This document shows positions 1-64,000 of a stretch of DNA of 64,000 nt, piece by piece; the first letter of the stretch is position 1, and the number at the start of each line of letters is the position of its first letter. Below the pieces are notes generated by a model, which was given only the letters and a program-made list of their open reading frames with translations, ran no database searches and was not told where the DNA came from. Made by a program: the position numbers and the translations under genes. This DNA comes from Cenarchaeum sp. (lineage in GTDB: Archaea > Thermoproteota > Nitrososphaeria > Nitrososphaerales > Nitrosopumilaceae). Where the stretch lies: assembly GCA_965206845.1 (NCBI GenBank), contig OZ242221.1, positions 1,312,001 through 1,376,000 of the forward strand, written 5' to 3'.

Positions 1-64
1 CTTGCGGGGAACCCTGCCGGGCCAAAAAGTTAGATTAATTAGATGGCACAATGCCGATACAGAA

Positions 65-183
65 CAAGCCGGCCATAGTATCAGGGTGCGACCCAATCCC
101 GTTCCGAACTTGGAAGTCAAACCTGGTGTCGCTATTGTGTTACTAAGATGCGAGAGCCCTTGGGAAGCAATAGTGCTGGCATC
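65..183 (+). rRNA. rrf: 5S ribosomal RNA
   Basis: Has 5S hallmarks (GGCCATAG...ACCCAATCCCGTTCCGAACTTGGAAGTCAAACC...GCGAGAG...GGGAA...GCTGGC) and complementary 5'/3' ends; ends are approximate. Confidence 0.9.
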
Positions 184-499
184 TTTATACAGCCTTTGGG
201 CGTCCGCCTGGATCCATGTGCAAACCGGGGCATAGCTGATCCGGGATTCTGCCCTCTTCGCGGTTCCCGGCGGCCGGTCCGTGCCGCCGGTCGGCCCGGC
301 GAGTTCCGGGGCCGCAGGGCCTGACTGCCGCAAGGCCCACGCGGCTCCATCTTTGGCGGGCCGGGCCGGTACGGGCACGGATCCGTCATCTGTTTGGGTG
401 CAGATCCGTGCATCCGGGCAAACCCCCGCGCACGGCCAGGCAGGCAGCCCTGCCTTGGGCGTCTCAAGCTTCTTAAACGGCCCCTGCGCAGGTGTCCTC

Positions 500-628
500 A
501 TGCCGGTGTGTTCTGTCTGCGCTGCAGTGCTTGATGATGACATACGGTTCCTGAACCATATGATGGAGAAGCACGGGTTTCGAAACGACAAGGTGGGCAG
601 GCCAGACAGGAACAGCCGGGGCTACTGA
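500..628 (+). CDS. small C2H2-type zinc-finger protein (42 aa)
   Basis: MPVCSVC-x12-HMMEKH (CxxC...HxxxH), ATG at 500. Confidence 0.6.
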   Translation: MPVCSVCAAVLDDDIRFLNHMMEKHGFRNDKVGRPDRNSRGY

Positions 629-2136
629 TCCAGGTAGTCCAGAATCAGCCTGACGCCAAAGCCGGTTGCGCCCTTTGGATTGTACGATCTCCTCTTTGTC
701 GCAGACTGCGTCCATGCGACGCCGGCAATGTCAAAGTGGACCCACGGCGTCTCCTTGATCGCGTTCCTCAGGAATGCCGCGGCAGTGATCGTTCCTGCGG
801 CCCTTGCGGTTCCCAGGTTCTTCATGTCGGCCACGTCTGACTTGATCAGGTCCATGTAGTCGCCGTTTAGCGGGAGCCGCCACACCTCCTCTGATGTCCG
901 GGCCGATGACTGGAGCATCCCCTCTGCAAGCCCGTCATCGCTGCTGATCATTCCGGCCACATTGTTTCCCAGTGCTACAATGCATGCGCCCGTGAGGGTC
1001 GCAAAGTCGATTATGGCCTTGGGTGCGTACCTTGCCTCGCCGTATGCCAGGGCATCGGCAAGTATCAGTCTTCCCTCCGCGTCTGTATTGATGATCTCTG
1101 CGGTCTTTTTGCTGTACAGCCTGATGATGTCACCGGGCCTGTACGACTCGCTGCCGGGCATGTTCTCCACCGAGGGAATGATTCCCACAAGGTTTACCGG
1201 CAGCTTGAGATCTGATGCCGCCTGCATGATTCCCAGCACTGTGCATCCGCCACACTTGTCAAACTTCATCTCGTCCATCTTGGCGCCCGGCTTGATCGAG
1301 ATGCCGCCGGTGTCAAAGGTGACTGCCTTTCCGACGATTACCGTGGGTTTCTGGTCGCCCGCCCCGTGGTACTCGAGTATGATGAGGCGGGGCTCGTTTT
1401 TGCTGCCCTGTCCGACGGCTGATATTCCGCCAAATCCCTCCTCTTTTAGCCTGGACTTTGTAAACACCTCAAACTTCATCCCGCCCTTTGCGGCTATGGC
1501 GCTTCCCAGGTCTGCCAGGGTGGCAGGGGCGCACTCGTTTGGTGGCATGTTGGCTATGTCCCTGGTGAGTATGACGCCGTCGGCGACGGCCTCAGACGCC
1601 CGCAGCGCAGCCACGTTCTCTGGCGATTCGGCCGCAAGGATGCTCAGATCCGGATGCGCCGGCTGCTTTTTGGACTTGAACCTGTCAAACTCGTACAGGG
1701 ACAGCTTTGCGCCCTCGACTATCTGCTGTATGGCGTCCGGAACCCCCTCGGGGACCACCACCGCAAAGTCCGGCAGGCTCAGATCAAGCGCCTTCCGGGC
1801 GGCCCGTCCTGCCATGATCCTGACAGAGTCTCCTGACTCCATGTCCAGGCCGGCCAGGAGTATCCTGTCTGCCGGCATTATGCCCAGCGTGTTGATGACG
1901 GATATCTTTCTCGCCTCCGGCTCTGATCTTATGGCCTTCTTGAGCGCCTCGCCGTATCTTCCCAGGCCGCTGGCTGGCTGCTGGCTGTCGGGAAATATCG
2001 CCGCCCCGGACATGCTCTCCATGCTAGAGTCGATCAGATCCTGCGTCTTGTGCTGCAGGCCCTCTGCGGTAAAGATGCACAGCATGCCAGTCTTCTTGTG
2101 TGCGGATCTGCTGCCGTCGATTGTAACCTTCAACAC
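622..2136 (-). CDS. pepA: leucyl aminopeptidase (M17 family)
   Basis: GKAVTFDTGG, MKFDKCG and NTDAEGRL motifs. Confidence 0.95.
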   Translation of the reverse strand: MLKVTIDGSRSAHKKTGMLCIFTAEGLQHKTQDLIDSSMESMSGAAIFPDSQQPASGLGRYGEALKKAIRSEPEARKISVINTLGIMPADRILLAGLDMESGDSVRIMAGRAARKALDLSLPDFAVVVPEGVPDAIQQIVEGAKLSLYEFDRFKSKKQPAHPDLSILAAESPENVAALRASEAVADGVILTRDIANMPPNECAPATLADLGSAIAAKGGMKFEVFTKSRLKEEGFGGISAVGQGSKNEPRLIILEYHGAGDQKPTVIVGKAVTFDTGGISIKPGAKMDEMKFDKCGGCTVLGIMQAASDLKLPVNLVGIIPSVENMPGSESYRPGDIIRLYSKKTAEIINTDAEGRLILADALAYGEARYAPKAIIDFATLTGACIVALGNNVAGMISSDDGLAEGMLQSSARTSEEVWRLPLNGDYMDLIKSDVADMKNLGTARAAGTITAAAFLRNAIKETPWVHFDIAGVAWTQSATKRRSYNPKGATGFGVRLILDYLDQ

Positions 2137-2179
2137 CGTGGTGTGCCTGCGTGATAATTTTATAGGTTACCCTGCAGAG

Positions 2180-2560
2180 TCACGTTTCCAGCCGGATCTT
2201 TCTGCTGTTTGAGAACAGGCTTGCAGAGCGAATGAAGACCGCCTTGGCGGTCTTGCAGCCCGCGTCGCATGGCTCTGATGTGCGCTGATCGACCTCCCTT
2301 GGCTCAGAGGACAGCAGCGCCCGGAGGAGCGGACCTAGCGCCGCGCGCCCCCCGTAGGCCATGCCGCCGTCGATGAACCAGAACATGTCCAGCGCATCAG
2401 ACTCGAGGTGCTCCGCTCTCACCTGCTCACCCAGCGGAGAGTAGTGGCCAACAAGGGATATCCTGTTCCTCCCAAGCCTGCCCACAGCCTCTGCAAACTT
2501 GATGCAGAGGTGGCACCGGTCATCATACAGCACCACGGGGGCTATTCCCTTCAGATCCAC
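2180..2560 (-). CDS. DCC1-like thiol-disulfide oxidoreductase family protein
   Basis: VVLYDDRCHLC (DxxCxxC) motif; GTG start at 2560 inferred. Confidence 0.65.
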   Translation of the reverse strand: MDLKGIAPVVLYDDRCHLCIKFAEAVGRLGRNRISLVGHYSPLGEQVRAEHLESDALDMFWFIDGGMAYGGRAALGPLLRALLSSEPREVDQRTSEPCDAGCKTAKAVFIRSASLFSNSRKIRLET

Positions 2561-2733
2561 ATGTGTGATACGGCCCGCTGGGATTAAAGATTTTGGTGCC
2601 CGCCAGCCACCTGCCGCATCCGGCAGAACGCGAAGACCTGCCATGACATGCAAGCCTGTGCCTATGCAAGTAGAAATCCTGCCCCATCGTATGTGTTTTG
2701 AAGTTTAAAATACGGGAGATGAAAAGAGTGGCC

Positions 2734-3048
2734 ATGAAGAAGGATTTTGTGGTGCGTAGCATCGATGCGTCCCCCACCGGAGCGCCGTACGTGCTTGTCT
2801 CCCTGTCATCTACCAAGGATCTCAACGAGGACAGCTCCCCCCAATCACCCTTCAACCCGAAGGTCATGGGATTTACCAACATGAACGACATGATGAAGGA
2901 TCTGAACAAGATGTTCTCTGGGACGGGTGGTGCACCCGGCGCGGTCACCACGATCAAGCTCGAGATGCACGAATACAAGCAGATGGGCCTGTCTGTGGGC
3001 GACAAGGTATACCTGGAGATAACAAAGGAAGAGACTTTTGGGGTATAG
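2734..3048 (+). CDS. conserved hypothetical protein
   Basis: Clean ORF with TATA-like TTTAAAA at ~2704; start inferred. Confidence 0.7.
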   Translation: MKKDFVVRSIDASPTGAPYVLVSLSSTKDLNEDSSPQSPFNPKVMGFTNMNDMMKDLNKMFSGTGGAPGAVTTIKLEMHEYKQMGLSVGDKVYLEITKEETFGV

Positions 3049-3049
3049 G

Positions 3050-3715
3050 CTAAATGCCGGTTCCAGGGTTACGGTTCTTGATCTTCTCCCAGTCGGCAAG
3101 AAAGCTCTTCAGGCCTGTGTCGGTTAGCGGATGCTTGAGCATCTTCTCCAGCACCGCCGGCGGCAGCGTGACTACGTGCGCTCCTGCCTTTGCTGCATCC
3201 ACCACGTGAACCGGATGCCTTACGCTGGCCACCAGGACTTGCGTCGCAAAGGCATAGTTTGAAAAGATCTCCAGGATGTCTCTGACAAGGTGCATCCCGT
3301 CCTGGCCGATATCGTCAAGACGGCCAATAAACGGGCTGACGTACTTTGCTCCTGCCTTTGCCGCCAGCAGGGCTTGGTTGGGCGAGAAGACCAGCGTTAC
3401 ATTCACCGGAATCCCCGAGCCGGACAGCGACCTGCACGCCCGGAGCCCGTCGGGTGTCATTGGCACCTTGACCACCACATTCTCCCCATATCCGCGCAGG
3501 CTCATTCCCTCGGCCATCATGCCATCGTAATCGGTGGCGACGACCTCGAGGCTGACATCCCCGGAGATTATGCTGGTTATCTCGTGCATGGTCTTGGCGG
3601 GATCCCCGCTCTCCCTTGAGAGAAGCGTCGGATTTGTCGTGATTCCGTCAAGCAGCCCCATGTTGTTGTACCTCCTGATGGCATCCAGACTTGCAGTATC
3701 AAGGAATATCTTCAT
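3050..3715 (-). CDS. tal: transaldolase / fructose-6-phosphate aldolase
   Basis: IFLDTA, GITTNP, VVKVPMT and YVSPFIGRLDD motifs. Confidence 0.93.
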   Translation of the reverse strand: MKIFLDTASLDAIRRYNNMGLLDGITTNPTLLSRESGDPAKTMHEITSIISGDVSLEVVATDYDGMMAEGMSLRGYGENVVVKVPMTPDGLRACRSLSGSGIPVNVTLVFSPNQALLAAKAGAKYVSPFIGRLDDIGQDGMHLVRDILEIFSNYAFATQVLVASVRHPVHVVDAAKAGAHVVTLPPAVLEKMLKHPLTDTGLKSFLADWEKIKNRNPGTGI

Positions 3716-4662
3716 CTTTGTGTACCCCTGACACTCCTGACAGCCTCGGCTATATTAACAGCTGATATCTTGTGCTTGGCAAGCAGCCGTGGGATCTCCT
3801 GATCCCGGCAGGACTCCCCAAACCTGTCGCGCACGCCGATTCTCCTTATGGGGACCGGGTACCTCTCCGATACGGCTTCTGCCACCGCCGAGCCCATTCC
3901 GGCCATTATGTTGTGCTCCTCGCAGGTGACGATGCCGCCTGTCTCCCTCGCGGCCCTCTCAAGCGCGTCGGCGTCTATGGGCTTGACTGAGAACATGTCT
4001 AGGACCCTGCACGACACACCCTCCTTGTGCAGCCTCTCCGCTGCGTCTAGCGCCAGTGTGACCGTAATCCCGCAGGCCGCTATGGTGCAGTCGGATCCCT
4101 CCCTTGCCGTGATCGCCTGCCCGATCTTGAACTTTTGGAGCTCGGTGTGCACCACGGGTGTCTTTGAGCGCGCCATCCTCATGTAGAACGGACCATATGT
4201 GTCTGCTATCACCCTAGTCAGGCCCCTCACGGATACGCCGTCGGCAGGAATCAGAACCCGCATGTGTGGGATTACCCGTGTGATGGCAATGTCCTCTATC
4301 TGCTGATGCGATCCCCCGTCGGCGCCCACAGACAGTCCCCCATGTGATACCACCAGCTTTACGTTGAGGCCCTTTTTGCGGCCCGGGCTGGGGTAGCAGA
4401 TGGCGTTGCGGATCTGATCCACTGCCCTTCCGGGAACAAAGATGGCATAGGTGCTGGCAAAGGCTGTCTTGCCGGACATGGCAAGGCCGGCGGCCACAGA
4501 TACCAGGTTGGCCTCTGCGATTCCCACGTTAAAGAATCGGTCAGGGAACGCTCTCCCAAACCCCGCCGTCTTGAGCGAGTCGGTCGTGTCGGCTCCCAGG
4601 ACCACGACGCGTGGATCCTGCCTGCCGATCTCAATGATGGTTTTCCCGTACTCGGAGCGCAT
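3712..4662 (-). CDS. transketolase C-terminal subunit
   Basis: FFNVGIAEAN, GADGGSHQ and EEHNIMAGMG motifs; start may be ~20 nt further upstream. Confidence 0.92.
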   Translation of the reverse strand: MRSEYGKTIIEIGRQDPRVVVLGADTTDSLKTAGFGRAFPDRFFNVGIAEANLVSVAAGLAMSGKTAFASTYAIFVPGRAVDQIRNAICYPSPGRKKGLNVKLVVSHGGLSVGADGGSHQQIEDIAITRVIPHMRVLIPADGVSVRGLTRVIADTYGPFYMRMARSKTPVVHTELQKFKIGQAITAREGSDCTIAACGITVTLALDAAERLHKEGVSCRVLDMFSVKPIDADALERAARETGGIVTCEEHNIMAGMGSAVAEAVSERYPVPIRRIGVRDRFGESCRDQEIPRLLAKHKISAVNIAEAVRSVRGTQR

Positions 4663-4679
4663 GTCCGTCTGGTTTTGGC

Positions 4680-6347
4680 TCAGAGGTACTTCATCTCCAA
4701 TGCAATCTTCTCCAGTGTTTCCTTCTTGGCAGGCACCTCGTGCAGGCCTATCCACCGGCGGACCAGCTCGGCTCCGCCAAGCGCGTGAGCCCGTTCCAGC
4801 AACAGCCTTCTTCTCTGGTGCAGTATCCTGCCACGGATCTCCCTGATGGCACCGCGCACGTCCTCCGTGCCAACTATGGCGCCGCCGCCGACAAAGGCGC
4901 GCGCCCCGTCTGCAAAGCATGCCCCGGCATTCTCCATGTTCACTCCCCCGTCAGCCTCCACACAGCCGTCAAACCCGTTCTCCCCCAGGGTCTTCATTAC
5001 TGTGGCCATCTTCTGGTGGGTTGACTCGATGTACTTTTGGCCGGACTTGCCCGGAACCACAGACATCACTATGACCTGGTCGATGGTGGGGATGAACCGG
5101 TGCGCCCACTGGGGAATGTCCGTCTCGGAGTTGATTGCCAGGCCCACGCCCACTTGGTTCTGCCTCAGGTAGTCGTGTATCTCGCCAAAGATCGCCTCGT
5201 CGGTTACCTCTGCGTGTACCGTCACTATGTCACTTCCGGCTTCCACGTAGCTCCTGACATGCCTTCCGGGATCTTTGATCATGAGGTGCGTGTCAAAGGG
5301 AATCTCTGTGAGGTACCGGAGCTCCCGTATCTTGGAGTGGCCAAAGGTCTTGTTGGGCACAAACCTGCCGTCCATCACGTCCATGTGGATGTAGTCGGCC
5401 CTGCCCTCGGCGCACCGCTTCACCTCGTTCTCCAGGTTGCCCATGTTGCCGGCGATGATGGATGGGGCGATCATAAACTGGCAGTCCAGCTCGGTCTCAA
5501 TCACCGGGGCGATCTCTGGGTGCGGGGCCCTGCCGTGCCACTTTGGGTTGTCCTCCATGTGCTCCACGCCCTTGCCCTTGACTGTCCGGGCTATGATGAT
5601 CGACGGTACCCCCCTGACTGATGCCGCCTTTTTTACGGCGCCGTCAATCTGCTCTATCCGGTGGCCGTCGATCTCTATCACGTTCCACCCGAAGGATCTC
5701 CACTTGTCGCCGGTCCTCCACCGGGACGCGTCCCTCCACATCTCTGTGGGGTCGTCGCCTGTCAGCTCCTCGTCCAGCGGCATTATTTTCTCGGTGTACG
5801 AGTCCTGCTGGATGAAGTTCCGATCCATGATTGCCGTGAGGTTGTCCACCCTGTACTTTGAGCCTGTCATCGCCGCCTCCCAGACCTGGCCCTCGTTGGA
5901 CTCGCCGTCCCCAATTACCGTAAATATCCGCTGCTTTCTGCCGTCGATCCTGGCCGCAAGCGCGGATCCGATGGAGAAGGAGAGGCCGATTCCTAGGGAT
6001 CCACCGCAGAACTCCACTCCTGGACATTTGAGATCCGGATGCCCCTGCAGGCGGCTGCCCAGCTTGCGCAGCGTCTCGATCTCCGACTCGTCAAAGTATC
6101 CCGCCACCGCCAGATTGGAGAAGAGTCCAGGGGCGGCATGCCCCTTTGAGAGAACCAGCTTGTCCCTCTCCTCCCAGAGCGGGTTCTGTGGGTCGTACCT
6201 AAGGTGCTTGAAGAAGAGCACGCCCATGATCTCTGCCATGGAGAACGAGCCGCCGGGGTGGCCCGAGCCTGCCGCCGTGGTTGCCCTGATCGTTAGTTTG
6301 CGGGCCCGCCTGATGTTTCGTTGGATCTGACAGTAGTTGAGCCCCAT
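4680..6347 (-). CDS. transketolase N-terminal subunit fused to ribulose-phosphate 3-epimerase
   Basis: N-terminal SGHPGG, LSKGHA, GDGESNEG; C-terminal IAPSI, IHMDVMDGRFVPN, FDTHLM, ADGGVN. Confidence 0.92.
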   Translation of the reverse strand: MGLNYCQIQRNIRRARKLTIRATTAAGSGHPGGSFSMAEIMGVLFFKHLRYDPQNPLWEERDKLVLSKGHAAPGLFSNLAVAGYFDESEIETLRKLGSRLQGHPDLKCPGVEFCGGSLGIGLSFSIGSALAARIDGRKQRIFTVIGDGESNEGQVWEAAMTGSKYRVDNLTAIMDRNFIQQDSYTEKIMPLDEELTGDDPTEMWRDASRWRTGDKWRSFGWNVIEIDGHRIEQIDGAVKKAASVRGVPSIIIARTVKGKGVEHMEDNPKWHGRAPHPEIAPVIETELDCQFMIAPSIIAGNMGNLENEVKRCAEGRADYIHMDVMDGRFVPNKTFGHSKIRELRYLTEIPFDTHLMIKDPGRHVRSYVEAGSDIVTVHAEVTDEAIFGEIHDYLRQNQVGVGLAINSETDIPQWAHRFIPTIDQVIVMSVVPGKSGQKYIESTHQKMATVMKTLGENGFDGCVEADGGVNMENAGACFADGARAFVGGGAIVGTEDVRGAIREIRGRILHQRRRLLLERAHALGGAELVRRWIGLHEVPAKKETLEKIALEMKYL

Positions 6348-6497
6348 TATCGGTGAGACTGGTCGCTGAAGCGAATAAAAATCTATTCTGAAATGCGACT
6401 TTTATGCTACCTGCTCGGCGCGACAGGCGAGCCGGCAAAATCTGGACTTAGAAATATTAAACAACAAGCTGTTACAAGTATCTGGTGGGTAAGAGAC

Positions 6498-7310
6498 TTG
6501 GCAAATTCGATACTTGATGATGTGAAGGTTCTGCTCATGAAGCAGGCCGGCGATCCCAAAATTCTGGAGCAAGTCAAGCGCGCAGCAGAGAATGATGAGG
6601 TCATCTCGATATATGAGCGCGAGTACGTAGCTCATCTGGCAAAACAATATCTGGATCCTATGCGCGGTGACCAGTCCGTGCAGCCACCAAGACAGGAGAG
6701 ACCAGCAGATCCGCCAAAGGAGGTATACCGGCAGCCGGAAGACAGATACGATCCCAAAAACAGGTACGATCCCCAGAACAGATACGATCCCAAAAACAGG
6801 TACGATCCCCAAGGTAGATACCGACAGGAGCCTGCCGTCACCGAGGCATCCGGCGGTTCGCAGCAGAAGATGTCAGCTCCCAGACCGGCGCGCAACACAA
6901 AGACCATGATAATTCTAGGGGCTGCGGTGGCGGCCGTAGTTCTGGGAGCCGTACTTGTGGTGGGACTGGGTTTGATCGGTACCGCACCCGGGCCCGACAT
7001 TACGCCTCCTGTCGTTGAACCTCCCACCACGCCCGAGTACGCTGTAGGCACTTCCCAGCTGTCCTACAATCTGGGAGACATTGTGGATGTATCGGGAACG
7101 GCCGATCCGTCTCTGGGCGGTGTGGATCTCCTCATTGCAGATCCAAGCGGGAACACGATCTGGAAGGAGACCGCTACGGTCATGGGTGACGGATCGTTCT
7201 CCATGTTGCTGTTCGCCGGCGGTTCCGGGTGGGACGCCACAGGAGAGTACGACCTGCTCATGCAGCAGGGCGATACGGAGATCAGTTCTACGTTTATCTT
7301 TGTACTATAG
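6498..7310 (+). CDS. single-pass membrane protein with RYDP(K/Q)N repeats and an Ig-like C-terminal domain
   Basis: Hydrophobic TM segment, Pro-rich linker, beta-rich C-terminus; TTG start inferred. Confidence 0.7.
   Translation: MANSILDDVKVLLMKQAGDPKILEQVKRAAENDEVISIYEREYVAHLAKQYLDPMRGDQSVQPPRQERPADPPKEVYRQPEDRYDPKNRYDPQNRYDPKNRYDPQGRYRQEPAVTEASGGSQQKMSAPRPARNTKTMIILGAAVAAVVLGAVLVVGLGLIGTAPGPDITPPVVEPPTTPEYAVGTSQLSYNLGDIVDVSGTADPSLGGVDLLIADPSGNTIWKETATVMGDGSFSMLLFAGGSGWDATGEYDLLMQQGDTEISSTFIFVL
6744..6821 (+). repeat. in-frame 18-bp tandem repeat (4.3 copies, 36-bp higher-order unit)
   Basis: AGATACGATCCCAAAAAC / AGGTACGATCCCCAGAAC / AGATACGATCCCAAAAAC / AGGTACGATCCCCAAGGT. Confidence 0.9.
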
Positions 7311-7366
7311 TCTCTTCTGATCTGCTAGGTTCAGAGTATGTGGTATAGCCAGGACAATGCTGTCTC

Positions 7367-7726
7367 CTAGGAGTACTTGGACATGCTCTTTAGCTTGAGC
7401 GCCACCCTGTTGAGTACCTCATTGGGGCTCACATCCACTAGGTTGATGGTGACGTTATCCCGGACGATCTGGTTCTCGAACTTCTCCTTGATGGCAAAGG
7501 AAACGGAGGACCAGTGTAGCACCCCGTTCATCTCCTCCTGCACGACTGACTCGGTGTTGGGAAGTGGTATGGGCGCCATGGCTATCCCCTCGGTCCACTG
7601 CACAGTGGGAATTCCGCCGCCAGACGTTCTGCTGTTGAAGGCTATCCGTTCCACCCAGTCCTCAAGTCGGTACTCGATGATCTCGTGGATGATCAACTTC
7701 TTCCACGGCTCGATGACCACATCCAT
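7367..7726 (-). CDS. conserved hypothetical protein
   Basis: Clean ORF with upstream TATA-like element. Confidence 0.7.
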   Translation of the reverse strand: MDVVIEPWKKLIIHEIIEYRLEDWVERIAFNSRTSGGGIPTVQWTEGIAMAPIPLPNTESVVQEEMNGVLHWSSVSFAIKEKFENQIVRDNVTINLVDVSPNEVLNRVALKLKSMSKYS

Positions 7727-7759
7727 GTAAGGCGCATCCCCTCTGCAAGCAATATAATT

Positions 7760-8326
7760 CTAGGCTTGCTCGTCTGCCATTAGGTATTTTTCGTCAAGCA
7801 TGGCGTGCAGGTTGTGCACCGATCTGTACACGTCGGCCTCTTTTTTGGCCCCGGTGCAGACCATCTTGCCTGTTGCAAAGAGAAGAAAGACCGTCTTGGG
7901 TTCAAGCACCCTGTGGATCAGCCCGGGAAACTGCTCCGGCTCGTACATGCTCCTGGGCAGGATCCTGGCGGCGCGCTCAAGGTGTATTCTCCTGAACAGG
8001 TTGATCGCCGCGACTATGTTCTGCACGTCCACCACTGCATCCGACTTGATGCTGATCCCGCTCCGTCGGAGCTTCTGCACCACCATTCTGACCGCCTGCA
8101 CCGCCATCTCCTCTGACTTGGCACCCGTGCAGACCATCTTGCCTGTCCGGAAGATCAGGGTGGCGGTGCGCGGCTCTGTCAGCCGGAAGACCAGTCCGGG
8201 AAACTGCTCCGGGTTGTACTCCGTCTCGGGAAACTTCTCCGTGATGTCGATTAGGTTGATGCTCTGATTTACGGACGCAGATGCCACCACGTTCTCGATC
8301 TTGATCTTGGGCTTTGGCAGGTTCAT
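7760..8326 (-). CDS. tbp: TATA-box binding protein
   Basis: Two repeats of Y(N/E)PEQFPGL...F.TGKMVCTGAK. Confidence 0.97.
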   Translation of the reverse strand: MNLPKPKIKIENVVASASVNQSINLIDITEKFPETEYNPEQFPGLVFRLTEPRTATLIFRTGKMVCTGAKSEEMAVQAVRMVVQKLRRSGISIKSDAVVDVQNIVAAINLFRRIHLERAARILPRSMYEPEQFPGLIHRVLEPKTVFLLFATGKMVCTGAKKEADVYRSVHNLHAMLDEKYLMADEQA

Positions 8327-8421
8327 TATGTCGCTTATAAATACCGGTATATATACAAGGCTTTAAAAGTGCGGATGGGATCGACTGCCAGTCACGTGCG
8401 GCCGGTGATCCCCAAATGCGC

Positions 8422-8874
8422 TTAGTGGCGGCCTATCCACCTGTACCTGTGCTCTTCGTCAATGATATCTGCCTCAAGATCACTCCTGCCGATCCGTGGC
8501 ACCGGCAGATCTACTTCAAAGAATCCCAAGCTCCCCTTGCACGGAACGGGAATTCGGAGCCGTCGGGCGTTCCTCAGGATAAAGCCGTACCTGTACTTGC
8601 CGGGGGCGCTTGCCATGTGCCTGTCCGAGTCGGCCATCATCTCCTGCTCAGTCTCGTACCTCCGGACATCGTACACCTCTGCTCTTCCCACGATCACCCC
8701 GACAGGCAAGTCGGTGCCAATTTCAAGCCTCCGACAGTCTGTGTCTCTTACCTTTATCGGGGCGTGAACTAGGAACTCACCGCGGAACTTTGTGTTCCAA
8801 GGTCGCAGCTCGACGGTCTTCCTGCCTGAGACTATCAGCTCAGCAAATGGCTGGCACACGCTGAGGCACTTCAT
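8422..8874 (-). CDS. ASCH domain protein
   Basis: LSVCQPFAELIVSGRKTVELR (GxKxxExR). Confidence 0.88.
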   Translation of the reverse strand: MKCLSVCQPFAELIVSGRKTVELRPWNTKFRGEFLVHAPIKVRDTDCRRLEIGTDLPVGVIVGRAEVYDVRRYETEQEMMADSDRHMASAPGKYRYGFILRNARRLRIPVPCKGSLGFFEVDLPVPRIGRSDLEADIIDEEHRYRWIGRH

Positions 8875-10271
8875 TATGCTCTGACGCTGCAGCGGTTGGG
8901 CCCCATCTCGAGGTCGGGAATCTGCCCCGACGACACCGGAATGGAGCCGCGGTTTATCCTGATTATCATCGAGTAGTTTGCCGGTCTTGGCTCTGCGGTG
9001 CCGGCAACCCTTTTGACAAAGTCTGCCCTCTCTAGGCCCATCAGGGTCATCCTGCTTGCCATCTCTGGCGTTGTGTGGTACGTGTCGTCATCTGCCAGCT
9101 CTGTTCCTGCACCCCTGTGGGCAGGGAAGATTTTTGTGTCCGGGGGCAGCTTGAGCATCTCTGTGTGCAGTGTGTTGTAGAGTCTTTCGGCAAACTCGTC
9201 TGCCCGGTCTCTCAGGTCCGGGCGGCCTACCCCGTCTGCAGACAGGATGTCGCCGCAGAATGCATAGCTGCCTGCAAGGTACGTCATGCTTCCTGCGGTG
9301 TGTCCGGGTGTGTGTACCGTCAAAAGCCGCTCCTCTCCAAATGGTATGGAACCACCCCCGGAGATCCGGACGGCGTCAATCCTGTAGTCCTCGTCTGCGC
9401 TGAGGTACAGCCGGGATCCCGTCATCTGTGCCAACTGTGCTGCGGCAGACACGTGATCCGCATGCTGGTGTGTGTCGGCAACGGCGACGATCGCAAGTCC
9501 CTCCTCTGCTGCAATCTCTGTGTATCTGGAGGCAGGATGCGCCGGATCGATCACCACCGCCTTGCCGCCGGATCCCAAGATGTATGAGAGGCATCCCTTT
9601 CCGACCTTCTCCACCTGTATGAGCGTGAGGCCTGCGTCCCTTATGGTTGCCGTGGGACTGAGAACCTGGTTCCATCTGGCCATCCCGCCCTCAAGGGACG
9701 ACGCCTCAATTCCCATCTGGGCCAGGGCAAAGGTGGCAACCATGGATCGGTTTCCGTGGGAGCATATGGTGATCACCTTTCTGCCTTCGGGAACCGACTG
9801 CCGACTGCCTGGCGCAAACAGCTGCGACAGCGGAACGTTTACAGCTCCGGGAATTCTGAAATCGGCAAACTCGTGAGGCTCTCGGACGTCAAGCAGGAAC
9901 AGATCCTCCTTTTCGCTGATCGACCTCCAGAGATCCTCACCTGAGAGCACAGACCTCTGGCCGCTCTTCACGGTGCTGCCAGTCCATCCGGCCATTCCGC
10001 CCTCAAGAAAGTGCGCGTCAAATCCGAACCTTGCCATCAGTCCCGCGCTCTGCTGCGCCTCGGATCCGTCATGGTCAATCAGCACCACCTTGAATGTCCG
10101 CGGGGTCTTTGCTATGACCACCTGCTTTTGCTGCATGGTGCCAAATCCCGCATTGGCGGCGCCTGCGATGTGGCCCCGCACAAACTCGCCCTCGTTCCTA
10201 GTGTCCAGAATCAGCAGTGGGATCTTGTCCTGGATCATGCCTGCCAGCTCCTCTGGTGTGATGCCCGTCAT
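8874..10271 (-). CDS. tandem rhodanese domains plus MBL-fold hydrolase (persulfide dioxygenase-like)
   Basis: Two rhodanese domains (the second with CSHGNRS), THQHADH and HTPGHT motifs. Confidence 0.88.
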   Translation of the reverse strand: MTGITPEELAGMIQDKIPLLILDTRNEGEFVRGHIAGAANAGFGTMQQKQVVIAKTPRTFKVVLIDHDGSEAQQSAGLMARFGFDAHFLEGGMAGWTGSTVKSGQRSVLSGEDLWRSISEKEDLFLLDVREPHEFADFRIPGAVNVPLSQLFAPGSRQSVPEGRKVITICSHGNRSMVATFALAQMGIEASSLEGGMARWNQVLSPTATIRDAGLTLIQVEKVGKGCLSYILGSGGKAVVIDPAHPASRYTEIAAEEGLAIVAVADTHQHADHVSAAAQLAQMTGSRLYLSADEDYRIDAVRISGGGSIPFGEERLLTVHTPGHTAGSMTYLAGSYAFCGDILSADGVGRPDLRDRADEFAERLYNTLHTEMLKLPPDTKIFPAHRGAGTELADDDTYHTTPEMASRMTLMGLERADFVKRVAGTAEPRPANYSMIIRINRGSIPVSSGQIPDLEMGPNRCSVRA

Positions 10272-10476
10272 GACACACCTGCGGCGCCCCCTGATTTAGG
10301 ATTTTCTAACTGTATGCGTGCGGTGCCGTCTGCCGTGTCGGACAGTGAGTGGATACCTGCCTGGATGCGCAGGCCCGCGCCCAGATGGGGACTGGCTTGG
10401 CTTCGTTCCCATGTGGGATTTGATCCGCATCCCGCAGGTCCGCTGCGTCGAGCGGATTCGTGTCCTAGGACACCTG

Positions 10477-12033
10477 CTAGTCGCCCCCCAGCACGCCGAT
10501 GACCTTGTTTGGGATGTCCTCGAGCCTGCTGACTGCCAGCGTTCTCTCGTAGCCCAGCCGCTTTAGGTTGTTGGCTATGGCAGTGGATCTTACGATGTCA
10601 GGACCCAGGCCGATGGCCACCATCCTTACGTCCAGAGAACGGATGGTTCTGATCATGGAGTGCACCGCACCGGGGTCTGCCGGCTCACCGTCGGTGAGCG
10701 TCAGAAAAACACGCGGCCGCTTTGACTGCAGCGTCTCGTACATCTTGTCGTAGACCTCGGCCAGGGGGGTGGAGCCGTTGGCGGCAATCTGGGTCAGCCG
10801 CTTTGCGCATATGTTATTCCACCTCTGGGTGTCGGGCTTTACCATCCAACACACCACCGCCCGATCCACGGTGCTAAACGCGTACACGGAGAACTTTACC
10901 TTCAGGTACGCCAGCACCTCGCACAGGGCCAGGGTGGCCTTCTTGTACCGGAGCTGCTCGGGCGATATGCTTGAGGAGTGGTCCAGCATGATCATGATCT
11001 CGGTCCTGATGGACTTTTTGACGTCGGTGAAGAACGGCCGGTGCCCCTCGATGTACGACTCGTCGTCAAACTCGTCTCCGGCGTCGAGGTGTTCCTCCTT
11101 CCACCCAAACCGCCAGTTCCGAAACTTTATCCTGAGGCGGCTGATCAGATCCATATCGTATATCGCGGTCTCGTCCACGCCTGTCTCCGGAGGTACCCGG
11201 ACGCCTATGGACTCGTCCCCCAGCCCGCGGTTCTCACTCCTCCTGCTCTCATCCACCAGCGACTTGTATTCGTCCATGACGTTTCCGCCCCTAATTACGG
11301 CGGCGGGATCCACCTTCCCAAAGTCGCCGTCCCTGTTGCGGGCCACCCTGGCCATGGCCTTTAGCAGCTCCTCCTGGGAGAGGGCCATGCCCGGCCTCAT
11401 CCACGGCAGGGCGACAGGAATCGTAATCAGCGAGTCTATGTCCAGAATCCTGATGATCTTCGGAACCTTCTTCTCGAGCCATGCGGTGTTGTGGCTCTTT
11501 TGTGCCGCCTCCCGGAGAGACTCCCTGGCAAAGGCCACGGCCCTTTTGACCCTCTCAAAGAGGGAGGCTGGAATCTCTCCCTTGATGTCTCCAAAGAGCA
11601 GGTGCTGGTAGAACGCCTCGACTATCCTGGCCCTTCCGTACACGCTGCTCAGCAGTGGTCTGTAATTCCACTGAAAGGAGTAGTGCAGTATCATCTCCGA
11701 GTCCATGCCCCGCCAGATCCTCCTTCCCAGCAGCTCCACCCTTCTAGTCTCCAGCGCGTTGAGGATAAAACCGTAGGCGTGATCGCTGCTAAGAATCTTC
11801 GGGCACAGCCTCAGTCGCATGGACTCGTACCACAGCGATGCCCGGAACTGCCTGTACCTCTGGAAGCTGTCCCCTGCCAGCTTCTCTGCGGGAACAAGGA
11901 CGATCCTCCGATCCCTTATCCTGGTTCTGTTCTCGCCGTTACCGGCAAACTCCAGAGTTACGTCGTCCATGCCGGACCAGCGCCTTGCAAGGAAGGTTCC
12001 TATCTCGATCAGCACGTCGCTGTTGAACTGCAT
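10477..12033 (-). CDS. vWA domain protein (NorD/CbbO/CobT-like)
   Basis: MIDAS DHSSS, GSTPL and LTDGEP motifs. Confidence 0.85.
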   Translation of the reverse strand: MQFNSDVLIEIGTFLARRWSGMDDVTLEFAGNGENRTRIRDRRIVLVPAEKLAGDSFQRYRQFRASLWYESMRLRLCPKILSSDHAYGFILNALETRRVELLGRRIWRGMDSEMILHYSFQWNYRPLLSSVYGRARIVEAFYQHLLFGDIKGEIPASLFERVKRAVAFARESLREAAQKSHNTAWLEKKVPKIIRILDIDSLITIPVALPWMRPGMALSQEELLKAMARVARNRDGDFGKVDPAAVIRGGNVMDEYKSLVDESRRSENRGLGDESIGVRVPPETGVDETAIYDMDLISRLRIKFRNWRFGWKEEHLDAGDEFDDESYIEGHRPFFTDVKKSIRTEIMIMLDHSSSISPEQLRYKKATLALCEVLAYLKVKFSVYAFSTVDRAVVCWMVKPDTQRWNNICAKRLTQIAANGSTPLAEVYDKMYETLQSKRPRVFLTLTDGEPADPGAVHSMIRTIRSLDVRMVAIGLGPDIVRSTAIANNLKRLGYERTLAVSRLEDIPNKVIGVLGGD

Positions 12034-12831
12034 CTACGCACCAAACATCGATGTGATGATGTCGCCTACCTTCTGGTACTCCACGCTTCCCCACTGCGAG
12101 TATACGTTTCCAAATACGATGCCTGCCGCCTCCAGGGGGCCCATCCCCGAGTCCAGCATCCTTCCGTAGGCGATGGTCTCGCGTATGCTGGGGGAGTAGT
12201 CCAGCTCCTCCACTGCCGCTGCCTGCCGTAGCACATTTGCCAGCTTGACTCCGTGTCTCAGCTGCCCGCCGTGATCCCCCGAGACATACTTTGCGATGAT
12301 CTGCATCTCGACATCCTCAGGTGGGTACTCTAGCCTGATCCTGATGGGAAACCTGCTTAGCAGCTGTGGCGGAAGCTCCTTGGTGCCGACATGTGTCAGC
12401 GGATTGATGGTGGCCACCACGAACCAGTCTTGTGCCGCCCTGATCGTATCTCCTGCAGACTCCTTGAGCACGATCTGCCTCCGGTCGTCCAGCGCCTCGT
12501 CCAGCCTCAGCAGCACATCGGCCTCGGCCGCGTTAAGCTCGTCTAGGTACAGCATGCCCCCGCTCCTCATGGATCTTATCAGGATGCCCTCATCAAAGCT
12601 CACAGTGCCATCGTTCAGGGTCTTGGTGCCCACCAGGTGGCTCTCCCTGGTTCTGAGGCTAAAGTTTACCGACTCGAGGTTCCGGGATTTGCCTGCCGCA
12701 AACTCCCTTACCAGCGATGTCTTGCCAGTTCCCTTGGGGCCTATGATCAGGACAAAGATGCTAGCCTCGTAGGCCCGGTTGAGTATATCTATGGAGTTGT
12801 TCCAGTCCAGGTACGAGGTTCCCTGCAGCAA
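12034..12831 (-). CDS. MoxR-family AAA+ ATPase (CbbQ/NirQ/NorQ-like)
   Basis: GPKGTGKT, LYLDELN, ATINP and LLSRF motifs. Confidence 0.9.
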   Translation of the reverse strand: MLQGTSYLDWNNSIDILNRAYEASIFVLIIGPKGTGKTSLVREFAAGKSRNLESVNFSLRTRESHLVGTKTLNDGTVSFDEGILIRSMRSGGMLYLDELNAAEADVLLRLDEALDDRRQIVLKESAGDTIRAAQDWFVVATINPLTHVGTKELPPQLLSRFPIRIRLEYPPEDVEMQIIAKYVSGDHGGQLRHGVKLANVLRQAAAVEELDYSPSIRETIAYGRMLDSGMGPLEAAGIVFGNVYSQWGSVEYQKVGDIITSMFGA

Positions 12832-12864
12832 TATGTCTCATGATTGCGTGTTTGCAAATAAATC

Positions 12865-14319
12865 TTAGTTTTGGTATTGGGCCAGCTTTGTGTTTGACTC
12901 GTCTAGGATCTTGTGTAGTGTGTCCCTCCAGACCTCAAATCCCTGGGGGGAGTCGGGGTAGTTGTAGTAGTGCTCAGTCAGCCTCCTGTTCTGGCTAGTG
13001 GTGAACCGAAGGCCGCCGGCAAGTCGCTTGTTTAGCGCTCCGCGGATTATCATTCCCAGCCTTCCCAGTGAGCTGAAGTCGGGGTGCTCGCCCTTTGAGA
13101 TCGCCTCCACGCTCAGGTTTCCAAGAAAGTGCTTCATGCCGTAGCTTAACTGCTCGTTGGAGAGCGTCTGTATGAGCCTGCGGAATATCTCAAGGCCTGC
13201 CGTCTTGTAACCGTACTCGTTGATGAACCGCTTGTTGTACCTCCACAGGCCGCTCTCTGTCACGTTGTTCTCCTGTATGGCCTCCACGACGCACTCGCCC
13301 ACTATGGTTCCCGCCACCAGCGCAGGGCCGATTCCCCCGGCGTCCAGCGGCTTTGGCATCCATGCCGAGTCACCCACCAGGATAAACCCGCCTGCGACCA
13401 TACAATCATTCTGCCTCCGGACCGAGACCTGAAAGTTTCCCACTGCGTTGTTGCTGTCCTCCGGATCCTCAGACACCCTGGGCCTCTTTATCGCGCGGTT
13501 CCTGTTTATGTACTCCTCGATGAGCGTGGATACGTTGTCCTTCCTTCCCAGCCTGGCGTTTCGCCTCTCTAGGAGCGTCTTCTCGACGCCGAGGCCGATG
13601 TTTACCTTGTCCTTTCCCTTGGGAAAGACCCAGCCATACCCTCCTGGGGCTATGTCCTGATCCAGGTGGATTATGCAGTAGTCGGGATCAAACTCGGAGA
13701 GATCGGCTTCCCCCTGCTCAAAGTACATGATCTTTCTGCCGGTGGACTCGACATCTTGGCGGTCCACCTTCCTCTCCATTCTGGTGGTGTTGGATATCTG
13801 GTTTCGCAGCATCGAGGTTACGCCGGTGGCGTCGATCACCACCTTTGCGGTTCTCTTGTATGGCTGTTTCTTGCTGTCTATGCCCCGGACTCCCACCACC
13901 TGGGAGTCGTCGTACAGCAGTCCGGTCAGGTTCACCTCATAATCAAAGTCGACTCCCATATTCAGCGTTCTCTCGTTCTGCTTCTCGGGAAGAAGCTGCC
14001 TGTTGAGCATGTATCCGTCGCCGTCAAATGGGATCGATGTCTTCCTGTCCGGAGAGAATGCCATGACGCCCTTGACCTTGTGCTCGATCTCCGGCTCGCT
14101 CCAGGACACGCCGATCCTGTCACTCATGTAGTCCACGGCCTCCTTGCTTACCGCGTCGCCGCAGATCCACCCGCTGATGCTCTTCCTTCCAGGCACGATG
14201 GCTGAGTTCCTGTCGATCACAAGAATCTTCAGTCCCTGCTTGGAGTATCTTGATACCGACTGGGCCGCCACGGTTCCGGCCAGCCCACCCCCTGCCACGA
14301 TGACGTCATAATCTGACAA
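12865..14319 (-). CDS. geranylgeranyl reductase-family FAD-dependent oxidoreductase
   Basis: YDVIVAGGGLAG, PGGYGWVFP, VGDSA and GGIGPA motifs; TTG start at 14319 inferred. Confidence 0.85.
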   Translation of the reverse strand: MSDYDVIVAGGGLAGTVAAQSVSRYSKQGLKILVIDRNSAIVPGRKSISGWICGDAVSKEAVDYMSDRIGVSWSEPEIEHKVKGVMAFSPDRKTSIPFDGDGYMLNRQLLPEKQNERTLNMGVDFDYEVNLTGLLYDDSQVVGVRGIDSKKQPYKRTAKVVIDATGVTSMLRNQISNTTRMERKVDRQDVESTGRKIMYFEQGEADLSEFDPDYCIIHLDQDIAPGGYGWVFPKGKDKVNIGLGVEKTLLERRNARLGRKDNVSTLIEEYINRNRAIKRPRVSEDPEDSNNAVGNFQVSVRRQNDCMVAGGFILVGDSAWMPKPLDAGGIGPALVAGTIVGECVVEAIQENNVTESGLWRYNKRFINEYGYKTAGLEIFRRLIQTLSNEQLSYGMKHFLGNLSVEAISKGEHPDFSSLGRLGMIIRGALNKRLAGGLRFTTSQNRRLTEHYYNYPDSPQGFEVWRDTLHKILDESNTKLAQYQN

Positions 14320-14364
14320 CAAGATACTCCGCAGCTCATAGATATTTAAAATAATGCAGTCGCG

Positions 14365-14494
14365 AACTTTGTTTCCCAATTTCGATAAACGCATCTGAGT
14401 TGCCACAAAGAGCACGATTCTCGTGTGACTTGACGCTGTTTACGGACTAAATTAATCGTAAAAGTGCGAAATGTTTGGATTGGGAAACAAAGTT
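14365..14494. mobile_element. 130-bp MITE
   Basis: Perfect 16-bp TIR AACTTTGTTTCCCAAT (14365-14380 / 14479-14494) and 8-bp TSD CAGTCGCG (14357-14364, 14495-14502). Confidence 0.88.
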
Positions 14495-14954
14495 CAGTCG
14501 CGGCGTGAGTGGGATCGCCGGGCCGGACGTGGGGACTTGTCCGGGCGTATGGGCCCGTGCCGGATTGAAGACGGATACGGCCCCGTGTATTTCTAGCGAG
14601 CTGGTTCCGGCGCTGCTGTTGTCTGCGGGCCGATCCGCGCCAGCGGCTCGTATTTTAAACTGGGTCGGATCGTCGCGGGGTCTTCAACGCTTGCGCTCAG
14701 ACTGGAACGGCTGTTATTTCCTCATTCCCGGTTATGCTTGGGGGTTCGTTCTATTTATTGCTGTGTTTGCGGCTGCGTCCTACAGGCATAACCACCTATG
14801 TTAAAACATCCGGTCATAGTCAAGCGTTGATTCCGTCTGACTTCTGATCCACGCCTAGGTTACGCGCGTACAACTTTAAAGCTATCGCTAGGAATTGGAT
14901 TGCAGAAAATGTACTGGTGCGGGCCAGCCTAGCTGGCCAGTCCGCCCCGTGCAC

Positions 14955-16034
14955 CTACTGCAGAATCTTCTTCATCCGTTTCAGCTTTCTGGCATATCTG
15001 CTTGCGTCATGGGGCTCGTATGGTTCCTTGGCAGTCAGCATCTTCCAGATGATCCTCACCATCTTGTTTGCCACGTGTGTTATGGCAATCGGGTGGTTGC
15101 CACCGTGCCTTGTCTTGGCATTTTGATAGAACCACTTTAGTCTGTCATCATGGCGCACCGCCACGTTGGCTGCTTGGATCATTATCCAGTTTACCCTTCG
15201 GTTTGACGCCTTTTTCATGCGGCCGTGGTGCGTCACGTTGCCGGACTGGCAGACTCGCGGACACATCCCGGTCCATGAGACCAGTCTGTCTGCGGTCTTG
15301 AACCTGGTGATGTCGCCAACCTCAGATACCAGCAGCATCGCGGCAAACGCCTCTATGCCAGTCATGCTCATCAGCAGTTTCGCATCCTCGTTGACTGCGG
15401 CCTGCCTGTCTATCTCTGCCTCGATGCCAGATATCTCCTCTGTGGCATGTGCAATCCTTTTGACGCAGTTTTGCAGGATCATGTTGTCATTTGGTTTCTT
15501 AAGGCGTATCTGCGAAAGCAGCCTGATGGCCTTTTTGCTGTGCATCCTTGAGACATCTGGCATCACGTCGTACTTGTCAAGCAAGCCGTGCGTGTAGTTG
15601 ATCAGGGCAGTCCTTGCCTGAACCATGCTTATCCTGTACCTGAGCAGTTCCCTGACATCGCGCAAATCCGATGGTGCCACGTAGCATTCTGGGATAATCC
15701 CCACGCGCAGCGCGTTTGCAATCTTTTGCGCGTCGATGGGATCCGTCTTGACATCGGTGTCCGATATTATCTTCATCTTGTACGTGTTGGCAAGCTTTAC
15801 CGGTATCCCGCACCCCTCGAAGGCCTCAAACGTCTTGAGCCACATGTTTCCAGTCGACTCGCACGCGGCCCTGCACCGTCCCTTCCCGCTGTATTCTTTT
15901 TTCATCCTGCGTGCAAACTCTTTTGCGTCTTCCAGCGTGTTCACGTATGATGTCCTCTCCAGCACGTTTCCCTTGCCGTCCACTACGCATACCATGCATT
16001 TTCCCTTACCAATGTCTATTCCTATGTTTCTCAT
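14955..16034 (-). CDS. IS110-family DEDD recombinase/transposase
   Basis: GIDIGK, CESTG, KTDPIDA (DEDD) and CQSG catalytic serine; GGAGGTGA RBS before ATG at 16034. Confidence 0.95.
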   Translation of the reverse strand: MRNIGIDIGKGKCMVCVVDGKGNVLERTSYVNTLEDAKEFARRMKKEYSGKGRCRAACESTGNMWLKTFEAFEGCGIPVKLANTYKMKIISDTDVKTDPIDAQKIANALRVGIIPECYVAPSDLRDVRELLRYRISMVQARTALINYTHGLLDKYDVMPDVSRMHSKKAIRLLSQIRLKKPNDNMILQNCVKRIAHATEEISGIEAEIDRQAAVNEDAKLLMSMTGIEAFAAMLLVSEVGDITRFKTADRLVSWTGMCPRVCQSGNVTHHGRMKKASNRRVNWIMIQAANVAVRHDDRLKWFYQNAKTRHGGNHPIAITHVANKMVRIIWKMLTAKEPYEPHDASRYARKLKRMKKILQ

Positions 16035-16065
16035 CCTTTCTCTCACCTCCTTGCGGATTGTTTTT

Positions 16066-16183
16066 GATGGATCGGAAGCTGCAATCACCTATCAGTGCGC
16101 GAAGCACAGGAACACAGCAGCTCGGATTGCCCCATTCAAATGAAAGTGCGCGGAGCACATGGTTATCAAGGGGTCGATCCACT
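16066..16183 (-). ncRNA. putative IS110 bridge RNA
   Basis: Outer stem enclosing two internal-loop hairpins with near-identical GUGC-U(C/U)CGC-GCAC caps, upstream of the recombinase. Confidence 0.65.
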
Positions 16184-16404
16184 GCCACGACTACGACGAG
16201 GATGTTTTTCCAAATGAATCAAATCTACAGAACCGATTCCAGTTCATATGTGCTTGTAGGACACAGTTTGTGTTTGCAGGGCGCGCATGCGGCAGGCTTC
16301 TGCTCCATTCGGGCGCAGGTCTGCGCACCCGGTCACGCCTTCGCGCTTGGCGCTACGGCAGACGATTCCTGCGTTGCTTACGTGCCCGGACTGAAGGTTC
16401 GGGC

Positions 16405-19400
16405 CTACACGGCTTTTGCGTCGCATATGCTCCGATAGTCGCACCAGTTGCAGACGCCGTAGCTGGGAGTGGGCTCAAAGTTCTCACTGAGAATCTGTGC
16501 GATCATCTCCTCGATGGACTCCATGGACGCATCGACCGACCCTTTGGTGACCGCATACTCGACAACCTTGCCTCTCTCAAGATAGAACAGCGACGCCTTT
16601 GCTGGCAGCTCGCCCTTGAGCTTCTCGACTGCCTTTGCGTAGATGTTCAGCTGCGGATCCGCCGCCGCCTTTGGCCTGCTCAATACGCTCTTTCCGGATT
16701 TAAAGTCCACCACCTCGTATCTGCCGCCGGGGTTTCTCTCCAACCTGTCAATCCTTCCGTTGAACCTGACGTCGCCAATCAGTATGCTGAAGGGAATCTC
16801 GGTGTCCACCAGCTCGTTTTCCGAGCGTTCCTCCCACTCCAGATATGCCCGTATCATGGCGTCTGCCCGATCCGTGATCCTCTTCTCACCGGCCCTGCTC
16901 TGAATGCCCGGGCTCCACATCTTTGTGAACTTCTTCATGCTGTCCTCTGGTGTGACGCCTCGGCCCTGCGATCTCGCCTTTGCGGCCTCCTCGACCACTG
17001 CATGGATCACCCTGCCAAGATTGGCAGGGATGCTTGGCGGGCGGGGGACCCGGTCGATCTTCTCGAACTTGAATTGTAGCGGACACTTCTCATACGCCTT
17101 GATGCCGCTGGCAGACAGGGTCAGCTCATCGTGGTTGAACAGCGGCCGGCTCATGTCTGCCACCTCCGCAGACAGGTCCACGTCACCCATGTCGACATCT
17201 AGTATGCTCCGGGGGTCAAAGCCGTCAAGGTTGCCGAACCGCTCGTAGTGCTGGATGCGCGACAGCTCGACGATCTTGTGGATCGCAGTCTTGAGACTCG
17301 ATTGGCCAATCGCTGTATATGCCTGCTTCTGCTTGTCTGACTTTGTGCGCTCTACCCGGCTTACGGGCTGTGCATCAAAGTCCTCCGACTCGTCAAAGTC
17401 AGTTACCTCGATCAGCGGGTTTCTCCTGTAGTCCAGCTCGACTAGGAACCGGGACGGGTCCGTGTCCCTGACGTTCTCGCCGTACCGTATTGGCTGGATC
17501 ATGTACAGTCTCTTCATGGCCCTGGTTATGGCCACGTAGAACAGCCTGCGCTCTTCCGCGTCGTGCATCTCTTTTGTGTCCTCCCTCCTGTTGTCTCCCT
17601 GCAGCAGCCCCAGGGGAATGCGGAACGGTTTCTCCCGATACCTGAGGGGAAACCGGTTCTTGGCCATGTCAGTGACAAAGACGACGGGAAACTCCTTTCC
17701 CTTGCTCTTGTGCATGGTCAGGACGTTGACGGCATCAGCAGGCGCGGCATCCTCCAGCTCGACACTCCACCCGTCCAGTGCCGAGACGGACTCGAGAAAG
17801 CCGCCAAGCGAGCGATCAGCAAAGATCTCATCGTACTCTTCTGCGATCCTGTGGATCTTGCTCAGCAGCAGGGCGCTTGTCTTGTCCTGGTGGCCTGACT
17901 GCAGCGCCCGCTTGTACAGCCCTGACTGCTTCATCATTACATGGTACACGAGATCGCTTACGGAAGAGCCAGCCGCCAGCCTGATTATGTCCTCAAGGAG
18001 GGCCACAAGCTCTGAGATCTCCTGCTTTTGTGTGATCGCGAGCTTGTCACAATCCCTTACCGTCTCCCAGACAAGGTCTCGGGACCCGTCTCCTGCACCC
18101 CTCGCCTCCTTGTGCGCCTGGCTCATCAGCACCATGATGTTCCTCTCTGTGATACCACGTTTCCTTAGCAGATCAAATATCATCATTCCGGCAGTCCCCT
18201 GGGAATGCGCAATTTTGAGGTAAGCCACGAGCTCGGCGACGGCCGGGTTGCGGCGAATGTCCGGCTCCATCTCGACGGAGGCAGGTATCCCAAAGGACTC
18301 CAGAGCCTGGGCGAACCTGCGACCCTCTTCCTTGCGCCTTGACAGGATTGCTATGTCCCGATAGCGCATGCCATCCTTGATCATCTGGCGTATGGTCTGG
18401 ACGACAAACTCCGTCTGCCCGTTCCCGGTCGGCGTGCATACCACGGCTATCTTGTCCCCATCCGGGTTCGGGTGCTGACACCCCTCTGTGTCCCGCCCGA
18501 GAACTTGGTTTGCGATGCGTATGATGTTTCCGGTGCTGCGGTAGTTTTTTACGAGTCTCACCTCCTTCAGTTCGGGATACGTCTTCTTGTACTCCTGGAA
18601 TATCCCGGAGTGCGATCCCTGAAACCCCATGATGGACTGGTCCTCGTCTCCCACCACGCCGATGTTCCTGTGGCTGGCAAGGAGCTTGGCCAGCTCCAGC
18701 TGCGCATAGTTGTTGTCCTGGAACTCGTCGATCATGACATACCGGTATCTCTCCTGGTACTTGGCCAGCAGGGCCGCATTCCCTCTGAGTACCTCGACTG
18801 TCTTGGACACCATGTCGCCAAAGTCGACTAGGTTCCTCTCGGTTCTGTACTCCTCGTAGGCCCGGTACATCTTGCCAAGCTCGCCGAGCTTGTGGATGAG
18901 CTCCGGGTTCTGCGGCTCTGGGGAGCCCAGCTGCTCGTCGACGTACCCCTGCAGTCTCTGCGGCGAGATCATCTCATCCTTGAGGCTTCTCACTGCCTCG
19001 AGCATTCCGGCGTAGATCTCCCTCGTGCTCCCTCCGATGTCTACGTACTCTGGGTTAAAGCCAAACCTGTCAGTGTTCCTGAGGCACCAGATCAGCTGCG
19101 CCCACTTCTCGAAGATTCTGGTCTCCCGGCCCACCCCGGACTCGGCAAGGTTCTCCAGCAGAATCTCCCTTGCAAACGCATGAAACGTGCTGACCTTTAC
19201 ATCGAGCTTGCCGCGCTCCTCCAGCCTCTCCTGCATCTCGCCTGTGGCCTTGTTGGTAAATGTGAGGCAGAGAATGGACGACTGCGCAACGCCAGCCTCT
19301 ATCAGGCTGAGTGCCCTGCTGACGATCACGCGGGTCTTGCCGCTTCCGGGGCCTGCGATGATCATCAGCGGCCCCTGTCTGTGGTCTGCTGCCTGCTGCT

Positions 19401-19425
19401 GCTCTGGGTTCAGGCCGTCACTCAA
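16405..19425 (-). CDS. UvrD/PcrA-type SF1 helicase fused to a C-terminal PD-(D/E)XK nuclease
   Basis: AGPGSGKT, IDEFQD, TMHKSKGKEF, EERRLFYVAITRA; GRIDR...VVDFKSG; CP...CNWCDYRSIC; TTG start inferred. Confidence 0.92.
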   Translation of the reverse strand: MSDGLNPEQQQAADHRQGPLMIIAGPGSGKTRVIVSRALSLIEAGVAQSSILCLTFTNKATGEMQERLEERGKLDVKVSTFHAFAREILLENLAESGVGRETRIFEKWAQLIWCLRNTDRFGFNPEYVDIGGSTREIYAGMLEAVRSLKDEMISPQRLQGYVDEQLGSPEPQNPELIHKLGELGKMYRAYEEYRTERNLVDFGDMVSKTVEVLRGNAALLAKYQERYRYVMIDEFQDNNYAQLELAKLLASHRNIGVVGDEDQSIMGFQGSHSGIFQEYKKTYPELKEVRLVKNYRSTGNIIRIANQVLGRDTEGCQHPNPDGDKIAVVCTPTGNGQTEFVVQTIRQMIKDGMRYRDIAILSRRKEEGRRFAQALESFGIPASVEMEPDIRRNPAVAELVAYLKIAHSQGTAGMMIFDLLRKRGITERNIMVLMSQAHKEARGAGDGSRDLVWETVRDCDKLAITQKQEISELVALLEDIIRLAAGSSVSDLVYHVMMKQSGLYKRALQSGHQDKTSALLLSKIHRIAEEYDEIFADRSLGGFLESVSALDGWSVELEDAAPADAVNVLTMHKSKGKEFPVVFVTDMAKNRFPLRYREKPFRIPLGLLQGDNRREDTKEMHDAEERRLFYVAITRAMKRLYMIQPIRYGENVRDTDPSRFLVELDYRRNPLIEVTDFDESEDFDAQPVSRVERTKSDKQKQAYTAIGQSSLKTAIHKIVELSRIQHYERFGNLDGFDPRSILDVDMGDVDLSAEVADMSRPLFNHDELTLSASGIKAYEKCPLQFKFEKIDRVPRPPSIPANLGRVIHAVVEEAAKARSQGRGVTPEDSMKKFTKMWSPGIQSRAGEKRITDRADAMIRAYLEWEERSENELVDTEIPFSILIGDVRFNGRIDRLERNPGGRYEVVDFKSGKSVLSRPKAAADPQLNIYAKAVEKLKGELPAKASLFYLERGKVVEYAVTKGSVDASMESIEEMIAQILSENFEPTPSYGVCNWCDYRSICDAKAV

Positions 19426-19549
19426 CGCATGCCGCCTCCGCATCCCTGCATGTGCTGGTACCTGCGCCCGAGACACGATTCCATGCCGTGGTGCCGCATG
19501 CACGGTGCACGCCTGCCGCCCATTTGAGTCCTCCCACATCCACACCGCA

Positions 19550-19984
19550 TCATCCGTCCCGGCGGAGCGACTCGAGCAGCTCCCTGTAGGTGCTCTGCAG
19601 ATCTACCTTGCGGTACACCGGCGTGAATATCTTGATCCTGACGGGACTCTGCTGGAGCAGCTTCAGTCTGCCCTGGACAAACTCCTGCCTGTCAAAGCGC
19701 AGGTATATTCCGGAACCCGAGACAAAGAGATCCATGTCCTCCAGTATCTCCTGAAACTGCCCATTCTTCATGCGCCGCACCATCCTGCCGACAAACCTGC
19801 TGGCCTGCCTTCTGGCAATCTTGGCGCTCAGAACCGTGATGGGGTTCTCAAAGTGCCCGGTCTGGTGCGACACGGCAAAGTCGTCCTTGTGCAGGTCGTA
19901 TATCTCAAAGGCATCAAAGAATTTTGTGGAATCCTCTGTGGCGTGAAGTATGACATCAATGCTAACTTCCAGCCTGTTTGCCAT
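19550..19984 (-). CDS. archaeal RNA-binding protein (DUF54-like)
   Basis: HATED, GHFENPI and YLRFDRQ motifs. Confidence 0.8.
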   Translation of the reverse strand: MANRLEVSIDVILHATEDSTKFFDAFEIYDLHKDDFAVSHQTGHFENPITVLSAKIARRQASRFVGRMVRRMKNGQFQEILEDMDLFVSGSGIYLRFDRQEFVQGRLKLLQQSPVRIKIFTPVYRKVDLQSTYRELLESLRRDG

Positions 19985-20001
19985 CTTGTGACTAGGCTAT
20001 G

Positions 20002-21850
20002 GGGAGTTATATACAAAAGTTACCAGAACCCTTGCCTTTTTTTGGCGCTCTGGCGATCCCTCCCATGCTTGCCTCTCGCATGTTGTTCGCGGAGCGCGCG
20101 AGAGCAATCCCGCGCTGGAATCTCGCGCCTTGGGACGACGTTCCCCGCCGCTCTGCCGTCGCCTTGACGGCAATGTTGTACGCGACATTGATGTCCGCGT
20201 TGATGTCGTTCTTACACCTGTGGTTCGTGCAGTGAAACTCCCCCTGCGATATCCGGGAGTCCTTGTCCCTGCGGCTGCAGACGTGGCATGTTGTGCTGGT
20301 GCCTCTGGGGTCGACCGTTATGATCATCACGCCGGCGTTCGCGCATGCGCCCTCAATCCGCATTTGGAACGTCCTGGGACGCGAGTACGCCATCTCTCGG
20401 TTGAGGCCGGTCTTGGCCGAGCTGCCTTTGCCTTTGGCAGTCATGTTCTTGACTTTCAGATCCTCGATGACCACCGTGCCGGCGCCCTCCGCCACCTTCT
20501 TTGACGCGTGCCTCTCCCAGTTGGTCTGCCTGTTGGCGACCTTTTCCCTCTTCTTCTGGATTCTTCTTTGGAGCTCCTTGTAGCCTCTTGACTTTGGCTT
20601 CCTTGGCCTGTCGCGCCTGGCATTCCTGTTGATGCTGCTAGCATTGTCCTGCTTGCCGTTCGCGTTGCCATCGTGGCCGCCGCCCTTGCCGTTCTGCCTG
20701 ATGCGCCTGTTTCCGCTCCCGCCGCGCTTCCGCGAGAGCTCCGAGTACATCTTCGATATCTCATCACCCTTCGTCCTCCTGCAGCCGTCCGGAATGTCGT
20801 GGAACGTATGATGACCTGTATCCAAGTCGACCGTCGTTGCGCCGTGGACTATGCCCATGTCGACTCCCCTGATGACCGCATATTCTGATGGCTTGGGCGC
20901 CTTTATCCCGACCTGGATGTGGAGGCGGTACGTCCTGTGGCGGTCCTTTGTGAGTCTGGTTGTCTTCTTGGTCGTCTCCACCAGCTGGAATGAACGCATG
21001 TCAAGCCCATCCACGTCACCATGCACCTTCACGGTGCTTATGCCGGGAAGATGCAGCAGGCCGCCGCCCTTGGACACGGGACTCTGAAAACACAGAGAGC
21101 TTGCCTTCCGTCCTTCCTCCTGAGCAGGTCGCCCTTGTGGCTCCACCTATTCCTCTTGTTGCTCCACTTGTTAGGCGGCAGGTTTGCCGCAGTGCCGATG
21201 TCTGGAATTCCCTCCTTTTCCCTGTCGTGCCTGGCTAGGTTTTTCCACATTATTTTGTTGTAGCGCTTGGTGGCGTTTGACTCCATGAACCTTTTCACGG
21301 CGTCCAGCCCCTGCCGGAGGCCGGTCCTCTGCACCCTGCTGTCACAGGCCTGCCGGAGTCCGACCGCCTGAGCGTCGTCATCACGGACAAGCCATGTGTT
21401 CGCGTTCCTCCATTTGGTGAGCATGCCGTCAAGGTCAAATTTGGTTATTCTCGGGTCGCCCAGAACCTTCCGGACGGGCATGTTGTACGCCCACCTCTGC
21501 TGGTCCATGTGGCGCGATATCAGCTTTGACAGATCCCCGGACTGGTCAAAGTCCACTTTTATCGTGCGGACCATGATGCCCTTCCTTGCGCGCCTTGGCC
21601 CCTTTTTTGGCGCCGGCGCGGTTACGGTTGCCATGATGGGTTTCATTACCGCATGCAAATGTCAAATGTGTATAAAAACACCGCGACTATACCATGCAGA
21701 CCGTCCGCACCGGCATGGGCATCAATGCCATTATGCCTGCCCATGCGGTTCCCGCCGTCCAGATTGCCGCGCCGGTATCGCGCAAAGGCAGCGCGTGAAA
21801 AGGAGCGCCAAAAAAGGCAGGGGTTTTGGTTACTTTTGTATGTAATTCCC
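20002..21850 (-). mobile_element. TnpB-encoding element bounded by ~49-bp imperfect terminal inverted repeats, no TnpA
   Basis: 20002-20050 matches the reverse complement of 21803-21850 with 5 mismatches and 1 indel; flanks AGGCTATG / GGGTTATG. Confidence 0.8.
20007..21637 (-). pseudogene. tnpB: TnpB-family RNA-guided endonuclease, split by one frameshift near 21080
   Basis: N-part RWAYN (ORF 21038-21658); C-part RuvC GVDMG, VIEDL, NADIN and zinc finger TSTTCHVC...CTNHRC (ORF 20007-21146); start uncertain. Confidence 0.88.
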
Positions 21851-21853
21851 GGG

Positions 21854-22465
21854 TTATGCCTCAAGGAGTGTGATCTGCTGTTGCGCCGTCTGCACCAGCT
21901 TTACCTTCTCCAGCCCAACATGCCTCAGCCGGACCAGCTTCTTGCCTGCCGCCATTATGTCCGAGTTGATCTTGCCGTAGCATGTGGCCTGCACGAACTG
22001 CGCGATGGTCATCTCCGGCACGGACTTCTCTATGACCTCCTTGGCGATCAGCCTGAGGGCGCGCATTCTTGACGTGTTGAGCTGGCGGTGCGTCAGTACG
22101 AGCACCTTGATTCTAAAGGTATACTCGTCCTTTGTCCTGACGTCCATGATTAAGTTGATCCGGGACGAGCCGCGCCGCACTAGGCTGCGCAGGTACTCCT
22201 TGGCGTACTCGTATCGCTTGAAGATGCTTGTGGCCCGATCCCCGTCAATGTCGTCGATCTGAAAGTAAATCTTGTACTGGTTTTGGGAGGGATCCCCCTT
22301 TAGGATATCGTGCAGGGTTACCTCGATTACTCTGCCTTTGGCACCCTCCTCGCTGGTAACGGGAATGTATGCCACAAAGACGTTTCTGAACGAGTCGGGA
22401 GCGTATACGGTAATCCATTTCTTCTCCCGCCACTTGTCCTTCACTCGTGTCTTTCGGCGCGCCAA
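21854..22465 (-). CDS. rps3ae: 30S ribosomal protein S3Ae (eS1)
   Basis: KDKWREKKW and YLRSLVRRGSSRI motifs. Confidence 0.95.
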   Translation of the reverse strand: MARRKTRVKDKWREKKWITVYAPDSFRNVFVAYIPVTSEEGAKGRVIEVTLHDILKGDPSQNQYKIYFQIDDIDGDRATSIFKRYEYAKEYLRSLVRRGSSRINLIMDVRTKDEYTFRIKVLVLTHRQLNTSRMRALRLIAKEVIEKSVPEMTIAQFVQATCYGKINSDIMAAGKKLVRLRHVGLEKVKLVQTAQQQITLLEA

Positions 22466-22521
22466 TTACTCAAGACCTTCGAGCCCAAAATATAAGGGTA
22501 TGTTACAGGTGTGTGGGTCAG

Positions 22522-23784
22522 TCATATCTCGTCCTTTGGGATGTACCCCCGAAGCACCTTGGGAACCGATATGTGCCCGTCTGCTGTCTGCATGTTCTCC
22601 ATTATGGATACCATGACCCGGGATGTTGCGATCAGGGTGCCGTTGAGGGTGTGCAGGTATGACGTGTCCTCGTTGGTCTTGTCCCGGAACCTTATCTTGA
22701 GTCTTCTTGCCTGGAACTCGAGGCAGTTGGAGCACGAGACGATCTCCCGGAAGGCGCCCTGGCCTGCCATCCATGCCTCTATGTCATACGTCTTTGCCGA
22801 GACCTTGCCCATGTCACCGCTGGAGAGCAGCACCACCCTGTGGGGTATCCCAAGACTCTGGTAGAACTCCTCGGATGCGGCGATCATCCTCTCGTGCTCT
22901 TTCTCTGACTCCTCCGGTTTGGAGAAGACAAACTGCTCTATCTTCTCAAACTGGTGCACCCGGAAGATTCCCTTCTGATCCCTGCCGTGGGCGCCAGCCT
23001 CCTTCCTGAAACAGGGGCTGACTCCCGCGTACCTCAGGGGAAGGCTCCCGCCGTCTATGATCTCGTCTGAGTGCATGGCGGCCAGGGCGTGCTCTGATGT
23101 GCCTATGAGGTACAGGTCGTCATCTGCTATCTTGTATATCACGCCCTCAAAGTCCTCTGCAATGACGGCGCCCTCCATGGCATCCCTGTTTATCATGTAG
23201 GGCGGCTGCACCAGCACATAACCTCTTGCCGCAGCAAAGTCCAGCGCGTAGGATATCAGCGCCTGGTTCAGCCTTACCAGATCATTCTTCAGGTAGTAGA
23301 ACCTAGCGCCAGAAACCTTGGCTGCGCGCTCGAGATCCAGCAGATCCCGTTGCAGCGCAATATCTATGTGATCCCTGACATCGAACCCAAAGGTGGGGGC
23401 ATCTCCCCACCTCCGCATCTCCTTGTTTGCCGATCCATCGGGACCGCGGGGTACCGACGGGTCGATCACATTTGGAATTGCGCAGGCAAGCTCGGCGTAC
23501 CTCCGCTCTGTCTTGCGTTGTTTATCCTCAAACGCAGCGAGATCAGCAGAGATGGCTTTCATGTCCTCCAGCAGCGGGGCGGCATCTTGGCCTGCCCTCT
23601 TCATGCCGGCTATCGCCTTTCCGGTCTGGTTCCTCCTCTGGCGCAGCTCGTCTGTTTTTGCAATGAGGTGCCTCCGCTTCGCATCGGCCTCCCTCAGTCC
23701 GTCCAGATCAAAGCTTACGGCCCGATCCTGCAGCATCTTCCGTATCGTGTCGGGCCTCTCCCTGATTATCCTGGGATCCAGCAT
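22522..23784 (-). CDS. serS: seryl-tRNA synthetase
   Basis: MLDPRIIR, GTSEH, CFRKEAG, FRVHQFEKIE and EIVSCSNC motifs. Confidence 0.97.
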   Translation of the reverse strand: MLDPRIIRERPDTIRKMLQDRAVSFDLDGLREADAKRRHLIAKTDELRQRRNQTGKAIAGMKRAGQDAAPLLEDMKAISADLAAFEDKQRKTERRYAELACAIPNVIDPSVPRGPDGSANKEMRRWGDAPTFGFDVRDHIDIALQRDLLDLERAAKVSGARFYYLKNDLVRLNQALISYALDFAAARGYVLVQPPYMINRDAMEGAVIAEDFEGVIYKIADDDLYLIGTSEHALAAMHSDEIIDGGSLPLRYAGVSPCFRKEAGAHGRDQKGIFRVHQFEKIEQFVFSKPEESEKEHERMIAASEEFYQSLGIPHRVVLLSSGDMGKVSAKTYDIEAWMAGQGAFREIVSCSNCLEFQARRLKIRFRDKTNEDTSYLHTLNGTLIATSRVMVSIMENMQTADGHISVPKVLRGYIPKDEI

Positions 23785-23999
23785 TACGTCATCACCCTCA
23801 GGGATATGGTGATGTGCTCTAGCACCTCGTCTATGCTGGATATCAGCGCCCCCATGTTGCCCCGCGCCTCAAAGTCTACCACAAGCCTGTTATCGGTACT
23901 CTTGATGCTCAGAGTCAGGCCCGGCGGAAAATCCACATTGTCGGGAGCCAGCGCCATCCTGATGGTGTCGGCCTTTGCGTCCGATATCTCATTTATCAC
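23784..23999 (-). CDS. pcc1: KEOPS complex subunit Pcc1
   Basis: ALAPDN...LISSIDEVL pattern and position in the rps15-recJ-pcc1-serS-rps3ae cluster; start uncertain. Confidence 0.7.
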   Translation of the reverse strand: MINEISDAKADTIRMALAPDNVDFPPGLTLSIKSTDNRLVVDFEARGNMGALISSIDEVLEHITISLRVMT

Positions 24000-25410
24000 T
24001 ATCTGAACCCTGCAGTTTATCGATACTCCCCTCCAGAAAATCCAGAAACTTGTCCACGTTGTCCTTGCTTATGGTGGCGCCGGCCGCCGCATCGTGGCCT
24101 CCTCCGATCCCTGAAAACTTTGCCGCACCGGTGCGCATCAGCATGCTGAGGTTTACATCGGATCTGCAGCCAAAGGACTTGCGCGATGAGAACTTGATGC
24201 CACCGTCATCCCCATCAGCCCTGAGTATTACGATCTTGGTTGCGTACTTTGGCGAGCCTGCAAGAAGGGAACAGATGGTGCCGGTCATGGTCTCGGGGAC
24301 TATGCCCTCTGCATTTACCATCACGTACGCGCTGCCCTCTGCTATGCGCCACCTCTCGCCTGTCAGCACGTTCATGCAGTTTCTGATCTTTTTTCTGTAC
24401 TCGGCTAGTATGTTCTCTCCTTCCAGCGGCATCGTATTTCTGTCGCCCATGCAGATCGCCACCCCGACGCCGGATCTGCCGATGCGGCCACAGGAGTTCA
24501 GCATGGTAGCAAACTCCCGGCCGTCCCGGAGAAAGCTCCTCTGATCCTCCCTGGGAAACGTGTAGGTGTATCCTATGAGCTCATCCATTATATCCGTGGC
24601 ATTGCTGCCGGTGGTAAACTTTGCTATGGCCTCCGTGACGCCGATCTTCTCCTCTTTGGAGAGCTCCGCGGGAACCCGCCATCGGCTTCCTTCCTTGAGC
24701 CGCACCCCGGCAGTCTTTAGCAGCTTGATGCACATGTCCCGGTTCCACGTGAGGCCGTCGATGAAGGGCTGTGATGTAAACGCCAGAGCATCGGCCACCG
24801 GCTTTGTCTCCCGGCCCGCCAGAAGAAGGTCAAGATCAATCTCCACAAGCCCGCGATCCCGTGCCGTGCCGGCGATCTCGTGGTTCTTGCCCGTGAATGA
24901 CTTCTTCTCCCCCCGATCCTGCCGGTCGCCCAGCGCGGAGACCACTGCCATCGCGGAGAGATCCTCGTTTTTGTCATCCAGGTGCCTTGCAGCAAGATAC
25001 GCCATGCCTCCGGAGCAGATCTGGGTTCCACCGTCCATGCCGTACTTCCACGCGTTGATTACCCTGGGGTTGTCGTGCTCGTCCTCGGGAATCTGGTGGT
25101 GATCCAGAACAAACCAGTTCTCCCCCAGTATGCGATCGAGATCCTTGGCAAACCCCCCGCCTAGATCGGTTATGATGTGCATGTCCCTGTGGCTGCCTTG
25201 CATCTTGATGATCTGGCTTGGACTCATGTCCTTTGCGGTGCTGACGGTGCATTTTGCGTTGGATCTTATGAGCGCCTTTGCCATGATGGCGCCCGACGTC
25301 AATCCGTCGCAGTCGATGTGGGTAGTTACCAAGATGGACTTGTTTGACTTAATGCAGTCCAGTAGGGTATCGCGAAACAGGGACAGGGAGCCGTCAATGT
25401 TTTGACTCAT
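23989..25410 (-). CDS. RecJ-like DHH-family phosphoesterase
   Basis: HIDCDG, TDLGGG, LDHH and GGGHDAAAG motifs. Confidence 0.92.
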   Translation of the reverse strand: MSQNIDGSLSLFRDTLLDCIKSNKSILVTTHIDCDGLTSGAIMAKALIRSNAKCTVSTAKDMSPSQIIKMQGSHRDMHIITDLGGGFAKDLDRILGENWFVLDHHQIPEDEHDNPRVINAWKYGMDGGTQICSGGMAYLAARHLDDKNEDLSAMAVVSALGDRQDRGEKKSFTGKNHEIAGTARDRGLVEIDLDLLLAGRETKPVADALAFTSQPFIDGLTWNRDMCIKLLKTAGVRLKEGSRWRVPAELSKEEKIGVTEAIAKFTTGSNATDIMDELIGYTYTFPREDQRSFLRDGREFATMLNSCGRIGRSGVGVAICMGDRNTMPLEGENILAEYRKKIRNCMNVLTGERWRIAEGSAYVMVNAEGIVPETMTGTICSLLAGSPKYATKIVILRADGDDGGIKFSSRKSFGCRSDVNLSMLMRTGAAKFSGIGGGHDAAAGATISKDNVDKFLDFLEGSIDKLQGSDSDK

Positions 25411-25859
25411 CACTCGAGTTGCGCCACTACTGACTTATATTTCCAATTTTGAGGTATGCGCTCGATTCTCTTATAGTACACGGTCAGTCTGTGCACTTTG
25501 GCCTCCACCAGCTCCAGAGAGCGTACGTTTCTTCTGTCTCCCTTGTTTGCCCGAAGGTGCCTCTGCAGGCCCACTGCCTTCCTGACCATGCTCTCAAGAT
25601 CCTCCGGAAGATCTGGCGTCATGTCGTTCTCCTGTAGAATCTGTGAGATCTTCTTCTTTGTGACGGACTTGGCCAGGGGTATGGCGTGCTGGTCGCGGAG
25701 CTTTATTCCGATCTGGCTAGGCGTGAGGCCATCCTTTGCATACTTGACCACTAGTCCCTCTATCTGCTCTGTGCTGAGAGTTACCCATGACGGAACCGTG
25801 AGGGTAACAGGTCTTATGGAGTGCGATCTGCCATGCCTGTGACTGTGTAGCCTTCCCAT
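25410..25859 (-). CDS. rps15: 30S ribosomal protein S15 (uS15)
   Basis: MGRLHSHRHGRSHS and SQIGIKLRD motifs. Confidence 0.96.
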   Translation of the reverse strand: MGRLHSHRHGRSHSIRPVTLTVPSWVTLSTEQIEGLVVKYAKDGLTPSQIGIKLRDQHAIPLAKSVTKKKISQILQENDMTPDLPEDLESMVRKAVGLQRHLRANKGDRRNVRSLELVEAKVHRLTVYYKRIERIPQNWKYKSVVAQLE

Positions 25860-26127
25860 GCGGTATGTCAAATCTGAAACGAAATTAAACGTTGCTTTAT
25901 GATCCCCGGGTGTCGGTTTGCGGTTCCCGGTAACTACTTGAACGGCTCTCCTGTACTGCCAGAGCTCCCCACACGCCGCTGTGCCATGCCACGGATTCGG
26001 GCGCATCTGCAGAACCTAGGTGTAGTGCCGCTCCCTACGCCTGATCCGGCGCGGCGGGCAAATTCATGTCGACTGAAAAAATAAAGATTAAATACCTATG
26101 AGAAGATAGGGGTTTTAGGTAGATATA

Positions 26128-26457
26128 ATGACCAGTAAAATATTACTAGCAGGCATGTTGGCTGTCGTAGCCATGGGAAGCCTTGGTTTTATCGGCGTTG
26201 CCTACGCACAGTATCTGGGCAATGTGGGCGATGCGGGTGAAACAGGACAGCAGACACTGGAAGAGACTCTGGAGCTGGCACGCAGAAAGGTCGCCGCGGC
26301 AGAAGCTAATCCGGCAGCCGGTTCGGGAACCCCAATTCTTGACGCCAGTAGCATACTCGGTGCGTCAATCATATCAGGTGCAGTCTTTGGCGGCGTCGCA
26401 GGGGCCCTCTTCTTCAAATCAAAGTCCGGCAAATACGCTGCACAGGGCAGAGGCTAA
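26128..26457 (+). CDS. conserved AOA membrane protein, probable AMO accessory subunit AmoZ
   Basis: Signal peptide plus C-terminal TM helix; lies between rps15 and the amo cluster; AmoZ identity rests on recalled synteny. Confidence 0.6.
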   Translation: MTSKILLAGMLAVVAMGSLGFIGVAYAQYLGNVGDAGETGQQTLEETLELARRKVAAAEANPAAGSGTPILDASSILGASIISGAVFGGVAGALFFKSKSGKYAAQGRG

Positions 26458-26582
26458 AAAACCTCTTCTTTTCTATTTTATTTTATACCGTGACAATGTG
26501 TTGCGCGGCATGTTTTGACGTCACGCGGTTCCGAGTCATGCTGATCCCGGCACGGCTATCTGTTGTGATCCGTACCCCGAAC

Positions 26583-27596
26583 CTACCGTCCCGGCGGCAG
26601 GTCTGATGCTTGTGCATCTGCGCTTGTCCAGCGATCGAGGTTTGTGTCTTGGGGCCGGCTTGACTTTCTTGCGTTTCCGGACAGCCCGTCAATCTCCCTT
26701 ATCGTCGAGTAGGATGTCTTGATGAACCACGGCCAAGGCTGCCCGGATCCCTTCCAGGCGAGGAGCCACTTTGTTGTTCTCTCATCTGCCGGGCTTCCAG
26801 AGCCTATGGACAGACCGTTGATCTGAAACTCTGCGTTGATTCCTGCCATGATTCTGCCCCGTTCCGCCTTTGCGAGTGCCGCCGCCAGCTTGGCCTCAAG
26901 GAACCTGTCGTCGGCCCTGTTTGTGACTATGACTTCTGTTCCTGCCTCCTCCAAGCCGCGAAGGTAGCTCCTCAGGCCGTCTCCTATGTTATAGTCGTCA
27001 AGAACGATGCTTGTCCTGCCCGGGGAACCCTCGTGCGTCAGATGCGATATGATCCCTTTGTATGCTTCATCCATGAGCCTGTTTATGTTGTATTTGTCTA
27101 CGTCCTGCGGGGAAATCCTCTCTATGTAAAAGTCAAGTCCCCTGGATGCCAGCTGGCCGATCCGGGAGGATAGTGCATCCCAGTACTTTGACGTGTGGCG
27201 GGACTTTGTGTCTGTTGCCCCGACCATCTTTGCGATCTCTCTGTAGAGTTCCGACGGAAAGCACACCCCACACAGCACCTCATCGCCGGCAACCTCGCCC
27301 TTTCCGGTCTCATCGAGGCCTATCATGATCTCCCTGCCCGTCCTCTCAAACCCGGGTGTGCACAGTGCGGAGATCCTCTCCCTCAGCTCCAGCATCTGTC
27401 CGCCTGCCATCTGGTCGCTGTACAGGGTTCCGGTTTTGTACAGTGTGAAGATCGATCTGTCTATGCGCAGGCGCCAGATCTCGGCATCTGGCTTTAAGGT
27501 GCCGTCCTCGATCGCTCCGTATGATCTGATCAGATCCTTGATCTCGTCAGCGCGCCCGTCCAGTATGGTCCACTTCTGTCCACTCTGCGGCAACAT
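26583..27596 (-). CDS. type 2 ribonuclease H with N-terminal extension (RNase HIII-like)
   Basis: IGLDETGKGE, DTK, LDDY, AD...AAALAK motifs; N-terminal WRLRI...FTLYKTGTL domain. Confidence 0.75.
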   Translation of the reverse strand: MLPQSGQKWTILDGRADEIKDLIRSYGAIEDGTLKPDAEIWRLRIDRSIFTLYKTGTLYSDQMAGGQMLELRERISALCTPGFERTGREIMIGLDETGKGEVAGDEVLCGVCFPSELYREIAKMVGATDTKSRHTSKYWDALSSRIGQLASRGLDFYIERISPQDVDKYNINRLMDEAYKGIISHLTHEGSPGRTSIVLDDYNIGDGLRSYLRGLEEAGTEVIVTNRADDRFLEAKLAAALAKAERGRIMAGINAEFQINGLSIGSGSPADERTTKWLLAWKGSGQPWPWFIKTSYSTIREIDGLSGNARKSSRPQDTNLDRWTSADAQASDLPPGR

Positions 27597-27843
27597 GCTC
27601 TGGCAGAGCCAGCTCTATTTAAGCCGGGACTGCGGATGCCGGTACGGGGTTGCCTACCGCACGGGCAGGGATAAGACTCGGCCGAGCGTGCAGGCCGGCG
27701 CCTACCTGGTCCCGCCTGTGGGATCCTCCGGATGCCTCACGCCTGCCTGCATGTCCCTGTTGCATATCGGATGGCCTCGCGCATCCTGGACGAGGAGGGT
27801 TTACACTGGAGGATTTTTAAAAATAATGAAAAAGTAAAGGGTT

Positions 27844-28113
27844 TTACCAGTACTTGCCGTTGTCGGGAATTAGACCAATCCCCTCGCGCTCGAAGTGTCT
27901 GTCAAGCTCGTCAACCCATCTCTCGCGGTTGTCCTTGTAAGACCATCCGTGGACACGCAACCAGAATGCAATGATCCCCAAGAGGAACACTGTAAACATT
28001 ATGGTCCCGAAGATGTAGATCATGACGTCGAAGAACAGCGGATCGTAGTTTGGGCCCAGCTGCCCTGATATGACTGACAGGATGTTTAGGAGTATTTCCG
28101 ATATAGGAGCCAT
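27844..28113 (-). CDS. conserved AOA membrane protein, probable AMO accessory subunit AmoY
   Basis: 89 aa, one TM helix, lower-GC codon style like the amo genes, T-rich terminator; identity rests on recalled synteny. Confidence 0.6.
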   Translation of the reverse strand: MAPISEILLNILSVISGQLGPNYDPLFFDVMIYIFGTIMFTVFLLGIIAFWLRVHGWSYKDNRERWVDELDRHFEREGIGLIPDNGKYW

Positions 28114-28499
28114 AGTTATCAAAAAAGGGTATGTATGTTATATACATTTCCTTGATCCGGGCCGCACGGCGCCATACTTACTCCTTGCTCAGGCACGAAA
28201 ACATGCACTCGGAAATTCGCACTTCTGGCACGTGCAGCAGGTGACCTTGTACATTCTGGTGAATTCCTCTGTCTGGAAGCCGTACCACACGCACGGATCG
28301 CTGGTCTTCGTACGTAGCGGTTGCCACCGTTCGGGCATGCGCGTCTCAGATGTTCCCTGCTCCCGGTCTGGTGGGTAGCGGGCTGGCCGTGGGGCTCACG
28401 CGGCAGTCCCTGCCAGCCGGCCTGGGCGATCCAGGCAGGGCTGTGAGGCCAGCCGCCCCAACAGAAAGGGCTTTAAGGAATTTGGTGGCACACTAGAGT

Positions 28500-29024
28500 A
28501 TGTTCTGGCCCGGAATGGGGGATCCCACAAAACGAAGAAAGACCTTAAAGTTTCTGCTGATGACTGCCGTAATCGCAATATCCGTGGGGGCTGCCAGCAG
28601 CCTGATCCAGGGCCAGATCTTCAAGGACGATCCCCTCAAGGTGTGCATTAACGACAGGGATACGCCGTACAAGATCTCTGCGGTTCTGGAGCTCTACGTT
28701 GATGGTCAGCGGGCGGTCATTCCTGCAAATGTTGGAGCCGGAGAGAACGAGTGCCAGCGTTCCTTGTATACCACGACAGATGACGGGACCATATATGCCG
28801 AGTGGGAGAACCGGTACCCGTTTGAGATAGGTCACTTTCTCTGGATGTGGGAGTTTCCGCTAAGGGACATGGACGAGACCAAGTCTAGAGTTCTGCTGAA
28901 CGGGGAGGAGTCGCCCCAGTTCATCAACACGCCACTGATCGATGGGGCAACGTACCGGGCCGAGTTCACTACAAAGGCACACGACGAGACAAAGGACACG
29001 GACTTTCTGCCTCCAGAATCCTGA
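28500..29024 (+). CDS. conserved hypothetical membrane-anchored protein
   Basis: N-terminal TM helix and IPANVG motif. Confidence 0.75.
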   Translation: MFWPGMGDPTKRRKTLKFLLMTAVIAISVGAASSLIQGQIFKDDPLKVCINDRDTPYKISAVLELYVDGQRAVIPANVGAGENECQRSLYTTTDDGTIYAEWENRYPFEIGHFLWMWEFPLRDMDETKSRVLLNGEESPQFINTPLIDGATYRAEFTTKAHDETKDTDFLPPES

Positions 29025-29113
29025 TCCCGGCATGTCCTACAGGCACCTCCATCACCGTGATCAGAATACCTGCGTGTGCCTACATCCGGAGGCTACCTGA
29101 AAAAACCACCGGC

Positions 29114-29428
29114 TCAGTCGTCCATGATCTCAATGGTGTCGAACTGATCCTGCCTGTCTGCCAGAAAGTACGTGATCTCATCCGAATCTATCTCTACCCA
29201 CTCAGACTCGCCGCGGTACGGCAGGAGATCCTCCACGAATATGTCTCCGGGGCCTGTCAGCCTGACTATTGCCCTCGGCCTTGCGAGGATCATGCCAGGG
29301 GGCAGCTTGAGCACCTTGCCTCTTCTCTGGTTCTGGATGTTGATCGAGTACACCTCGTCTCCCAGCTGGATCTTTCCAAAGAAGTAGCTCTGGAAGATAT
29401 CGATCCTGTTTATCTTGAAACTGATCAT
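29114..29428 (-). CDS. conserved hypothetical protein downstream of amoB
   Basis: Clean 104-aa ORF. Confidence 0.7.
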   Translation of the reverse strand: MISFKINRIDIFQSYFFGKIQLGDEVYSINIQNQRRGKVLKLPPGMILARPRAIVRLTGPGDIFVEDLLPYRGESEWVEIDSDEITYFLADRQDQFDTIEIMDD

Positions 29429-29515
29429 GCCTGTACTGTGTCGTACTGAGAAAAAACATTGATGGGTATGGTGTCCAATGGACGACTTTAAGATAAAAGG
29501 AAAAGGTTTGGGAGG

Positions 29516-30085
29516 TTAGATTACTTGCCAGGGTCGTGTTGCGAACGTGATAACGTAGCCCACACCAATCAGAATTGACTGATACATGATGTTGGTATAC
29601 GGAATCTCCTTGAGGATGTATTCGCCTGTTACGACTACTGTCTGTCCTGGACCAAGTCCTGGACCTACTGTCGCGACGTTAAGCTGTGTGTGCACGTGGT
29701 ATACTCCTGGCTCTAAGGCCATTGCGCAAACTCTGTATGGTACGATGCTGTTTCCGTCGATGTCAAATACGTTTCCTGGCGGATCTCTCTCCTGAATCTC
29801 CCATCTGTTACCTGCGTTGGTTGACTCTGAGAATATGGATGTCCATCCTCTCAGATCCCTCTCTACTAGGCTGTTCAGATTGCCAGTTATGCAGAGCGTT
29901 TCACCGGTCTGCATAGATCCGCTGTTGAATGACTCATCTTCGATTCTGATGAAGCGACTCTGGAGTTGTGCCTGGACACCGTGCGCCTCTGCCGATGGTA
30001 AGATGGTTTCAACCCAGTTGAAGCCAACTGTACCTAGGGTCAGTATTACGCCCAGTCCCAATACGATTAGTTTTTTATTGATCAT
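29516..30085 (-). CDS. amoB: ammonia monooxygenase subunit B
   Basis: AHGVQAQLQSRF, YHVHTQLN and ATRPWQVI motifs. Confidence 0.97.
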   Translation of the reverse strand: MINKKLIVLGLGVILTLGTVGFNWVETILPSAEAHGVQAQLQSRFIRIEDESFNSGSMQTGETLCITGNLNSLVERDLRGWTSIFSESTNAGNRWEIQERDPPGNVFDIDGNSIVPYRVCAMALEPGVYHVHTQLNVATVGPGLGPGQTVVVTGEYILKEIPYTNIMYQSILIGVGYVITFATRPWQVI

Positions 30086-30159
30086 AGTTCCCACTTCTTA
30101 ACAAACTGTGTGGATATAGAACGTTATATGTTTTACCTTGATATCGGTAGATTTTGTAG

Positions 30160-30600
30160 TATGGGACGGATACTGGCGGGTACATCCTTCCCCACGCCGC
30201 ATGATGCCCCTCCATTGTCTGCAGATCTGCAGCAGCTCCGCCACTTGGGCCGTACCTTGGACACAAGCGCCTGGCAGGCACCCGCACACCCTCCCGGTAT
30301 GGCGACATGCGCGCTCCCGCAGTTGTACCGCCACGTGAGCAGATCTGCGAGATCGCTTCTGCGCATCAGCACCGTCTCGGACCCTAGCAGTACACACTGA
30401 ATCCTTCTGTGTGGCCTCTGTTCTGCTGCTGGCTTGGGAATGTCTCGCGCATGCCGGAGTCCGGTGAACTCTCGACTCGATCGGCCACCCCTCAAGTTCT
30501 AATGCCTGCTCTTCCTTGCTTCTGACGTGCTGGTGCAGATCTGTGAACCGTGGTTGGTCGTCACTGAAGCCAGCCTCTTGTGGTTCTTATGGACTCTTCA
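30160..30600 (-). pseudogene. degenerate IS481 3' remnant
   Basis: Translated pieces NHKRLASVTTNHGSQI, SETVLMRRSDLADLLTWRYN, QALVSKVRPK and GHHAA are colinear with the IS481 transposase at 31822-32774. Confidence 0.8.
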
Positions 30601-30791
30601 GGATCCGATGTCTGTTTGTTGTCGATGTTTAACAGCGGACAGAACGAAGTTTGTGTTGTAATTCCTTTGCCAATATACGGGTATTTTTGTAAATTGTGGC
30701 ATGTGTTATTGCGCATCTTGTAATAACATGGCACCAGATCTCATCCGTGGCTGACACCTGCTTTATATTCGAACCGCGGCGTACATATCAC

Positions 30792-31355
30792 ATGGCACAA
30801 ATGCCCGCTCTAATCCCAAAAGAGGTCGAGATCCAGAGACTCAAGAAGATCTGGCTCATCGTCATCGCAATGGGATCAACTGCAGCGTCGGTCGAGGTAG
30901 ACAACTTTGTCGACGGTTCCCTGCACCAGACATCCATAAGAGACAGCGCGTTTACTCCTGCACACTGGTGGCTATACTCCCACTTTGTAGCACTGCCACT
31001 GGGCTGGGGCTCGGTCGCAATCTACGATAGAAGGGTGCCAGTACTCAGAGGCCCGAACAACTCGATGAACACGGGACTGAAGATGACCATCCTTGGTTAT
31101 CTTGCGACCATGTTCACCATAGGCATCAATGAGATGTGGCACTTTTGGTTCGTGGAAGAGATCTTCGCGGTACCAAACCACTGGATGTTCAACATGGGTG
31201 TAGTCGTGGCCTTTATGGGCGCACTCGCGTACGTCGTAAGGGTGTATGCGAGACTGGTCGAACTTGGCGCAGAGACACCCGGTGAGAACCCGTACGTTGC
31301 AGAGATGTACAAGATGGCCCTTGAAGGCAAGCTGTACAGCCGCGCAATACCCTAA
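30792..31355 (+). CDS. amoC: ammonia monooxygenase subunit C
   Basis: MAQMPALIPKE, DGSLHQTSIRDSAFTPAH and NEMWHFWFVEEIF motifs. Confidence 0.98.
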   Translation: MAQMPALIPKEVEIQRLKKIWLIVIAMGSTAASVEVDNFVDGSLHQTSIRDSAFTPAHWWLYSHFVALPLGWGSVAIYDRRVPVLRGPNNSMNTGLKMTILGYLATMFTIGINEMWHFWFVEEIFAVPNHWMFNMGVVVAFMGALAYVVRVYARLVELGAETPGENPYVAEMYKMALEGKLYSRAIP

Positions 31356-31794
31356 ATGCGTAAGCATTTTCTTTTATTTTTTCATGCAATGCCACGCGTA
31401 CTGCGGCACGATCTCAGATCTTCTCCTGCCTAGATGCGGGTTTGCTTCGAGAGGCATAGGCTCAGGAGTGGATCACTTGCATCCTCCGGCAGTAGCGTGG
31501 TGGCAGTAACCGAACCCCAAATTCGCTCTGCTAGGCAGTGACTGGCATGCCAGGACTGGAAAAAGCAGTCGGCGCGTAGTGGATAGAACGCAGGGATCGA
31601 ATCCAGATGGCCTTACTGGGGCAGCAGTGGCCGGGAGCACGACCTGCTGTCCCGGAACCGGCAGGCACAGGAACCAGACTGCGTGGCCATGTCAGTATGG
31701 GATCAAATCCTACTCCATTCAGACACAAAAGCACATCTCGGAAGAATCTTTACGCCTGGCCAGTGCAACACGAGGTCTCGTGCCCATACGACTA

Positions 31795-32925
31795 TGTGGG
31801 ATCCAGAAAGTAGTTCCCCCCTCACGCCGCATGATACTCCTCCCCCGTCTGCTCGTCAATAACGGCCTCTCCCTTTGGAGGCATCTTGCGCACAAACGCC
31901 TGGGCTGGCGTCTCCCGCTCGTCCCTGTTCAGTGACATGTGCGGCCTGTCATGATTGTACCACTGCATGAACAGATCTATGGGATCGCTCTTGCGCATCA
32001 GCATTGCCTCAAACTCGGGCAGCTTGCGCCGGATCTTCCCGTACAGCCTCTCCAGCTTGCCGTTGGTCTGCGGGTGCTTGACGCGCGCCAGAATCTGGTG
32101 GATTCCCAGCCCGACCAGCCTCTTCTCGAAATCAGACGCCCCCTTCCTCTTTGCCTCTGACGCGTTGGCATAGAACTGGGAGCCGTGGTCGGTCATTATC
32201 GAAGCCGGCTTGCCGTGGTTCTTTATGGCCTCCTCCAGCACGGCCAGCGCGTTCTCCGTAGTGGCATGCTCAAGCGCCCCGTACCCGGTGACAAACCGCG
32301 AGGCGTCGTCCCCGTAGCACAGGAACCACCTGCCGTCGTCTGACAGCTTGAAGTCCGTGTGCCACATGGAGTTGGAGTAGGTGCGCTCGTAGCGGATCCA
32401 CTTCCGTCTCTGGCTCTTCTTTGGCTGCCTGGATGCCAGATGCTCGTCCCTCAATATCTTGTGGTGGTGCTGTGGGGGATATTTATTCCGGTGCTGTCCC
32501 TTATGCCGTCCTGCATGCCTGCAGCCCCCAGGTGCTCCCTGTAGCGGACAGAGAGCACTGCAGAGTGCTCCCGGCGGCCCGGGAGGCCGTTCTCGGGCCT
32601 GCCCATGCGTGCAGGATGGAGTATCTTGCCGGCATCCGCGTGCTTGTACCGGACCCAGAGCTTCTTGACCCAGCGCGTGGATACGTCCATGGTCTGGGCA
32701 ACGTGGTTGGCGGTGGCCCCCTTTCGCTTCTGGGCTATGATCCACCTGACCTTGGATTCATCTAGTTTTTTCATTACACGAACCCTTCGGCCGCCTATGT
32801 GTCTCCACAGCCTGGCGCATTCTGGCCGGATCCGAGCGCCTTCATTCCCGGTAAGGGAAACGCTCGCACTGTCTTTCAGACGTTTTGCTCCTTCCGACAG
32901 GGGGTGAACTACTTTTCGGACTACA
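31795..32925 (-). mobile_element. IS481-family element
   Basis: TGT...ACA ends with imperfect TIRs; 13-bp direct repeat GCCCATACGACTA at 31782-31794 and 32929-32941. Confidence 0.9.
31822..32774 (-). pseudogene. IS481 transposase, frameshifted near 32465
   Basis: HTH N-terminus (32451-32774) and integrase core WHTDFK, TDHGSQF, GKLER lie in different frames. Confidence 0.9.
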
Positions 32926-32979
32926 GACGCCCATACGACTAAGAAAGACTTAAAAGGATTCTGGATATTACAAATTCAA

Positions 32980-33342
32980 ATGACTCTTCCAAAAGGATTT
33001 GGCTCAGGTGGCGCTGGCGGAGCTGGACAAGCAGATGTAGAAAAGATGATCGGCAAGCGTGTCGAAAACATGACTGGTCTGATCACCATCTCATACATTG
33101 CAGCTTGGCTGGCTACCTTTGGCGGTACCGCAGCAGGATACTTCTACTATCCGTGGGCATACCCCACACCAAGCGGTCACTATGCCTTCATTGTCCTAAC
33201 AATAATTGAGGCGATTGGCTATCTGTTCTGCGTTAAAGTAATGCAGGAAGGATCCAACAAGAACAGTAATGGTGTTATAGCGGTAACCCTCGCAGCAACT
33301 GCGGTGGGTACCGTGCTTATCTCACTGTTCGTAGGAAACTAG
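32980..33342 (+). CDS. amoX: ammonia monooxygenase subunit X
   Basis: MTLPKGFG N-terminus, three TM helices, located between amoC and amoA. Confidence 0.88.
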   Translation: MTLPKGFGSGGAGGAGQADVEKMIGKRVENMTGLITISYIAAWLATFGGTAAGYFYYPWAYPTPSGHYAFIVLTIIEAIGYLFCVKVMQEGSNKNSNGVIAVTLAATAVGTVLISLFVGN

Positions 33343-33819
33343 AGGGCTCAATCTTCTGTTTTTCTCTTTTTCGTGTCACAAGCTAGCTTCAGTAATCCCA
33401 GATGTGCCAGATCTAGCACCTGTGAGAGTTTAGATCACCTCCATCATGCCCATGAAGAGTTCAATTTGGCATGGGTCAAACCCTCGTATTCTGTCGTATG
33501 CGTCGTCATTTGTGTCTAAACCTACATGAAATGGCCAAAAATATCTGAGTGGGACCAGCCCCTCACTCAGTCAAATGGTGGCGACTTAACCTCTTACTGG
33601 CACATCTGGGATTACTGAGCTTACATGCTGGGCTTGCTGTGGCCAGAACCGTGCTCCGGCCTGTTCTAGGACGTCTCTGCCCGGCAGAAGACTACCGATC
33701 TGGGGTATGGCGACCCTGCCGTATGGCAACACCTGATGCGCCGAGTCAGGCGTGGATTCCCATGCGACTCTCGCGCAGGCGTATAAAATTTTATATACCA
33801 ACCGTTCAGTCTACTAGTA

Positions 33820-34470
33820 ATGGTCTGGCTAAGACGTTGTACACACTACTTGTTCATAATAGTAGTTGCAGTAAACTCTACTCTGTTGACGATTAACGCA
33901 GGTGACTACATCTTCTACACTGACTGGGCATGGACTTCGTTTGTAATATTCTCTATATCGCAGACGTTGATGCTCGCTGTTGGTGCTACATACTACCTCA
34001 CATTCACAGGCGTTCCAGGAACAGCTACGTACTACGCTCTGATAATGACGGTATACACGTGGATCGCAAAGGGTGCATGGTTTGCACTGGGTTATCCATA
34101 CGACTTTATCGTCACTCCAGTTTGGCTGCCATCGGCAATGCTGTTGGATTTGGCTTACTGGGCTACGAAGAGAAACAAACACTCGCTGATCCTGTTTGGC
34201 GGGGTACTGGTAGGAATGTCATTGCCCCTGTTCAACATGGTAAACCTACTGACAGTTGCAGACCCACTAGAAACGGCGTTCAAATACCCGAGGCCAACAC
34301 TGCCTCCGTACATGACCCCGATAGAACCCCAGGTGGGTAAGTTCTATAACAGCCCAGTAGCGTTGGGCGCGGGAGCTGGCGCAGTGTTGTCGGTGACGTT
34401 TACGGCGTTGGGTTGTAAGCTAACTACGTGGACGTATAGATGGATGGCCGCATGGTCAAAGTGGGACTAA
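33820..34470 (+). CDS. amoA: ammonia monooxygenase subunit A
   Basis: MVWLRRCTHY, AGDYIFYTDWAW and WMAAWSKWD motifs. Confidence 0.99.
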   Translation: MVWLRRCTHYLFIIVVAVNSTLLTINAGDYIFYTDWAWTSFVIFSISQTLMLAVGATYYLTFTGVPGTATYYALIMTVYTWIAKGAWFALGYPYDFIVTPVWLPSAMLLDLAYWATKRNKHSLILFGGVLVGMSLPLFNMVNLLTVADPLETAFKYPRPTLPPYMTPIEPQVGKFYNSPVALGAGAGAVLSVTFTALGCKLTTWTYRWMAAWSKWD

Positions 34471-34675
34471 ATCCCCAACCTTTTCCTTTTCTATTTTGTA
34501 TCGTCTGAGGCTGTGCCTTGATGCAGCTTTTTGTTTGGATCCGTTCCCGCGCATGACTGCCCCGGGCGTATGATCCGGCCTGGACATCCCAGTTACCCCT
34601 AATCCAAAAAAAGTCAGTTTGGGATCAAGTTTTTTTTACATCCGGGATCATAACAAACTCTGACACTACTCTACA

Positions 34676-35530
34676 TTGACGCAGCAGGTAGGGCAGCTGG
34701 ATTCCCCAAAGCCGTTCGTAAAGTGGGCCGGCGGGAAGAGGCAACTGATCTCCGTAATCAACGCAAACATACCGCTCTCCTTTGGTACGTACTTTGAGCC
34801 CTTTCTGGGCGGCGGGGCGGTTCTGTTTCACCTGCTGTCCGCCAGGCAGTCTGTCGCTTGTCGAGTCTCGGATCTCAACCCGGATCTGGTGCTGGCGTAC
34901 GTGGCCATCCGGGACAGAGTGAATGCAGTAGTCTCTTCACTCAAGCGCCATGCAAAAGGGTACATGTCGGATCCGCGCGCGTACTATTACGGCGTGCGCA
35001 GCTCCGTGCCTGATGGCGGAGTCGAGAAGGCATCCCGCCTCATCTTCCTCAACCGCACCTGCTTTAACGGCCTGTACCGAGTAAACAGCCGTGGCATGTT
35101 CAACGTTCCGCTGGGAAAGTACGTAAACCCCAACATTGTAAACGAGGAGAACCTCCGTGCGGTGAGCAGATCCCTGCAGTCAGAGAGGGTGCAGATCTCC
35201 TGCGGGGACTTTGAGATTGCATGCAGCTCCATGCGACGTGGCGACTTTGTCTACTTTGACCCTCCATACCAGCCAGTCAGCAGGACTGCCAGCTTTACCG
35301 GCTACACCCGCCAAGACTTTGGCGCAACAGATCTCAAGCGCCTAGTCGATCTCTGTCATGCCTTGGACTCCCGGGGATGCCACGTACTACTGTCAAACTC
35401 CAACTTGCAGGAGATTGCAGATCACTTTGACGGGGACTGGGAGGTGACAACAGTCAGCGCCAACCGTTGCATCAACTCATCTGGAGCAGGGAGAGCCGGG
35501 CATACCGAGCTCATGATAAGAAACTATTGA
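34676..35530 (+). CDS. Dam-family DNA adenine methyltransferase (no adjacent endonuclease)
   Basis: KWAGGK, YFEPFLGGG, NRTCFNGLYRVN and DPPY motifs. Confidence 0.93.
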   Translation: MTQQVGQLDSPKPFVKWAGGKRQLISVINANIPLSFGTYFEPFLGGGAVLFHLLSARQSVACRVSDLNPDLVLAYVAIRDRVNAVVSSLKRHAKGYMSDPRAYYYGVRSSVPDGGVEKASRLIFLNRTCFNGLYRVNSRGMFNVPLGKYVNPNIVNEENLRAVSRSLQSERVQISCGDFEIACSSMRRGDFVYFDPPYQPVSRTASFTGYTRQDFGATDLKRLVDLCHALDSRGCHVLLSNSNLQEIADHFDGDWEVTTVSANRCINSSGAGRAGHTELMIRNY

Positions 35531-35603
35531 AGCCCCGAACGGGATTTGAACCCGCGGCCTTTACCTTACCAAGGTAACGCTCTACCGGCTGAGCTATCAG
35601 GGC
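35531..35603 (-). tRNA. tRNA-Thr(GGT)
   Basis: Cloverleaf GCCCTGA...anticodon GGT...GGTTCAAATCC. Confidence 0.95.
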
Positions 35604-35709
35604 ACCTCTCTACTTGGACTGTCCAAATCCTTATAATTCTTGATTATTTCCCGGCGCATGCGATCACCCGCACCACGTAATGTGTGAAAACCCGACCGGC
35701 ACCCTAAAT

Positions 35710-36696
35710 CTAGAGGTGCATCCTGACCCTTTCAAGCAGTATGACGGGAATCATTGCAATTATCCCAATCATCATGATATGCGAAAACTCCGGTACTACC
35801 GCGATGCCGCCAAAGCAGGCAGCCTCGTCCTCCAGATTGCCGTTTAGGAACATTGAGCACCCTGCGCCGTCTGTCTGGATGATGATGTCCCCGGTATGTG
35901 TCCTAAGAAGATGGTCCGCGCCGGCATACCTGTTGACTGCATCTTGGTGCGGATGTCCGTACTGGTTGTTCTCGTTTGCCGAGAATATTACGGTTCTTGG
36001 CGTGGTGGCATCTACGAATGCCGGCGTGCTTGCATGCTTTGAGCCATGGTGCGGCGCGTTGAGAATGTCCACATCTAGGACGTCTGCGGCATATCTGTTG
36101 ACAAGCCACGACTCTGTGGTAAAGGTGGCGTCGGCCGTAAACAGGAACTCAATGTCGCCATACTCCAAGAGCATGATCACGGAATTTGAGTTTTCGAGCG
36201 ACGCGTTTCGCCTTTCACTGATCAGTGATTCTGGCGGACTGAGAACCCTGACAGATACCGAATCATCAAGATTTATGGTGTCGCCCGTATGTGCGATGGA
36301 CCTGCCTTCTGCCAGGCTAAGGAATCTTTGATATGTCCGGGTCTCCTTCTCCGTGGGGCCTGTTATGATCCCCTTTACCTCGATCGATCCGTCCTGCAAC
36401 AAAGCGTTGAGTCCCCCTATGTGATCCTGATCCGGATGTGTTGCAACAACTGCGTCTATTGTGCTGATGTCAAATGACTGTAACACCTCCTTGATATTCG
36501 GGTATGCTGATGATAGCCCGCCATCAATGAGCATGGTCTTCTCGTTTGGGAAGATGACAAGTGTCGAGTCACCCTTTGTCTCAAGATCAATGAACACAAC
36601 CGTCAGCCCATCAAAGTCGTATGCGTCATGGTCTGCATATGCAAACGGGGCGGATGCCGCCGGCAATAACAACAACAGAATGTACGTTACCTTCAC
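35710..36696 (-). CDS. secreted ComEC/Rec2-like MBL-fold hydrolase with PEF-CTERM-like anchor
   Basis: Signal peptide; THPDQDH, PHHGS, YGHPH motifs; C-terminal VPEFS + TM + basic tail. Confidence 0.85.
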   Translation of the reverse strand: MKVTYILLLLLPAASAPFAYADHDAYDFDGLTVVFIDLETKGDSTLVIFPNEKTMLIDGGLSSAYPNIKEVLQSFDISTIDAVVATHPDQDHIGGLNALLQDGSIEVKGIITGPTEKETRTYQRFLSLAEGRSIAHTGDTINLDDSVSVRVLSPPESLISERRNASLENSNSVIMLLEYGDIEFLFTADATFTTESWLVNRYAADVLDVDILNAPHHGSKHASTPAFVDATTPRTVIFSANENNQYGHPHQDAVNRYAGADHLLRTHTGDIIIQTDGAGCSMFLNGNLEDEAACFGGIAVVPEFSHIMMIGIIAMIPVILLERVRMHL

Positions 36697-36856
36697 TCAG
36701 TCAAACCAAGCCGCGAGCGGTATTTGAACATGCTTGCACCGGCGATATCTGCTTCCCGTGGCGGAGTGCAACGAGATGGAAGCGAATGAGTGGCCAAGCT
36801 TGCGGCGCATTAAAAAGAGTAGAGAGCTCTGCTGTATGACACCTGCGTAGATTCAG

Positions 36857-36930
36857 TGGACTGGAGGGGATTTGAACCCCTGACCCCCCGCGTGCAAGGC
36901 GGGTATACTACCAGGCTATACTACCAGCCC
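36857..36930 (-). tRNA. tRNA-Ala(TGC)
   Basis: Cloverleaf GGGCTGG...TGC...GGTTCAAATCC. Confidence 0.95.
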
Positions 36931-37164
36931 ACAGGCTTGATGGCAGTGCTAGAGATTTTAACTGTTGCTTGGTATCTGACCGCATCGGCCCGTGGGCAGG
37001 GTTGTCTAAAGAACCGATCCTCCACCAACTGCCTCACCTGCTCTTCCAACTGAACCCAAAACCTCGGGCGGCATGTTTTGGCACCTGTGTCCACGGTAGC
37101 GGACTCTGAGCGATCTGACTAACCGAAGGGAAAGAATTTATTTGAAAAACTGACAATCAGGGTC

Positions 37165-37719
37165 ATGGTTCTGCTCGAGTCTGCAAAGATGCTAAAGAAG
37201 GGGGATGTCGCCCCGAACTTTGATCTGTTTGGAACCGATGGCAGAAGACACTCCGCTGACAGCTATGGGGACTATGAGGGACTGCTGGTGATCTTCATGT
37301 GCAACCACTGCCCGTATGTCAAGGCCAAACTGGGCGCCATCAAGGAGATACACAGCAGGTTCAGGGATCGCGTAGCGATTGTAGGCATCAACAGCAACGA
37401 CTCGACTCGATACCCCGACGACAGCTTTGAGAACATGAAGGCCGTGGCCAAGGAGAAGGGCCTGGAGTTTGACTACCTGGCAGATGAGACTCAGGAGGTG
37501 GCAAGAGAATACGGTGCTGCATGCACGCCGGACCCATTCCTCTTTGACAGGAAGCGGCGGCTTGTATTTCACGGCAGGCTTGATGACGCGCTCAAGCTCG
37601 ATGACACGGCCACGGAGAAGACCACGATGAACAACATAGAAAAGATGCTGGCAGGGCAGGAGATAGAGAAGGACTTTGATCCATCCATCGGATGCTCGAT
37701 CAAGTGGAAGCAGAATTAG
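37165..37719 (+). CDS. AhpC/TSA-like thioredoxin-family protein
   Basis: FMCNHCPYV, ACTPD and SIGCSIKW motifs. Confidence 0.9.
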   Translation: MVLLESAKMLKKGDVAPNFDLFGTDGRRHSADSYGDYEGLLVIFMCNHCPYVKAKLGAIKEIHSRFRDRVAIVGINSNDSTRYPDDSFENMKAVAKEKGLEFDYLADETQEVAREYGAACTPDPFLFDRKRRLVFHGRLDDALKLDDTATEKTTMNNIEKMLAGQEIEKDFDPSIGCSIKWKQN

Positions 37720-37750
37720 ACTTAAATGGCTGCGGGCTGCAAAAATTTCA

Positions 37751-37837
37751 GGGCCGGTAGCTCAGCTTGGCTGGAGCGTTCGACTGATAAACCATTTGGA
37801 TATCGAAAGGTCGTGAGTTCGAATCTCACTCGGCCCA
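37751..37837 (+). tRNA. tRNA-Ile(GAT) with 12-nt intron (37790-37801)
   Basis: Cloverleaf restored on removing AACCATTTGGAT at position 37/38. Confidence 0.92.
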
Positions 37838-37839
37838 TC

Positions 37840-38736
37840 TCACTCCTTGTATCTCTCAAAGGTCGTCTCTGACCACTGTAGTATCTTATCCATGTCGTGG
37901 GACAGAATGTCTGACTCCGCCTCGGCATCTTCGCTCATACTGCCGCACAGGGCCAGGGAGAGGTTGCCACGCTTGCGGATTCCTGCAGAGCTCACGGCGT
38001 CTGCAAAAAAGCTGAGGCCCTCTTCTGTCTGGGAGAAGACCACGATTATCATGATCCCGCGCCTAGACTTCCAGACCCGGGAGAGAAACTTTGGCAGGTC
38101 GATGTCAAACAAGACGTTTACCGATGAGGACATGTCGCCCAGATTGTACACCTGCCATCCCATGGAGCGGTACGACGCCTCGGCGCAGTAGCACTGCAAG
38201 AGGCTCTGGCCGTCTGCGGCGATCAGGGTGACATTTCTGTCGTCTTCGGCATCAGGCGCGTGCGCCTGCGCCAGCTTGACGCAGTTGAGGATCGAGCTCT
38301 CAAACATGCCCATCTCCGAGTTGCCTATTTTGGCCTCATCGTACATCAGGCGGACAGAGGAGATGGATGGGAGCATCACGTCGATCATGAGGCGCGGTAC
38401 GGATGCACCGGAGTTGATGCTGCTTTGAATCAGCGTGCGCGCGCGTAGGTCATGCCCCCCGATCAGGCTGTCCAGAAACCGGGCCTTTACCTTAAAGTAG
38501 TCGTCGGGAAACCGGAACAGCTCGGCTCCCTCCAGTGCAGTCCAGAGCGTAATGTTTCCTATGTCCCTGCGGCGGACCATCTCTTGGGCGGCAAACATGC
38601 TGAGGTACTTGGTTGTGGTAATCCTGTTGACGCCCAGCTCTGCAGATATCTCCACGCCGGACATCCCGATCTTTGATCCGGCCAGGATGTTCAGGATCTT
38701 TTCTCCGATCTCCAGCGTGGAGTAGCTCCTTGCCAT
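37840..38736 (-). CDS. HTH transcriptional regulator with B12-binding-like C-terminal domains
   Basis: N-terminal wHTH (SGVEISAELGVNRITTTKYL); MetH-cap-like helix region and GWQVYNLG. Confidence 0.7.
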   Translation of the reverse strand: MARSYSTLEIGEKILNILAGSKIGMSGVEISAELGVNRITTTKYLSMFAAQEMVRRRDIGNITLWTALEGAELFRFPDDYFKVKARFLDSLIGGHDLRARTLIQSSINSGASVPRLMIDVMLPSISSVRLMYDEAKIGNSEMGMFESSILNCVKLAQAHAPDAEDDRNVTLIAADGQSLLQCYCAEASYRSMGWQVYNLGDMSSSVNVLFDIDLPKFLSRVWKSRRGIMIIVVFSQTEEGLSFFADAVSSAGIRKRGNLSLALCGSMSEDAEAESDILSHDMDKILQWSETTFERYKE

Positions 38737-38996
38737 ATGTGGTTATGGCTACTGGTATCGTATAAAGAATGACTGCATGCGGTGGATAGAGGTCCGGTAG
38801 CCTGTCCGCAACGCCGGTTCCCATCCGGCTATGCGACAGCGCCGGTTGCACTTCGGGAAGGGGCGAGATCACCTACCGTACTGGCTCTGCCATGGGAACT
38901 TGGTCTTGGCGCATGCGCTGGCGCCAAGATGAACAGGGACTCGGGCCTCGAAATCTCGTAAACTGTTAAATTTTGCGCAGTCGAGGGTACTGTGTT

Positions 38997-39117
38997 GGAG
39001 GAGTAATCAAGCCTGGCCAAAGCAAGCCGTTTGGCTTTTGGACATGCAGGACTTAAGATCAAACAATGGGTGATCCTGTCTCCTAGGAGTTCGTGGGTTC
39101 GAATCCCACCTCCTCCA
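38997..39117 (+). tRNA. tRNA-Leu(TAA) with two introns (~39023-39043 in the D-arm, 39058-39072 at 37/38)
   Basis: Acceptor GGAGGAG/CTCCTCC, long variable arm; cloverleaf restored after removing both inserts. Confidence 0.88.
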
Positions 39118-39221
39118 TCCTCGTCACATGCCATACGGAGGCCCACAGGCCGCGCCACAGATCTGCAGATCCTGCCAAACCTTGGTACATTAAAAAAATA
39201 GAACGCAATTTTTTTTTGCAG

Positions 39222-39617
39222 TTATTTTTCAAAGTATGGGTTTTTGATTCCCCGGGAGTCTAGCTTCTCATAGACTGTGGGGATTGAGAAGACATACCCT
39301 ACATGAATGCAGTCCTTCTCCTCACACAGATGGCAGTACAGCTCCCCGTTCTGGATGGTAATCTCGGCAATTCTGTTCTTGATGTTGTCCTTGAGAATTA
39401 CGCGATCTCCCTCCACTGCGAGCTCTTGGAACTTTGGAGCATGCGCTGCAAAGGTTTTATCCCTCTGCATCATCTCCTCTAGCATGGACGTAACATATCC
39501 AGCAAAGCTGTTTACGCCCTTGGAGGCCAGCTGTTCCTTGTTACTCTGGTATACCTCGTAGAACCTGTCGTACACGTACTGTGAGAGTGTTATTGACTTG
39601 AAACCGGCTTTTGGCAA
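39222..39617 (-). CDS. conserved hypothetical protein (RHH-like N-terminus, CxxC...CxH C-terminus)
   Basis: FKSITLS and CHLCEEKDCIH motifs. Confidence 0.75.
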   Translation of the reverse strand: MPKAGFKSITLSQYVYDRFYEVYQSNKEQLASKGVNSFAGYVTSMLEEMMQRDKTFAAHAPKFQELAVEGDRVILKDNIKNRIAEITIQNGELYCHLCEEKDCIHVGYVFSIPTVYEKLDSRGIKNPYFEK

Positions 39618-39952
39618 ATTACTTTCACTTTACCGTACCATAAAGTATACTGGTATATAAAATTTTAGAGCGATCCGGAGCGCGGATTCCACTTCCACCT
39701 CCCATTCAGGCACAAAGGTACACACCGTGTGAAGTCCCTGCATCCGGTTCGACACGGCCGATGATCCCATGCATCCCCTGACTGCCATGGGTATGCGCGC
39801 AAAACCGGCAGATCTTCAGGCAGATCACGACCGCACAGAGCAGCCGGCGCGCATTAGCTGCACCATCTTTCATTCGGGCATTGGGATATACACCTAGACG
39901 AATCCCTGCGCTCGGTTCTGTGCGGCAGGCGACGCCGGATCAACGGCTGCCG

Positions 39953-41161
39953 GGGGTTGGTGCGTAATTCTCCGAACCGCCTAGACCAGTCCGATACGTT
40001 CAATGATCCGCGATCTCCCGCACGCGGCAATGAGCGAACACAACAGACGGGAAGGATACTGGCAGTACTATGAACTGGCAAAGGAAGTCGAGGCACCTAG
40101 TCTGAAGAGGACGCTGATCGAGATAATCCGGGAGAACCCTTGCCCGCGCCGAGAAAACGGCAACAGGGGCCGTCCCCCGGTTCACTCCAAGGAGAAACTG
40201 GACTTTGCCTGTCTGCTGATGATGGCAGGCAACAACACCTATCGCGGAGTCGAATCGGACCTGCGAGGCATGCGGACACCATGGGACAACGAGCCCGTCC
40301 CGGACCATACCACACTGGTCAGGCACCTCCAGACGATACCGGCAGACTGGCTCGATCTGATCGTGGCCGAGACGGCCCGCCGTTGCATCAAGGAGGCGGA
40401 CGAGGCGACGGGCCCGCTGGGAGCCGACAGCAGCGCGGCGGAGACCACTAGGTACGAATACGTCGAGAGGCCAAGCAGGAAGGAGCGCGACTTCGTCGAG
40501 ACACGCCAAAAGACCTACTGGAAATACCACATAACGGCCATCTTGGGCCTGCAGATCGTGCTGGCGGCGTTCACCACGCCCAGCAACATCAACGACACGA
40601 CCATGCTTCCAGTCATGCTGGCTGAGATCAGGCGTCGCGGGTTTGACTTTGCGGGGAACTTCTTTGACGGGGACAAGGGGTACGACTCTGACTACAACTG
40701 CGAGCTGCTGTTCTGGATGGGCATGATCCCCAACATCAAGCAACGGAAGGATGCCGTCAACCGTGGCAAGTCGCACAGGAGGAAGGCAGCTGGCATGTTC
40801 AGCGATAGCGAGTACAGAAAGAGGGCCCTGATAGAGGGCATCTTCGGGGCCGAGGAGACCCGGCGGCACCAGCTGCACTGCCGGTTCGTCCGGAAGGACA
40901 ACCGGCGCCTGTTCGCCAAGGGAAGGGCGATCGCCTGGAACATCCGGGTCCTCAACCGGTTCGAGTGCGCCAACCGGCTAAACATACCAATACCCTCCTA
41001 CGGTGGCATGGCGCACGTGGAGTGCGCCTGATGATCCGACCCGTCAGTAGCTGATCACGGCGTGCGGGCAACAAAAGCCCGACACGCACCAAAGCACCGC
41101 CGGTGAAGATGCGGTGGGAGACACACATGAGCAGGACGGAGCAGAATTACGCACCAACCCC
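39953..41161 (+). mobile_element. IS5/IS4-like element, copy 1 (1209 bp)
   Basis: 19-bp TIR GGGGTTGGTGCGTAATTCT; 9-bp TSD CGGCTGCCG. Confidence 0.95.
40003..41031 (+). CDS. DDE transposase (IS5-like), intact
   Basis: PDHTTL, ADSS, DGDKGYDS and YRKRALIEGIFG motifs. Confidence 0.92.
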   Translation: MIRDLPHAAMSEHNRREGYWQYYELAKEVEAPSLKRTLIEIIRENPCPRRENGNRGRPPVHSKEKLDFACLLMMAGNNTYRGVESDLRGMRTPWDNEPVPDHTTLVRHLQTIPADWLDLIVAETARRCIKEADEATGPLGADSSAAETTRYEYVERPSRKERDFVETRQKTYWKYHITAILGLQIVLAAFTTPSNINDTTMLPVMLAEIRRRGFDFAGNFFDGDKGYDSDYNCELLFWMGMIPNIKQRKDAVNRGKSHRRKAAGMFSDSEYRKRALIEGIFGAEETRRHQLHCRFVRKDNRRLFAKGRAIAWNIRVLNRFECANRLNIPIPSYGGMAHVECA

Positions 41162-41206
41162 CGGCTGCCGGATGGATTTAAATAGGATTAGTTCTGTTCC
41201 ATTAGC

Positions 41207-41314
41207 ATGGCAAATCCAGCAGACGGTTGGCCGGTATGGATACCTCTTATTGTGGGATTAGCTCCAGGATTAGTTTACTGGTTCGCTATCACAGCAAGAC
41301 GATCTAGAAGGTAG
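41207..41314 (+). CDS. small single-TM protein (35 aa), absent from the ORF track
   Basis: MANPADGWPVWIPLIVGLAPGLVYWFAITARRSRR; TTTAAATA ~30 nt upstream and T-rich tract downstream. Confidence 0.75.
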   Translation: MANPADGWPVWIPLIVGLAPGLVYWFAITARRSRR

Positions 41315-41451
41315 AAACGCACGGTTTCCAATCTTTTTCTTCTTTATCCAAATTGAACCCCGTCGGGCATCACATTCCACATTCAGGTGTGTTCTGGTGC
41401 TTGATGTGGCTTTACTGCAAGACAAATTAATCACCTCTATACAAGCACTGT

Positions 41452-42492
41452 GTGAAGATCCTTCTGATAGTAGTCTTGGCAGCAATCCTGATTCCTGCAG
41501 GCATCAGCGCAGCCCCGCCCATAGACACTTTGCCCTCGCTGAGCGTCAGGCCTACCAGCGATGCCCCGTTCTTTTATCGGGCAGGCGACAACTCCACCGT
41601 GCTTGTCGGCGAGGTTCGTAACGACAACGCCTTTCCTGTGACTGACGTGCAGGTCATTGCAGCATTCTACGACGACGCAAGCCCCCTGCCTGAGCAGGTT
41701 GTGTCTGGATATTCGTTGCTTGAGGTAATTCCGCCAGGCGGGATCTCGCCATACGTCCTCAGAACCACGAACACGGATGTCGCCATCAGGCAGGCCACGA
41801 TGGCCGTGGTCGGATTCACCTCCTCTGCTACAAAACAGCAGGTGCTGGATGTCTCGCTTGATCTATCGGGATTTGCAGAAAGGATGTATCTTGCTGGCAT
41901 GGTCACAAACGGAGCCAGCGTCCCATCTGAGAACACCAGGGTGCATGTGGCAGTCTATGATCCATTCATACCGCCTAGGCTGCTGGACGTGCATACCATA
42001 TATCTGGACAGCATCGGTGCAAACTCCGCACTGGAGTTTGTCCTTGACGAGCAGCGCAGCCACATGGCATACAGCGTAGCCATATTTGCCGAGTCAGGCA
42101 ACTTTGGAGCAAATGTGCTCGAGCTTGACATGCCCCCGCTTGTGCCCCCTGCACACCGGGCAACCATACACGATACCGCAGCGTCCGGCACACCGGGCAG
42201 GACGGCGCCTTCTGCTGGCTCTCCTGTTCTCGTAGAGAGCGTAATATCAGTGCAGGGTGAGCCGCTTCCGGCAGGCTACACCTACTATGTCCAGATCCGG
42301 GAGTCGGAGCAGTCCCCCGCGGAGTTTGTTGGCGTGTACGAGTCTGGGCTTGACGAACCTGGATTTCAGAATCCCGGAGTGGAGTGGATCCCGCCTAGGC
42401 CAGGTGTTTACCACGTGGAGACGTTTGTGTGGTCCTCGTATGGAGGCGCGCTGGCGGCCCCCGGCCCCATCGTCACAGTGGAGGTCATCTGA
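41452..42492 (+). CDS. secreted protein with repeated Ig-like (FxLYD-like) domains
   Basis: Signal peptide; GEVRN...AFYD and GMVTN...AVYD repeats. Confidence 0.75.
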   Translation: MKILLIVVLAAILIPAGISAAPPIDTLPSLSVRPTSDAPFFYRAGDNSTVLVGEVRNDNAFPVTDVQVIAAFYDDASPLPEQVVSGYSLLEVIPPGGISPYVLRTTNTDVAIRQATMAVVGFTSSATKQQVLDVSLDLSGFAERMYLAGMVTNGASVPSENTRVHVAVYDPFIPPRLLDVHTIYLDSIGANSALEFVLDEQRSHMAYSVAIFAESGNFGANVLELDMPPLVPPAHRATIHDTAASGTPGRTAPSAGSPVLVESVISVQGEPLPAGYTYYVQIRESEQSPAEFVGVYESGLDEPGFQNPGVEWIPPRPGVYHVETFVWSSYGGALAAPGPIVTVEVI

Positions 42493-42521
42493 GGCGTGCA
42501 GCTTGGTTTATCTTTTCGATC

Positions 42522-43001
42522 ATGGCATCTTCTGCAGTGAAGAGGTACGGCCTTGTCGCCACCGGTGGCACCTTTGATATCATACACAGGGGACACCGCG
42601 CCCTGCTGTCTGAGGCATTCTCGGTATCGGAGCGCGTGATCATCGGCCTCACAGGCGACGGCCTTGCCAAGAGGAGGGGCAAGATCCTGTTGAACACGTA
42701 CCAGCAGAGGCTTGAACTCCTGCACGATGTGCTCCGTACCGAGTTTCCCGGCTCCAGATATGTCATAAGCAGGCTCGATGATGACTTTGGGCCCGCGGTG
42801 CTGGAGGAGGATGTTCAGGCCTTGGTGGTCAGCCAGGAGACCCGCCGCAAGGGCGACATCCTCAACGGCATGCGGCGGGCGCGGGGCGTCCGGCCGGTGG
42901 TGATCGTCATGGTGCCAATGGTTATGGCATCTGACGGGCGCCGCATATCCACCACCAGGATTCGCAACTCCGAGATAGACTCCCGGGGCGGGTTGGTATG
43001 A
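42522..43001 (+). CDS. coaD: phosphopantetheine adenylyltransferase (archaeal type)
   Basis: GGTFDIIHRGH, LVVSQET and ISTTRIR motifs. Confidence 0.9.
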   Translation: MASSAVKRYGLVATGGTFDIIHRGHRALLSEAFSVSERVIIGLTGDGLAKRRGKILLNTYQQRLELLHDVLRTEFPGSRYVISRLDDDFGPAVLEEDVQALVVSQETRRKGDILNGMRRARGVRPVVIVMVPMVMASDGRRISTTRIRNSEIDSRGGLV

Positions 43002-43065
43002 TTTGACAACGCGCTACCAGCTCTTTGATCAACCATGATAAAGTTTCATCTATGGATCCGCTGCC

Positions 43066-43395
43066 ATGGGAATGGCAGATCACATGGCGCGCAAGCTGCA
43101 GGGAAGCGTGGAGAGCCTCCAAGACGGCCTGCAGCCCGAGAGTCTGTCTGCCTGGTACGGCATAATCATATCCCAGACAAAGAAGATGGCTCCGCCTTGG
43201 CTTTATGACCGGATCAGCGTCAGGCAGGATCCGATGCTTCCAATGAAGTTCAAGCTGGACATATCCCGGCGGGCAGTCAAATATTTTATGATGGCAGTGG
43301 ACTCGAATATAGACCTGATGCCGCAGTCCACGAGGCTCTACTTTCTCCGAGTCCAAGAGTCGCTGGATACCGAGGTAGACAGATCCCTAGTCTAA
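43066..43395 (+). CDS. conserved hypothetical protein
   Basis: Clean ORF filling the intergenic gap. Confidence 0.7.
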   Translation: MGMADHMARKLQGSVESLQDGLQPESLSAWYGIIISQTKKMAPPWLYDRISVRQDPMLPMKFKLDISRRAVKYFMMAVDSNIDLMPQSTRLYFLRVQESLDTEVDRSLV

Positions 43396-43398
43396 CGG

Positions 43399-43677
43399 TC
43401 ACTCCTTGAGTATCTCTACTGCGCTGTCTGAGGCCTCTGCCATGGTGATGCGGTGCATGCGCTCCAGAACCGACTGCATAAAGTCTGCAAGGGCCTCCAC
43501 CTGGGCCTCGTCTGCCAGTACTATGCTGTGGGCCGATTTGTCCTTGAGGGACACCACCATCTCGCAGCCGTACACGTTGAGAATCTTCCAGACAAACGTC
43601 TCACGGCTTTCGCCAAAGATCATGCTGGCAAGCTTTTGCGCCTCGTACCTGTCTTGGCAGAGCACCCGTATCCTCAT
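43399..43677 (-). CDS. conserved hypothetical protein
   Basis: Overlaps the trpS stop by 4 nt. Confidence 0.7.
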   Translation of the reverse strand: MRIRVLCQDRYEAQKLASMIFGESRETFVWKILNVYGCEMVVSLKDKSAHSIVLADEAQVEALADFMQSVLERMHRITMAEASDSAVEILKE

Positions 43678-44777
43678 AGCAGAAACTCGTGCACTGCGTC
43701 TGCTGCCTGCAGGCGCCTCTTCTGGTGCCCCTCCAGAAACGTGTTGATCTTCTCGATTAGGATCGCCTTTAGCTGGCCTGTCAGCATCCTGCCGGACGCG
43801 TATTCGCGCCGGATCTCTGCAAGCCTCTCATCGTCTGGCTCGAAGAAGATCTTCAGATACTGGTATGAGACATCGATATCCGGGTCTCCGCCCAGCCGGC
43901 GGTGCTGCTCTACATCAGGCTGGCCTCCGGAGAATGCATACCCGTTGATCTTGTCCCTGACAACGCTTGGCGAGTCGGTGGTGTATATGGCATCTGATTC
44001 TTGGGACGCGGACATCTTTCCTCCCGGTCCCTGCAGTCCGGGAATCATCACATTGTGTATCAGCGCCGGCTTGCGCCATCCGACCTTTGGAGCCACATCC
44101 CGGGTCAGTCTGAAGTGGGGATCCTGATCCACTCCCAGCGGGATCAGCACCCGGCGATCCTCAAGAAAGCACGGGGCCGACTGTAGCGCCGTGTAGAATA
44201 TCATGCCTATGTTGGTCTCGCCGCTGAATCCAAAGACCGCTTTTGTATTTGAGAAGTTTATCCTCTTTGCCACCTGCGCAGCAGCTGGGTACAGCTTGCC
44301 TATGTCCCTGGTGTCTATGATGATCTTTGTGTTCTCCGGGGAGAACCCCAGCGCGATAAAGTCCAGCGCATTCTCGTACGCAAAGGACTCTGTCTGCTTC
44401 AGGGTCAGATCCTGTTTTGCGAAGAACTTTTCGTCGTCGGTGAGCTGAAAGTACACCTTTGCATGGAACTTCTCCTGCAACCATCTTGCAAAGACCCAGG
44501 GGACGAGGTGCCCGATGTGGGTGCGGCCAGACGGCCCCCTTCCTGTATAGATAAAGAAACCCTCGCCCCGCTCATGTTCGTCTAGGACGATGTTCAGATC
44601 CCTGTGGGAGAAGAAGATTCCGCGCCTTAGCATAAAGTGATCCTCTCCTGCGGCTCCTCTGATCCTCTGCAGGAGCTTGGGCGTGATCCTCTCGGTGCCA
44701 AACTGCTTGATCAGCTTGTCATAGTCGATATTGCCCTCAACGCGCCACGGCGTTACGACAAAATCGTCAGCTGGCAT
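43674..44777 (-). CDS. trpS: tryptophanyl-tRNA synthetase
   Basis: YTGRGPS, HIGH, DQDPHFR and KMSAS motifs. Confidence 0.97.
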   Translation of the reverse strand: MPADDFVVTPWRVEGNIDYDKLIKQFGTERITPKLLQRIRGAAGEDHFMLRRGIFFSHRDLNIVLDEHERGEGFFIYTGRGPSGRTHIGHLVPWVFARWLQEKFHAKVYFQLTDDEKFFAKQDLTLKQTESFAYENALDFIALGFSPENTKIIIDTRDIGKLYPAAAQVAKRINFSNTKAVFGFSGETNIGMIFYTALQSAPCFLEDRRVLIPLGVDQDPHFRLTRDVAPKVGWRKPALIHNVMIPGLQGPGGKMSASQESDAIYTTDSPSVVRDKINGYAFSGGQPDVEQHRRLGGDPDIDVSYQYLKIFFEPDDERLAEIRREYASGRMLTGQLKAILIEKINTFLEGHQKRRLQAADAVHEFLL

Positions 44778-44828
44778 TTATGCTAGGCGCCGGTTAAGGT
44801 TTAAAAAGTCTTTGTCAAATATCCAGAT

Positions 44829-46220
44829 GTGTCTAGAGCTCTGCATGGTATCGAGATAAAACTCATACGCGTACTGCGGGGCCTGCCAGCGGCGGATCAT
44901 GCGGCGCTGGGGGACGCAGCCCAACTGTCGCCGGATCAGGTAAGACGCGGGGTGGAATGGCTCAAGCACAAGGGCCTGGCATCCGTGTCGCACAAGGAGA
45001 CCGCATTTGTCCGGCTGGGAGGGCGCGGCCTGGACGCGCTGTCGGCAGGACTACCCGAGAGACGGCTACTGGCTCTGGTAGAGGCAGGCGTCTGTGACGT
45101 GGCCAGACTCAAGGCCAAGATGGGTTCTGACTTTGGGCCCGCCTTGGGAGTGGCCAGAAGAGGCGGCTGGGTGAGTGTAGAAGGCGGACGAATCGCGCCG
45201 GGCCGCATTCCCGTAAGCATTCCGGCAGAGGATCTGCTTCGCAGCATAGGCCATCTTGATGTAAAGGCGGACGCCGTGGATCAGGACGCCCTGGCATCCC
45301 TGAGGCGGAGGCCTGATTATGTCGTGCCGTTCGTGCGCAAGACAAGCACCGTGTCCCTGACCCCTGCTGTGGCAGAGATCGACCCTGCAAGCCTGGAGGG
45401 CAGCGCCATGGATCTCGAGGCCCCGGCCCCCATGGTGTACCCCGCCAAAAACCACCCGCTCCGGGAGGTGATAAACGAGATACGCGAGATCTTTGCGCTG
45501 CTGGGATTTACCGAGGCCGTGGGCCATATGGTGCAGCCCAGCTTTTGGAACTTTGATGCCCTCTTTACCCCGCAGGATCACCCCGCACGGGAGATGCAGG
45601 ACACGTTCTTTCTGAAGGATGTCCGGGCTGCTGACATGGCGTCGCCTGATACCATCAGGAACGTTGCCGACTCCCACCGGGCCGCCTGGGGGCAGTCTTG
45701 GAGCCTGGATGAGGCAGAGAAGATGGTTCTGCGGACCCACACCACCGGCGTTACCATCAAGTACCTGGCAGACAACCGGCCCGACGAGGCCCGCGTGTTC
45801 TCCTTGGGGAGGGTGTTTCGAAACGAGAAGGTCAGCTACAGGCACTTGGTGGAGTTTCACCAGATCGAGGGGGTGGTCACAGGCAAGAACGCAACGCTGC
45901 GGGATCTTATGGGAATCCAGAAGGAGTTCTACAGGAGGATCGGCCTTGAGCGGGTAAAGTTCTGGCCCACATTCTTTCCCTACACGGAGCCCTCTCTCCA
46001 GTCCATGGTATACAGCGATCAGCTGGGAAGGTGGATCGAGCTCTTCGGAATGGGGATATTCCGGCCGCAGGTGACAGACCCGTTGGGGATCCGGGGGCCC
46101 GTGCTGGCTTGGGGGGGCGGAATCGAGAGGATCGCAATGCTCATGTACGGGCTTGACGACGTGCGGGAGTTTTACAGCAACAACCTCCGGTGGTTGAGGA
46201 GCGCCGCAAGATGCCGGTAG
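44829..46220 (+). CDS. pheS: phenylalanyl-tRNA synthetase alpha subunit
   Basis: NFDALFTPQDHPAREMQDTF, LRTHTT and FFPYTEPS motifs. Confidence 0.97.
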   Translation: MSRALHGIEIKLIRVLRGLPAADHAALGDAAQLSPDQVRRGVEWLKHKGLASVSHKETAFVRLGGRGLDALSAGLPERRLLALVEAGVCDVARLKAKMGSDFGPALGVARRGGWVSVEGGRIAPGRIPVSIPAEDLLRSIGHLDVKADAVDQDALASLRRRPDYVVPFVRKTSTVSLTPAVAEIDPASLEGSAMDLEAPAPMVYPAKNHPLREVINEIREIFALLGFTEAVGHMVQPSFWNFDALFTPQDHPAREMQDTFFLKDVRAADMASPDTIRNVADSHRAAWGQSWSLDEAEKMVLRTHTTGVTIKYLADNRPDEARVFSLGRVFRNEKVSYRHLVEFHQIEGVVTGKNATLRDLMGIQKEFYRRIGLERVKFWPTFFPYTEPSLQSMVYSDQLGRWIELFGMGIFRPQVTDPLGIRGPVLAWGGGIERIAMLMYGLDDVREFYSNNLRWLRSAARCR

Positions 46221-47872
46221 TCGATCTCGAGTATCCGCGGCTAGAGGAGCTGGTGGGGCCCGGCACCGGGGATGCCATCCGGGACGCGCTGCCGTTTCTC
46301 GGGCTGGACGTCGAGTCCGAGTCCGGCGGCGTGGTCCGCGCAGAGTACAGCCCCAACAGGCCGGACTACTCCACAGAGTACGGGATTGCCCTGGGGCTGC
46401 AGGGGCTGACAGGCACCAGAACCGGCCTGTACGGCCTGGACATTGCGGCGTCGGGGTACCTGCTGCATGCAGAGCCCGCAGTATCGGATGTCAGGCCGTC
46501 AGTTACCTGCATTGCCGCAAGGGGCGGCAGGGTGGATGACCGCCTCATACGCCAGCTCATGGCAATGCAGGAAGACCTCCACTCCGGCCTGGGGCGGCGC
46601 CGGCGAAGATCGTCCATCGGGATACACGACCTGGGCAGCATGTCATTTCCCCTGCGGTACACCACCGTCCCGCGCAACCACAGCTTTGTACCGCTGGACT
46701 CTGCAGTGGCGCAGCCGATCTCCGGAATACTGGAGGGGACGCCGGTGGGCCGCAGATACAGCCACATACTGGAAGACCACGCCATGGTGCCCGTAATTCT
46801 TGACGCAAAGGATCAGACCATCTCACTTCCGCCGGTGATAAACTCGGCCCTCACCACGGTAACGACTGATACCCGGGATCTGCTGGTGGAGGTGACGGGG
46901 CTTGACCGAGGCATCGATGACGTGCTGGCCGTGGCCGCGGTCACACTTCAGGCCGCAGGCTTTGAGCTGTTCCGGGTGGATGTGACCGGGGCGGGCAACT
47001 CGACTCCGGCCCTGCGAAACCGTGAGGTTACAGCAGATGCCGGGCTTGTCGCTAAGACCCTTGGCTCAGACATGACCCACCAGGAGATTGTATCCTCGCT
47101 GGCAAAGTGCCGGCTGGATGCGCAGGTGCAAGACGGCACGATACGCTGTACGGCTCCGCCATACCGGTTTGACATACTGGGGCCCATGGATATAGTAGAA
47201 GAGGTGGCCCTGGGATACGGCATCAGGCGCCTCCAGCCGGTGCTGTCGCCGTCACAGGTGATCGGGCAGAAGGATCCTGGGCTGGAGAGGCTGAACCGTG
47301 CCGGCACCACAATGATTGGGCTGGGATACCTGGAGGCGATGGGCTCCTCCCTTACCAACAGCAGGGTACTCTATGACATCCCAGGACGGGATCCATCAGA
47401 GGCGATACCCGTTGCCAGCTCCAAGAGCAGGGAGCACACCATACTGCGGGATGCGATCCTCCCAGGGCTTGTGGAGAGCTTGTCGCGAAACGTCCACGAG
47501 CCGTACCCGCAGAGGCTCTTTGAGATCGGCACCGTATTCCTGCGCGCCTCCGGAGCGGCCCCCGTGGAGGAGCAGGTTCACCTGGCTTGCGTAAATGCCT
47601 CCGGCGGAGCAAGCTTCTCGGGAACCAAGTCCGTGCTGCAGGCCCTGCTTGACTCCCTGGGGGAGGAGTGCACCACATCTGCCTCACGTCATCCACTGCT
47701 TGCCGAAGGAAGAGCAGCAGAGATCCTCCTGGACGGCAGGCGCCTAGGCTATGTGGGTGAGGTGGGCCCCGAGATAATCCGGAACCTCAGGATCAGGGTT
47801 CCGGTGGCCGCATTTGAGGTCGACCTGGATGCAGAGTATGCGGTGCATGTGGTGCCCGGCCTCCGGGATTGA
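46211..47872 (+). CDS. pheT: phenylalanyl-tRNA synthetase beta subunit
   Basis: PNRPDY, SLPPVINS and DIVEEVALGYG motifs. Confidence 0.96.
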   Translation: MPVVDLEYPRLEELVGPGTGDAIRDALPFLGLDVESESGGVVRAEYSPNRPDYSTEYGIALGLQGLTGTRTGLYGLDIAASGYLLHAEPAVSDVRPSVTCIAARGGRVDDRLIRQLMAMQEDLHSGLGRRRRRSSIGIHDLGSMSFPLRYTTVPRNHSFVPLDSAVAQPISGILEGTPVGRRYSHILEDHAMVPVILDAKDQTISLPPVINSALTTVTTDTRDLLVEVTGLDRGIDDVLAVAAVTLQAAGFELFRVDVTGAGNSTPALRNREVTADAGLVAKTLGSDMTHQEIVSSLAKCRLDAQVQDGTIRCTAPPYRFDILGPMDIVEEVALGYGIRRLQPVLSPSQVIGQKDPGLERLNRAGTTMIGLGYLEAMGSSLTNSRVLYDIPGRDPSEAIPVASSKSREHTILRDAILPGLVESLSRNVHEPYPQRLFEIGTVFLRASGAAPVEEQVHLACVNASGGASFSGTKSVLQALLDSLGEECTTSASRHPLLAEGRAAEILLDGRRLGYVGEVGPEIIRNLRIRVPVAAFEVDLDAEYAVHVVPGLRD

Positions 47873-47893
47873 CTTAAAAACCAACGCCGCATA

Positions 47894-48124
47894 GGGGAGG
47901 TGCCCCAAGAGCACCCGCGCAGACGGATCAGGCAGAGATGATCGTGTCGATTCCTGTGACTCCTGATTCACCCAGGCGCGGCACATCGGGGCAACCCCGG
48001 TTTGAGAACGCAGGGAGGCATATGGCTACAACACCAATGATACTGTGCGAGTCAGAACCGGGGGACACTAAAATGGGATCGTATCTTCTAGGCACCCTGA
48101 TCGGTGCGAGCATGGCTGACTCCC
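47894..48124 (+). ncRNA. candidate structured noncoding RNA (~230 nt, family unassigned)
   Basis: Nested complementary segments across the whole pheT-EVE intergenic region; TATA-like TTAAAAA upstream; strand inferred. Confidence 0.55.
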
Positions 48125-48162
48125 ACATTAAATAAGGGGGGGGGGCACCTGCCATGTAGCGC

Positions 48163-48591
48163 ATGACTGGCTACTGGTTGACAAAACAGGAGCCCGACGG
48201 TCCACGGGGATACAGCTTTGATGATCTGAGGCGGGACGGCAGAACCGTCTGGGATGGCGTCCACAACAACTTGGCGCTAAAACACATGAGGGGCATGAGA
48301 AGGGGCGACCTGGTGATCTTCTACCACACCGGCAAGGAGAGGCGGGCGGTGGGAACCATGAGGGTGATCTCAGACCCATATCCGAATCCCCAGGAGGCGG
48401 ACAGCCGGTTCATGGCAGTCGACGTCGAGTACGTAGCCCCCTTCGGGCGGCCCGTCACGCTGGACGAGATGAAGAGGAGACCGGACTTTGCACAGTGGGA
48501 GTTGTTGCGGATCTCCAGGCTCTCTGTCATGCCGGTGCCTGACCGCATCTGGGAGGCCGTCATGGAGATGTCCGAGGCCGGCCCGACGTAG
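48163..48591 (+). CDS. EVE domain protein
   Basis: YWLTKQEP, WDGVHN and SRLSVMPV motifs. Confidence 0.93.
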   Translation: MTGYWLTKQEPDGPRGYSFDDLRRDGRTVWDGVHNNLALKHMRGMRRGDLVIFYHTGKERRAVGTMRVISDPYPNPQEADSRFMAVDVEYVAPFGRPVTLDEMKRRPDFAQWELLRISRLSVMPVPDRIWEAVMEMSEAGPT

Positions 48592-48637
48592 CCTGGACCT
48601 GCTACATAGCGTGTCCCTCACGGTTCGGGGTAATGCC

Positions 48638-49846
48638 GAGGTTGGTGCGTAATTCTCCGAACCGCCTAGACCCGTCCGATACGTTCAATGATCCGCGATC
48701 TCCCGCACGCGGCAATGAGCGAACACAACAGACGGGAAGGATACTGACAGTATTATGAGCTGGCAAAGGAAGTCGAGGCGCCTAGTCTGAAGAGGGAGCT
48801 GATCGAGATAATCCGGGAGAACTCTTGCCCGCGCCGAGAAAACGGCAACAGGGGTCGTCCCCCGGTTCACTCCAAGGAGAAACTGGACTTTGCCTGTCTG
48901 CTGATGATGGCAGGCAACAACACCTATCGCGGAGTCGAATCGGACCTGCGAGGCATGCGGACACCATGGGACAACGAGCCCGTCCCGGACCATACCACAC
49001 TGGTCAGGCACCTCCAGACGATACCGGCAGACTGGCTCGATCTGATCGTGGCCGAGACGGCCCGCCGTTGCATCAAGGAGGCGGACGAGGCGACGGGCCC
49101 GCTGGGAGCCGACAGCAGCGCGGCGGAGACCACTAGGTACGAATACGTCGAGAGGCCGAACAGGGAGGAGCGCGACTTCGTCGAGACGCGCCAAAAGACC
49201 TACTGGAAATACCACATAACGGCCATCTTGGGCCTGCAGATCGTGCTGGCGGCGTTCACCAAGCCCGGCAACATCAACGACACGACCATGCTTCCAGTCA
49301 TGCTGGCTGAGATCAGGCGCCGCGGGTTTGACTTTGCGGGGAACTTCTTTGACGGGGACAAGGGGTACGACTCTGACTACAACTGCGAGCTGCTGTTCTG
49401 GATGGGCATGATCCCCAACATCAGGCAACGGAAGGATGCCGTCAACCGTGGCAAGCCACACAGGAGGAAGGCGGCCGGCATGTTCAGCGATAGCGAGTAC
49501 AGAAAGAGGGCCCTGATAGAGGGCATCTTCGGGGCCGAGGAGACCCGGCGGCACCAGCTGCACTGCCGGTTCGTCCGGAAGGACAACCGGCGCCTGTTCG
49601 CCAAGGGAAGGGCGATCGCCTGGAACATCCGGGTCCTCAACCGGTTCGAGTGCGCCAACCGGCTAAACATACCAATACCTTCCTACGGTGGCGTGGCGCA
49701 CGCGGAGTGCGCCTGATGATCCGACCCGTCAGTAGCTGATCACGGCGTGCGGGCAACAAAAGCCTGACACGCACCAAAGCACCGCCGGTGAAAACGCGGC
49801 GGGAGACGCACATAAGCAGGACGGAGCAGAATTACGCACCAACCTC
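48638..49846 (+). mobile_element. IS5/IS4-like element, copy 2 (1209 bp)
   Basis: TIR GAGGTTGGTGCGTAATTCT; 9-bp TSD GGTAATGCC; near-identical to 39953-41161. Confidence 0.95.
48688..49716 (+). pseudogene. IS5-like transposase with premature stop
   Basis: TGG in copy 1 is TGA at 48745-48747. Confidence 0.88.
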
Positions 49847-49891
49847 GGTAATGCCAAAAGAACCTTATACTAGAAAAATTGTAGGAGATGT

Positions 49892-50131
49892 ATGGCGACA
49901 GCTTATGTCCTGATAAACTGTGAACTCGGTTCCGAGGAGGCAATCATACAACAGCTCAAGGGACTTGAAGGCGTAAGAGAGGTTCATGGAACCTTTGGCG
50001 CCTACGATATCCTTGCAAAGATCGAATCCGACACGGTAGAGAAGCTCAGGGAGACCATTACGTGGAAGATAAGAAAGATAGAGAAGATCCGATCCACGCT
50101 GACTCTGATGGGAATCGAGGGCCAAAACTAA
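49892..50131 (+). CDS. Lrp/AsnC ligand-binding (RAM) domain protein
   Basis: AYVLIN, TFGAYDILAKI and IRSTLTL motifs. Confidence 0.92.
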   Translation: MATAYVLINCELGSEEAIIQQLKGLEGVREVHGTFGAYDILAKIESDTVEKLRETITWKIRKIEKIRSTLTLMGIEGQN

Positions 50132-50145
50132 CCATTTTTTTTACT

Positions 50146-50733
50146 ATGATCCTGCATTTTGTCTTTGTAGTGCGAGAGGAGGATCTGGACGACCGCAGGG
50201 GCGAGTTTGAGTATGTCCAGCAGATGGGGCGCTTCTTCCAGGTGTGGATACGGGCAAGATTCTCCTTGGATGTAGAGGTCAGATGCGATCAGATGATCAC
50301 TCATGCCCGGAGCATGCTGCAGCGGTTGGACACGCACACGTTGATAGATGATCACCGCAGTCGTGGATCCGGCACCTTTCACTTTTACCTATGCCACTTT
50401 CGTCCCACGTGGACCGACTGCACCTGCGAGGGGTATCATTCTGAGAACTTTGGAATGGTCTTTTGGCGGCGTCCCAAGGCGCAGGACGATTGGCTATTCC
50501 TGGCAGAGAAGAACTGCACCACCGTGTCCCACGAGCTTGCGCACGAGCTTCTCCGGCAGGCAGGCTACAAGAGGTACGGCACGGACGTGCACGACATATG
50601 GACCAGGCACCTCTTTGACGGGCTCGAGTTTGAGCAGTACGGCAAGGACTTTGAAAGGACCGATGTGGAACCGTGGTTTCTGGCCATCGACCTGTCGTCT
50701 CTTGAGTACGGCAGGCGGGTCAGCACTTTGTAA
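50146..50733 (+). CDS. conserved hypothetical protein with HExxH motif
   Basis: SHELAHE motif and several Cys residues. Confidence 0.72.
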   Translation: MILHFVFVVREEDLDDRRGEFEYVQQMGRFFQVWIRARFSLDVEVRCDQMITHARSMLQRLDTHTLIDDHRSRGSGTFHFYLCHFRPTWTDCTCEGYHSENFGMVFWRRPKAQDDWLFLAEKNCTTVSHELAHELLRQAGYKRYGTDVHDIWTRHLFDGLEFEQYGKDFERTDVEPWFLAIDLSSLEYGRRVSTL

Positions 50734-51352
50734 CTGTGTAGATGCTGTTCTCAAAATTGGTAGTCTTGAACTCGATCTTGTTCTCGGGATCCTTTGATCT
50801 TGCCGTGTTCAGGCTGGCAAGCTCTGCTAGGGCATCGCTTCTGAATCCCACAGACGAACCGTAGATCGCCTCGGCGAGCTGCGTGCCGTGCTCGCCCCCC
50901 TTGATGTCGTCTACCATGTCGTAAAATTTTGTGGTCTCCCTCCGGTTGACAGGGTTTCCTGTTGCCTTGTTGACCGCCACGGCAGTGTACATGCCGTGCT
51001 GCTTTACGGCCACTTGGACCATGTTGCTCTTGTTTGTTCTGCCAGGAATGGTCTCATCCACCAGAATCTCACACTTGTGGAACATGCTGGATACGTACGC
51101 GTAGAACCGGTACTGGGCAAACCTGCCCTCGTCATCCTCGTCGCAGTCCACAAAGACCTTGTGCAGCATGGTCAGTGCGTTGTCGTTCATGCTCTGCAGG
51201 CGATCAATGATGCGCCCCCTCTCCAAAAGCTCCGAACCGCACTCCTTGGCAACCAGCTCTAGGATAAAGTCTGGCAGGTTGTAGTTCTTAAGCGACGTCA
51301 CATGCGCGCCGGCCTGGGACAGACCGAACTTTGGAAATCCCTTGTTTACCAT
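50720..51352 (-). CDS. conserved hypothetical protein
   Basis: Clean 210-aa ORF. Confidence 0.75.
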   Translation of the reverse strand: MVNKGFPKFGLSQAGAHVTSLKNYNLPDFILELVAKECGSELLERGRIIDRLQSMNDNALTMLHKVFVDCDEDDEGRFAQYRFYAYVSSMFHKCEILVDETIPGRTNKSNMVQVAVKQHGMYTAVAVNKATGNPVNRRETTKFYDMVDDIKGGEHGTQLAEAIYGSSVGFRSDALAELASLNTARSKDPENKIEFKTTNFENSIYTVTKC

Positions 51353-51434
51353 TTCCTGTATTTTGACTCCTTGCAGTGTTCATACATGTCCAATAGTCAT
51401 ACGTCGGTTATGCATTTAATTGTTGAGATTCTTG

Positions 51435-52860
51435 TAGTTAGTTTCACAACCTAGGTCTTAATGGCACCTCCTTGATCCAAGCGCGGGCGCTTGCGACAAC
51501 TCTACGTTCATGCCCCTGCGATCGCCTCCCGTGCCACCGCCAACAGCCTGTTGTACATGTTGATCCTTATTGCGATCTCCTGGACGATGTTTTCCATCTT
51601 TACCGCGTTCACGGAACCGCCGAACATCCGCTTGAGCGACGAGAACACGATCTCCACCAGCCACCGCCGGCCGTAGCCGACCCGCCTCTTCCAGTCCTTC
51701 TGGTTCTGGACGCGCTCGCACTCGTCCAGCGCGGCGAGTCTTTTCGGGCCGGGATCGCTACCGCACAGCTGATCTTGGGCGGCCAGGCCGCGCGTCCTGC
51801 CCACCCCGCCGGCTCTGCTGTTGGCGTTCTTCTTTATCCTGATGAGCGGCACTATTCCCAGATTCTTGCAGTATTCAAATATCTGCCTCGTATCGTATCC
51901 GGCATCTGCCCGCAGCTCTATCACAGACTGCCCTCCGGCATGCATTGCAGGGCAGAAAGGCAGCATGCCGTACCGTTCTGCGGATCCCGCGGTGTCTGTG
52001 GCCCTCGTGCCTCCCGCTGCGGATCTTTCGGCGCGACTCCCGGCCTCCGCGGCATCTGTACCCTGTGCCTTGGCTGCCCCCTTCGCCAGGACCCCCGCCC
52101 TGAGGCTCTCCGAATCCAGGCCGAGCGCCTCCAGCGAACCGTCCACCAGATCCTTGAACTGGGACGAGTCGCCCTTCCGCTCGTCCGTTACGCGGAACGC
52201 CAGGATCTCCCGGGTCTCTTGGTTTATCATGGCGCTCAGCTTGATGAACCCGAGCGCCTTCCTGTGCTTGTGGTGTATCCAGTCGCTTCGCGTGGCCGGT
52301 GCCAGCCCGGTGGCGTCCGGTATCAGGCAGAGAACGTCGTTGCCGTTCCTGACCGTGGTTATGTTGTCTTCCTGCCGTATCTCCATGGCATTTATTCTCC
52401 GCCACAGGGTGACATGGTCAGGGGCATCCTCCTCGCCTAGGGCCGATTCGGCCATTCCCTGGCACATGCGGTACGGCAGGGGGCCGTGAATGGCCCGTAT
52501 TCCCGCGATAGACATTATGACGGTGTCGGGGTAACTGTAGGGGCGCCCGTTCTTGTTCATGTTCATGCCCTCAAGCTCCCTGTCCGAGCTGGGATCCTTC
52601 GTCAGATGTAGCAGCTTTCCCATCTCCACGTACCTGGCGTCGTTCTGGGTGTGGGTTATCTTCAGTCGCGATTTCTGTTTGATCGGGCCTGTCCCGGTTT
52701 TGTCCATGGATGTGACACCGTTGATCTGATCCTAGTACTTTTCGGATTAAAACAGTCAACCATCAGCTTGAATTCTGTTGGCCTCTGGGAGTCTGGCATG
52801 CGGGATAGCCTGCTTGAGGCGGTGATGCCTTGGTAGAAGACAATGTTGTGAAACTAACTA
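51435..52860 (-). mobile_element. IS5-family element (1426 bp)
   Basis: Perfect 16-bp TIR TAGTTAGTTTCACAAC; 8-bp TSD GATTCTTG (51427-51434, 52861-52868). Confidence 0.93.
51508..52707 (-). CDS. IS5-family (IS903/ISH1-like) transposase
   Basis: GRPYSY, PDHVTLWRR, DATGL, ADAGYD and WKRRVGYGRRWLVEIVFS motifs; start uncertain. Confidence 0.9.
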   Translation of the reverse strand: MDKTGTGPIKQKSRLKITHTQNDARYVEMGKLLHLTKDPSSDRELEGMNMNKNGRPYSYPDTVIMSIAGIRAIHGPLPYRMCQGMAESALGEEDAPDHVTLWRRINAMEIRQEDNITTVRNGNDVLCLIPDATGLAPATRSDWIHHKHRKALGFIKLSAMINQETREILAFRVTDERKGDSSQFKDLVDGSLEALGLDSESLRAGVLAKGAAKAQGTDAAEAGSRAERSAAGGTRATDTAGSAERYGMLPFCPAMHAGGQSVIELRADAGYDTRQIFEYCKNLGIVPLIRIKKNANSRAGGVGRTRGLAAQDQLCGSDPGPKRLAALDECERVQNQKDWKRRVGYGRRWLVEIVFSSLKRMFGGSVNAVKMENIVQEIAIRINMYNRLLAVAREAIAGA

Positions 52861-52869
52861 GATTCTTGG

Positions 52870-53692
52870 GTACAAACTCACGCCCCATCGCCATTCGGGA
52901 GCGGGAAATGCGTATTTTCCGGAGGTTTTTCGTATCTGGCCAAGTATTGCATGCAATCTCGCACCTCAGCTGGAGTGGATCTCTGTTTTTAGGATCGGTT
53001 TTTGCAACATTTTCTGCAGTCTTTGTCCTCATTATCTGTTTGCCACCACTAGGGCCTTCTTGCCAAACGACGTGCCCGATATGGCCGGAAAGTCCGGCCC
53101 GGTGACATGGCCGCAGTCGGCACAGGCGTACTCCCATCCAATGTGCGCCACCGTCCGGATGTTGATGCGGGGGCCGTCAAAGTCATTTACCAGCCTGCAC
53201 CGGCACCGGCCCCGCTTGGTGTGGCGCCCCCCGCAGTTGGCGCACCTCGTAAAGACGTGCCAGACCTTCCTGACTGGCCTGTTTGAATGGCTGCATCCCT
53301 TGTGTCCTGCGGGCGGACCGGTCTTTTTGGACGACCCCGCCCCTTCCTCCGTCGCGTCTCCCGCTTCTTGCGCCATGTCCTCGCTCACCCGGAATCTCTT
53401 CTTGGTGTACTCGGTCTTTCCGGACAGGTTTTGGTGCTCGTAGCGCAGCCTTAGCGCCCTTGCCTCCGCCTCCAGCTCCTCCACCCGCGTCTTGTACCTC
53501 TCCACCAGGGCGGACTGGTCGGGGTCAGGCCAGCTGAAGCCCGGCGCCATCTCGTCCCTGCATCTCGGCGGCATGCTCCATCTTCATGGTGGTCACGGCA
53601 TCCAGCAGTATGCGGTTTGATTCGGCCAGGGTGTCGTTGGCATGGTGCAGGCGGCATATCTCCTCCCGATACGCGGCAAGCTGCGTTCTCAT
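52870..53692 (-). pseudogene. IS66-family transposase remnant
   Basis: Coiled-coil N-terminus, GPPAGHKG, CANCG...CADCG zinc finger, GTSFG; frameshifted with most of the DDE core missing. Confidence 0.72.
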
Positions 53693-53876
53693 GACGAACC
53701 GCCCCCGTGGCCCGGTGCCTGACCCTCAGACGGGCTTTCCCTTGGCGCTATGACGACAGCCATGTGGGTGCGGGCGATCTGCCGTTATAGATCTGTTTTG
53801 GTCATCCTGCGCCTGTGGAGCTTGGTCAGGGTAGAGTCATTTCAGATGGACCTGAGGATGTACGCGGCACGCTCTG

Positions 53877-55601
53877 CAGTTAACCCAAAAGTTAGGTTAA
53901 CCTAATGCCTGCAAATCAAGCAATGCCCGACAATCCCCCGTATTTTGGTAAAAACCACGTTCAACTAACATGGCAGACGATCCAGAACACCGTCATCTGT
54001 AACGGTAATGCCGACGCGTACGGAATCAAAATCCGTACCGTGCATCCATGCCATGTTTGGAAAAACAAGAGACGCTCCACGCACGCTAAATTCGTGCCTG
54101 AACCAGAAAATTTCCCCAGACGGCGAGAACGGATACCGACATTCCAAACGCGGTGGCACGGGCCTTGCAGCATCATGTTGCCCGAAAGGGATTGCGGCCA
54201 GGCGCGTCACGCGCGGGATCCGCTGCTCAGTACAGAGGCAGATAGTCTGGATCCGGCGATTCTCCGGGATCGGGCCCGTGCCGGGCAAGTACAAATGTCA
54301 GGTTGACCTTCAGCTGCGTCTGCGTCATGCGTCGCTTGCCTGCCCCGGCCTGTTTGGACGTGACTGACAGCAGCATGTTTATCGCCACCCATGCATTGAA
54401 CATCACCACCGAATACAGGAAGCAGAATATGCGGGCCGCGGTGTGCTTGCTGCACGTCTTTGCCCTCATGTTCTCTATCATGCGGTAGCCCGTCTCTATG
54501 CCCCACCTTTTGGAATACAGTTCGGCATCTGCCTGCGGCATGTTGGTGGCAAACCCGATGAACTTTTCCTTCGGGGGCAGGTCTTCTGACTCTCCGCCCT
54601 TGCGGCTTTTCTTCTTTCTCTCGGTTATAATCATGGTGTATTTTACCGAGACGCCGTCGGCGTTAGTGATGTACATCTCGGAGACTGCAGGGCGAATGCC
54701 TGCGGCAAACTCGTCGATGGCGCTTACCACGGGATCCGTGTTCTTGCACGGCACGATGTAGCCTGCATCCAGCTCGTCAAACATGGCAAAGACGTCTGCA
54801 GAAAAGAATTCCCGGTCAAGCAGGACTGCCCTGACGTTGGCGCCTGCATGGCGACACTCCTCGACCAGACTGCGCACGGATCTTGGAACAAAACCAAACG
54901 CCCCCATGTGAATGGCTCCCAGCACCAGGCGCGGCCCGCCCTCGACGCACTGCGCGGTGGCGTACCGCTCGAATGTTCCCGTCCCGTTCTTTCTTTTTGA
55001 GCGTGTCAGGTCGCTGTCGCGCTTTTTGTCCCACCGCGGAATCAGGTGCATGTCAATGGCAATTACCATCCCGTCGCCGGACAGCTGTCCCAGACCACGT
55101 GCCACATCCATCTGCAGGCGCACCGATCTGGCAAAACCGTCCATCAGATCGTTCTTGTCCGTCTTGGAAAGAACGCCATTGAACCATTCGTCAGTCGGGG
55201 AGGCGCGGTGGTTGGTCTGCGCCCCGACGATCCCCTCGATCCGGCCCCGCACGGCAGAGGCCACCGAGCCGACCGAGGAGCCAAGCGTCACTGCCCACAG
55301 CATGCCACGGTTAAAGTCGTCCAGCCCGTATGTCGCGTTTGCCTTGTCAGATACCTTGATGCATGAGAGGATGTTCTCCTCTGCTGCCATTCGCGATGCT
55401 TCGTCGCGCATTTTGGGGTTGTTCATCAGATCCCGGCCCATGATGTTTGGCATGATGACTTGTTGTAAAAGATGTCTTTATGGTACGGTGCCATGCATTG
55501 CGCGAGATTGTGTAAAAAATTGCGCATGTGCAGGGTGCCGACGAGCCGCAAAAGGATTGGTCAATCAATGCATTAGAGCAGCCTAACTTTTGGGTTAACT
55601 G
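53877..55601 (-). mobile_element. ISH3-family element (1725 bp)
   Basis: 20-bp perfect TIR CAGTTAACCCAAAAGTTAGG; 5-bp TSD CTCTG. Confidence 0.92.
54227..55453 (-). CDS. ISH3-family DDE transposase
   Basis: IAIDMH, LLDREFFS, FATN and YSKRWGIETGYR motifs. Confidence 0.92.
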   Translation of the reverse strand: MPNIMGRDLMNNPKMRDEASRMAAEENILSCIKVSDKANATYGLDDFNRGMLWAVTLGSSVGSVASAVRGRIEGIVGAQTNHRASPTDEWFNGVLSKTDKNDLMDGFARSVRLQMDVARGLGQLSGDGMVIAIDMHLIPRWDKKRDSDLTRSKRKNGTGTFERYATAQCVEGGPRLVLGAIHMGAFGFVPRSVRSLVEECRHAGANVRAVLLDREFFSADVFAMFDELDAGYIVPCKNTDPVVSAIDEFAAGIRPAVSEMYITNADGVSVKYTMIITERKKKSRKGGESEDLPPKEKFIGFATNMPQADAELYSKRWGIETGYRMIENMRAKTCSKHTAARIFCFLYSVVMFNAWVAINMLLSVTSKQAGAGKRRMTQTQLKVNLTFVLARHGPDPGESPDPDYLPLY

Positions 55602-55689
55602 CTCTGTGAGCCATATTAATAAGATAGTTTCTGTTAGATACTTATGAGCGAGATGATACCTACTGGCACTTGATCCGATCTATTCCAAT

Positions 55690-56592
55690 GTGATAATATT
55701 TTCCAGTCTGCTTGCCCTTCTGAGCATCGGCCTTACACTCACATACATTACAACAAAGGTTCCAAACTTTGCACATGCGTCTTTTGCAACCATTGGGATG
55801 TATGTGGCACTGGTTGGAACCAGGGTCTGGGAGGTGACGCCCTATGCTGCAATCCCGCTTGCGTTTGTGCTGTCCGGAATCGCGGCGCTGTCGCTGTATG
55901 TATTCATCCTGAAGCCGCTGATCCGGAAGGGCGCCTCGTACTCGATCCAGATGATCGCGACCCTTGCATTTGATCTGGTGCTGATTGCCGTGCTGAACAT
56001 GTTTGCAGACGCTATAGTGCGGACGTACCACATCACGGCAAGAGAGTTTACCCTGCGCAGCTATGATCTGGATTTTGGCGGACTGCCCATGATCGTGGTT
56101 GCCGCGCCCGTGGCCATTGCTGCCCTTGGGATAGGGCTGCACATCACCATGCGCAAGACAAAGTTCGGCATCGCCATGAGGGCCACAACCGAGAACTCGG
56201 ACCTGGCAAGCACGGTGGGAATCAACGTCAAGCTGATCTATTCGGTATCGTGGATACTGGGAGGCGGGATTGCAGGAGTGGCAGGCGTGCTCATGGCGAT
56301 GTGGTTCCAGGGAGATCCCAGCTTTGGAGCCCTGTTGCTCCCAAGCACGTTTGCCGCAAGCATAGTGGGCGGGTTCACGAGCATCTACGGGGCCATTGCG
56401 GGAGGGCTTCTTGTGGGAGTGGCCGAGGTTCTTGGAACCAGGATGCTTGCAGGCGAGTTTGGCTCCTGGCTGATTGCGTACCGTCCGCTGGTTCCACTTG
56501 TATTCATTGTCGTAACACTGCTCCTCGCTCCGCGGGGAATTGCAGGAGTTAACTGGTCGAGGTTGTTGAGAAGGAATGGCTCTAGCATCTGA
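55690..56592 (+). CDS. livH: branched-chain amino acid ABC transporter permease (LivH-like)
   Basis: GLTL...NFAH, TKFGIAMRA and GGFTSIYGA motifs; start may be slightly upstream. Confidence 0.9.
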   Translation: MIIFSSLLALLSIGLTLTYITTKVPNFAHASFATIGMYVALVGTRVWEVTPYAAIPLAFVLSGIAALSLYVFILKPLIRKGASYSIQMIATLAFDLVLIAVLNMFADAIVRTYHITAREFTLRSYDLDFGGLPMIVVAAPVAIAALGIGLHITMRKTKFGIAMRATTENSDLASTVGINVKLIYSVSWILGGGIAGVAGVLMAMWFQGDPSFGALLLPSTFAASIVGGFTSIYGAIAGGLLVGVAEVLGTRMLAGEFGSWLIAYRPLVPLVFIVVTLLLAPRGIAGVNWSRLLRRNGSSI

Positions 56593-57646
56593 ATTCATAT
56601 TTCTGATTGACCTGCTTGCGATCTTTGCAGTCTATGCGATCATCAACCTGAGCCTGAACCTAGAGTACGGGTACACGGGGATTCCAAACTTTGGAAAGGT
56701 GCTGGCAGTGGGCGTCGGAGCCTTTGTTGCCGCGTCCGTCCCGGGAAGGATATATGCGGCCATTGCCGGAATCGAGGGCGACTATATCTCAGACAACCTG
56801 TCGGTGGTCCACCAGATCAACATATGGCTGGAAAGCAATGTGGAGATCGGCTTTGCCGTGTTCGTCCTTATGCTGATTACGGCAGCCGGGGCGGGCGCCG
56901 TGGTGGGCGGGTTCACCTCGTATCCTGCAATAAAGCTGAGGGGCGACTACCTGGCAATCACACTGCTTGCATGCGGCGAGGGCATACGGATAATCGGAAA
57001 CAACTACACCCCCCTGGCGGGCGGCACGCTGGGCGTCCAGATTCCGGATCCGCTGTCGTTCCTGCCCGGTGAGCTGCGCTTTACCGTGGCAACGATGCTG
57101 CTCCTGGTGGTAGCAGGCATGGTATACCTGTACAGCGAGAAGATGGTCCGCTCTCCCTTGGGAAGGATGCTTAGGGCCGTTCGCGACAACGAGAATGCGG
57201 CCGAGTCCCTTGGGAAGGACACCAAACACGTGAGGATAAAGATCATCATGGTCTCAGCAGCCCTTGCCGCAATAGGCGGGGCGCTGTACGCGTCCTATGT
57301 GGGCGGGGCGATCGCCTTTGCGTACGACAGGGCAAGCTGGACGTTCTGGCCCTTCCTCATGATACTTATCGGCGGCCTTGCAAACAACAAGGGCATCCTA
57401 CTTGGCACGCTGATATTTGTGACGCTGAGAAAGACCATCACGTACTTCAAGGACTCACTGGACGGATACCTTCCCTTTGACGTCATCTGGCTTGACTTCC
57501 TGCTGCTGGGGGCCATACTGCTTGCAATACTGCTGTACCGGCCGCAGGGAATCATCGTTGAAAAATCCACGTATACCATACCCAAAAAGGAGTACAAAAC
57601 GCCACCGGGTCCCCTGAGAAGAATCACCGACTTTTTCCTGCGCTAA
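56576..57646 (+). CDS. livM: branched-chain amino acid ABC transporter permease (LivM-like)
   Basis: LNLEYGYTG, LRGDYLAITL, GRMLRAVRDNE and RPQGI motifs. Confidence 0.9.
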   Translation: MALASEFIFLIDLLAIFAVYAIINLSLNLEYGYTGIPNFGKVLAVGVGAFVAASVPGRIYAAIAGIEGDYISDNLSVVHQINIWLESNVEIGFAVFVLMLITAAGAGAVVGGFTSYPAIKLRGDYLAITLLACGEGIRIIGNNYTPLAGGTLGVQIPDPLSFLPGELRFTVATMLLLVVAGMVYLYSEKMVRSPLGRMLRAVRDNENAAESLGKDTKHVRIKIIMVSAALAAIGGALYASYVGGAIAFAYDRASWTFWPFLMILIGGLANNKGILLGTLIFVTLRKTITYFKDSLDGYLPFDVIWLDFLLLGAILLAILLYRPQGIIVEKSTYTIPKKEYKTPPGPLRRITDFFLR

Positions 57647-57795
57647 CTTACGCTTTGCCGGATAGTGCCTCCAGTCTGGGCTCCTGTGGGAGAGTCCAGA
57701 TGCCTGCCACGGCGCAGGCCAAAGCCGGGACTGAGGGCTGCCCCGCCAGGGGATAAAAATAGCTTAAAATCATAGTGGTATCACCTATCATGTGT

Positions 57796-57941
57796 GGGGT
57801 CGTAGCCTAGCCTGGTAGGGCGACAGTGCTTGGTCACCGCTAAGGGCTCCAGAGGTTGAATTCAAACTGCTGATGAAAAGATGATGTGAGTTTGGAGCTG
57901 CAGTGACCCGTAGGTCGCCGGTTCGATTCCGGTCGGCCCCA
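57796..57941 (+). tRNA. tRNA-Trp(CCA) with two introns (~57825-57843 and 57853-57905)
   Basis: Acceptor GGGGTCG/CGGCCCC; anticodon arm ACGGG-CTCCAGA-CCCGT restored after removing both inserts. Confidence 0.88.
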
Positions 57942-57947
57942 CATGTT

Positions 57948-60212
57948 CTAGCTCTGCCGCAGCGAGTTGAGCGCCGAGCCTGCCTGGAACCAGCGGATCT
58001 GAAGGCGGTTGTACGAGTGTGTCAGCAGAATCTCTCCCTCGGTGCCGTCGTTATGGGATATGGTACACCTTACTGGGGTACGGGGCGCCAGCCCGTTCAG
58101 GCCAGTTAGGCTGATCCGGTCATCCTCCAGTATCTTGTCATAGTCGGTAGGATTCGTAAACGTCAGCGCAAGCATTCCCTGCTTCTTTAGATTGGTCTCG
58201 TGAATCCTGGCAAAGCTTCTTGCTATCACTGCCACGCCTCCTAGGTATCTGGGTGTCATGGCCGCATGCTCCCGGCTGCTGCCCTCGCCATAGTTTCTGT
58301 CGCCTACGATTACCCAAGGTATGCCGCCCTTCTTGTACTGCTCTGCAATCTGCGAAAACGGCTCGATCGTGCCTGTCAGGGCATTTTTGCCCTGGCCGAC
58401 ATGCCCGCCAAAGGCGTTCACCGCTCCAAGCAGCATGTTGTCACTGAGGTTTGCAAGGTGGCCGCGGAAGGAGAGCCAGGCTCCCGCGGGTGATATGTGG
58501 TCCGTGGTGCACTTGCCTTTTGCCTTGATCATTACGCGCAGATTCGTCATGTCTCGGCCGTCCCAAGGCTCAAATGGCTCCAGTTTCTGCAGACGGCGAC
58601 TCCCGGGTTTGATCGACACGTCCACCTTGTCGGGCTCCTCTGACGGCGGGCTGTACACCCCGTGCGGTTTGGCGAACCCGTCCTTGGGAACCTCGGGGGC
58701 CGCAGGCGGAGGCTCCAGCCTGAACCTGCTGCCGTCCGCTGCAACAAGGTGATCCGCAACTGGGTTGAAGGACAGCCTGCCTCCAAGGGCCATGGCGACC
58801 ACCATCTCGGGACTTGCGATAAAGTTCATGGTGTCCCGGCGTCCGTCGTTTCTTCCGGGAAAGTTTCTGTTAAACGAGGTGATTATCGTGTTCTGCTTCC
58901 CGCTCTCAAGCTCGGGCCTGCTCCACTGACCGATGCACGGGCCGCACGCGTTTGCAAGAACCGTTGCGCCGATCTCCTGAAGCGACGACATCTGGCCGTC
59001 GCGCTCGATGGTGGCCCGTATGAGCTCCGAGCCCGGGGTCACCAGCAGGGGAACCTTTGCCCGGATGCCGCGCGCGCCTGCTTGCTTGGCAAGGCCTGCG
59101 GCCCGGGACATGTCCTCGTATGATGAGTTTGTGCAGCTTCCGATCAGCGCAACCGAGATCTCGTCCACATAGTGGTTGGATGCGGCGTCGTCCTCCAGCT
59201 GCGATATCGGCCTTGCAAGGTCAGGAGTGTGGGGGCCCACTATGTGCGGCTCGAGGGTCGACAGGTCGATCTCGATCACCTGGTCAAAGTACCTCTTGGG
59301 ATCCATCTCCACCTCGGGGTCGGGGACAAGAACGGACCTGTGCCTGGTTGCAAGGTCGGCAATCTCCCCGCGGTCCGTGTGCCTGAGGTAGGTCTCCATT
59401 CTGTCGTCATAGGGAAATATGGAACAGGTGGCGCCTATCTCGGCGCCCATGTTTGTTATGGTGGCCTTGCCGGTGCAGCTGATCGATCTGGCGCCGGGCC
59501 CAAAGTACTCCACAATGGCGTTGGTGCCCCCAGATACGGTAAGCAATGATGCGATCTTTAGTATGACGTCCTTGGGGGCCGTCCATCCGCTCAGCTCCCC
59601 GGCGAGATGGACCCCTATCCTTCGGGGGTAGAGGAGCTCCCAGGGCAGCCCTGCCATGACCTCTGCGGCATCCACTCCGCCGACACCAACGGCGACCATA
59701 CCCAGCCCGCCTGCATTGGGGGTGTGCGAGTCGGTGCCGATCATGAGCCCTCCGGGAAACGCATAGTTCTCCAGCACCACCTGGTGGATGATCCCCGCAC
59801 CAGGTCGCCAAAAGCCGCAGCCGTACCTGGACGCGGCAGACTCTAAAAACTGAAAGACCTCGCTGTTCTCGTCCAAGGATGTCCTGATATCGGTCTCGCC
59901 CTCGACTCTGGCCCGGATGAGGTGATCACAGTGGATTGTCGTCGGGATGGCTGCCTGCTTCACACCTGCGGACATGAACTGGAGCATCACCATCTGCCCC
60001 GTGACATCCTGGAGCGCCACCCTGTCTGGCATCAGAAAGACGTAACCCGCTTCCTGGTCCAGGCTCTCCTCGGGCATCTCTGCCAGGTGTCCGGACAGGA
60101 TCTTCTCGGAGAGTGTAAGGGGTCTGCCCACAACGCGCCTGTAAGCTGCCGAGTTCTTCTCCAGCCTCTCATACACCGACGACACCATCGCCTGCGTGGT
60201 CTCGATCTCCAT
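57948..60212 (-). CDS. acnA: aconitate hydratase
   Basis: HCDH, GTDSHT, IGSCTNSS, ACGPCIG, TTDHISPAG and NYGEGSSREHA motifs. Confidence 0.96.
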   Translation of the reverse strand: MEIETTQAMVSSVYERLEKNSAAYRRVVGRPLTLSEKILSGHLAEMPEESLDQEAGYVFLMPDRVALQDVTGQMVMLQFMSAGVKQAAIPTTIHCDHLIRARVEGETDIRTSLDENSEVFQFLESAASRYGCGFWRPGAGIIHQVVLENYAFPGGLMIGTDSHTPNAGGLGMVAVGVGGVDAAEVMAGLPWELLYPRRIGVHLAGELSGWTAPKDVILKIASLLTVSGGTNAIVEYFGPGARSISCTGKATITNMGAEIGATCSIFPYDDRMETYLRHTDRGEIADLATRHRSVLVPDPEVEMDPKRYFDQVIEIDLSTLEPHIVGPHTPDLARPISQLEDDAASNHYVDEISVALIGSCTNSSYEDMSRAAGLAKQAGARGIRAKVPLLVTPGSELIRATIERDGQMSSLQEIGATVLANACGPCIGQWSRPELESGKQNTIITSFNRNFPGRNDGRRDTMNFIASPEMVVAMALGGRLSFNPVADHLVAADGSRFRLEPPPAAPEVPKDGFAKPHGVYSPPSEEPDKVDVSIKPGSRRLQKLEPFEPWDGRDMTNLRVMIKAKGKCTTDHISPAGAWLSFRGHLANLSDNMLLGAVNAFGGHVGQGKNALTGTIEPFSQIAEQYKKGGIPWVIVGDRNYGEGSSREHAAMTPRYLGGVAVIARSFARIHETNLKKQGMLALTFTNPTDYDKILEDDRISLTGLNGLAPRTPVRCTISHNDGTEGEILLTHSYNRLQIRWFQAGSALNSLRQS

Positions 60213-60343
60213 GGGAATAAGGCGGGTTTGACCTGAATTTATTGGTTCCAGTAGTGGCGCTGGCATGCTCCCAGATGCAGGCGCTGGCTGCATACCGGCC
60301 GGCGTGCGCAATTTTTTTTAACTGCACTTGGTATAGTTCTGAT

Positions 60344-61099
60344 ATGGCTATACTAGAGATCACAGGGGTCAAGAAGAGTTTTGGCGGACTCAAGGTGCTT
60401 GACGGAATAGACCTGACGGTGGAGGAGGGAACGGTATGCCAGCTTGTCGGACCCAACGGCTGTGGCAAAACCACGCTGATCAACCTAATAACCGGACTTC
60501 TAGAGTCCGACGAGGGCAAGATCGTCTTTGACGGGCAGGATCTCACAAAAAAGGGACTCCTCCAGAGCTATCAGGCCGGATTGATTCGGACATGGCAGAC
60601 GCCCCAGCCGTTTGTAAACCTTACCTCCTCGGAGACCCTCATGACGGCAAGTCCGGACAACCCGGGCGAGTCGTTCATATACGCCTTGGCAAGGGGCTTG
60701 TGGAGTGGTGCAGAGCGTTCCATCCTGAAGCGCAGCCGTGGCGTGGGAGAGAGGATCAACCTGATAAAGAAGAGCGAGACGCTAAGCGGGAACCTCAGCG
60801 GAGGCCAGCAGAAGCTCTTGGAGCTTGGGAAGACGATGATGGCCGGCTCAAAGCTGATTCTACTTGACGAGCCCATTGCAGGTGTTAACCCCAAGCTGGC
60901 ATTGGAGATATTTGGGAATATTAGGGACATGTGCAAGAAGCAGGGAATTACATTCCTGTTTGTGGAGCACAGGCTAGACATCTCGTTCCAGTACACGGAC
61001 AAGGTCTTTGCGCTGAACCGGGGGAAGATAATCGCCGAGGGCACGGCAGAAGAGGTCGTAAGCCACCCCGAAGTAATGGAGTCATACCTGGGTAATTAG
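60344..61099 (+). CDS. livG: branched-chain amino acid ABC transporter ATPase (LivG-like)
   Basis: GPNGCGKTT, LSGGQ, LLDEP and YLG C-terminus. Confidence 0.9.
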   Translation: MAILEITGVKKSFGGLKVLDGIDLTVEEGTVCQLVGPNGCGKTTLINLITGLLESDEGKIVFDGQDLTKKGLLQSYQAGLIRTWQTPQPFVNLTSSETLMTASPDNPGESFIYALARGLWSGAERSILKRSRGVGERINLIKKSETLSGNLSGGQQKLLELGKTMMAGSKLILLDEPIAGVNPKLALEIFGNIRDMCKKQGITFLFVEHRLDISFQYTDKVFALNRGKIIAEGTAEEVVSHPEVMESYLGN

Positions 61100-61849
61100 A
61101 TGTCTGACACAAAAGATGCCGTCATTCGCGTGGGATCACTTGAAGCAGGGTACGCCCAGAGCCACGTGCTCTTTGGGGTCGACTTTGAGGCAAGGGAGAA
61201 GCAGATTACGGTGATAGTGGGGCCAAACGGGTGCGGCAAGAGCACCCTGCTCAAGAGCATATTTGGCCTTACCAACATCTACTCTGGCACCATAACCTAC
61301 AAGAATGAGAGCATTGGGGGCCTTGACCCACATGTCATTGCAAGAAAGAAGATAGCGTACCTGCCGCAGGTGAAGAATGTCTTTACAAACCTTACCGTAA
61401 AGGAGAACCTGGTGATGGCAAGCTACACGTTTGGCTCCAAGGAGTTTGGCGAGCGGCTGCCAGATCTCCTTCGCACGTTTCCCGAGCTTAAAAAACACGA
61501 GCGCTCAAAGGCCGGCGACCTCAGCGGGGGCCAGCGCCAGATGCTTGCAATGGCAATGGCTCTGATAAGACGGCCCGAGGCACTCCTCTTTGACGAGCCC
61601 ACTGCCAGCCTGTCGCCAAAGCTTGCAGCCGAGGTGCTTGACCGGATAAAACTTGTGCGAAAAGAGTACGAAATTACCATCATTCTGGTGGAGCAGAACA
61701 TCAAGCAGGCGCTAAATATAGGCGATATCGTGTACCTTCTGGCAAACGGTAAGAACATATACAACGGCAAGGCGTTGGATCTGCTGGCAAACAAGGATCT
61801 GGGCAGGATGTATCTGGGAACCCATACAAAGACCGATGAAGACGACTGA
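61100..61849 (+). CDS. livF: branched-chain amino acid ABC transporter ATPase (LivF-like)
   Basis: GPNGCGKST, LSGGQRQML and LVEQN motifs. Confidence 0.9.
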   Translation: MSDTKDAVIRVGSLEAGYAQSHVLFGVDFEAREKQITVIVGPNGCGKSTLLKSIFGLTNIYSGTITYKNESIGGLDPHVIARKKIAYLPQVKNVFTNLTVKENLVMASYTFGSKEFGERLPDLLRTFPELKKHERSKAGDLSGGQRQMLAMAMALIRRPEALLFDEPTASLSPKLAAEVLDRIKLVRKEYEITIILVEQNIKQALNIGDIVYLLANGKNIYNGKALDLLANKDLGRMYLGTHTKTDEDD

Positions 61850-62040
61850 GCTGTGACAAGCGGGCCGCTGTTCTGTCTTGATCCCGGGTATGGGGCTGGC
61901 AGCCGCTGCGCGCCTGCGCAACCGGGTATCTTGCGACACGAGGCAGCTGGTGCCACGAGGCCGCCTTGCATGCGGCGCCCTGCGCAGCCGCGGGCCGCCG
62001 TCAAGGTTTATTGCCAACGCGCCACACCATACGTAGGGGT

Positions 62041-62574
62041 ATGGTACGAGCTATAGTTCTGGTGGGCTTTGCGGTTCCTGCGATAATCGCATCCCTCCTT
62101 GCCGTCTCGCTGGTCTCGCAGCCGGACATACCGTTCTCCGCTGCAAACCCCCGGGATTCCATCAGCATCGAGTACACAAAGCACCAGGTGATCGTAGTCT
62201 CGCACGGCGTCACCGAGAGGGCAGGCGCCCAGAAGACCGAGATACTGGAGATCCAAAGCGACGGGAACGCAAGATACTATTTGGTCGAAGACGGCGCGTC
62301 TGCGCCAAGCGTGCGCGGGAGCCTGGACGAGGCCCAGCTGCAGAGGCTCAAGGCGGTAATCAAGGAGACCGGGTTTATCGCCGTTCCGCCCGAGTCGTTT
62401 CCCGTGATGGACGGGATCGACCGGTACCAAAAGTCGTCCGTCAAGGTTACGCTAAACGGCGTCACAACCGAGGTGCGCTGGCCCGAGCAGAACGCCACAT
62501 CCAAGTTCATTCCGCCCATCATCGCCATGATCGAGGCGGAGCTGGACAGCGTGATCAACGAAATCCGTAAATAA
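62041..62574 (+). CDS. conserved hypothetical exported/membrane-anchored protein
   Basis: N-terminal hydrophobic helix after ATG at 62041. Confidence 0.7.
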   Translation: MVRAIVLVGFAVPAIIASLLAVSLVSQPDIPFSAANPRDSISIEYTKHQVIVVSHGVTERAGAQKTEILEIQSDGNARYYLVEDGASAPSVRGSLDEAQLQRLKAVIKETGFIAVPPESFPVMDGIDRYQKSSVKVTLNGVTTEVRWPEQNATSKFIPPIIAMIEAELDSVINEIRK

Positions 62575-62604
62575 ATACAAATAGCGAGTGCGCGGTACGG
62601 TGGT

Positions 62605-63561
62605 ATGATACCTCTTTCAGGAGACCGCCGTAAAGCGAGCGGGATGACCGAGTCTGGCGGGTCGGCGCGGGGCACATCGACCCTCAAGCGCGGCTTTGCC
62701 CACATGCTCAAGGGCGGCGTGGTGATGGATGTCACCACAGCCGCGCAGGCCCGGATTGCAGAGGAGGCAGGCGCGGTGTCTGTGATGGTTCTAGACAAGC
62801 TGCCGTCTGATGTGAGGGCGGCAGGCGGCGTGGCAAGGACCGCCAGTGTCAGGATCATTCAGGAGATTATGGATGCGGTGACGATTCCCGTCATGGCAAA
62901 GTGCAGGATAGGGCACGTCTACGAGGCGCGTGTCTTGTATGATGCGGACGTGGACATGATCGACGAGTCCGAGGTGCTGACACCTGCAGACGAGCGCCAC
63001 CACATATGGAAGTGGGACTTTACCACGCCCTTTGTCAACGGGGCGCGCTCGCTGGCAGAGGCGCTACGGCGGGTCGAGGAGGGGGCCGCCATGATAAGGA
63101 CAAAGGGGGAGCCTGGCACCGGCAACGTGGCAGAGGCCATCACGCACATCAAGCGGGTCAACGATGAGATGCGCATGATAAAGTCCGTGTATGACGCAGG
63201 CGACTTGCAGGATCTGATCCGCATATCCCGGGAGTTTCGCGTGTCCTACGATCTGGTCGAGGAGACGGCACGCCTGGGCAGGCTGCCGGTAGTGAACTTT
63301 GCAGCCGGCGGAATTGCGACGCCGGCAGACGCGGCATACCTGATGTCCTTGGGCTGCGACGGCATATTCGTGGGCTCGGGGATATTCAAGGCCGCAGATG
63401 CCATGGAGAGGGCGCAGGCGGTCGTGCTTGCGACCACATTCTGGCAGGACGCTGGCAGGGTGAGGGCGGCCCAGGAGATGATCGACGAGAGGCAGTCTAT
63501 GCTGGGGCTAGACGTAAACACGCTGGATCTTAGGATGCAGGAGCGGGGCGGTTCGGCATGA
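62605..63561 (+). CDS. pdxS: pyridoxal 5'-phosphate synthase lyase subunit
   Basis: [18 protein letters not shown] and [12 protein letters not shown] motifs. Confidence 0.97.
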
Positions 63562-64000
63562 GCAGGATTACCGTGGGCGTCCTGGGACTTCAGGGAGACG
63601 TTGCAGAGAATGTGTCGTCCATCCGACAGGCGCTAGACGACGCCGGACGGGCCGGCAATGTCATCCCGGTGAAGACATCACAGGATGTTGTGCGCATCGA
63701 CGGGCTTGTAATTCCCGGCGGCGAGAGCACCACCATCGGCCGGATGTCGATGCTTGGGGGCATGCTGGAGTCGGTCAGGGACAGGATCCTGTCCGGAGTG
63801 CCCGTGTTTGGCATCTGTGCGGGAATGGTCCTGCTCTCAAAGAACACCCGGGACTTGGTGGTCGGGGAGACGAACCAGGCGCTTCTGGGAATACTTGATG
63901 TGGACGTGGAGCGCAACTCCTTTGGAAGGCAGCGGCAGTCCTTTGAGAGGCAGGTGGATATGACCACTGCCGGAATCCCGAGCTTTACCGGCGTCTTCAT
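63558..64000 (+). CDS. pdxT: pyridoxal 5'-phosphate synthase glutaminase subunit (runs off the window end)
   Basis: [20 protein letters not shown] and RNSFGRQ motifs. Confidence 0.95.

What the first reader, a model, noticed from the sequence alone, without database searches (positions are those of the whole stretch)
16040..16242. Archaeal IS110 with a visible two-loop bridge-RNA-like structure
Seen, on the coding strand upstream of an intact DEDD + QSG recombinase: an outer stem GGAUCG/CGAUCC (16175-16180 with 16069-16074) encloses two arms. Arm 1 is CCCC-uugauaaccau-GUGC uccgc GCAC-uuucauuugaau-GGGG; arm 2 is AGCUGC-uguguuccu-GUGC uucgc GCAC-ugauaggugauu-GCAGCU. The two caps are a 15-bp near-perfect repeat (16094-16108, 16145-16159). 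Tentative ends carry a CT dinucleotide on the coding strand, and arm 2 UUCCU matches the predicted circle junction (..ATTCCT..). Known: IS110 recombinases use bridge RNAs with target- and donor-binding loops. Inference: a compact archaeal bridge system. I could not match arm 1 convincingly to the flanking target.
Basis: partly seen in the sequence, partly recalled or inferred. Interest (0 to 1): 0.7.

Follow-up and report, generated by a model that had tools for sequence, protein, structure and literature searches.

The report
Archaeal IS110-family element with bridge RNA
This is a mobile DNA element of an ammonia-oxidising-type archaeon that carries, just ahead of its recombinase gene, a small two-armed guide RNA whose loops spell out both the insertion site and the element's own ends: a compact variant of the known "bridge RNA" system rather than something of a new kind.

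Summary
The proposed CT ends and ATTCCT circle junction are wrong. The element is window 14793-16210 (minus strand, 1418 bp), flanked by a TG core and inserted in an ~80-bp MITE.

The fold is weak by energy alone (z -1.79). Across 77 distinct homologues, 22 of 26 pairs show compensatory changes.

Arm 1 is the target loop. Its 3' side repeats the left flank plus core (UCAUU-UG). Its 5' side is complementary to core plus right flank. Across 60 distinct guides this holds at 4.17 of 6 identities against 1.62 when shuffled (0 of 10000 shuffles as high). Arm 2 is the donor loop, matching the right end and, in relatives, the first 5-6 nt of the left end.

The guide order (top-strand guide first) and the 9-bp subterminal inverted repeats are IS1111-like. 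The RNA nevertheless lies upstream of the gene, as in IS110 types.

The window copy has lost the first 8 nt of the left end, so one donor guide has no proper partner.

The RNA family occurs in 27 of 151 genomes of the same family. No RNA-level evidence was found.

Verdict: a real bridge/seek RNA, and a new variant of a known kind.

The parts
16213..16279 (-). Left half of the ~80-bp MITE that serves as target. Its last bases TTCATT (16218-16213) are the left target.
   Evidence: Empty MITE copy at G000:C1:262120-262199 joins both halves. 5 empty copies cover at least 60 of 80 nt.
16211..16212 (-). Left copy of the TG core.
   Evidence: Junction comparison of copies A, B, C, D and the empty site.
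16035..16210 (-). Left end (non-coding) of the element. It lacks the first 8 nt (AACACATG-type) that copy C and all relatives have.
16200..16208 (-). Left subterminal inverted repeat AAAACATCC. It is A-rich and overlaps a possible archaeal TATA-like element.
   Evidence: It is complementary to 14803-14811. A TATA-like word was found at left end +7..+18 in 100 of 110 relatives. The promoter role is inference.
16061..16187 (-). Bridge (seek) RNA, as matched by covariance model R1 (146 bits).
16130..16173 (-). Arm 1, the target-binding loop. 5' side 16169-16159: CAAUAG at 16162-16167 is positioned to pair with right target +1..+6 (5 of 6 pair in this copy) and CA at 16161-16160 with the core. 3' side 16145-16134: UCAUU at 16143-16139 equals left target -5..-1 and UG at 16138-16137 equals the core.
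16077..16122 (-). Arm 2, the donor-binding loop. 3' side 16094-16083: AUAGG-UG equals right end -5..-1 plus core. 5' side 16116-16108: UGUGUU pairs with left end +1..+6 (AACACA) in copy C and relatives.
16067..16074 (-). 3' strand of the outer stem, which pairs with 16175-16182 and closes both arms.
   Evidence: helix 1: 8 of 9 pairs change on both sides.
16043..16050 (-). GGAGGUGA, a Shine-Dalgarno-like motif ahead of the ATG. It is conserved in paralogues.
   Evidence: The role is inference.
14955..16034 (-). IS110-family DEDD/Ser recombinase gene, 359 aa, intact.
   Evidence: (NF033542, 236 bits against a cutoff of 140).
14795..14954 (-). Right end (non-coding). It holds the right subterminal inverted repeat GGATGTTTT at 14811-14803 and the terminal CATAGG at 14800-14795.
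14793..14794 (-). Right copy of the TG core.
14769..14792 (-). Right half of the target MITE. GTTATG (14792-14787) is the right target.

Best explanation
Window 14793-16210 (minus strand) is a 1418-bp insertion sequence of the IS110 superfamily in an archaeon of the family that holds Nitrosopumilus. Its 5' untranslated left end encodes a ~115-125-nt guide RNA.

Architecture: an 8-9-bp outer helix closes two arms. Each arm is base stem, internal loop, 4-bp cap.

Target loop (arm 1):
- The 5' strand pairs with the top (gene-sense) strand of core TG plus about 6 nt of the right flank.
- The 3' strand has the sense of about 5 nt of the left flank plus TG, so it pairs with the bottom strand.

Donor loop (arm 2), same layout:
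- The 3' strand equals the last 5 nt of the right end plus TG.
- The 5' strand pairs with the first 5-6 nt of the left end.

Inferred mechanism, by analogy with IS621 and IS1111-type elements: the DEDD/Ser recombinase binds this RNA, aligns the excised circle junction (right end-TG-left end) with a target (left flank-TG-right flank), and exchanges strands at TG without a target duplication.

Shown here: the fold, its conservation, the element ends, the core, and the covariation of all four loop strands with flanks and ends.

Inferred only: that the RNA is made, that it binds the protein, and that a circle forms.

The guide order (top-strand guide first) and the 9-12-bp subterminal inverted repeats are those described for IS1111-type elements. 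The position of the RNA upstream of the gene is that of IS110-type elements.

The window copy, with copies B and D, has lost the first 8 nt of the left end. Its left-end donor guide is therefore largely unpaired and the copy may be impaired.
For: Element and protein:
- Pfam and NCBIfam place the protein in the IS110 family.
- The catalytic D, E, D, D and S align with IS621 and ISCro4.
- Ends and core come from 4 copies plus an empty site.

Structure:
- 22 of 26 pairs are compensatory and 96.3% of cells pair, on 77 distinct sequences.
- 7 of 26 pairs are compensatory on an unfitted 7-sequence alignment.

Guides against DNA, 10000 shuffles each:
- Left flank against arm-1 3' side: 4.34 of 6 identities at 104 unique sites, against 1.74 shuffled. 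With one site per distinct guide (n=60): 4.17 against 1.62. No shuffle reached either value.
- Right flank against the reverse complement of arm-1 5' side: 4.24 of 7 (n=42) against 2.16. One per guide (n=22): 3.73 against 1.84. No shuffle reached either value.
- Left-end start against the reverse complement of arm-2 5' side: 4.62 of 6 (n=29) against 3.10. No shuffle reached it.
- Five wrong-strand or wrong-side controls gave 1.35-1.63 against 1.44-1.58, i.e. no signal.

Per position:
- Left target -5..-1 match at 0.58-0.91 (expected about 0.3).
- Right target +1..+6 match at 0.55-0.75 (expected about 0.32).

Natural reprogramming:
- 5 of the 9 differences between copies A and C inside the RNA fall in the 13 variable positions of arm 1.
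- Four copies in one Nitrosopumilus MAG carry three different target loops that follow their flanks. For example L016 matches its right target 7 of 7 and L015 its left target 6 of 6.

Association with the gene: 64 of 110 RNA hits are followed within 120 nt by an ORF of at least 300 aa.

Guide order in known systems: IS621 has the left target guide 5' (A50-U58) and the right target guide 3' (G77-G80) (passages). IS1111 seekRNAs have the top-strand complement 5' of the bottom-strand match, reversed in ISEc21 (passages).
Against: - No RNA-level evidence. No listed sequencing run is on record as RNA.
- Folding energy alone is unremarkable.
- The shuffles ignore relatedness of the elements. Collapsing to one site per distinct guide only partly cures this.
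- Right ends were located with the arm-2 3' guide plus the inverted repeat, so the 'right end equals arm-2 3' side' match is partly circular. A right end was found in only 45 of 110 loci.
- Alignment A3 is fitted to the model.
- Some copies do not fit. Copy C's right flank matches 0 of 7. L041 sits at a sibling's site type. 7 of 104 unique sites have at most 2 of 6 left-flank identities.
- The 5' side of arm 2 does not pair with the core (0.09 and 0.30), unlike what is reported for all four IS621 guides.
- The window copy lacks its left-end donor partner.
Confidence: 0.88

Rival explanations
1. It is a canonical IS621-type (IS110-group) bridge RNA, differing only in size.
For: - The RNA lies in the left end upstream of the gene.
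- It has two internal loops, target loop first and donor loop second.
- The NCBIfam model 'IS110 family RNA-guided transposase' is passed.
Against: - The guide order is reversed relative to IS621 and ISEc21.
- The core is TG, not CT.
- The subterminal inverted repeats are 9-12 bp, against the 2-3 bp reported for the IS110 group.
- An outer helix closes both arms, and there is no separate 5' stem-loop.
- The protein is only remotely similar to IS621 and ISCro4 (E 3.7e-6 and 1.3e-6).
Confidence: 0.07
2. The structure is a 5'-UTR element that only regulates translation or stability of the recombinase mRNA. The loop-flank similarity is then a by-product, for example of target preference set by the protein.
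For: - The RNA abuts a Shine-Dalgarno-like motif, and no terminator separates it from the gene.
- No expression data exist.
Against: - Loop nucleotides change together with the flanks, position by position, on the correct strand only.
- The controls are flat.
- The donor loop tracks the element's own ends.
- A purely regulatory UTR gives no reason for this.
Confidence: 0.03
3. The window copy itself is a crippled relic. Copies A, B and D did not spread by RNA-guided recombination but were carried as passengers when the host MITE was mobilised by another transposase.
For: - All three share the 8-nt left-end deletion.
- All three sit in one MITE subtype (GATTCATT, TATGAAC) that differs from the 5 empty copies.
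- Where readable (A, B), the occupied MITEs have their own different 9-11-bp direct repeats.
- Copy D has further lost the RNA and about 61 codons.
Against: - The arm-1 loops of A and B fit exactly this MITE subtype (5 of 5 and 5 of 6), as expected for guided insertion.
- The ORFs of A and B are intact after 27 differences in 1416 nt.
- CC-UU of the arm-2 5' side can still pair with G-GAA at the shortened junction.
Confidence: 0.35

Closest known systems
IS621 / ISCro4 bridge RNA systems (IS110 group; Durrant et al. 2024, PMC11208160; Hiraizumi et al. 2024, PMC11208158; passages read)
   Same: - DEDD + Ser recombinase.
- Guide RNA in the left end, upstream of and in the sense of the gene.
- A target loop followed by a donor loop.
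- Each loop carries one guide with the sense of a flank plus core and one complementary to core plus the other flank.
- A dinucleotide core is present at both junctions, with no target duplication.
- Insertion is into a repeated element (REP there, MITE here).
   Different: - The guide order within each loop is swapped relative to the direction of the RNA and gene.
- Core TG (CA on the other strand) instead of CT.
- About 115-125 nt instead of 177 nt.
- Arms of 44 and 46 nt (49 in the fitted model) instead of 65 and 68 nt.
- An outer helix closes both arms, and there is no 5' stem-loop.
- Subterminal inverted repeats of 9-12 bp instead of 2-3 bp.
- One donor guide does not cover the core.
- Protein similarity is only E ~1e-6.
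IS1111-type seekRNA elements (ISEc11, ISPa11, ISKpn4; Siddiquee et al. 2024, PMC11187229; section 6 read whole, other passages)
   Same: - The top-strand complement lies 5' of the bottom-strand match.
- Subterminal inverted repeats of IS1111-like length.
- Short RNA (70-100 nt there).
- The protein motif G-x-x-P-x4-SG is present, as GMCPRVCQSG.
   Different: - The non-coding region and RNA are upstream of the gene here, and downstream in nearly all IS1111-type elements.
- That paper lists exceptions (ISMtsp17 upstream; ISHvo10 and ISAcp5 on both sides), whose RNAs it does not describe in the parts I read.
- The placement of this protein within the IS1111 clade was not tested.
Haloarchaeal plasmid-borne 'IS110 family transposase' elements (e.g. 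CP050016.1 Haloarcula sp., NZ_CP008875.1 Halanaeroarchaeum)
   Same: - They are the best tblastn hits of the protein in the plasmid collection (31-35% identity over about 95%).
- In L137, read by eye: 12-13-bp inverted repeats next to the ends; an upstream cap GUGC..GCAC followed by GUAUAGG-CG that equals the right end CATAGG-CG; and an arm whose 5' side is complementary to the right flank and whose 3' side repeats the left flank.
   Different: - Model R1 barely sees them (E 0.045 on L138).
- Only one locus was read by eye, with no statistics.

Membership tests
IS110 superfamily (DEDD/Ser RNA-guided recombinase elements) | [quoted passage not shown] | tested here: met
   E 4.5e-24 and 1.4e-23. 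NF033542 scores 236 bits against a cutoff of 140.
IS110 superfamily (DEDD/Ser RNA-guided recombinase elements) | Catalytic D, E, D, D and the Ser of the SG motif. | tested here: met
   IGID, CEST, KTDPIDA and QSG align with the corresponding IS621 and ISCro4 residues.
IS110 superfamily (DEDD/Ser RNA-guided recombinase elements) | Site-specific insertion with a shared core at both junctions and no target duplication. | tested here: met
   TG is at both junctions and occurs once in the empty site.
Bridge RNA of IS621 type | Two internal loops, one covarying with the target and one with the donor ends. | tested here: met
Bridge RNA of IS621 type | The 5' strand of each loop has the sense of the left (RNA-proximal) flank plus core, and the 3' strand is complementary to core plus the right flank. 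| tested here: not met
   The order is the reverse. The 3' strand matches the left flank in sense and the 5' strand complements the right flank.
Bridge RNA of IS621 type | CT core. | tested here: not met
   The core is TG. It is TG at the left junction in 98-99% of 105 unique sites.
Bridge RNA of IS621 type | The RNA binds the recombinase and is required for recombination. | not testable with these tools
   This needs biochemistry or an in vivo assay.
IS1111-type seekRNA element | Subterminal inverted repeats of about 7-17 bp. | tested here: met
   9 bp in the window (16208-16200 with 14811-14803). At least 7 bp in the 45 of 110 loci where a right end was called, though that was a calling criterion.
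IS1111-type seekRNA element | The top-strand complement lies 5' of the bottom-strand match in the RNA. | tested here: met
   against.
IS1111-type seekRNA element | The long non-coding region and RNA lie downstream of the transposase gene. | tested here: not met
   The RNA is upstream. The left end is 176 nt and the right end 160 nt in the window.
IS1111-type seekRNA element | The transposase clusters with IS1111 transposases (motif GL-P----S/TG). | tested here: inconclusive
   The motif reads GMCPRVCQSG. The tblastn hit to an ISEc11-family gene scores 67 bits, against 30 bits by phmmer to IS621. These are different programs, and no tree was made.
Any Rfam 15 family | A covariance-model match. 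| tested here: not met
   At E up to 10 there were only two chance-level hits in 14000-17000: mir-2518 (E 3.7) and a 13-nt hairpin of ssnA (E 5).

The most novel reading that the evidence does not exclude
These elements would represent a separate, old archaeal branch of RNA-guided DEDD recombinases, shared by Nitrosopumilaceae and haloarchaea. In it an IS1111-type guide layout (top-strand guide first, long subterminal repeats) sits in the 5' UTR as a single closed Y-shaped RNA of about 115 nt that uses a TG core. That would make it an organisational intermediate showing how the guide RNA changed ends between the IS110 and IS1111 groups, and a very compact programmable recombinase native to archaea.
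Probability: 0.3. Interest if true: 0.6.

Novelty: new variant of a known kind. Interest (0 to 1): 0.45.

Why it matters
Bridge/seek RNA-guided recombinases are under intense study as genome-writing tools, and their diversity is being mined.

This family adds:
- a well-supported natural example in mesophilic archaea;
- a small RNA (about 115-125 nt) and a 359-aa enzyme;
- about 11 programmable target positions, a TG core, and many naturally reprogrammed loops.

It also combines features used to separate the IS110 and IS1111 groups: RNA position on one side, guide order and inverted repeats on the other. That bears on how the two groups are related.

For the host genomes, it explains recurrent site-specific insertions. 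Examples are the MITE in this genome and the ..TAG(C/T)CTGT-TG-CATAAC.. sites in one relative.

It is not a new principle. A specialist would expect IS110-family elements, archaeal ones included, to carry such RNAs.

Tried and rejected
- Rfam scan of 14000-17000 at E up to 10: nothing relevant.
- Expression: no RNA holder listed. Two runs only guessed to be RNA (X1, X2) hold short contigs over 15963-16116 and 15975-16192, from a relative (95-99% alike). This is not usable as evidence of transcription.
- Insertion polymorphism: no contig in the four runs laid joins across the element. The one joint listed (15275 to 16144, one contig, 25 letters on its shorter side, five unmatched letters between) is internal and was not followed.
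- TGG or GG as core: rejected, because copy C reads CATAGG-TG-C at its right junction.
- Predicted perfect target TTCATT-TG-GTTATCA elsewhere in the genome: no site with at most 1 mismatch, 1 site with 2, and 19 with 3.
- Protein subgroup (IS110 or IS1111) from tblastn against plasmids: all bacterial hits shown in the two listings are at most 29% identical, and the annotation says only 'IS110 family', so this is not decisive.
- Model R1 on the haloarchaeal loci: E 0.045 and 0.13, below significance.
- Right ends could not be called in 65 of 110 loci with my criterion.
- Earlier notes of this scan: none on this RNA by sequence.
- Literature searches that found no description of this family: 'bridge RNA' + IS110 + archaea, seekRNA + IS1111, Nitrosopumilus + IS110 (3 papers, by listing none on guide RNAs).
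- Supplementary tables of PMC11208160 and PMC11187229 and the database of 10.64898/2026.10.21.760802 (86 bridge-RNA models, 32,190 loci) could not be seen. They may already contain it.

Full report
**What is there.** On the minus strand the window holds a 359-aa ORF (16034-14955) with both IS110-family Pfam domains. It passes the NCBIfam model 'IS110 family RNA-guided transposase' with 236 bits against a cutoff of 140. It is remotely similar to the solved ISCro4 and IS621 recombinases (E 1.3e-6 and 3.7e-6). The catalytic D, E, D, D and the Ser of the SG motif align. The two caps are a 15-nt repeat at 93% identity.

**Ends and core.**
- blastn of the region against the window's own 1.65-Mb genome gave a 98% copy (B), a 92% copy in a different context (C), and a copy with an internal 354-bp deletion (D).
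- It also gave several copies of a short repeat that matches both flanks of the window copy. One of these, C1:262120-262199, joins the two flanks directly.
- The junctions read TTCATT-TG-GAAAAAC and CATAGG-TG-GTTATG in A, B and D. They read ACCTT-TG-AACACATGGAAAAAC and CATAGG-TG-CGCC in C. The empty site reads CTCATT-TG-GTTATG.
- The core is therefore TG, and the element is 14793-16210 counting one core copy (1418 bp).
- The target is an ~80-bp MITE with terminal inverted repeats and 9-11-bp direct repeats. There are 5 empty copies covering at least 60 of 80 nt.

**Is the fold real?**
- Energy alone says little: z +0.87 for 203 nt and -1.79 for the 120-nt core.
- Two divergent paralogues in the same genome (C1:443370-443499 and C1:678694-678819) keep all five helices through compensatory changes, while the internal loops differ.
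- A covariance model built from 7 sequences finds 5 strong copies in the genome.
- It finds matches in 27 of 151 genomes sampled from the same family, in 11 of 27 genera. This tally includes the window's own genome and one genome flagged unpublished, G076, on which nothing else here rests.
- It matches only 1 of 131 genomes from other families of the phylum.
- On 100 hits (77 distinct), 96.3% of cells pair against 82.7% after shuffling. 22 of 26 pairs change on both sides, and slid partners pair at 34-53%. This alignment is fitted to the model. The unfitted 7-sequence alignment agrees.
- No Rfam 15 family matches.

**What the loops read.** I fetched 112 loci: loci, and 80 regions, four of them cut short at contig ends and left out. 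The unpublished genome's locus L050 was also left out.
- The left boundary was set from the conserved left-end motif TG|AAnnCATG(n)TAAA in 110 loci.
- The right boundary was set in 45 loci, from the arm-2 3' guide plus an inverted repeat of at least 7 nt.
- Left flank against the arm-1 3' strand, same sense: 4.34 of 6 identities at 104 unique sites, against 1.74 shuffled. With one site per distinct guide (n=60): 4.17 against 1.62.
- Right flank against the reverse complement of the arm-1 5' strand: 4.24 of 7 (n=42) against 2.16. One per guide (n=22): 3.73 against 1.84.
- First 6 nt of the left end against the reverse complement of the arm-2 5' strand: 4.62 of 6 (n=29) against 3.10.
- In each of these, 0 of 10000 shuffles reached the observed value.
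- Five controls with the wrong strand or wrong loop side were flat.
- Position by position, left target -5..-1, right target +1..+6, left end +1..+5 and right end -5..-1 carry the signal.
- The core is matched by three of the four loop strands, but not by the arm-2 5' strand.
- The arm-2 base two positions after the core agrees with right target +2 more often than expected (0.52 against 0.28). This is a handshake-like hint only.
- The misfits: 7 of 104 sites have at most 2 of 6 left-flank identities. Copy C's right flank matches 0 of 7. L041 sits at the site type of sibling copies that carry another loop.
- The shuffles do not correct for relatedness.
- The right-end match is partly circular, because that guide helped locate the end.

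**The window copy.**
- Arm-1 3' strand UCAUU-UG equals TCATT-TG of the MITE (5 of 5, plus core).
- Arm-1 5' strand pairs with TG-GTTAT (5 of 6, plus core).
- Arm-2 3' strand AUAGG-UG equals the right end (5 of 5, plus core).
- Arm-2 5' strand UGUGUU would pair with AACACA, the start of the left end in copy C and in relatives. A, B and D lack exactly those 8 nt.
- The window copy is thus cognate to its site but short of one donor partner.
- Its ORF, and those of B and C, are intact.
- I could not decide whether A, B and D spread by guided recombination or as passengers of the MITE. The occupied MITEs form a subtype of their own.

**Comparison with known systems.**
- In IS621 the left target guide (5' strand, A50-U58) has the sense of the left flank plus core. 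The right target guide (3' strand, G77-G80) complements core plus the right flank. The RNA is read from the left end inward (passages).
- Here the two strands are swapped.
- Siddiquee et al. report exactly this difference between the groups: top-strand complement first in IS1111-type seekRNAs, reversed in the IS110-type ISEc21. They add that IS1111 types have subterminal inverted repeats and a downstream non-coding region, with a few exceptions such as ISMtsp17 where it is upstream.
- The present family has the IS1111-type order and 9-12-bp inverted repeats, but the RNA is upstream.
- Physically the pairing scheme is the IS621 one if the other DNA strand is called 'top'. The core then reads CA, and the gene and RNA are inverted relative to the asymmetry of the site. 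This is inference.
- The closest plasmid-borne proteins are haloarchaeal, at 31-35% identity. One such element, read by eye, shows the same layout.
- A 2026 preprint reports 86 bridge-RNA models over 32,190 loci, many deviating from the IS621 fold (section read). This family may be among them, but I could not check.

**Likely working.**
- A TATA-like A/T word sits at left end +7..+18 in 100 of 110 loci.
- The model starts a median 31 nt from the left-end start. A start of transcription at about the outer helix is therefore plausible. This is inference.
- No oligo-T terminator separates the RNA from the Shine-Dalgarno-like GGAGGUGA and the ATG. The RNA is therefore probably the 5' part of the recombinase transcript, processed or not.
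- No RNA data were available.

**Verdict.** This is a real guide RNA of a known kind in a variant layout. Its ends, core and arm-2 match are corrected, and the missing arm-1 match is supplied.

Noticed in passing
window 14769-14792 and 16213-16279; G000:C1:262120-262199 and four more: An ~80-bp MITE with terminal inverted repeats (GGCTGTGTCCTAC..) and 9-11-bp direct repeats. There are 5 empty copies and 3 copies occupied by the IS. The occupied ones form a sequence subtype.
   Followed up: partly
window 14365-14494: A second MITE of about 133 bp with perfect 16-bp terminal inverted repeats (AACTTTGTTTCCCAAT). It has 5 copies in the genome at 93-97% identity. It overlaps the mechanical GTG start of ORF 12865-14415, so that gene probably starts further in. 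A similar stretch lies in the right flank of L016 (Nitrosopumilus MAG).
   Followed up: partly
G000:C1:1266743-1267885 (L004/L006): Copy D of the IS has lost 354 bp, comprising the whole guide RNA and about 61 codons. The deletion lies between two TGGAAA microhomologies, one at the left-end junction.
   Followed up: partly
G000:C1:678694-678819 (L021): A well-folded paralogous guide RNA (127.6 bits) with its own loops and a left flank that matches it 5 of 6, but with no recombinase ORF downstream. It is a solo guide RNA or the remnant of an element.
   Followed up: partly
L041 (G144:C13:1752338-1752465): This copy carries the arm-1 3' guide CAAUUG but sits at ..GTCTAC-TG. That is the site type of sibling copies whose guide is UCCUAC. 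It suggests action of a sibling's RNA in trans, or a later exchange of loops.
   Followed up: no
L055-L062 (G079:C2): In this group of copies in one genome, each inserted at TAG(C/T)CTGT-TG-CATAAC.., seven of the eight loci have a longest ORF of 149 aa after the RNA and one (L056) of 141 aa, instead of about 350. Overall, 46 of 110 RNA hits lack an ORF of at least 300 aa.
   Followed up: no
L104 (G134:C1:1257755-1259652): The right flank matches the arm-1 guide 6 of 6 only if the junction is placed 4 nt further on (..GGG-TG-GG-TG-GATGTC). This is a second case, besides the window's left end, of a junction shifted to a neighbouring TG.
   Followed up: no
L137 (CP050016.1, Haloarcula plasmid) 440-700 and 1850-1910: The haloarchaeal homologue shows 12-13-bp inverted repeats at its ends and an upstream two-arm RNA whose loops read its flanks in the same order as here. 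The core is TG on the left and CG on the right.
   Followed up: partly

Follow-up and report, generated by a model that had tools for sequence, protein, structure and literature searches.

Within the window, the 64,000-nucleotide stretch of DNA that was analysed, the 1849-bp segment at 20002-21850 is very probably a non-autonomous IS1595-family element whose cargo is tnpB with an overlapping predicted omega RNA scaffold and which would be served by a transposase acting in trans; its TnpB may home on empty alleles. The evidence consists of terminal inverted repeats (TIRs), target-site duplications (TSDs), tips held in common with IS1595 elements and one composite in which a transposase unit and a TnpB unit were co-mobilised, and it is from these that we infer the action in trans.

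The inverted repeats that bound the element, named RE at the tnpB 3' end (20002-20050) and LE at the tnpB 5' end (21803-21850), are 49 and 48 nt long and differ by 5 mismatches and 1 indel in a gapped alignment, exactly as the initial annotation had described them. Their score of 65 was the highest for any inverted repeat across 19500-22400, compared with 22.5 +/- 2.0 (maximum 28) in 200 dinucleotide shuffles, and a repeat search resolved them into arms at 20002-20042 and 21810-21850 (41 nt, 88%) and a second pair at 20038-20050 and 21803-21815 (13 nt, 100%). The outermost 13 bp of RE are the end motif of the family described below, present here as GGGAGTTATATAC, one change from GGGAATTATATAC, and the tip of LE, reading inward, is GGGAATTACATAC. 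Inside the arms Pfam supports a single gene, tnpB, which is encoded on the minus strand (Cas12f1-like_TNB, 2.2e-12; OrfB_IS605, 3.6e-8) and has its stop codon inside RE (at 20007). The same annotation had presented it as a TnpB of about 530 aa with an intact RuvC triad and as the only gene of the element; the single gene, the GVDMG, VIEDL and NADIN motifs and the CxxC...CxxxxC zinc finger were all recovered, but not the single reading frame. Instead, the gene is divided between an upstream piece of 206 aa counted from the listed TTG (21038-21658, minus strand; translation probably begins with the ATG of 21646 or 21634) and a downstream piece of 379 aa (20007-21146, minus strand) that holds RuvC-I GVDMG, RuvC-II VIEDL, the zinc finger and RuvC-III NADIN. 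The frameshift lies within 21069-21088, where, by comparison with intact copies, the frame switches after ...FRVP and before VSKGGG..., so this copy is either a pseudogene or affected by an assembly error. A TATA-like TTTTTATACA precedes the likely start codon and is a putative tnpB promoter.

The element parts the gene for ribosomal protein S3Ae (rps3ae; 21854-22465, minus strand) from a PF01877 'RNA binding' (DUF54-type) gene at 19550-19984 on the minus strand. The TATA-like tip of RE is a plausible candidate for an outward promoter of this downstream gene, with a TATA centre some 27 nt ahead of that gene's ATG at 19984. On either side of the element stand the 8-mers AGGCTATG (19994-20001, plus strand, at the tnpB 3' end) and GGGTTATG (21851-21858, at the tnpB 5' end), which are identical at 6/8 positions; the second overlaps the rps3ae stop codon, in agreement with the decayed 8-bp duplication that had been proposed at this stop codon. 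A 664-nt contig from the RNA library run X19 (record 17, approximately 97% identical) joins 19997 to 21855 and skips 1857 nt, which equals the 1849-bp element plus 8, and the sequence at its joint is that of the 19994-20001 copy, which is thus identical to the natural empty site. The occupied junctions are bridged by DNA contigs from two other runs. Besides this contig, which supplies the empty rps3ae-DUF54 site, the distance from the rps3ae stop to the ATG of the next gene is 1 nt in a genome of the same genus (G001) and 3 nt in one of the same family (G002). The window element is a real insertion with an 8-bp target duplication, and it is an old one between rps3ae and the next gene, with a frameshifted tnpB and two changes in the duplication.

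The complete 1.65-Mb source genome (G000; 99.99% complete) contains 15 elements in which both ends are present, and fragments as well. All 30 ends of these copies start with GGGAATTATATAC or a version carrying one or two changes, and inward of the tip the two ends of the same element agree over 24 to 128 nt. Perfect 8-bp TSDs flank 10 of the 15 copies, the remaining five showing 1, 1, 2, 3 and 7 mismatches. The repeat thus recurs as inverted pairs with TSDs, the point that the initial annotation had proposed to check, and in every copy the end motif occupies both ends instead of the tnpB 3' end alone opposite an ordinary IS605 or IS607 left end. One long tnpB frame of 543-685 aa was found in 12/15 copies; tnpB is frameshifted in the window copy and in c129, and c870 has lost the 5' half of tnpB to a nested IS. 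Every TnpB homologue in the source genome is a member of the GGGAATTATATAC-tipped family, with no other TnpB lineage present. Copies are 73-87% identical to each other, which speaks against a recent burst. A transposase of the element's own (zinc finger plus DDE_Tnp_IS1595) was found neither inside the window element nor inside any of the 15 genome copies, and for this reason the window element is filed as a non-autonomous IS1595 derivative and not as an autonomous IS.

The same tip bounds TnpB elements of 1.4-1.6 kb in four genomes from two other genera, whose TnpBs are 29-34% identical to those of the source genome. Among 18 TnpB-only elements from these 4 relatives, the 8-bp TSDs were perfect in 11 and had one mismatch in 3, and the minimal elements measure 1434 bp, with TnpB as their sole protein. 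In one relative, G135, the tip motif was counted 20+24 times, compared with 0+1 for a reversed control. A homologue search with an alignment of 8 TnpB sequences returned one pattern at 13 loci, every one of them in a record with the title 'MAG: Nitrosopumilus sp.', and a search with a single TnpB protein as the query returned no related loci. Several genes located within or beside individual elements were considered as partners and rejected. The IS5-like transposase in c870 belongs to a separate IS of 1.2 kb that occurs in 7 copies, has a TIR of its own and 9-bp TSDs, and is nested there with a deletion; the 107-aa fragment of a transposase at the c490 end is, judged by eye, what remains of a nested insertion with inverted ends of its own and an 8-bp repeat; and the 5.9-kb tip pair of G291 is a TnpB element broken by IS5-, IS110- and IS481-type genes, of which the IS5-type gene alone had its ends checked.

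The ends of the family lead to IS1595 transposases. Elements of the IS1595 family generally lie between 8-bp TSDs, according to the available text of one report (PMC8101967). In a class-level sample of 301 genomes, 13 had an IS1595 transposase at E <= 1e-30, several of them with 4-7 copies. The source genome has one intact IS1595-family transposase (genome positions 27524-28453; PF12762, 119.6 bits; NF033547, 160 bits with a cut-off of 75), and upstream of it lies GGGGCTTATATCGCTGAGTACAC, which is identical at 18/23 positions to a TnpB-element end; a second end was not found within 2.5 kb. This intact gene is accompanied by a variant of the tip; the exact 13-mer lies 63 bp upstream of a degraded second copy with 2 stop codons, to which the intact gene is only 62% identical. 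When the tips were surveyed at 21 IS1595 transposase loci, drawn from 8 related genomes and the source genome, the exact 13-mer was present at 6, and at 4 further loci (L112, L113, L114, L123) an inward-reading tip with 2-3 mismatches preceded the ORF by approximately 35-65 bp. In G221, both tips and perfect 8-bp TSDs bound each of two complete 2131-bp IS1595 elements, which carry no TnpB. By eye, the promoter-side end GGGAATTATATAGTTAAGTGAAC of 6 TnpB elements of the source genome closely resembles the end on the transposase side of an IS1595 element from G129. Several IS1595 transposase genes in the relatives are followed by DNA methyltransferase genes, indicating that this IS1595 group carries passengers.

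The two kinds of element meet in a 2509-bp composite in G135, made up of an IS1595 transposase unit of 1116 bp, a 6-bp spacer and a TnpB unit of 1387 bp. It is bounded by a perfect duplication, CTAGACCC, and no duplication flanks either unit separately, from which it follows that the transposase and TnpB units moved as one piece; the ends used were the outer end of the transposase unit and the tnpB-side end of the TnpB unit. The transposase gene of the composite includes a TGA, and the other multi-copy IS1595 elements of G135 have unrelated TIRs. The transposase is nearly always absent in cis, with one composite among 33 two-tipped elements whose ends were tabulated (15 in the source genome, 18 from the four relatives), and PF12762 had no match in G291 and G238, though both carry TnpB elements. 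Overall, since the tips and 8-bp duplications of the TnpB elements match those of IS1595 elements and one composite joins the two, the family is best read as a transposase-less IS1595 derivative moved in trans. The earlier suggestion of mobilisation in trans by a DDE or other transposase thereby gains support from IS1595-type ends, the 8-bp duplication and the composite, although it is by inference that the action is placed in trans.

The TnpBs of the family, although diverged, appear to be catalytically intact judging by their conserved residues, as D275, E412, D504 and the four zinc-finger Cys are invariant in 14/14 aligned proteins of 29-78% identity. The TnpB protein matches the prokaryotic TnpB model NF040570 end to end (115 bits), and a PDB sequence search gave generic TnpB/Cas12f matches only (best 9j09_A, 4e-10) and is uninformative on the clade. 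At the tnpB-side end, the last 140 nt of the tnpB-sense strand were aligned from 28 elements, and the consensus comprises a terminal hairpin (20014-20035 in the window), an A-rich linker that hardly varies and a stem of longer range. In the proposed structure 91.6% of cells are paired, and 33 cells show double changes, compared with 9.0 +/- 2.5 in shuffles (0/500 reach this value) and 4-12 when the partners were slid. Many of the pairs are G-U, and such pairs can be formed on the tnpB-sense strand only. The covarying hairpin overlaps the coding sequence and sits inside the TIR. This covariation predicts the 3' part of a guide-RNA (omega RNA) scaffold at 20002-20140 on the minus strand, which overlaps the end of tnpB and stops at the element tip (predicted as ...GUAUAUAAUUCCC for an intact copy such as that at genome positions 411159-413076); the tnpB-side end fits such a scaffold, with the flank beyond 20002 as the putative guide. 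An Rfam scan of 19800-22000 gave no match at E <= 1. Metatranscriptome contigs from runs X19 and X20 cover the region of the element patchily, and the depth of the RNA-library contigs peaks at approximately 20043-20134 with a 10-15x ratio; the ratio is equal in the DNA runs, so the peak reflects repeat collapse and is uninformative on expression.

The target sites are oriented with respect to the cargo. Elements were oriented by tnpB and the promoter-side base that immediately adjoins the duplicated 8-mer was scored in 27 of them (13 from the source genome, 14 from relatives). This base was G in 13/13 sites of the source genome and 9/14 of the relatives (22/27), while G occupied the equivalent position on the other side in 6/27 (Fisher p = 2.7e-5), and the first base of the duplicated 8-mer was T in 20/27. 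The duplicated 8-mers of the source genome are 71% A+T, compared with 43% genome-wide. The orientation bias persists in L140, L142 and L145, whose two ends differ by 0-3 in the first 30 nt, and is weaker at the transposase-proximal ends of IS1595 elements (5/12, by eye). The oriented G before the duplication is possibly a TAM, a reading taken from the aligned sites; the G and T bias could instead be an asymmetric preference of the transposase. Tentatively, we suggest that K-G followed by T, with the border of the duplication between G and T, might be the TAM of TnpB, in which case IS1595 insertion into AT-rich 8-mers would be near-random and fixation would be open only to insertions whose duplicated 8-mer has a TAM immediately upstream, on the side of the tnpB promoter, driven by TnpB cutting empty chromosome copies by means of a flank-derived guide. 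If this were true, the family would be an archaeal counterpart of the Fanzor partnership, an RNA-guided nuclease with a DDE transposon of the Merlin/IS1595 type (Merlin is the eukaryotic kin of IS1595), and homing would function despite target duplications.

In the mechanism we favour, an IS1595-family transposase encoded elsewhere would bind the GGGAATTATATAC tips and insert the element through an 8-bp staggered cut, which would create the 8-bp target duplication. A guide would be transcribed from the flank just past the tnpB-side end, TnpB and its RNA would recognise and cut the unoccupied allele (TAM plus duplicated 8-mer plus flank), and recombinational repair would copy the element back into the cut allele. 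Such homing of TnpB on empty alleles may be the reason why, in the insertions that survive, G immediately precedes the 8-mer on the side of the tnpB promoter.

Other sources of mobility were weighed against this mechanism. It is very unlikely that the element is moved by an IS5-family transposase, abundant as these are in the source genome, because the IS5-family TIRs TAGTTAGTTTCACAAC, AACTCTGTTTCCTAATTAT, TAGTGTGTTGCATAATTCC and GGGGTTGGTGCGTAATTCT are unrelated to GGGAATTATATAC, even though the IS5-family elements at genome positions 1450123-1451548 and 1363435-1364860 have 8-bp TSDs. In G291 an IS5-family transposase gene adjoins tnpB between two GGGAATTATATAC tips, and the available text of a review (PMC13565253) reports TnpB with the IS5-group transposases ISL2 and IS1031; however, the IS5-type genes inside TnpB elements (c870 in the source genome, L068 in G291) are themselves bounded by inverted repeats, which identifies them as nested insertions.

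A role for the cargo itself in transposition would require that TnpB, an RNase-H-fold nuclease, mobilises the element or that a staggered TnpB cut makes the 8-bp duplication, the likeness to IS1595 ends being secondary. We know of no TnpB that catalyses strand transfer. The elements of G221 that have an IS1595 transposase and no TnpB share the same tips and 8-bp duplication, and the G135 composite relies on the outer end that belongs to its transposase unit, which together leave this proposal highly improbable, although TnpB is the sole protein of the minimal elements, G291 and G238 carry elements without an IS1595 transposase match, and the orientation of the target motif follows tnpB even in elements with nearly identical ends (L140, L142, L145). 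An ordinary IS200/IS605 or IS607 element, with inverted repeats that stem from two insertions or are subterminal hairpins, has virtually no probability left and is refuted by the TSDs (perfect in 10/15 copies, with both tips in 15/15) and by an empty site that differs by exactly the element plus 8; TnpB is typical of these families and gave weak sub-threshold NCBIfam matches to IS607_TnpB and IS200_TnpB, but in the 99.99%-complete source genome there were 0 matches to the Y1 transposase (PF01797; control matches in 6/14 genomes) and 0 to the serine recombinase (PF00239), in line with the initial description of an element without TnpA.

TnpB, from which Cas12 descends, is a compact nuclease for genome editing, and its biology is known almost entirely from IS200/IS605 and IS607 elements, which excise without leaving a scar. 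The family described here places TnpB on another transposon superfamily, IS1595, which makes target duplications. Its natural insertions number in the dozens and come with empty sites, a composite that was co-mobilised and an oriented target motif, so that it offers a tractable system for studying how guide-RNA homing works together with a DDE transposon, the same question that eukaryotic Fanzors pose, and it yields a set of diverged TnpBs with a defined, if predicted, end of the RNA scaffold. The mechanisms of TnpB and Fanzor are reportedly treated by Meers (2023), Karvelis (2021) and Saito (2023).

Compared with known systems, the family differs from IS200/IS605 elements, including the IS1341 group, on each of their characters: these use a Y1 HUH TnpA, have neither TIRs nor TSDs and end in subterminal hairpins, whereas the present family has no Y1 transposase, TIRs in 15/15 copies and TSDs. 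IS607 elements likewise lack TIRs and TSDs and use a serine-recombinase TnpA, in contrast to a family with TIRs and TSDs in a genome without PF00239. The IS1595 family proper has the 8-bp duplication, the TIRs and passenger genes (DNA methyltransferases in the relatives) in common with it; IS1595 members encode their transposase, while the window element encodes none and its passenger is an RNA-guided nuclease. The IS1595 family, including members with passenger genes, was reportedly described by Siguier et al. in 2009, and its ISNwi1 subgroup presumably has ends of the form 'ggnnatTAT' with 8-bp repeats, to which GGGAATTAT fits. Our literature search found no paper giving the ISNwi1 end consensus, no paper that by its title treats Fanzor and Merlin together and, again judged by title, no link between IS1595 and TnpB in print.

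The absence of TIRs and TSDs from IS200/IS605 and IS607 elements is also stated in the available text of the review cited above (PMC13565253). As far as the accessible text describes them, the IS1341-type tnpB-only elements of archaea (Haloquadratum, PMC3119063) resemble the window family in containing tnpB only and in having many diverged copies, none near-identical, but they have subterminal palindromes and neither TIRs nor duplications, in place of the TIRs and 8-bp TSDs found here. The closest description is that of Altae-Tran et al. (2023, PNAS, PMC10691335), whose available text sets out six branches of DDE-associated TnpBs that have inverted terminal repeats, and solo TnpBs that have the same ends as transposase-bearing elements and are presumably mobilised in trans. 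As these are presented there, the window element is a DDE-associated TnpB of this kind. The archaeal class of TIR-bounded TnpB elements that had been surmised from the window therefore does exist, but is less new than was thought, such prokaryotic TnpBs having been described in 2023 (PMC10691335). The window element also shares with the published elements a tnpB 3' end within 250 bp of the element end, its stop codon being inside the TIR. Two features set it apart within the text available: the DDE family named in the main text is IS630, to which the review (PMC13565253) adds ISL2 and IS1031, whereas the present family probably belongs with IS1595; and the transposase of the present family is nearly always in trans. 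The term 'IS1595' is absent from that main text (PMC10691335), and the supplements, which list the six DDE branches, may hold an IS1595-type branch.

The family can also be likened to Fanzor1, in which a TnpB-family nuclease is the cargo of DDE-moved transposons with TIRs and TSDs and the guide RNA extends to the transposon end. Fanzor1 elements of eukaryotes and giant viruses were reportedly described by Bao and Jurka in 2013 and by Saito et al. in 2023. Their hosts are eukaryotes and giant viruses, whereas the host of the window element is an archaeon, as judged by the rpS3Ae context, and its protein matches the prokaryotic TnpB model.

The sole intact IS1595-family transposase gene in this genome, L109 (genome 27524-28506), is single-copy and has upstream of it a sequence resembling the tip, the 13-bp motif common to the ends of the TnpB elements and seen at some IS1595-family loci. 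Short CACTTTTGAAC repeats lie downstream of L109, no recognisable second end was found for it, and it may represent an immobilised source of transposase. In the relatives G170, G221 and G129, loci L122, L131, L136, L137 and L112 have the same tip, and there DNA methyltransferase-like ORFs adjoin the IS1595-family transposase genes; these loci are presumably larger cargo transposons with far ends beyond the retrieved flanks. The protein scan of these ORFs covered L122 and L112, where both products matched adenine-methyltransferase models below the cut-off; the L122 protein also contained an HNH-like stretch.

Tip motifs were also found in close pairs 318 bp apart in G135 (L070; C1:1710543-1710860), 386 bp apart in G169 (L071; C1:562158-562543) and 369 bp apart in the Cenarchaeum genome itself (genome 1178387-1178755). 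These pairs are likely miniature deletion derivatives, and the 369-bp pair has kept TnpB C-terminal remnants.

Among the TnpB elements, copies L014 (genome 1049606-1051551) and L006 (genome 1188043-1189924) carry an inverted repeat of about 128 nt. Much of the predicted guide-RNA scaffold is therefore repeated, in inverted orientation, at their promoter-side end (the tnpB 5' end), and an RNA reading outward could arise at both ends. In copy L007 (genome 489344-491987), inspection by eye indicated that part of a second IS breaks up the promoter-side end. This remnant, of roughly 540 bp, has GGGGCYGGTAAGTT as its inverted ends, is flanked by a GCCGCCGC repeat and codes for a 107-aa transposase C-terminal fragment, which gave no family match. 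In copy c870, the 5' half of tnpB is replaced by a nested 1.2-kb IS5-family element lacking a target duplication of its own. This IS5-family element, encoding a 342-aa DDE_Tnp_1 transposase and bounded by the TIR GGGGTTGGTGCGTAATTCT and 9-bp target duplications, is present in seven copies with 95-98% mutual identity, two of them in the window (about 39950-41160, genome 1351948-1353161; and 48634-49846, genome 1360634-1361846). The window also contains a 1426-bp IS5-family element (51435-52860; genome 1363435-1364860) with the TIR TAGTTAGTTTCACAAC and the 8-bp duplication GATTCTTG, a twin of which is found at genome 1450123-1451548.

Insertion of the window TnpB element has separated the PF01877 gene from rps3ae. 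Within window 19984-20020, the tnpB-side tip contains a TATA-like TTGTATATAA whose centre is about 27 nt from the PF01877-gene ATG, on its upstream side, and this gene may now be driven by the tip or by guide-RNA read-through.

Copy L011 (genome 1075256-1077418) retains both tips, and a rearrangement between copies after insertion is suggested because its flanking 8-mers, TTTGGTTT and TAGCAAAA, disagree at 7 of 8 positions. Overall, the 15 TnpB elements share only 73-87% pairwise identity, yet perfect 8-bp duplications flank 10 of them. Either the insertions are fairly recent events in each of a set of diverged lineages, or something else has kept the flanks conserved. A similar pattern of many diverged tnpB copies is described for haloarchaea (PMC3119063).
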